From IMG/VR virus record IMGVR_UViG_3300047547_000492: 20,000 bases of DNA; one strand, written 5' to 3'. Shown here piece by piece: positions 1 to 20,000 of this stretch. How positions within the stretch are numbered: the first letter of the stretch is position 1; every line of letters begins with the position of its first letter. Made by a program: the position numbers and the translations under genes. The stretch comes from an uncultured virus (IMG/VR IMGVR_UViG_3300047547_000492) (lineage: Duplodnaviria > Heunggongvirae > Uroviricota > Caudoviricetes). Below the pieces are notes generated by a model. It was not told where the DNA came from. It made no database searches and saw only the letters and a list, made by a program, of their open reading frames with translations.

Positions 1-1
1 T

Positions 2-1027
2 GGTCAGCGTCCCGTCGCCGTTGTTCACCAGGGACGTCGGCGCCATGCCGTCGTAGCCCTCGTCGGTGCTGTGACCGTCGTCGATCAGCTGAGGGATGAC
101 GACGCCGGGCTTGCCCATCGGATTCGCCTGAGCGCCCATCGCATTGAGCAGGTTGCTCCCGAGGCTGTTCACGATGCTCGGGTGGGCGTTGCTCGGCGAG
201 TCTCCGGTCGCGGTCAGCTCGGTCAGCCAGCGCGACCCGATGCTGTCGGTGATGCCCCACGCGAGGCCGGGATGCGATCGGTAGGACTTGTCGAGCTGCT
301 GGATCATGCCGGCCCAGATGCCGTTGTGGTACGAGAACCCGGCGTCGCGACCCTGGTAGTTCGCCGAGTTGGCCCGGATCTTGGTGAGCCACCCGTCGAC
401 AGCCGAGCGCTGTATGTTCAGGTCGGTGTCGGTCGGCAGGGCGGTCGAACCATTGATCCCGAGGTCGGCCAGCACGTTGCCGATGCCGGTGGCGATGCCC
501 CGACGCACCAGCTGGTTCACGTCCTGGCCGGCGCGCTTGGCCGCCTTGATGGCGGTCAGGCGGATGCCGAACGCCCCCGAGATGGTCCGGGTCTGGTACT
601 GGCTGGCGTCGACATCCGGCTTGTGGATCGGGATGCCGCTGCGGACGCCCTCGGTGGGCATCGGATGCATCCGGAAGCTCCGATCATCCCACGTGTCGAG
701 GTACCCGGACTGCTCCGTGACCGGCGCGAACGTGGTGAAACGCAGCCAGTCGGACTCCTTCCGGATCCGCGCGAAGATCCCGAGCTGCGCCTCGGGGTTG
801 AGAGCCGTCCCGGCGGGCTCCGAGTCAGCCTCGAGGTAGCCCGATCCCCTGGTGGAGACCGACACGCCGCCGTCGAGGCCAGCGGACCTCACGGTGCGCT
901 GCGGGGTGGCCGGGGACCGGTTCTGCTCGACCCGGACCTCCATCACCTGGTTCGACCGCCCGGTCGCCGGGGTTCCGGCGACCAGGCCCTGCACGGCCTT
1001 GAGGGCCTGTTCGACGATCGGATCCAT
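2..1027 (-). CDS. Major capsid protein, HK97 fold, XkdG-like (3' end runs off the window)
   Basis: Not in the ORF track because it has no stop in the window. Hand translation from ATG at 1027 is open for 342 codons: MDPIVEQALKAVQG...ALNPEAQLGIFARIRKESDWL...LGINGSTALPTDTDLNIQRSAVDGWLTKIR...MIQQLDKSYRS...NPMGKPGVVIPQL. These blocks resemble XkdG-type capsids (LxPEQ..F, xNGDT....DG, P.KY, FGVP). It lies downstream of protease and scaffold genes. Confidence 0.85.
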   Translation of the reverse strand, partial: MDPIVEQALKAVQGLVAGTPATGRSNQVMEVRVEQNRSPATPQRTVRSAGLDGGVSVSTRGSGYLEADSEPAGTALNPEAQLGIFARIRKESDWLRFTTFAPVTEQSGYLDTWDDRSFRMHPMPTEGVRSGIPIHKPDVDASQYQTRTISGAFGIRLTAIKAAKRAGQDVNQLVRRGIATGIGNVLADLGINGSTALPTDTDLNIQRSAVDGWLTKIRANSANYQGRDAGFSYHNGIWAGMIQQLDKSYRSHPGLAWGITDSIGSRWLTELTATGDSPSNAHPSIVNSLGSNLLNAMGAQANPMGKPGVVIPQLIDDGHSTDEGYDGMAPTSLVNNGDGTLT

Positions 1028-1088
1028 CTGGAATCCCCGAGGGTTGGGCTGTTGCGTCGTAGGGTTGAAGGACTGGACGCGGCTTGGG

Positions 1089-2324
1089 TCAGCCGCGGGC
1101 GCCGACCATCCGGTTGAGCGCGGGCATCTCGACCTCCAGCGGGTCGCCGTCGTCCTCCTCGGGGGCGAACCCGAAGGCTCCGGCGGGATCGCCCTGCGGG
1201 GTCGGCGAGGAGTAGAACGCCTTCATGGTCTGGACCATCGCCTCGGCGACGGACGGGGCGACCATCTCCTTGATGGCGTTCGCGAGGTCTCCCGAGGGGT
1301 TGGCCTTGATCTCGGCGGCGATGGTCTTGGCGAAGGCCGCGCGCGCCGCCGACTTCATGGCGGAGTTGACCTTCGGCGTACCAGAGATCGAAGCCGCGGC
1401 GTCCACGTCGACGCTCGAGACCGCGCTCGCGATCATGCCGAGGATGGCCTCTCCGCCCTGAAAGTCGCGGAGCTGACGGATGAACTCCTGGGGGTCGAAC
1501 TGCTCGACGCCGGTGTCTCCCCAGGCGAACTTCTTCGCGGCTTCGGGGAACTTGGCGGCCGCATCCTTCCGGGCCTGGTCGACGACCTCGAGGAACCCGA
1601 CGGGATCCTCCTTCGCCAGGGCAGCGAGCATGACGATGGTGAGCACTGGAGCCTCCTGAGGTGTTGACGACGACTTGGCGGCGACCCCGACGACGCCGTC
1701 GCGGATCTCAGACGCCCACTGAGCGAACAGACAGCCGACCTCTGAGAAGATGCCGAGGATGGTCTCCGTCGATGATCCCTCGCCTCCAGCGGCGAGCACG
1801 GACACCACGGAGTCCCTGAGGTGCACCTTGGCCTGGCCGAGCGACCTGACGAAGGCATTCCGATCGATCTGCGTCTCGGTATTCGCCTCGAGGCGCATGT
1901 GAGGTTGGAGGTCGACGCGACGTTGGGACGCGACCTCCGCCATCTTGGCGTGTCCGACCGCCACCGCGAGGGCCGCCACGCGCGCGGCCGCCTGGTTGGT
2001 GCAGGCGATCACCCGAGCGGCCCTGTCCGACGCGGCGATCGGACGGTCGAGCACGTCGATGAGGACGGTCTCCCACGCGTCGAGGGTCTCGTCGATGAAC
2101 CCCACCAGCTCGTCCGCCGAGGCACCGGCCCGTTGGATCGCCTGGGGTCCCGGCGGATCCCTGAGGACGTCACCAGGCGGTGAGGCGGACTTCCACGACG
2201 ACGCGGGCCGGTCGTTCGCGCCCCAGTCGACGATCGAGAGGTGACGCGGTATCGGATTGGTGAGCAGCACCACCTCCGCCGTCCCGTCCGGCCCGACGTT
2301 CAGCTGACGACGGCTCCTCCTCAC
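1089..2324 (-). CDS. Scaffold-like head protein with an N-terminal prohead-protease motif (HLSIVDWGAN)
   Basis: Probable start is GTG at 2324, overlapping the upstream stop (GTGA) with GAGGAGG just upstream. The N-terminal LTNPIPRHLSIVDWGANDRPASSWKS resembles the XkdF motif ITHVSYVDKAAN..FFxKS. The rest is Ala-rich and helical, and the gene lies between protease and capsid. Confidence 0.65.
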   Translation of the reverse strand: MRRSRRQLNVGPDGTAEVVLLTNPIPRHLSIVDWGANDRPASSWKSASPPGDVLRDPPGPQAIQRAGASADELVGFIDETLDAWETVLIDVLDRPIAASDRAARVIACTNQAAARVAALAVAVGHAKMAEVASQRRVDLQPHMRLEANTETQIDRNAFVRSLGQAKVHLRDSVVSVLAAGGEGSSTETILGIFSEVGCLFAQWASEIRDGVVGVAAKSSSTPQEAPVLTIVMLAALAKEDPVGFLEVVDQARKDAAAKFPEAAKKFAWGDTGVEQFDPQEFIRQLRDFQGGEAILGMIASAVSSVDVDAAASISGTPKVNSAMKSAARAAFAKTIAAEIKANPSGDLANAIKEMVAPSVAEAMVQTMKAFYSSPTPQGDPAGAFGFAPEEDDGDPLEVEMPALNRMVGARG

Positions 2325-3295
2325 GTTGCCTCCTCGAGGTGACCACGAAGGTGAGCCTCCGCCCCGGGCCTGAGCTCCGGGGGAATCGAGTCGAGCCTGG
2401 ACATCGCCTCGAGGACACCCGCCCTGGAGGTCATCATGGCGCCGGACCTGACTCTGTGGTGTGGGAGCCAAGCGTCTGCGCCCCTGCAGGCGGCGAACGC
2501 CTCTCTCCCGAGGATCGAACCCGATGCCGAACCTGCGCGAACGCCGACCGACTCGAGGGACCTCACGGCGTCATCCCGATCCCAAGGGGAGTGGTCCGTG
2601 GGCCACCTCGACGCCGCCCTGGTGAGGGTCGGAGACTCGAACAGGGCGGCTGCCAGGCCGGCCCACGGGCCGTCGGACACGCCAGACACCTCGATGGTGT
2701 CGGCATCCACGGCGATGGCCAGAGGCATGCCGTGCGACCTGACCGCGACGAACAGGCCTGGAGAGACCTCCCTGACGGCCTGGACTCCCTCATAGCCGCA
2801 TGAGGCGATCTCCGCAGCCCACTCCGAGAGGGTGGAGGGGAGCGCCACGGGCCGTGGCGCTCCGCGGCCCGTGGCCACCGGCAACCTGACGACCTTGTTG
2901 AAGGTCAGAGCGTCGAGGCTGACGCTGTTGAGCTTCCCGCTCCTGAGGCCGTCCATGGCCTCCTTGGACTGATGGACGTCTAGACGAGCCGCGTGGCTGT
3001 TGATCGGGAACGCCGGCGATGCGATCTCTGGCGCGTTGAAGAACGACTCGACGGCCCTGACATTTCGACCGATCCCGTCGTGCTGGATGTCCACCGACGG
3101 TCCAAACGCCAGCCACCTGTGGGCGAACAGCTCCACGTCGGTGGGCAGCATCCCGGTGCCGTGCAGATCCAGGTCCTCCGCCCTGACTGCGCCCGGGTCG
3201 AGAGCCGCATAGTTGACGAACCACACGAGGCCGCGGACTAGGTCCGACCTCATCTGGTCCATCATCATGGCGATCTTCACCGAGCTCGCTTCCAT
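2321..3295 (-). CDS. XkdF-like prohead serine protease (Peptidase S78_2-like) with a C-terminal accessory domain
   Basis: Motifs DLHGTGM..TDVELFAHRWL, VDIQHDG, VESF and LRSGKLNSVSL match the XkdF pattern (DAHGDFM..EIEKAAH.F, IDKQHD, VVESY, IKKGEITGYSM). The C-terminal WD..AV..L / LPHH / GV.EA / HL.GHL segment resembles a domain seen in phage head-maturation proteins. Confidence 0.8.
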   Translation of the reverse strand: MEASSVKIAMMMDQMRSDLVRGLVWFVNYAALDPGAVRAEDLDLHGTGMLPTDVELFAHRWLAFGPSVDIQHDGIGRNVRAVESFFNAPEIASPAFPINSHAARLDVHQSKEAMDGLRSGKLNSVSLDALTFNKVVRLPVATGRGAPRPVALPSTLSEWAAEIASCGYEGVQAVREVSPGLFVAVRSHGMPLAIAVDADTIEVSGVSDGPWAGLAAALFESPTLTRAASRWPTDHSPWDRDDAVRSLESVGVRAGSASGSILGREAFAACRGADAWLPHHRVRSGAMMTSRAGVLEAMSRLDSIPPELRPGAEAHLRGHLEEAT

Positions 3296-3365
3296 TTCTT
3301 TGAATTAACAGCGCCACGTCGACTCAGCCACGGGAGAGTTGGCCCGACGGGTTCGACGGACGTCG

Positions 3366-3791
3366 TCAGAGACAGTCCGCCGTGACGTCATCCCAGTCCG
3401 CGAGGGTCGCGACCCCGTCCGGCGTGGCCTCCCAAACGGAGCGCCGCCTCTGGTTGTCACCGATGATCTTGCCCTCGGAGAACAGGGCCACCAGGCCCAC
3501 GTCGGACATGGCCTGGAGCATCCTCCACAGCCTCGTCTCGGCCTGAGGGGTCACGGCGAGCAGGCCGTCGGCCGTGGAGAAGTCCTCGATGGCGTCCAGC
3601 GCGCCACGCCGGGCCAGCTCGACGCACGATTTGATGGACAGTGGGCACGCACGACGATTGGGAGTCGCCGTCAGGATCCTCAGCATCTCAGCCCATCTGT
3701 GGTGTTCCGCCTTGGTCTTCACCAACCTGACCGACGGCGAAACCATCGGTCCGTGCATCCACAGGCCGGCGAACCCCCTCGACGTGTCCAC
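3366..3791 (-). CDS. Winged-helix (PadR-like) DNA-binding protein
   Basis: C-terminal RLWRMLQAMSDVGLV...RRRSVWEATPDG resembles the PadR-type recognition helix and wing (LY..L..L...GLV...RR.Y.LT..G). Starts 3 nt after the upstream stop. Confidence 0.55.
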   Translation of the reverse strand: MDTSRGFAGLWMHGPMVSPSVRLVKTKAEHHRWAEMLRILTATPNRRACPLSIKSCVELARRGALDAIEDFSTADGLLAVTPQAETRLWRMLQAMSDVGLVALFSEGKIIGDNQRRRSVWEATPDGVATLADWDDVTADCL

Positions 3792-3794
3792 GGC

Positions 3795-4073
3795 TCACCT
3801 CACGAGCGGCGTCTGGTACACCCAGTGCAGCGTGGACGGCGACCCGCTCGACTGCACGAAGTGGACGGCCTGCTTCTCGCACGGGCCGTCCATCGACAAT
3901 CCCTCGCCCGAGGCGATGGGGAACCCGGTGGCCGCGTCGGCCTCCGACGTCCCCATCTTCCACGCGATGGACTCCTCCATGCGGAACAGGTGACCCTTGG
4001 AGTTGGCCGGCAGGATCACGGTCGCGTCGACCCCGCTGACCATGGCGATCTTGATGTGGCATAACCTGAACAC
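3795..4073 (-). CDS. Small hypothetical beta-rich protein (possible virion accessory)
   Basis: 3' part of ORF 3795..4226. Start uncertain (GTG 4073 or ATG 4043). Coherent sequence (GFPIASGEGLSMD) that fills the gap in the minus-strand operon. Confidence 0.55.
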   Translation of the reverse strand: MFRLCHIKIAMVSGVDATVILPANSKGHLFRMEESIAWKMGTSEADAATGFPIASGEGLSMDGPCEKQAVHFVQSSGSPSTLHWVYQTPLVR

Positions 4074-4123
4074 TCCCCCAGGGTATCGACCCCGCGTGAC
4101 ACCGGCCACTCGGGGTCGGGTCG

Positions 4124-4762
4124 TCAACGGTCGATCAGCCTCGGCTCCAGCGACACCCGGGCCGCCTCGACGACCATCCTGATGGTCGACGGATGGGCCT
4201 TGGAGCGACGGTCGTCGATGTCGCACGGCGCGCCCGCTGACACGACGCGCTTCTTGACCGTCAGGTCCGGCGCGTCGACCTTGAGCACCTCCACCGTCAC
4301 GCCGTTCAGGTCGTACGCGGGGGTTACCCGCCTGAACGTCCCCCGAGGGAAGAGGTACGACTCGCCAGCGGACACGTGCACGACGACCTCGACGGGCGTC
4401 ACGGTCCCAGGCAGGCGGACGTTGACCTGGCCCCTGTCAGACGGCTCGACCTCCCACACGCTGAATTGGCCGTTGGGCATCGGCCAGGCCGACACCTCGA
4501 TGTTGACCAGCTGGCCCGCGATGACGGTCGACGAGAATCCGAAGCGATGATCCCTGATCTCGCGCGTGACGAACGGTTCCACCTGGAGCGACCGATGCCA
4601 CACCTTGACCCTCGGCCGATCGTTCGGCGACAGTCCGACCACGAACCCCCTCGGGTCGTGGCGCCACTCGACGCTGGGGTCGTCGAAGGCGAACACGGCA
4701 TCCACGACGACGCGTCGAACCGCCGTGGCGGTGGCTGGACGTCGCTTCGTGACGGGCCTCAC
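4124..4762 (-). CDS. Cupin-like (cysteine-dioxygenase-like fold) protein with a degenerate metal site
   Basis: RVKVWH...IRDHRFGFSSTVIAGQLVN...AGESYLFPRGTFRRV follows the cupin pattern RLHVW...IHDH.W.F.S.VL.G.L.N...G..Y......FH.V. Overlaps the upstream gene by 4 nt. Confidence 0.65.
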   Translation of the reverse strand: MRPVTKRRPATATAVRRVVVDAVFAFDDPSVEWRHDPRGFVVGLSPNDRPRVKVWHRSLQVEPFVTREIRDHRFGFSSTVIAGQLVNIEVSAWPMPNGQFSVWEVEPSDRGQVNVRLPGTVTPVEVVVHVSAGESYLFPRGTFRRVTPAYDLNGVTVEVLKVDAPDLTVKKRVVSAGAPCDIDDRRSKAHPSTIRMVVEAARVSLEPRLIDR

Positions 4763-5499
4763 GGATGTCCGCTCAGGTCAGTCGGGCCGTAGGACTCGGG
4801 GTCGTTCATGCACGCCACCAGGATGGACTTGTACTTCTTGATGTATGCCCTCCACGGCATACGTTCGGCCGGCGCGTGGACCATGACGGCGTGGCGCTGC
4901 TCCGGCGTGGGGTCGGTCGGCGGGACGAACTCCGGCATCCAGCTCGGCCTCGGTCTCTCCGGCCGGTCCCAGCCTAGTCTGCCGAGGAGACCGGTCGGCA
5001 TCTGACCGCATCTGAGGCCGGCCATCTTGGCCAGGACCATGCGCCTGGCCATCTCGAGCTCCGCCTTGTGGTACTGGGCCCTGTAGGTAGACACCGGATC
5101 GCCTGGGATCTTGCATCGGTTGTGGGTCAGCTGGGGGATCTCCAGCGTAGACCCGGGCTCGAGGGGGGCGAGCCCGGTCGGAGCGTTGTCAAGCGCCCAC
5201 CACATCAGCCGTTCGGACGGGTAGACCTTCATGAATCTGAACCTCCTCTCGACCACGGTCGCCCTGCAGTGATCCACCATCCACTCCCACGCCTCTGAGG
5301 AGGACAGGACCCACTGAACCAGCGTAGATCCGGCCCACGCGGCGTTGATCGGACACCCCTCAGCCCCGGCGTGGGCCGCGGCATTCGTCAGCACGAGGCT
5401 CAACACCATGCCCTGGCGCCAGACGTGCATGTCGGCCAGGTACTTGGCTGACGTCCTGTGGTCATCATCGAGCATCCAAAGATCCAACCCGTCGCTCAT
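4759..5499 (-). CDS. Divergent pyrimidine-dimer DNA glycosylase-like (Pyr_excise) protein
   Basis: LDLWMLDDDHRTSAKYLADMHV, QWVLSSSEAWEWM, ERRFRFMKVYPS, GDPVSTYRAQY and W.RP..P.WM match the phage family MNIF.LD.DP..SA....DKHV / W...S..NY.WL / EY..RYGK.H / DPV.AYR.YY. A GGAG RBS precedes the ATG. Confidence 0.7.
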   Translation of the reverse strand: MSDGLDLWMLDDDHRTSAKYLADMHVWRQGMVLSLVLTNAAAHAGAEGCPINAAWAGSTLVQWVLSSSEAWEWMVDHCRATVVERRFRFMKVYPSERLMWWALDNAPTGLAPLEPGSTLEIPQLTHNRCKIPGDPVSTYRAQYHKAELEMARRMVLAKMAGLRCGQMPTGLLGRLGWDRPERPRPSWMPEFVPPTDPTPEQRHAVMVHAPAERMPWRAYIKKYKSILVACMNDPESYGPTDLSGHP

Positions 5500-5591
5500 C
5501 TTGTGTCTCCGGGCGCCTGACCACCTGAGGCCAGACGTTCAACACAGGATAACCCGGCCGGCGCGTCGGTGACACAGACCGCATGATCGTG

Positions 5592-5767
5592 GGGCCCGTT
5601 TGAGCGCCGATCAGCCGAGTCTGGGCCCGTTTGAGCGCCGATCAGCCGAGTCTGGGCCCGTTTGAGCGCCGATCAGCCGAGTCTGGGCCCGTTTGAGCGC
5701 CGATCAGCCGAGTCTGGGCCCGTTTGAGCGCCGATCAGCCGAGTCTGGGCCCGTTTGAGCGCCGATC
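5592..5767. repeat. Perfect 31-bp tandem repeat, 5 full copies plus a 21-bp partial
   Basis: Unit GGGCCCGTTTGAGCGCCGATCAGCCGAGTCT starts at 5592, 5623, 5654, 5685, 5716 and 5747 (partial). No spacers. Confidence 0.97.
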
Positions 5768-5831
5768 GTCAAAAAATTTTGAAAAAGTGGGTCGAAGCGC
5801 GCGCCGATCGTCAAAAAATTTTGAAAAAGTG
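5759..5831. repeat. 31-bp A/T-tract direct repeat, two copies, 42-bp period
   Basis: GCGCCGATCGTCAAAAAATTTTGAAAAAGTG at 5759-5789 and 5801-5831. Confidence 0.95.
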
Positions 5832-5872
5832 CGCTCATTTCATCGGATATTCCCCTCTGACAAGGAGATCCG

Positions 5873-5980
5873 CAGGATCTTCGATAATCTGAGCAATGCG
5901 TAATTCGGGGATCCTCAGGATCTTCGATAATCTGAGCAATGCGTAATTCGGGGATCCTCAGGATCTTCGATAATCTGAGC
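5873..5980. repeat. 43-bp tandem repeat, 2.5 copies
   Basis: CAGGATCTTCGATAATCTGAGCAATGCGTAATTCGGGGATCCT at 5873 and 5916, partial at 5959-5980. Confidence 0.95.
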
Positions 5981-6469
5981 GGGTGGTTTGGGGCGAGAGG
6001 CGGGGGGCCACGGTCACGGAGCCGAGCCCCCCGGCACTGCGTTCTCTGAAATCCCGATACCGATTCGTCAGCGGCACACTAGGTGCCTGGTCCGCGACCC
6101 CCTTAACCGAGGGGTCCATCCGACCGAACGCCGAATTTACGTGGTACGCTTAATTGCGTGGCGTAAACTAGCGTCGAGTTACACGGGGTGGACAGGTGGG
6201 GTTGGGCAGTAGCGACCTTGTATCACAACCTAATCGCTGACGACGATATCGTGCGCATAGTGGGCCAACGAAGGGGTACGAGCTTCCATCGCGCGGAGCG
6301 ATCAGGCGACGACTACCGGACCGTTGGACAACCCACGACTGACCATGGGTAGACCGCCTGACAAGCGTCTATCCAATGGTTCAGCATGCCGCGCCTACGC
6401 TACGGCCCTTAGGAACATCGGCTCACCTCGTAGGCGCGGCATCCTCAACCATTGGATAAGGAGTGCATC

Positions 6470-6613
6470 ATGTTCGCCACCGTCTTCATCACCTGGGCCG
6501 CCGGCGTGGCCCTCGTCCCCGCAGCCCTGACCTACCGGAGCCGTAAGGCTGTCGAGCAGAAGGACCTCCAGACGAACTTCGATCGAGTCATGAACCAGAC
6601 CGCCAACAAGTGA
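6470..6613 (+). CDS. Small membrane-anchored hypothetical protein (47 aa)
   Basis: Hand translation gives MFATVFITWAAGVALVPAALTYRSRKAVEQKDLQTNFDRVMNQTANK. AAGGAG RBS and hydrophobic N-terminus. Below the ORF-track cutoff. Confidence 0.7.
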   Translation: MFATVFITWAAGVALVPAALTYRSRKAVEQKDLQTNFDRVMNQTANK

Positions 6614-6614
6614 G

Positions 6615-6863
6615 GTGAGCGTGAGAGGGTACATCGGTAAGATCCTAAAGAACGGCGAGGAGGAGTCGTTCAAAGTTATCGACTTCACCGCGGATGAGGT
6701 CAACGGCACCACGGAGGTGTTCGTAAGAGCGGTGTCCCACGACAGAGCCGTGTGGCTGTGGTGGGACACCTTCGAGGGCGACTTCCGCCTCTGCGATGCA
6801 GACGGAGAGGTCGTACCAACCGATCGGGGTGGCTTCTCCATCCGAGATACCGAGAGGGGTTAG
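6615..6863 (+). CDS. Hypothetical phage protein (82 aa)
   Basis: ORF track; abuts the previous gene. Its TAG stop lies inside RNA motif copy 1. Confidence 0.7.
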   Translation: MSVRGYIGKILKNGEEESFKVIDFTADEVNGTTEVFVRAVSHDRAVWLWWDTFEGDFRLCDADGEVVPTDRGGFSIRDTERG

Positions 6864-6895
6864 GCTCGGTGCGGCGGCCTCCGGGCCGCGTCCCC
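6849..6895 (+). ncRNA. Pistol-like ribozyme candidate, copy 1 (P1-less)
   Basis: ACCGAG-AGGGG-TTAGG-CTCGGT-GCG-GCGGCC(TCCG)GGCCGC-GT-CCCC. Predicted cut G6890/U6891; ATG at 6913. Confidence 0.75.
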
Positions 6896-6912
6896 ACAGC
6901 GAGAGGTGTTTC

Positions 6913-7089
6913 ATGCGCGTTGTCATCCGCCACAGGATCTCCAACGGCGTCCACGACGGCTTCGAGGCCCTTCTGATCGACGGATGGGTCTCGAAACACT
7001 CCATCAGCGGCCCATCGCTCGAGAGGGTCGTCACGCAGGTCTCAACGATGTGGTCGGGGTACCCCGTGTACAACGACCTGCTCGGGTAG
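6913..7089 (+). CDS. Hypothetical phage protein (58 aa)
   Basis: GAGAGGTG RBS, then ATG 6913 (MRVVIRHRISNG...), in frame with ORF 6796..7089. Confidence 0.7.
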   Translation: MRVVIRHRISNGVHDGFEALLIDGWVSKHSISGPSLERVVTQVSTMWSGYPVYNDLLG

Positions 7090-7156
7090 TTACACGCGCG
7101 GGCCCGAGGGTTACACGCGGTGCCCGCGGATCAGCGATGCAGAATATGATCTAGGA

Positions 7157-7210
7157 GCCGGGAGGGGTTAGGCCCGGTGCGGCTCGAGGACCAGTCCTCG
7201 AAGCGTCCCC
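7157..7210 (+). ncRNA. Pistol-like ribozyme candidate, copy 2 (P1-less)
   Basis: GCCGGG-AGGGG-TTAGG-CCCGGT-GCG-GCTCGAGGA(CCAG)TCCTCGAAGC-GT-CCCC. Predicted cut G7205/U7206; ATG at 7233. Confidence 0.75.
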
Positions 7211-7232
7211 AACAACACGACAGGAGTCCACA

Positions 7233-7799
7233 ATGGCCAAGACCATCGACACGATCGCCACCGCCGCCCTCTTCGCCTCGTTCAAGCCCGAGGCGCTCGC
7301 GGAGGAGCTCGCGGCCCGCAAGCTGAAGCCCGTCGAGGACGTCGGCACCGCGAGCATGCTCCTCGCGAGCGGATGTAGGAGCCTCGACGACGTCACCACG
7401 ACCGTCATCAACCTCTCGCACGGCCAGGTGTCCGGCAAGGACATGACCGACATGCTGGCGAAGTGCTTCCCGAACCATCAGATCGGGGACAGGCACGGTC
7501 CGCACTACCTCAGCCTCGTGCGGACCGGCGACTCGGGCAGCAAGATCGAGTGCCGCTTCCGCGTGGCCAAGCGTCAGCGGGTCGCCAAGACCGAGCCTGA
7601 GGCGAAGGTCGTCGAGGTCGAGCGGACCTACGACCTCAGCTCGCTGGACCCGAAGCACCTCGACAGGATCGTGAAGGCCGTCAAGGGGACGCCCCTCGAG
7701 AACCTGATCGCCAAGTGCCTCGAGACCAAGGTCGAGCCGAAGCTCGAGCCCGAGGTCAAGGTTCATGACCAGGAGGAAGCCGCTCCGGCCGCCAAGTAG
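7233..7799 (+). CDS. Hypothetical protein, RHGPxYLS family paralog 1
   Basis: AGGAG RBS. Contains MTDMLAKCFPNHQIGDRHGPHYLSLVRTG, shared with the genes at 12766-13098 and 19397->20000. Confidence 0.85.
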   Translation: MAKTIDTIATAALFASFKPEALAEELAARKLKPVEDVGTASMLLASGCRSLDDVTTTVINLSHGQVSGKDMTDMLAKCFPNHQIGDRHGPHYLSLVRTGDSGSKIECRFRVAKRQRVAKTEPEAKVVEVERTYDLSSLDPKHLDRIVKAVKGTPLENLIAKCLETKVEPKLEPEVKVHDQEEAAPAAK

Positions 7800-7809
7800 C
7801 CGAGTGACG

Positions 7810-7857
7810 ACCGGGAGGGGTTAGGCCCGGTGCGGCGGTCCGACGGACCGCGTCCCC
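7810..7857 (+). ncRNA. Pistol-like ribozyme candidate, copy 3 (P1-less)
   Basis: ACCGGG-AGGGG-TTAGG-CCCGGT-GCG-GCGGTCC(GAC)GGACCGC-GT-CCCC. Predicted cut G7852/U7853; ATG at 7874. Confidence 0.75.
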
Positions 7858-7873
7858 AATCGAGAGGTGTTCA

Positions 7874-8323
7874 ATGAACGATGATGCGGTCCACCCGTTG
7901 ATCGCTCTGGCCGTCCGTCTCATGGTCCAGGACGAGTCACAACGAGTAGAATGCGGTCTGATCAACGCTCCGTCGGAGTGCGTCGCGATCATCTCGAAGG
8001 CCAACGCCATGGAGATGGCCGAGGCCGTGGCGACGAGCGACGAAGACTTCCAGAAGCTCGCCAAACTCGCCGGCGACGAGACGATCTCCGCCCTGATCGA
8101 CGCGGAGAGAGCGCGCAGTCCGTTCCTGGACGATGCCGACACGTTCGACATGGACGAGCCCTGGCCCTCGGACCTCGCGGATCCCGAGCCGCTCTGGTCG
8201 ATGCTCACGACCTGGGTGCACCACTGCGAGCTGGTCAAGGAGCTCGACGACTCGAGGATGGCCAATGCTGACCGCGGACCGAGGTTCGCCGAGTACATGA
8301 AGAGCGCCCCACTCGTCGACTGA
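7874..8323 (+). CDS. Acidic hypothetical phage protein (149 aa)
   Basis: GAGAGGTG RBS; high-GC3 codon usage; Asp/Glu-rich. Confidence 0.8.
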   Translation: MNDDAVHPLIALAVRLMVQDESQRVECGLINAPSECVAIISKANAMEMAEAVATSDEDFQKLAKLAGDETISALIDAERARSPFLDDADTFDMDEPWPSDLADPEPLWSMLTTWVHHCELVKELDDSRMANADRGPRFAEYMKSAPLVD

Positions 8324-8348
8324 ACCGCCAACCCTAGGAGACACGCCG

Positions 8349-8522
8349 ATGGCCGTCGGAGAGAGCAAGAACGCAGGATTCGCGAAGGAGTGTGCGTCGG
8401 GATCCCGCTCCCGACGGTTCGGCAAGAGAGCGAGGACGAGGTCGTTCCGCAGGGAGACGATCCCCGACGACGAGCTCGAATGCGCGGCGTTCGACGACGT
8501 CACGACGACCGGGAGGGGTTAG
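8349..8522 (+). CDS. Small hypothetical protein (57 aa)
   Basis: AGGAG RBS, then MAVGESKNAGFAKECASGSRSRRFGKRARTRSFRRETIPDDELECAAFDDVTTTGRG. The TAG stop lies inside RNA motif copy 4. Below the ORF-track cutoff. Confidence 0.6.
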   Translation: MAVGESKNAGFAKECASGSRSRRFGKRARTRSFRRETIPDDELECAAFDDVTTTGRG

Positions 8523-8555
8523 GCCCGGTGCGGCTCCCGTCGAGGGAGCGTCCCC
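8508..8555 (+). ncRNA. Pistol-like ribozyme candidate, copy 4 (P1-less)
   Basis: ACCGGG-AGGGG-TTAGG-CCCGGT-GCG-GCTCCC(GTCGA)GGGAGC-GT-CCCC. Predicted cut G8550/U8551; ATG at 8574. Confidence 0.75.
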
Positions 8556-8573
8556 AACAACGAGAGGTGTTCA

Positions 8574-8948
8574 ATGCCCAAGGTGGACCTCAACGAGATC
8601 GCCAGGGTCTGCTACGAGAACGATCAGGGGGTCGCCTACGCCTACGGCGATCACGCCTGGCCGGCGGGATGCCCGACGGGCACCGACGCGCTCAAGCTCA
8701 TCGACGAGAAGGTGCGGTTCATGGGGTTCGAGCCGGACCACCTCAGGTCGGACGTGTGGAATGCGAAGGAACACTGCCTCCGTCTGATGTCGTATCCGAG
8801 GCCCGCGGTCAAGGTGCCCGACGGCAAGACCTTCGAGGAATGGGCCGATGACGTCGTCTCGGGGAAGGCCGGCGTGTCCGACGGGTGTCTGGCAAGCAGC
8901 CTCGACGAGTTCGTCAAGCTGAACGAGCGACTCAAACGTTCCGAGTGA
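8574..8948 (+). CDS. Hypothetical phage protein (124 aa)
   Basis: GAGAGGTG RBS; typical codon usage; stop abuts RNA motif copy 5. Confidence 0.8.
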   Translation: MPKVDLNEIARVCYENDQGVAYAYGDHAWPAGCPTGTDALKLIDEKVRFMGFEPDHLRSDVWNAKEHCLRLMSYPRPAVKVPDGKTFEEWADDVVSGKAGVSDGCLASSLDEFVKLNERLKRSE

Positions 8949-8994
8949 CTCGGAGGGGTTAGGCCGAGTGCGGCGGTCGAGAGGCCGCGTCCCC
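8948..8994 (+). ncRNA. Pistol-like ribozyme candidate, copy 5 (P1-less)
   Basis: ACTCGG-AGGGG-TTAGG-CCGAGT-GCG-GCGGTC(GAGA)GGCCGC-GT-CCCC. GNRA tetraloop and a U-G wobble. Predicted cut G8989/U8990; ATG at 9013. Confidence 0.75.
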
Positions 8995-9012
8995 AACAAC
9001 GAGAGGTGTCAA

Positions 9013-9366
9013 ATGTCGAGTGTGAAGTCGGCCGTTCAGGCCGCGATCGATCATCTGCGTGGCCGCGGCGTCGGGATCCCCGAAGACATGATCGATGACG
9101 CCGTCAACGTGGCCGAGGAGGTCGAGTCCGACGCAAACGAGGACGCCTGGGACGCCTGGGATCCCGACGAAGACCCGATGTACGCGGGCGATGGAACGTG
9201 GTTCGCTCAGGAGGACTCGGCCCTCCGCGCCTCCGGACCGGGCAACCCCCGGAACCTGCCCTGCCCGACCTGCCGCGAGCCCAACCGCCTGACCCCGGCC
9301 GACCGCGCCAGGGGCTACCAGTGCGACAGCTGCGCGGACAAGGTCGAGCGCGGGTGGATGGAATGA
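9013..9366 (+). CDS. Small protein with a C-terminal CxxC..CxxC zinc finger
   Basis: ATG 9013 after the GAGAGGTG RBS; NPRNLPCPTC...GYQCDSCAD. Confidence 0.8.
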   Translation: MSSVKSAVQAAIDHLRGRGVGIPEDMIDDAVNVAEEVESDANEDAWDAWDPDEDPMYAGDGTWFAQEDSALRASGPGNPRNLPCPTCREPNRLTPADRARGYQCDSCADKVERGWME

Positions 9367-10085
9367 GCCCCGAGACGAAACAGTGGGTCCGGGACGTGGC
9401 CTACGCAGCGTGCTCGGACCTCGAGAGGATGGACAAGGGCGTCGCGTTCGGGCGCACGTCCTGGAGCGTCGCCATCAACACCCGATGGCCGGCCGATGCG
9501 CCCACCAAGTTCGTGGAGCGCCAACAGATTGTGTTCGACACCCTCAACGAGCTGTACGCTGAGAGCGCGTTCGTCACGTTCCAGGACGGCACCGTGATGA
9601 CGAAATTCGCCCTGAGTCGGATCCCCCGGGTCCCGCGCCTCAACTCCAGGCGCGGTCAGGCCGTCCGACTCGTCGCCTGGCTGATGCACCACGGCGGGCC
9701 GATGGCCCGGCACGAGGTCGTGCGCGCCGCGCTCAGGCGAGGGGCGCACCTCGGGTCCTCCAGTCGCCCCTCGCACGCGTGGTTGCTGTCGTGGTCCGGC
9801 GGCCTGAAGGGTGACGGGAGGCTGTGGGTCGGGAAGCGCATCCAGACCATCCGGCACGCCGACGGGACGTGCCGGGTGCGGTTCGGCTACCAGCTGTTCT
9901 TCCCCGGACCAAAGATCGAGCTGGCACTGAACGACGGGTTCGTTCCCGACGATCGAGACCACGCCCAGCTCGAGAAACTCATCGTCGACAACGCTCACCT
10001 GCTCGAGTCGAAGCTCGGACAGCTGAGCGTCGGCACGGACTGGCGTCCCAACGAGACGCTCCCGGAGGACCACCATGCTCTCTGA
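9363..10085 (+). CDS. Hypothetical protein with a putative winged-helix-like domain (paralog of the next gene)
   Basis: ATGA overlap with the upstream stop; GPMARHEVV..A...GAHLGSSSRPSHAWLLSWSGGLKG..RLW. Confidence 0.75.
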   Translation: MSPETKQWVRDVAYAACSDLERMDKGVAFGRTSWSVAINTRWPADAPTKFVERQQIVFDTLNELYAESAFVTFQDGTVMTKFALSRIPRVPRLNSRRGQAVRLVAWLMHHGGPMARHEVVRAALRRGAHLGSSSRPSHAWLLSWSGGLKGDGRLWVGKRIQTIRHADGTCRVRFGYQLFFPGPKIELALNDGFVPDDRDHAQLEKLIVDNAHLLESKLGQLSVGTDWRPNETLPEDHHAL

Positions 10086-10818
10086 CTACAAGATCGTCGA
10101 CGGTCGACCCCGCGACAGGTGGTCGGACCACGTCACCATCGACGCGAAGACGTGGATCCTCATGGAGTGCTCCTTCGAGGACGTCACTAAGGTCAGCCTG
10201 CTGCTCGACACGGCCAAGGAGATCGGCGTGGACTTCCACGAGGAGGTCAAGGACGCCATCGTGTCGATGACCCACGATGGCCTGCTCAGGCACTCGAGGG
10301 ATGAACTGCTCATCGTCGACGACACCGCCGCGACGCACCGACTTCCGACGATCTCATCGGCCAGCGGCCTGGCCATCCGAGCGTTGGCGCACGTGATGTC
10401 TCGGGCGGGCCCGATGTCCAGAGGCGAGATGGTCGCCATCGCCGAGGAGATCGGCGCTCACGTCGGAACGTCGGATGACCCGAGCCAAGCGTGGCTCCTG
10501 TCCCACTCCGGTGGCCTGACCGGGCGCCAGCGCCTCTGGCGCCCGGTGAAGCAGCCTGAGACGCTACGCCGCTCCGACGGATCCATACGCTGCCGGCGCA
10601 ACGCCTCGATGTTCCACCCCGGGTGGCGACTGAACGAGGTCGCCCGGGAGATGGACCTCGTCTCGATCACGCACCTGATGGCCGGCGTTGAGGTGCTGCA
10701 CGCCGACGACGGGCGCCGGCAGTACACGGCCACTATCCGACGTTCGATCGACTCCTACGTCGACGACATCGCAGGGCACAACCGACACAACGGATTCCCG
10801 ACACCAGGAGACGAGTGA
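10075..10818 (+). CDS. Hypothetical protein with a putative winged-helix-like domain (paralog of the previous gene)
   Basis: GGAGG RBS; GPMSRGEMV..A...GAHVGTSDDPSQAWLLSHSGGLTG..RLW. Confidence 0.8.
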   Translation: MLSDYKIVDGRPRDRWSDHVTIDAKTWILMECSFEDVTKVSLLLDTAKEIGVDFHEEVKDAIVSMTHDGLLRHSRDELLIVDDTAATHRLPTISSASGLAIRALAHVMSRAGPMSRGEMVAIAEEIGAHVGTSDDPSQAWLLSHSGGLTGRQRLWRPVKQPETLRRSDGSIRCRRNASMFHPGWRLNEVAREMDLVSITHLMAGVEVLHADDGRRQYTATIRRSIDSYVDDIAGHNRHNGFPTPGDE

Positions 10819-11129
10819 TGGAGTACATCGAACCGAAGGAGCTCGAGGTCAGGTGGTCCGACGTCCTGGCCGTGAGGACGGGCTCGCGCACTGACCCGTG
10901 CACCATCGAGTCGCTGATCCTCGAGATCTTCCCCAACCGATCGTTCTCGGTGGACCGAGAGGACGGCGGGATCTCGAGGATCACGATCAACTGTCACGTG
11001 GACGTCGACGGCGAGTATCGAGGCTACGAGCTCACCTGGCGCGACGACTTCACGGTCCGTCACTGCACCGTCGACAGACGATGGGTCGACGATCGTCCGG
11101 TCGTGTACTCGAGGGACTGGGAGTTCTGA
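10815..11129 (+). CDS. Hypothetical phage protein (~104 aa)
   Basis: Start overlaps the upstream stop (GTGATG); AGGAG RBS. Confidence 0.7.
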   Translation: MMEYIEPKELEVRWSDVLAVRTGSRTDPCTIESLILEIFPNRSFSVDREDGGISRITINCHVDVDGEYRGYELTWRDDFTVRHCTVDRRWVDDRPVVYSRDWEF

Positions 11130-11135
11130 CGTGGC

Positions 11136-11161
11136 GGTCGCCGGTCCTCTGACCGGCGACC
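11136..11161 (+). terminator. Intergenic 11-bp GC hairpin (possible terminator or processing stem)
   Basis: GGTCGCCGGTC-CTCT-GACCGGCGACC directly after the stop at 11129; only a weak T tract follows. Confidence 0.45.
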
Positions 11162-11212
11162 ATCGTCTTTGAGCGATTTTGACCGACGACAACCTTCAAC
11201 GAGAGGTGACCC

Positions 11213-11482
11213 GTGCTCTTCTTCACCGCGATGACGCTGATCTCCCTGTCGTGCCTCTTCGGCGGAACGGCCCTGTTCCTTTACGCCGCCAAGGAATTCC
11301 AGCGCGAGCGGGCGTTCCTCAAGGCGATGGCCGACATGAACGACCGGGCCAAGCCCGTCCTCCCGAAGATGGTCCAAAACACCTACGACTGCACGATGGA
11401 GCCGATGCCAGAACGCGTCGTCAAACCCGTCCGTCTGTCCCCGCTGACCCTCGACGAGCTCAGCCTCTCGGACGGCAAGTGA
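11213..11482 (+). CDS. Small membrane-anchored hypothetical protein (89 aa)
   Basis: GAGAGGTG RBS; hydrophobic N-terminal helix MLFFTAMTLISLSCLFGGTALFLY. Confidence 0.75.
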   Translation: MLFFTAMTLISLSCLFGGTALFLYAAKEFQRERAFLKAMADMNDRAKPVLPKMVQNTYDCTMEPMPERVVKPVRLSPLTLDELSLSDGK

Positions 11483-11676
11483 CACCGGTCAGACCGAGGA
11501 TCGTCTGGATCATCGACGAATCGATCCGACGCCCGGCCGTTTCGACGTCATGCCATTCGCCGTGCCCGTCGTGCGGCCTGTCCGACGTGAAAACGGACCA
11601 CGACGTGTGCGATGCCTGTGAAGACGCCGTGTCTCGAGAGTACGAGCTCAGAACCGAGTTCCAACCTGAGAGGTGA
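11479..11676 (+). CDS. Small CxxC..CxxC zinc-finger protein (65 aa)
   Basis: GTGA overlap with the upstream stop; CPSC...CDAC; 3' part of ORF 11179..11676. Confidence 0.6.
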   Translation: MTPVRPRIVWIIDESIRRPAVSTSCHSPCPSCGLSDVKTDHDVCDACEDAVSREYELRTEFQPER

Positions 11677-11679
11677 GAG

Positions 11680-12273
11680 ATGTCGATCGTGTTCAACGAG
11701 ATGATGCTCAGGGTCGCCAAGGCCGTCGAAGGTCAACCGAGGACCGTCGAGAGGGTGTTCGAGGCCCTGAAGGCCGCCGGGTTCGACGATCATCAACGAC
11801 CTCTGGTCGCGATGGGCGTCTGCGCCATGGCGAGGATCCACTGCGAGGACCGTGAGCCCGTGCCCGAGGACCAGCGCACCGACGACTGGAAGCGCATGGT
11901 CAACGAGCTGGTGTTCCACCGGATGGAGGTCAGCTTCGGCGACGGCCTCGAGCGGGATTACGCCGAGGCCGGCGGGGTCACCCTCGGCTACCCGGTCCAC
12001 TGCATGACGATCGAAGAGATGATCGTCGACTTCTCCGTCGACCTGTACGACCACAACGCCTGGATGGTCTCTGCGTGCGAGACGATGCTCGTCATGGACG
12101 ATCAGACGTTCGACCGGCTGATCTATCGCTTCGACCAACCACCGCTCGACGACCACTCCACCGACCGTCAGATGGCCATCATGGACCTGCTCGAGCAGCT
12201 CGACGGACCGAGCGGCGAGGAGCTGTTCGCGGAACACGCTCAGGCCGTCACTGGTGTCCCGTGGACCAGGTGA
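11680..12273 (+). CDS. Hypothetical phage protein (197 aa)
   Basis: GAGAGGTG RBS; typical codon usage. Confidence 0.8.
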   Translation: MSIVFNEMMLRVAKAVEGQPRTVERVFEALKAAGFDDHQRPLVAMGVCAMARIHCEDREPVPEDQRTDDWKRMVNELVFHRMEVSFGDGLERDYAEAGGVTLGYPVHCMTIEEMIVDFSVDLYDHNAWMVSACETMLVMDDQTFDRLIYRFDQPPLDDHSTDRQMAIMDLLEQLDGPSGEELFAEHAQAVTGVPWTR

Positions 12274-12761
12274 GCGACCCCGTGACGGGAGACCAGCTGT
12301 GCAGGAGCCTCAGGCGCTGCAGCCCAGACCTCCTGAGGCGGCTGGTCGACACGTGGATCGAGTGCCCGACGTCCTCCAGAGTCGGGTTCGACTGGTCCGC
12401 CGTCGCGGCGACCGATCGGGCCATGGAGTGGCGCAGGGCCGAGCTCGAGGCCGAGAGGATCGAACAGGAGCGGGACGTCGAACTCCGGCATCGGTCCTTC
12501 CTGAAGGACATCGGGGCGATCGGCTGCGGCATGGGCCGATTCCGCTGCTCAGAGCGCCTCATCGAATGGTGGACGTTCCCCGAGGGGACGAGCGTCGATG
12601 AGGCGCTCGACAGGCTGCGCCTGATGGGGATCTCGGTGGACGGCACGGAGAACCGCTACGCCTGGTCGCCGACCGGCCTGTGGTTCAACCGCGCCGCCAG
12701 GGCGAAGGTCCTGAGGTCGGGGCGGCTGCACGTCACGATGCAGAGCGCACTCGACATCTGA
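12270..12761 (+). CDS. Hypothetical phage protein (163 aa)
   Basis: GTGA overlap with the upstream stop; 3' part of ORF 12075..12761. Confidence 0.7.
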   Translation: MSDPVTGDQLCRSLRRCSPDLLRRLVDTWIECPTSSRVGFDWSAVAATDRAMEWRRAELEAERIEQERDVELRHRSFLKDIGAIGCGMGRFRCSERLIEWWTFPEGTSVDEALDRLRLMGISVDGTENRYAWSPTGLWFNRAARAKVLRSGRLHVTMQSALDI

Positions 12762-12765
12762 GCGA

Positions 12766-13098
12766 TTAGACCGCGTGACGCCTGGCCGCGGTCCTGATGC
12801 GACTCAGGTAATGAGGCCCGTGCCTCGGACCGACGTTGTGCTGTGGGAAGGCCGCCGCGAGGACGTCCGTCAGTTCGTCGGACTTCGCGCCGTCCACCCC
12901 TCCCGCGAGCTCGACGTACAGCTCGCTCATGCCGACCTGTGTCGTGACCCTCCTCCTCTCGAGGAGGACCTCCACGTCCCTCGCCAAATCGCCGCTGGGG
13001 CTCACCCCGATCCTCCTGAGGGCCGTCCTGACGCCCTGAGCGGCGTGGGTCTGGAGCATCGCCTCTGCGGCGGCCCTCGAATCGATCTTTGCGTTCAC
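12766..13098 (-). CDS. Hypothetical protein, RHGPxYLS family paralog 2 (110 aa)
   Basis: GTG 13098 after an AGGAGG RBS. LYVEL..G....ELTDVLAAAFPQHNVGPRHGPHYLSRIRT aligns end to end with the N-terminal domain of the 19397 gene. Confidence 0.8.
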   Translation of the reverse strand: MNAKIDSRAAAEAMLQTHAAQGVRTALRRIGVSPSGDLARDVEVLLERRRVTTQVGMSELYVELAGGVDGAKSDELTDVLAAAFPQHNVGPRHGPHYLSRIRTAARRHAV

Positions 13099-13173
13099 CC
13101 TGTCCCTCCTGATCCTGTTGTATGATCCGGTGGGACGGTCTGCCAACCAACTTACAAGCGGTCGAGGTGCGAG

Positions 13174-14001
13174 ATGAGCGTCAGGGAGGAACTGGAACGT
13201 CGGGTGAGGGAGGCCATCGGTCCGCGCGATCCGGCGTGGCTGGTGTACGCCGACTGGCTGACGGAGCACGACGACCCTCGAGGGGAGTGGATCGTGATGC
13301 TCCACGAGCGTCTACGGACCGGCGTCAATGTTTCGAAGGAATTCGAGTGGCTCTCAACCGCCGCTCGAAGGGTCGACGCTTGGGTCGCCGAGCGATCGCC
13401 GAAATTCACCCGGATCGACGACTGCATCAGGACGTACGGGTTCCCCACGACGCTGGTCCTGAGACAGTGGATGTCGGGAGACGCGTCCATCGCGGAATGG
13501 CTCCTGAGCGACGACTGTCGTCTTGTGAGCGCGATGCTCGTTCCAGAAGAGCAGACGCAAGGACGCGCCGGATGGCCGATGCATCGAATCTTGGTTCTTC
13601 CGAGGATCGATCAGCTGAAAAATCTCGGCATCGTGGGACGCCGCAAGACCGACTCGTCGACATACCTGATCTCGTGCTGTCCGAGGCTGTCGAATCTGAC
13701 GACGTTGAGGTTGGACCGAAATCAGATCACCTCCGCCGGCGCGTTCAACCTCTCGAGGTCTCCGAATCTTCGCAGCCTGCGCTGTCTGTCGCTCGTCGAC
13801 AATCCGGTCGACTTCGACGGAGTCGAGGAATTGATCAACTCGAAGGAGCTCAGAGGCCTGACGAGGCTCGAGGTGAGCGCCTCTCCCGAGCTCAAGAGGC
13901 GCCTCGAGGGCGTCGGCAGGGACGGGTTGGAGATCGTGGTCTGGGACCGGATCGAGGACATGCGCGTTCGCTTCGACGCGCCACCTCGGTTGGATCGCTG
14001 A
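13174..14001 (+). CDS. TIGR02996-domain protein with C-terminal leucine-rich repeats
   Basis: N-terminal P.D.AWLVYADWL.E.DDPRGEWI is the TIGR02996 signature. LSNLTTLRLDRNQITSAGAFNL and LRSLRCLSLVDNPVDFDGVEEL are RI-like LRRs. GAGGTG RBS. Confidence 0.85.
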   Translation: MSVREELERRVREAIGPRDPAWLVYADWLTEHDDPRGEWIVMLHERLRTGVNVSKEFEWLSTAARRVDAWVAERSPKFTRIDDCIRTYGFPTTLVLRQWMSGDASIAEWLLSDDCRLVSAMLVPEEQTQGRAGWPMHRILVLPRIDQLKNLGIVGRRKTDSSTYLISCCPRLSNLTTLRLDRNQITSAGAFNLSRSPNLRSLRCLSLVDNPVDFDGVEELINSKELRGLTRLEVSASPELKRRLEGVGRDGLEIVVWDRIEDMRVRFDAPPRLDR

Positions 14002-14294
14002 GCGTCGTCAACCCTCCGAGACCCGAGGGTTGGACGCCTGAGGGCTCCGAGTGGCCAAGGAATGGCGAAAAACGGGCGCCCGATTTGTCTGAAAAGCGTG
14101 ATTTGAGGAAAGTCTGAGTGGTTTTCGTCTCTCAGGCGATCTAATGCAGTAGGTCAATCCGCAAATCAGTAGGTGGTCCGCAATCCGATGTGCCCTGTTG
14201 CCCCGAGGCCTGTCGGTCAATCCGGGTGACGTTGCTCCCACCCTCTGCCCTCCGATGCGCCTGAGGGGCAGCCCGAGCGTCGGGATCCCCGTCT

Positions 14295-14337
14295 GCGTCC
14301 ACCCGGCGCGTCCACCCGGCGCGTCCATCCGGCGCGT
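14295..14337. repeat. 13-bp tandem repeat, about 3.3 copies
   Basis: GCGTCCA(C/T)CCGGC at 14295, 14308 and 14321. Confidence 0.85.
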
Positions 14338-14433
14338 GGGACGTCCCGAGAGACGCACGGCCGAGCGCACGCGTCCAACGCTCACTTGTCGTCATTCGTC
14401 GACCATGTGGAACGACGACGCTCTGACTTTCAT

Positions 14434-14839
14434 CCCGAGAGTTGACCACGGCTGAGAGCCCCCAACACTCAGGGGACCTACTGATCAACGCTTTGACTCT
14501 TGAGGGGGGCGCCGACCTCCCTCCAACTAGAAAGGGTAGCAATCTCTAACAAGTTGGATTTGGCCAGTTAGGATCCGATCTGTCTCTCTGTCTTTCTCTC
14601 TTCCTCTCTATATATACGTGTCTACAAAATTGTCTAGTGGGCTCCATGCCACTAGTACGATCTATACATACGTATAGAGGTATACGTTGAGATCCAAAGA
14701 TCAGACTGGCCAAATCCAACTTGTTAGAGATTGCTACCCTTTCTAGTTGGAGGGAGGTCGGCGCCCCCCTCAAGAGTCAAAGCGTTGATCAGTAGGTCCC
14801 CTGAGTGTTGGGGGCTCTCAGCCGTGGTCAACTCTCGGG
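14434..14839. repeat. Perfect 135-bp inverted repeat flanking a 136-bp AT-rich spacer (candidate origin or invertible segment)
   Basis: Arm 14434-14568 is the exact reverse complement of 14705-14839 (checked by hand). The spacer has a CT tract, TATATAC and two small palindromes. Confidence 0.95.
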
Positions 14840-15023
14840 GGTGGCTTCAGGGGCTGAGATCTTTACGCCTCGCTCAGCGCCCAACCGTGTGACGATCTGT
14901 CACCACTCGGCTGACAGATCGTCAGCCGAACCCTCCGACGGCCCTGCAGAAATGGCCTGCCGCCGCGGTTTACGCCTGCATCGGCAGGCGATACATGATC
15001 CTCACCTCCACAGGAGAAGTCAG

Positions 15024-16031
15024 ATGCAGCGATCCTCATCGTCCGTGGTGTTCCTCCTCGCCCCGACCCTCGCCCTTGCCTTGACCGTCGAGGCTCCGCT
15101 CGTCACGGTGGAGGCCGAGTACGGCTCCACGGTCGTCCGCGGCGCGCTCCACACGGCGGCGCACCACCAGGGGCCCGACCAGCCTGAGTTCCACGGCCGT
15201 CACGCCGGCGGGACCGCCCCCTCGCCGTGCTGCGACCCGGCCGTGCCGGTGCTCAGCGGCGCGTCGCTCTGCGATCGCCCCGTCGTACTCCTCTCCCACC
15301 TGGACCTCGACAGCGTAGGCGGAGCGCTCCGCACCCTCGCCGAGTTCCAGGACCTCTTCGCTTCGTCCCTCCAGTCGTTCTGGCGTCTCGTCGAGTTCGT
15401 CGACGTCAACGGCCCACACAAGCTCGTGGTCGACGACTCTCAGGTGGTCTTCACCCAGGTCAACGTCGACCGCATCCGCGCGTACTGGGCCTGGGCCCGC
15501 TCCCAACCCCGCCAGCCTCGCGACTCGGTGAGCGACGTCACTCAACAGGTCGTCGCCTCGGGGCTCGCCCTCAGGATGATCCTGGGCGGGGACGTGGACC
15601 TCCTCGAGTCCGGCCGCGCCGCCGAGCGTGAGCGCCGTGCCGTCAACGTGGAGACGTTCCACTCGTTCCGCATCGTCGGGAGCGTCGGGCTGCGCCGGGT
15701 CGCCGACGCCAAGGCGTTCGTCAACGACCTGTACGTCGCCCCGCACGGCACGCCCCTCCGCGCCGTCGTGACGCTCAACGACGCCACGGGCGCCGTGACC
15801 CTCAGCCTCGCCGACGCCATTCCCGGCGTCTCGTGCCGCGCCGTCGCCCAGGCCCTGTGGGGGTCCGAGGCCGGCGGGCACGACGGGATCGCCGGATCGC
15901 CGCGCGGGAGTCGGATGACCCACGACGACTGGTTCGACGCGGCCAATGCGCTGGGCGACGCCGTCGAGTCGGCGCTCAACCAGGCCCGGCACCCGCCGTT
16001 GACCCCCAGGCTCATCGACCCGTCCGCCTGA
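15024..16031 (+). CDS. DHH-like phosphoesterase with a DHHA1-type C-terminal GGH motif
   Basis: AGGAG RBS before ATG 15024; motifs TVEAEYG, AAHH, SHLDLDSVGG, FVDVNGPH and AGGHDGIAGSPRG. Confidence 0.65.
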   Translation: MQRSSSSVVFLLAPTLALALTVEAPLVTVEAEYGSTVVRGALHTAAHHQGPDQPEFHGRHAGGTAPSPCCDPAVPVLSGASLCDRPVVLLSHLDLDSVGGALRTLAEFQDLFASSLQSFWRLVEFVDVNGPHKLVVDDSQVVFTQVNVDRIRAYWAWARSQPRQPRDSVSDVTQQVVASGLALRMILGGDVDLLESGRAAERERRAVNVETFHSFRIVGSVGLRRVADAKAFVNDLYVAPHGTPLRAVVTLNDATGAVTLSLADAIPGVSCRAVAQALWGSEAGGHDGIAGSPRGSRMTHDDWFDAANALGDAVESALNQARHPPLTPRLIDPSA

Positions 16032-16089
16032 CCCTCAACCCACCCTCAGCCCCTCGACCCCTCTGAGGGTCATCTGGGGCATCGAGATC
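16000..16089. repeat. ~90-bp direct repeat, copy 1
   Basis: 16007-16072 is identical to 16874-16939; the flanks match with a few substitutions. Confidence 0.95.
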
Positions 16090-16176
16090 CCCATCGTGAC
16101 GCTCAACCCCGCCTGAGCGTCACGCCGGCCTTTCATTCCTGAGAGTCGTCTCAATCGAGAGATCGAGGAGAACCCA

Positions 16177-16869
16177 GTGGAACGCTTCCGGAACTTCGTC
16201 GGCCGATCGATCGTGGACCGCCACGGCGTTCGGCTGCCAGACGAGGGCAACGCCAGGCCCTGTTGGACCGGCGTCGTCGAGGACCACGTCGGTCCGTCCT
16301 GGTCTCGTGACACCCACGCGCCGTGGGGTTTCACGGCCGTCGACCCGTCGCCCCAGCGCCTGCCGGACCCGGTGGAGGGCGTCTCGCTGATCGTCGAGCG
16401 CGACACGGCCCTCGCCGTCACGGTCTCCCAGCCGGACCGGCGCGACGTCTTCGCGGTGGAGCCGTCGAGGTTCCCCGGCCGCCTGGTCAGACACGTCAGG
16501 CGCCGGTCCGTCGTCCCCATCGGTCCGATGTGTCGGGAGATCTGCAACCTGACGCCCAACCCCCTGATCCTCAGGCCCAGGGGGGCCGCCCATCCCGTCG
16601 TCGTGCCGACGTCCGGTCCCACGCCGATGGTGCGCAAGGACGAGGACGGTCTGGTGTCTGACGAGTTCTCCGACGCCCTCGGCGTGCCCATCGCGCCTCG
16701 CGTCGCCGAGGTGGTCGGCCTGCCGCTCAGTCGAGACGGCGTCCTCGTCGCCGTGCCATGGCGGATCTGCGTCGCCATGGCCTTCTCCCATCCGAGACGT
16801 CGAGACCTCGTCACGCCCGTCGTGCACGACGGTGTCGTCGTCAGGTTCGTCTGCGCGCCGGCCCGGTGA
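16177..16869 (+). CDS. Hypothetical protein with a C-terminal NLTPH-type viral domain
   Basis: GAGGAG RBS. ICNLTPNPLIL...PTSG...VVGLP...GVLV...RRDLVTP resembles a common uncharacterised viral family (NLTPH.I...PSG...V.GLP...G...IVS...R.DL..P). Confidence 0.7.
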   Translation: MERFRNFVGRSIVDRHGVRLPDEGNARPCWTGVVEDHVGPSWSRDTHAPWGFTAVDPSPQRLPDPVEGVSLIVERDTALAVTVSQPDRRDVFAVEPSRFPGRLVRHVRRRSVVPIGPMCREICNLTPNPLILRPRGAAHPVVVPTSGPTPMVRKDEDGLVSDEFSDALGVPIAPRVAEVVGLPLSRDGVLVAVPWRICVAMAFSHPRRRDLVTPVVHDGVVVRFVCAPAR

Positions 16870-16956
16870 CCCTCAGGCTCATCGACCCGTCCGCCTGACC
16901 CTCAACCCACCCTCAGCCCCTCGACCCCTCTGAGGGTCACCCTGGGCATCGAGATC
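16867..16956. repeat. ~90-bp direct repeat, copy 2
   Basis: Matches 16000-16089 at an offset of 867 bp. Confidence 0.95.
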
Positions 16957-16979
16957 ACCCATTCTGAAGGAGAACGACC

Positions 16980-17819
16980 GTGGGATACAGCCTCAAACTC
17001 GTCGAGCTCACCGTCTTCCGCGACGGCCAGCCCATGGCGCCGACCTGGGAGGAGCTGGAGATGCTCCGTTCCACCGGCGCTCAGGCGGAGTCCATCCTTC
17101 ATGACCGCTTCGGTGACTGGATCACCGAGCTCCTGGACGTCTGGAGGTGGGCCTGCATGGTCGGTGAGCACGTCTGCGTTCAGCTCGAGGACTTCGAGGG
17201 CGCCGCCTACCGCCTTCACGCCGACCCGGAGCACACGACGGAGGTCATCCACCTGAAGACGTTCGAGTGGGACCGGCCGAGCTGGTTGGAGCCCGACGCT
17301 CAACCGCCCAGGACGATCAGGTCGGTGCTCAGCGTGGGTTCCGCCGCCGTCGGCGCGATGAGGTCGTTCATCGACCTGTGGGAGCATGACCCTCAGGGTC
17401 GACACGACGGATGGGAGGTGCAGCTGGTGGATTGCGACGTGGACGCAGAACCGCTGCGCTCCGACCGCCGCGAGGTCCACGCTTTCGCGACCTCCCACAA
17501 CATCGATCCGGAGCACAACTACGCCGCCTTCGAGGAAGCCTTCAAGTTGGCCTGGCGGTACTACGCCCGAGGCCGATGCGCGCACGCTGAGCTGAACGCC
17601 TTCCAGGACCACGACCTCAGGTGGTTCCTCGCGTTCAAGTGGGCCGAGGTCGAGCACGACTCCATGACCCTTAGATCCCTCGCGGAGCTCATGCTCGACG
17701 CTCCGACGTCGGTTTCGAGGCTGTCGATCGACGAGGTGCGGCGCCTGATCGTCGAGGAGCTGCACGATGGCGACGTGCCGGCGACGGTCGCGGCGATGAG
17801 GGTATTCCTGAGCGAGTGA
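16980..17819 (+). CDS. Hypothetical phage protein (279 aa); N-terminal domain paralogous to the next gene
   Basis: AAGGAG RBS; MGY start; DVWRWA...VCVQLEDFEGAAYRLHADP. Confidence 0.8.
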   Translation: MGYSLKLVELTVFRDGQPMAPTWEELEMLRSTGAQAESILHDRFGDWITELLDVWRWACMVGEHVCVQLEDFEGAAYRLHADPEHTTEVIHLKTFEWDRPSWLEPDAQPPRTIRSVLSVGSAAVGAMRSFIDLWEHDPQGRHDGWEVQLVDCDVDAEPLRSDRREVHAFATSHNIDPEHNYAAFEEAFKLAWRYYARGRCAHAELNAFQDHDLRWFLAFKWAEVEHDSMTLRSLAELMLDAPTSVSRLSIDEVRRLIVEELHDGDVPATVAAMRVFLSE

Positions 17820-17830
17820 TCCTCTGAAAT

Positions 17831-17852
17831 CGACCCGCCTATCGGCGGGTCG
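17831..17852 (+). terminator. Intergenic 9-bp GC hairpin
   Basis: CGACCCGCC-TATC-GGCGGGTCG between genes; no strong U tract. Confidence 0.4.
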
Positions 17853-17877
17853 CAACATTTCTGACCTGGAGAACGCC

Positions 17878-18501
17878 GTGGGATACGAGATGATGGTCGA
17901 GAGCCTGATGGTCTTCGACGATGACGACTGGCGCCGCGCCGACGCCGTGGAGCGAAGGTGCCTCGCCTCGATGAGTCGTGACGCCGACGGACTCGTCGGT
18001 GGGTGGCTGGCTCGATGGTCGTCCGTCGACGCCGACGTGTCCGGGTGGGCCGCGGCGTTGAACGCGCCTGTCTTCGTCGAGCTCCACGGTGAGGATGGTG
18101 CCGTGTGGCGCGTCTACTCCAGGCCCGGCGAGCCGGCGGCCGCGTCCAACAGAGTCGTCGAGTGGCCACCTCCGCCGTGGCAGCCCCAGCCGCTCAGGCT
18201 CGTCTCTCGAAGGGGCCACCAGCTGGCGATCCGGTTCAGGCCCAGCGTCGACACGATCACCGTCGAGCTGCACACCAGGTGGCGTGAACTTCACCTCGTC
18301 CATCCCGACGGCACCTTCGAGGAGATCGAGCTCGACCGGCTGGAGGGGCACAGGCACCCGAGCGAGCCGCTGTTTGGAGAGGACGGCTGCCCCAACCCCA
18401 GGATCGTGCAGCGGATGTGCGAGTCCAACCGATGGCTGCTCCAGGCGCTCGCGCGTGAGCTGATCGTCGGCCGGTGGAAGATCGACCTGACGAGCGATTG
18501 A
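17878..18501 (+). CDS. Hypothetical phage protein (207 aa); N-terminal domain paralogous to the previous gene
   Basis: GGAG RBS; MGY start; DVSGWA...VFVELHGEDGAVWRVYSRP. Confidence 0.8.
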   Translation: MGYEMMVESLMVFDDDDWRRADAVERRCLASMSRDADGLVGGWLARWSSVDADVSGWAAALNAPVFVELHGEDGAVWRVYSRPGEPAAASNRVVEWPPPPWQPQPLRLVSRRGHQLAIRFRPSVDTITVELHTRWRELHLVHPDGTFEEIELDRLEGHRHPSEPLFGEDGCPNPRIVQRMCESNRWLLQALARELIVGRWKIDLTSD

Positions 18502-18564
18502 CCCCATTCAGAGCTCCGATTTGACCTCAACCTCAATCTCAACCTTTCCAACGCGGAGAACGTC

Positions 18565-18768
18565 GTGGCGTACCTGACCGGCAATCCGAGGACGAAGAAG
18601 CAGGCGAAGGAGATGCTCGCCAGAGGCGAGACTGAGCCCTACCAGCCGGGGATCGGCGTGATCCCGCGGGACGGGACCGTCGCCCTCGAGGGGCCACACT
18701 ACCCAGAGGCTCATCGCTGGTACGCGAACGGCGTCATGAAGAACGGCGAACTCGTGAGGATCAGGTAG
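18565..18768 (+). CDS. Conserved small phage protein (67 aa)
   Basis: GGAG RBS; the TKK..KE...G...YQPG...LEGPHYPEAHRWYA pattern resembles small uncharacterised phage proteins. Confidence 0.8.
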   Translation: MAYLTGNPRTKKQAKEMLARGETEPYQPGIGVIPRDGTVALEGPHYPEAHRWYANGVMKNGELVRIR

Positions 18769-18781
18769 TCAATCCCTCAAC

Positions 18782-19201
18782 GTGATCAAGGAGCGACAGA
18801 TGTTCAGCGCTGAGTATTACGAGCCGTGGAGTTACCTGAAGTGCAGGGACTTCGACACCGAGGAGGAGATGGACGCGTGGGTCACCGTGCCCTCCGGCGT
18901 CACGGTGACCCAGAGCGGTCCTTCGGCCTGGGGCTGGGGCGTCGTCGTGCCGCATCGTCGCGATCGAGACGCCGTCAGGGCGTGCCTCGAGTCGTCCGGG
19001 AGGTGGTGGATCGCCGCCGAGGGTTCGCCCCAGGACGCGGTCGGCGACGAGCTGATGCTCGTCCTGTCGCTCAATCACCCCGAATCCCAGGAGGGGGCGA
19101 GGTTCGCCTCCGAGTCGGACGCCGAGGAGGCCGTCTGCCATCTGCACGGGGATGGGATCTTCGCCGGCTGCGTCGTGGCGAGGCATCGCGTCTGGCTGTG
19201 A
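18782..19201 (+). CDS. Hypothetical phage protein (~139 aa)
   Basis: ORF track; the true start may be ATG 18800 after AAGGAG. Confidence 0.65.
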   Translation: MIKERQMFSAEYYEPWSYLKCRDFDTEEEMDAWVTVPSGVTVTQSGPSAWGWGVVVPHRRDRDAVRACLESSGRWWIAAEGSPQDAVGDELMLVLSLNHPESQEGARFASESDAEEAVCHLHGDGIFAGCVVARHRVWL

Positions 19202-19315
19202 CGGCGGACGTCGGTCAGATGTGAGACGAAGCAGGCGACGGTGGTCAGGGCGGGCGGGCGGTGTCACGTTTGATCAGGCCCTCCTCCCCTCCATCCCCCT
19301 CAGGTTCGCCGGTTG

Positions 19316-19354
19316 AACGCCACCGGCGCTCGGACGCCGAGCGCCGGTGGCGTT
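19316..19354. repeat. Perfect 18-bp inverted repeat (hairpin with 3-nt loop)
   Basis: AACGCCACCGGCGCTCGG-ACG-CCGAGCGCCGGTGGCGTT. Confidence 0.9.
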
Positions 19355-19396
19355 GAGTCGACGACCCCACAGCACACCCAACGAGAGGATGATGAG

Positions 19397-20000
19397 ATGA
19401 AGTCCAACGCGAAGACGTGCGTAATCGGCGAGGCCTCCAGGGCCCTCGTCGCGTGTTCCGCCGGCCAGGGCGTTCCGGCCGTCTGTCAGGCGTACGGCGT
19501 GGTCGCCTCAGGGGATCCCATCGCCGACTGCGAGGCCGTGCTCAAGCAGCTCGGCGCCCTCGGTCAGGGACGACTGGCCGCCCTGTACGTCGAGATGACC
19601 CACGGCCAGGGTCGACCGGCCGACCCCAAGGAGCTCACCGGCGTGCTCGGGCAGGCGTTCCCTCGAGCGAACGTGGGCGAGCGCCACGGGCCGTACTACC
19701 TCAGCCTCGCGCGCACCGGCAAGCTCGACGGCCTGCCGAAGGGCATGAGGCCGCTGCCGTTCAGCCGTCGGGCCGCTCGTGGCGTGAGCGGCCCTGCCGA
19801 GCCTCAGCCGACGGTCACCGACGCCGTGCCGACGGTCACCGACGCCGTGCCGACGGTCACCGACGCCGTGCCGCCGGTCACCGACGCCGTGCCGACGGTC
19901 ACCGACGCCGTGCCGCCGACCCGACCCGAGCTCCAGGCCTGGCTGAAGGCCCGCGGCCTCAGCGCGGCCGGACGCAACGACGAGCTTCGCGCTCGGGCTG
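19397..20000 (+). CDS. RHGPxYLS family paralog 3 with a PTVTDAV repeat linker and a C-terminal SAP-like motif (runs off the window)
   Basis: Hand translation from ATG 19397 (GAGAGG RBS): MKSNAKTCVIG...LYVEMTHG...ELTGVLGQAFPRANVGERHGPYYLSLARTG...(PTVTDAV)x5-PPTRPELQAWLKARGLSAAGRNDELRARA. The last part matches the SAP pattern T..EL+..L+.RGL...G.+.EL..R. Confidence 0.85.
   Translation, partial: MKSNAKTCVIGEASRALVACSAGQGVPAVCQAYGVVASGDPIADCEAVLKQLGALGQGRLAALYVEMTHGQGRPADPKELTGVLGQAFPRANVGERHGPYYLSLARTGKLDGLPKGMRPLPFSRRAARGVSGPAEPQPTVTDAVPTVTDAVPTVTDAVPPVTDAVPTVTDAVPPTRPELQAWLKARGLSAAGRNDELRARA
19808..19912 (+). repeat. In-frame 21-bp tandem repeat x5 encoding P(T/P)VTDAV
   Basis: CCG(A/C)CGGTCACCGACGCCGTG at 19808, 19829, 19850, 19871 and 19892. 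Confidence 0.95.

Follow-up and report, generated by a model that had tools for sequence, protein, structure and literature searches.

The gene block at positions 6615-9366 of the window, by which we mean the whole 20-kb stretch of DNA analysed here, carries on its plus strand five copies of a short motif that has the design of the pistol ribozyme from helix P2 onward, without the P1 hairpin of that class. Judging from its sequence, the motif is probably a naturally occurring form of pistol without P1, which would cut the phage's polycistronic mRNA at a G|U step. Each copy is 47-54 bases long and reads N6-A-GGGG-UUAGG-N6'-GCG-hairpin-GU-CCCC (Table 1). An earlier note on this DNA had claimed five plus-strand copies, and all five lie where it had placed them; the string AGGGGTTAGG has exactly five occurrences in the window, all on the plus strand. 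N6 and N6' are fully complementary in all five copies, as had been claimed, and the P3 hairpins, described there as differing but paired, are indeed paired in each window copy and differ in sequence. The G|U steps proposed as cut sites are also present at the positions given in the note.

We then scored the window with R1, a covariance model derived from the motif. With both strands searched and filters off, R1 gave the five copies 55.7-70.9 bits and the next-best place in the window only 11.7 bits, indicating that the window holds five copies and no further ones. The bases directly 5' of N6 in copies 1 to 5 are t, a, g, g and g, and thus there is no seventh pair that would sequester the first G of GCG. 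The energies of nested folds, calculated with a program that cannot model pseudoknots, were ordinary for G+C-rich DNA and gave no separation between the copies and shuffled sequences (z from -0.48 to +0.89); the minimum-energy nested folds of copies 1, 2 and 5 differ from the proposed fold, the pseudoknots of which are outside the scope of that program.

Table 1. Motif copies, leaders and open reading frames of the gene block (window coordinates)
Feature	Position	Strand	Sequence features	Predicted cut	RF02679 Pistol (bits)	R1 (bits)
Copy 1	6849..6895	+	N6 ACCGAG/N6' CUCGGU; spacer A; P2 GGGG, P2' CCCC; P3 GCGGCC-UCCG-GGCCGC	G6890/U6891	21.2	70.9
Copy 2	7157..7210	+	N6 GCCGGG/CCCGGU, first pair G.U; P3 long, bulged	G7205/U7206	18.1	55.7
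Copy 3	7810..7857	+	N6 ACCGGG/CCCGGU; P3 GCGGUCC-GAC-GGACCGC	G7852/U7853	22.1	69.6
Copy 4	8508..8555	+	N6 ACCGGG/CCCGGU; P3 GCUCCC-GUCGA-GGGAGC	G8550/U8551	24.2 (E 0.12)	67.2
Copy 5	8948..8994	+	N6 ACUCGG/CCGAGU; P3 GCGGUC-GAGA-GGCCGC including U.G pair	G8989/U8990	17.5	68.0
Leader after copy 1	6896..6915	+	Ribosome-binding site GAGAGG, ATG 6913
Leader after copy 2	7211..7235	+	AACAACACGACAGGAG..., ATG 7233 (ORF 7233-7799)
Leader after copy 3	7858..7876	+	GAGAGG, ATG 7874
Leader after copy 4	8556..8576	+	AACAACGAGAGG..., ATG 8574
Leader after copy 5	8995..9015	+	AACAACGAGAGG..., ATG 9013
Seven small ORFs	6615..9366	+	6615-6863, 6913-7089, 7233-7799, 7874-8323, 8349-8522, 8574-8948, 9013-9366

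Next, we compared the copies with the Rfam Pistol model (RF02679; 68 positions, gathering cut-off 34.5 bits). The expectation that a standard pistol search would miss them was borne out, as the window gave no match at the Rfam curated cut-offs. In E-value mode, RF02679 aligned to all five copies with model positions 23-68 only, at 17.5-24.2 bits and on the plus strand only. This span comprises P2, UUAgG, the pseudoknot strand, GCG, P3, GU and P2', and apart from the letters of the pseudoknot strand itself, each of its upper-case core letters was matched. The same span gave 30.4, 29.7, 26.0 and 25.8 bits in relatives whose P2 and P3 have other sequences. Positions 1-22 correspond to the P1 hairpin followed by the AUAAAuA linker, both of which are complete in six canonical pistols; these positions were unmatched in every copy, and N6 lies directly 5' of the P2 spacer, in agreement with the claimed absence of P1. 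Since only one base separates N6 from P2 (two in the relative L158), there is no counterpart to P1 and its linker; a stop codon or coding sequence adjoins N6. The copies therefore lack 22 of the 68 model positions, about a third of the model, and the conserved AUAAA linker is among them. All six canonical pistols taken from the same database matched positions 1-68 at 35.0-68.9 bits, and a near-consensus one trimmed to the span of the copies still scored 42.7 bits, compared with <34.5 bits for every copy. At the gathering cut-off, RF02679 also had no match anywhere in the 135,584 bases surrounding ten related arrays, where a search for other known ribozymes at Rfam cut-offs returned only a tRNA. 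We also considered a hammerhead and rejected it: the hammerhead core letters are absent, and no Rfam hammerhead model matched the copies.

The earlier note had proposed a covariance-model search and a covariation check. Pattern and model searches together yielded 100 matches (75 distinct) from the window, ∼28 viral records, one contig of a metagenome-assembled genome (MAG) and metagenome contigs. The 75 distinct copies keep the design with compensating changes, and this excludes chance as the origin of the window copies. Among them, standard pairs make up 99.5% of 1192 pair cells, 14 of 16 pairs vary on both sides, and covariation is found in all three helices, the pseudoknotted P2 included. 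The N6/N6' helix, for which covariation had been claimed from the window copies, is 100% paired in this set and shows both-sided change in four of its six pairs. P2, which lay outside the structure of the covariance model, is likewise 100% paired, with both-sided change in all four pairs; its types are GGGG/CCCC, GGGA/UCCC, GGGU/ACCC, GUGG/CCAC, GUCC/GGAC and AGGG/CCCU, plus GGCA/UGCC. P3 ranges from 14 to 34 nt, and its outer four pairs are 99.7% paired, all four with both-sided change. When the partner strand was slid by 1-3 columns, pairing fell to 41-59%. The covariation score was reached by none of 500 shuffles, a count that is not a probability; the relatives are mostly from related freshwater phages and not independent of one another.

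The unpaired letters of the motif are nearly constant. Most relatives were found by patterns that fix GGGG, TTAGG, GCG and GTCCCC, and R1 was trained on such copies; because of this ascertainment bias, the case for a constant core rests mainly on searches in which the core or P2 was left free and on whole-record searches with the model. When UUAGG, GCG and the entire 3' half were free, seven of eight matches had the full core and the eighth had none of it. With P2 free, 14 of 26 rows carried a P2 other than GGGG (GGGA, GGCA, GGGU, GUGG or GUCC), and in 13 of these 14 GU was followed by the exact complement. In total, all 74 full-length distinct copies have UUAGG (as do all seven true matches with this stretch left free), all 74 have GCG, which aligns to the GCG of RF02679, and 73 of 74 have the two-base GU junction. 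The three do not vary freely among homologs but are jointly constant in 73 of the 74. The invariant core described in the earlier note thus stands for UUAGG, GCG and GU, but not for the 'AG' before P2: the spacer base is A in all five window copies, and A, U or G across the family. Three copies deviate, namely one that lacks P3 (L036), one that lacks GU before a weak P2' (G018/L039) and one with an AC junction after a long insert (L183).

The copies occupy five of the six boundaries between the seven small ORFs of the block; the boundary 8323|8349 has none. In copies 1 and 4 the upstream ORF (the longest one in the case of copy 1, 6615-6863; ORF 8349-8522 in the case of copy 4) ends at a TAG inside UUAGG, and in copy 5 the TGA stop codon of ORF 8574-8948 overlaps N6 by one base, the first of N6. 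The same placement is seen in the family: in 45 of 74 copies the longest upstream ORF stops between -2 and +1 relative to the start of N6, and in a further 17 of 74 it stops within the motif. The next start codon follows 1-76 nt downstream of the motif (median 24). The leaders of 21-27 nt deduced in the earlier note are correct for the five ATGs in Table 1. The sequence GAGAGGTGTNNNATG occurs exactly four times in the window, directly after copies 1, 3, 4 and 5, and in four of the five window copies the repeat unit extends via a common GAGAGG to the ATG. None of the seven ORFs of the block was matched by PHROG, and none by Pfam above its cut-off.

The genome is that of a tailed phage; the earlier note had assumed a phage. 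Megablast of positions 6500-9500 against GenBank phages gave no match, and the only match from a sensitive blastn search with copy 5 was 18 bases long and due to chance. The closest record, G001, represents the same genome; it ends at window base 5749 and contains no copy. The six sequencing runs listed for positions 6600-9100 are DNA metagenomes, with no RNA run among them. DNA contigs from four metagenome runs showed no variant letters in the copies, and the contigs break at the repeats. The arrays found in relatives lie at gene boundaries of freshwater phages with 59-61% G+C and lower. In a scan of a genome collection with eight loci, true copies were confined to a Crocinitomicaceae MAG contig, which has two. 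The other six loci (Leucobacter, Methylobacterium, Dehalococcoidia, Cytophagia and two Thermoplasmatota contigs) are chance matches without the pairing, and chance also accounted for most of the first viral pattern scans, with pairing absent in 25 of 30 loci of one scan. A literature search found no published description of a P1-less pistol variant.

In L183 we observed that the same gene-boundary slot carries a twister-like RNA, which counts in favour of the self-cutting reading. It matched the full model RF02684 (type P5; positions 1-58) at 33.6 bits (cut-off 37.6, E 2e-4), with the conserved GCAGAGGG, UAAUGC and GGUCCCAAG all matched. This match was absent from a larger search with stricter filters and concerns L183, not the window copies.

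How might such an element work? In the proposed mechanism, an RNA element of the plus-strand transcript would fold like the catalytic half of a pistol ribozyme, with a 4-bp P2 (GGGG/CCCC) and the variable P3 hairpin flanking UUAGG, GCG and the two-base GU junction. The strand between UUAGG and GCG would form a 6-bp pseudoknot with the six bases directly upstream of the motif's P2 part. The RNA would then cut itself between the G and the U of the junction, so that the upstream message would terminate with the P3 hairpin and carry a 2',3'-cyclic phosphate, and the downstream message would begin with a 5'-OH and a leader of 21-27 nt carrying the ribosome-binding site. In this way one long phage transcript would be converted into single-gene messages without a protein nuclease.

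A central question is whether a pistol could dispense with P1. PMC11300833 describes a pistol fold in which P1, the pseudoknot and P3 form a coaxial stack with P2 alongside the pseudoknot, and in which the linker contacts P1 through an A-minor triple. From this we infer that P1 and the linker together form an excursion whose two ends lie close to each other, and the loss of P1 is sterically plausible for this reason. In canonical pistol, according to the mutants described by Harris 2015 (PMC4604425), mutations that disrupt P1 cause a substantial loss of activity. Disruption of P1 would differ from its clean deletion, yet it warns of the importance of this hairpin. Another counter-consideration is that a ribosome halting at the adjoining stop codon would unwind the pseudoknot strand. 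The same point leads to a bolder reading, in which the motif is a fully active P1-less pistol of ∼47 nt that serves as a portable 'operon punctuation' cassette, with cutting gated by translation of the upstream cistron. As the pseudoknot strand begins at or overlaps the upstream stop codon, a ribosome finishing that gene would have to unwind the ribozyme, and cutting would therefore be gated by upstream translation. We regard this version as unlikely. If it is true, the gating would tie the separation and stability of each message to whether its neighbour is being read, and the ∼47-nt RNA would be among the smallest natural self-cleaving RNAs.

Other explanations were weighed as well. The motif could be a folded intercistronic RNA of pistol-like shape that does not cut itself and acts in recognition or stabilisation, as a site for a ribonuclease of host or phage, like the RNase III sites in T7 early RNA, or as a structure protecting 3' or 5' ends. 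The placement at gene boundaries and the stable hairpins suit such an RNA equally well, a P1 that is important in canonical pistols is missing, and the scores are under the Rfam cut-off. This explanation leaves open, however, why the constant unpaired letters (UUAGG, GCG and the two-base GU) are those of the pistol catalytic core and why compensating changes preserve a pseudoknotted P2 of 4 bp, and we consider it rather unlikely. A leader that controls translation, in which a pseudoknot before the ribosome-binding site gates ribosome loading or uncouples adjacent genes, would be comparable to the start-associated repeats of some actinobacteriophages. It agrees with the short distance from each copy to the next start codon and with the repeat units that run on to the ATG. 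Among relatives, however, the start distance and the leader sequence vary widely while the motif is rigid, the feature that constantly adjoins it is the upstream stop codon, not the start, and the pistol core would again be unexplained. On its own this reading appears quite improbable, but it does not conflict with cleavage.

The remaining possibility is that the repeat acts at the DNA level, either as an operator recognised by a phage regulator or as a small palindromic mobile element, and resembles pistol by accident. N6/N6' and P3 are also inverted repeats in DNA, and the window copies are very alike. Against this, 41 of 75 copies have G.U as their first pseudoknot pair, with more G.U pairs in P3, and each of these is a C-A mismatch on the other strand; the P3 loops are RNA tetraloops (UNCG or GNRA) in 43 of 74 copies; and in 12 of 12 multi-copy records all copies share one strand. 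The same three observations bear out the plus-strand RNA that the earlier note had deduced from G-U wobbles and a tetraloop. Moreover, the helix sequences drift while pairing is kept, and scans of 5400-9400 found neither a sigma-70-like promoter nor a terminator-like site. A DNA-level element is thus very improbable.

A self-cutting P1-less pistol is the preferred reading. Pistol ribozymes have been known since 2015, with P1 treated as a fixed part of the class, and to our knowledge their natural task is still open. If the copies cut, the pistol catalytic unit would consist only of the half made of P2, its loop, the pseudoknot, GCG, P3 and GU, and such a smaller unit would matter for the understanding of the fold and for small RNA tools. 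It would also mean that a whole branch of the class has been missed by searches with the standard model. Finally, the placement from stop codon to ribosome site would give the ribozyme a concrete job, the protein-free cutting of a transcript into single-gene messages.

Among known systems, phage T7 has RNase III sites between its early genes, which depend on a protein enzyme from the host and lack a conserved catalytic core. The motif resembles them as a structured element at phage cistron boundaries whose cutting would give separate messages with hairpin 3' ends, but here the RNA itself is the proposed enzyme. Compared to pistol (RF02679), the motif is the same from P2 on: a 4-bp P2, a five-base UUA-purine-G loop, a six-base pseudoknot strand, GCG (the first G of which is the general base of pistol in the literature), a P3 hairpin, a two-base GU junction with the cut site (predicted in our case) and P2'. 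Both have a six-pair pseudoknot, as pistol is described in PMC6154101 and PMC11300833, and both are associated with phages. The motif differs in having neither the P1 hairpin nor the A-rich AUAAA linker, and the A-minor contact to P1 is consequently lost. While the pseudoknot partner in pistol is the loop of the P1 hairpin, joined to P2 by the A-rich linker, in the motif it is a free strand directly 5' of P2. Its scores of 17.5-30.4 bits remain below the 34.5-bit cut-off, and it forms arrays in freshwater phages, whereas pistols are described as mainly from Firmicutes (PMC4604425, PMC6154101). The pseudoknot-containing hammerhead, in the account of Zhan et al. 2024 (PMC11300833), shares the pistol helix connectivity and the six-pair pseudoknot, which the motif has from P2 onward; the motif, in contrast, has neither the hammerhead core letters nor the extra stem-loop of that RNA. 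A role in cutting transcripts has so far only been suggested, for bacterial and phage hammerhead and twister in the processing of polycistronic transcripts, and the review concerned calls for more work (PMC6765202). The proposed task of the motif is the same; the ribozyme class is different, and the evidence for the role comes here from an unusually regular placement, with as many as five copies spread over successive gene gaps.

We found the design N6-A-GGGG-TTAGG-N6'-GCG-hairpin-GT-CCCC in five plus-strand stretches of the window (see the table), where N6 and N6' are the six-base strands of the pseudoknot, GGGG and CCCC form P2 and the variable hairpin is P3. N6 pairs with N6' over its full length in 5/5 copies, and P3 differs in sequence from copy to copy yet always pairs, as the earlier note had described. 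The window contains the ten-base word AGGGGTTAGG five times and no more, always on the plus strand. With R1, a covariance model built from the motif, the five copies scored 55.7–70.9 bits and the rest of the window at most 11.7 bits (both strands, filters off). Each copy is followed by an ATG 21–27 bases downstream, and the leader after 4/5 copies contains an identical GAGAGG ribosome-binding site. By sequence check and R1 search, the array agrees with its first description in positions, strand, pairing and leaders. The leaders (8556–8567, 8995–9006, 7211–7222; also those of the related loci L199, L193 and L196) are A/C-rich, often with AACAACGA immediately before the ribosome-binding site.

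Copies of the motif in the window and their predicted cut sites
Copy	Position	Strand	N6/N6'	Predicted cut
copy 1	6849-6895	+	ACCGAG/CTCGGT	G6890/U6891
copy 2	7157-7210	+	GCCGGG/CCCGGT	G7205/U7206
copy 3	7810-7857	+	ACCGGG/CCCGGT	G7852/U7853
copy 4	8508-8555	+	ACCGGG/CCCGGT	G8550/U8551
copy 5	8948-8994	+	ACTCGG/CCGAGT	G8989/U8990

At the Rfam curated cut-offs the window gave no match, in line with the expectation that a standard pistol model could miss the variant. When matches in 6700–9100 were instead reported by E-value, the Pistol model (RF02679, cut-off 34.5 bits) matched all five copies at 24.2, 22.1, 21.2, 18.1 and 17.5 bits (E 0.12 to 4), each over model positions 23–68 of 68; three further matches were single, low-scoring and to unrelated families. 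In the Pistol alignment A-GGGG takes the place of the model A and P2, and CCCC that of P2'; between them UUAGG matches UUAgG, N6' the pseudoknot strand, GCG its identical triplet, the hairpin P3 and GU the junction. All six canonical pistols tested from the same collection of viruses matched the entire model (35.0–68.9 bits); their P1 hairpin, with a loop that pairs to the pseudoknot strand, occupies positions 1–16 and the linker AUAAAuA positions 17–23. The window copies have no space for P1: N6 is joined to P2 by a single base and borders directly on coding sequence or a stop codon. The 22 model positions of P1 and linker are unmatched, and the copies are P1-less as claimed. One near-consensus canonical pistol trimmed to the same span still scored 42.7 bits; the window copies are therefore weaker core matches than a near-consensus pistol.

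The R1 alignment, whose fit used the pseudoknot and P3 but not P2, contains 100 matches (75 distinct). Standard pairs fill 99.5% of 1192 pair cells among the distinct copies, and the pseudoknot helix and P2 are both 100% paired. In a covariation test, 14/16 pairs changed on both sides and the score was reached by none of 500 shuffles; sliding the 3' partners by 1–3 columns lowered pairing to 41–59%. Because the patterns that found most relatives fixed GGGG and CCCC, we ran two scans with P2 free on both sides, which returned a P2 other than GGGG (GGGA, GGCA, GGGU, GUGG, GUCC) in 14/26 rows; in 13 of these 14 the exact P2 complement stands after GU. A scan with UUAGG, GCG and the entire 3' half free recovered a complete core in 7/8 matches and none in the eighth. 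The 74 full-length distinct copies are 45–65 nt long (median 47), with A, U or G preceding P2; UUAGG, GCG and GU are all present in 73/74, and free variation of these letters among homologs, which would have spoken against a ribozyme, was not seen in these copies. The first pseudoknot pair is G.U in 41/75 copies and 43/74 P3 hairpins carry a UNCG or GNRA loop. Judged from the alignment, these G.U pairs and tetraloops show the selected form to be plus-strand RNA, as the wobbles and tetraloop in the window had suggested.

By pattern scans and model searches, the same design occurs in about 28 IMG/VR records and 43 metagenome stretches, and also in one 9-kb contig from the bin of a Crocinitomicaceae MAG. 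These counts overstate independent events, the phages concerned being related and from similar waters. True relatives were told from chance pattern matches by pairing of N6 with N6'; chance accounted for 25/30 first-pass loci in one viral scan, 6/8 in the genome-collection scan with the MAG contig and 11/72 unique matches overall in the metagenome set. In GenBank phages no copy was found at the sensitivity used. Several complete phage records contain arrays (five copies in G002, four each in G003 and G017, three each in G004, G013, G015 and G022), and all copies lie on one strand in 12/12 multi-copy records. In lower-G+C relatives (loci L218, L219, L220, L222, L224 and many metagenome loci) a second conserved hairpin, a GACAC(A/T)GTGTC-like palindrome, lies directly 3' of P2' and often precedes another hairpin, whose loop region reads GUGAGAC (CGCAGGCGTGAGACCCTGC and variants), and then the next gene; the window copies have neither.

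Three copies deviate. L036 (IMGVR_UViG_3300030052_000010) pairs N6 with N6' perfectly, with GCG leading straight to GU-GGGG (P2 = UCCC) and P3 absent; in G018 (loci L039/L116), also perfectly paired, P3 is long and branched and leads to CUG-UUUC in place of GU-UCCC. Both are either decayed copies or further variants. The third, L183/L216 (G021:C1, about 6927–7036, minus strand), has AC after a long insert. This gene gap opens with the usual N6-U-GGGA-UUAGG-N6'-GCG, followed in the P3 slot by a twister-like RNA (RF02684, full model, 33.6 bits, cut-off 37.6, E 2e-4; unrecovered in a larger, stricter-filtered search) and AC-UCCC, the UCCC of which could still pair with GGGA. The slot possibly holds a hybrid of pistol and twister, or else a replacement.

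We placed 74 copies between genes by a simple longest-ORF rule, which is crude, GTG/TTG starts and 300-nt flanks adding noise. The stop codon of the upstream ORF ends within -2 to +1 of the first N6 base in 45/74, lies inside the motif in 17/74 (in ten, among them window copies 1 and 4, at the TAG within UUAGG) and further upstream in 12/74. The next plausible start codon is 1–76 nt beyond P2' (median 24). The order stop codon, motif, short leader, start codon is clear.

Window 1–5749 is identical to the end of the 43-kb IMG/VR record G001 (CheckV completeness estimate 40%; G+C of two pieces 59% and 61%). The remainder of G001 encodes a large terminase, tape-measure protein, tail protein, ribonucleotide reductase, NAD-dependent DNA ligase and exonuclease; the source genome is therefore a tailed phage, and the phage origin ascribed to the copy-bearing operon holds. 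Seven small plus-strand ORFs (6615–9366) are separated by the copies, with one at 5/6 boundaries; none of the seven had a PHROG match or one above a Pfam cut-off. The block lies downstream of a repeat-rich non-coding region, and an early operon is a reasonable guess. That region holds two perfect or near-perfect non-coding tandem arrays (5592–5767, 31-bp unit x5.7, within which G001 terminates; 5867–5980, 43-bp unit x2.7) and between them, at about 5770–5840, a twice-repeated A/T-rich stretch; it is a candidate for an origin of the iteron type or for a regulatory region. The following ~470 bases (6000–6470), up to the first small gene (ATG 6470, preceded by an AAGGAG site), are G+C-rich with several hairpins, contain no convincing ORF and gave no Rfam match. 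Of the boundaries in the block, only the one before copy 2 has additional spacer, a gap of 67 nt in which GTTACACGCG is directly repeated at a distance of 21 bases (7090–7130). The repeat may serve as a binding site or as part of an internal promoter region, but no sigma-70-like promoter was found there.

How might the motif act? According to PMC6154101, PMC11300833 and PMC4604425, the first G of GCG is the pistol's general base, a loop purine and a G lie near a metal ion, and the junction is strictly two bases and contains the G/U cut site; the constant unpaired letters of the motif are, by sequence, those assigned to catalysis there. The structural account in PMC11300833 stacks P1, pseudoknot and P3 on one axis with P2 beside the pseudoknot and a linker–P1 A-minor triple. 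From this we infer that P1 and linker depart from the 3' end of the pseudoknot strand and return to the start of P2 close by, which would make a one-base bridge in their place plausible. With the catalytic letters kept and such a bridge, we think that the copies would cut themselves at the five predicted sites. Upstream messages would then end in P3 and downstream ones begin with a 5'-OH and short leader, ends that might alter stability or translation; a review (PMC6765202) describes a processing role of that kind as no more than a suggestion, for other ribozyme classes. Ribosomes terminating at the abutting stop codon would unfold the pseudoknot, with the possible effect of hindering cleavage or of gating it.

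Several observations speak against a ribozyme: all Pistol scores are below the Rfam cut-off, nested-fold energies are unremarkable, the relatives are related, three copies deviate and a stop codon abuts the motif. Among sequencing runs, none of RNA was found to contain this DNA. Disruption of P1 in a canonical pistol also substantially lowered activity (PMC4604425). A non-catalytic processing or stabilising structure would fit the placement at gene boundaries but leaves the conserved pistol core unexplained, and we consider it rather unlikely; a translation leader, which suits the same placement and meets the same difficulty, is unlikely. A repeat acting at the DNA level is contradicted by the G.U pairs, strand bias and tetraloops and seems very improbable.

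A literature search, with subscription journals mostly outside its reach, found neither a P1-less pistol nor arrays of pistols between genes described. No family in Rfam 15 corresponds to the P1-less motif and none matches it in full, the pistol matches being partial. Both features are apparently undescribed, although a search of this reach is no proof of absence. Compared with the pistol, the motif departs in two features of membership: it lacks P1 and the linker, and it scores below the curated cut-off. It shares the pistol's core and would work like a pistol.
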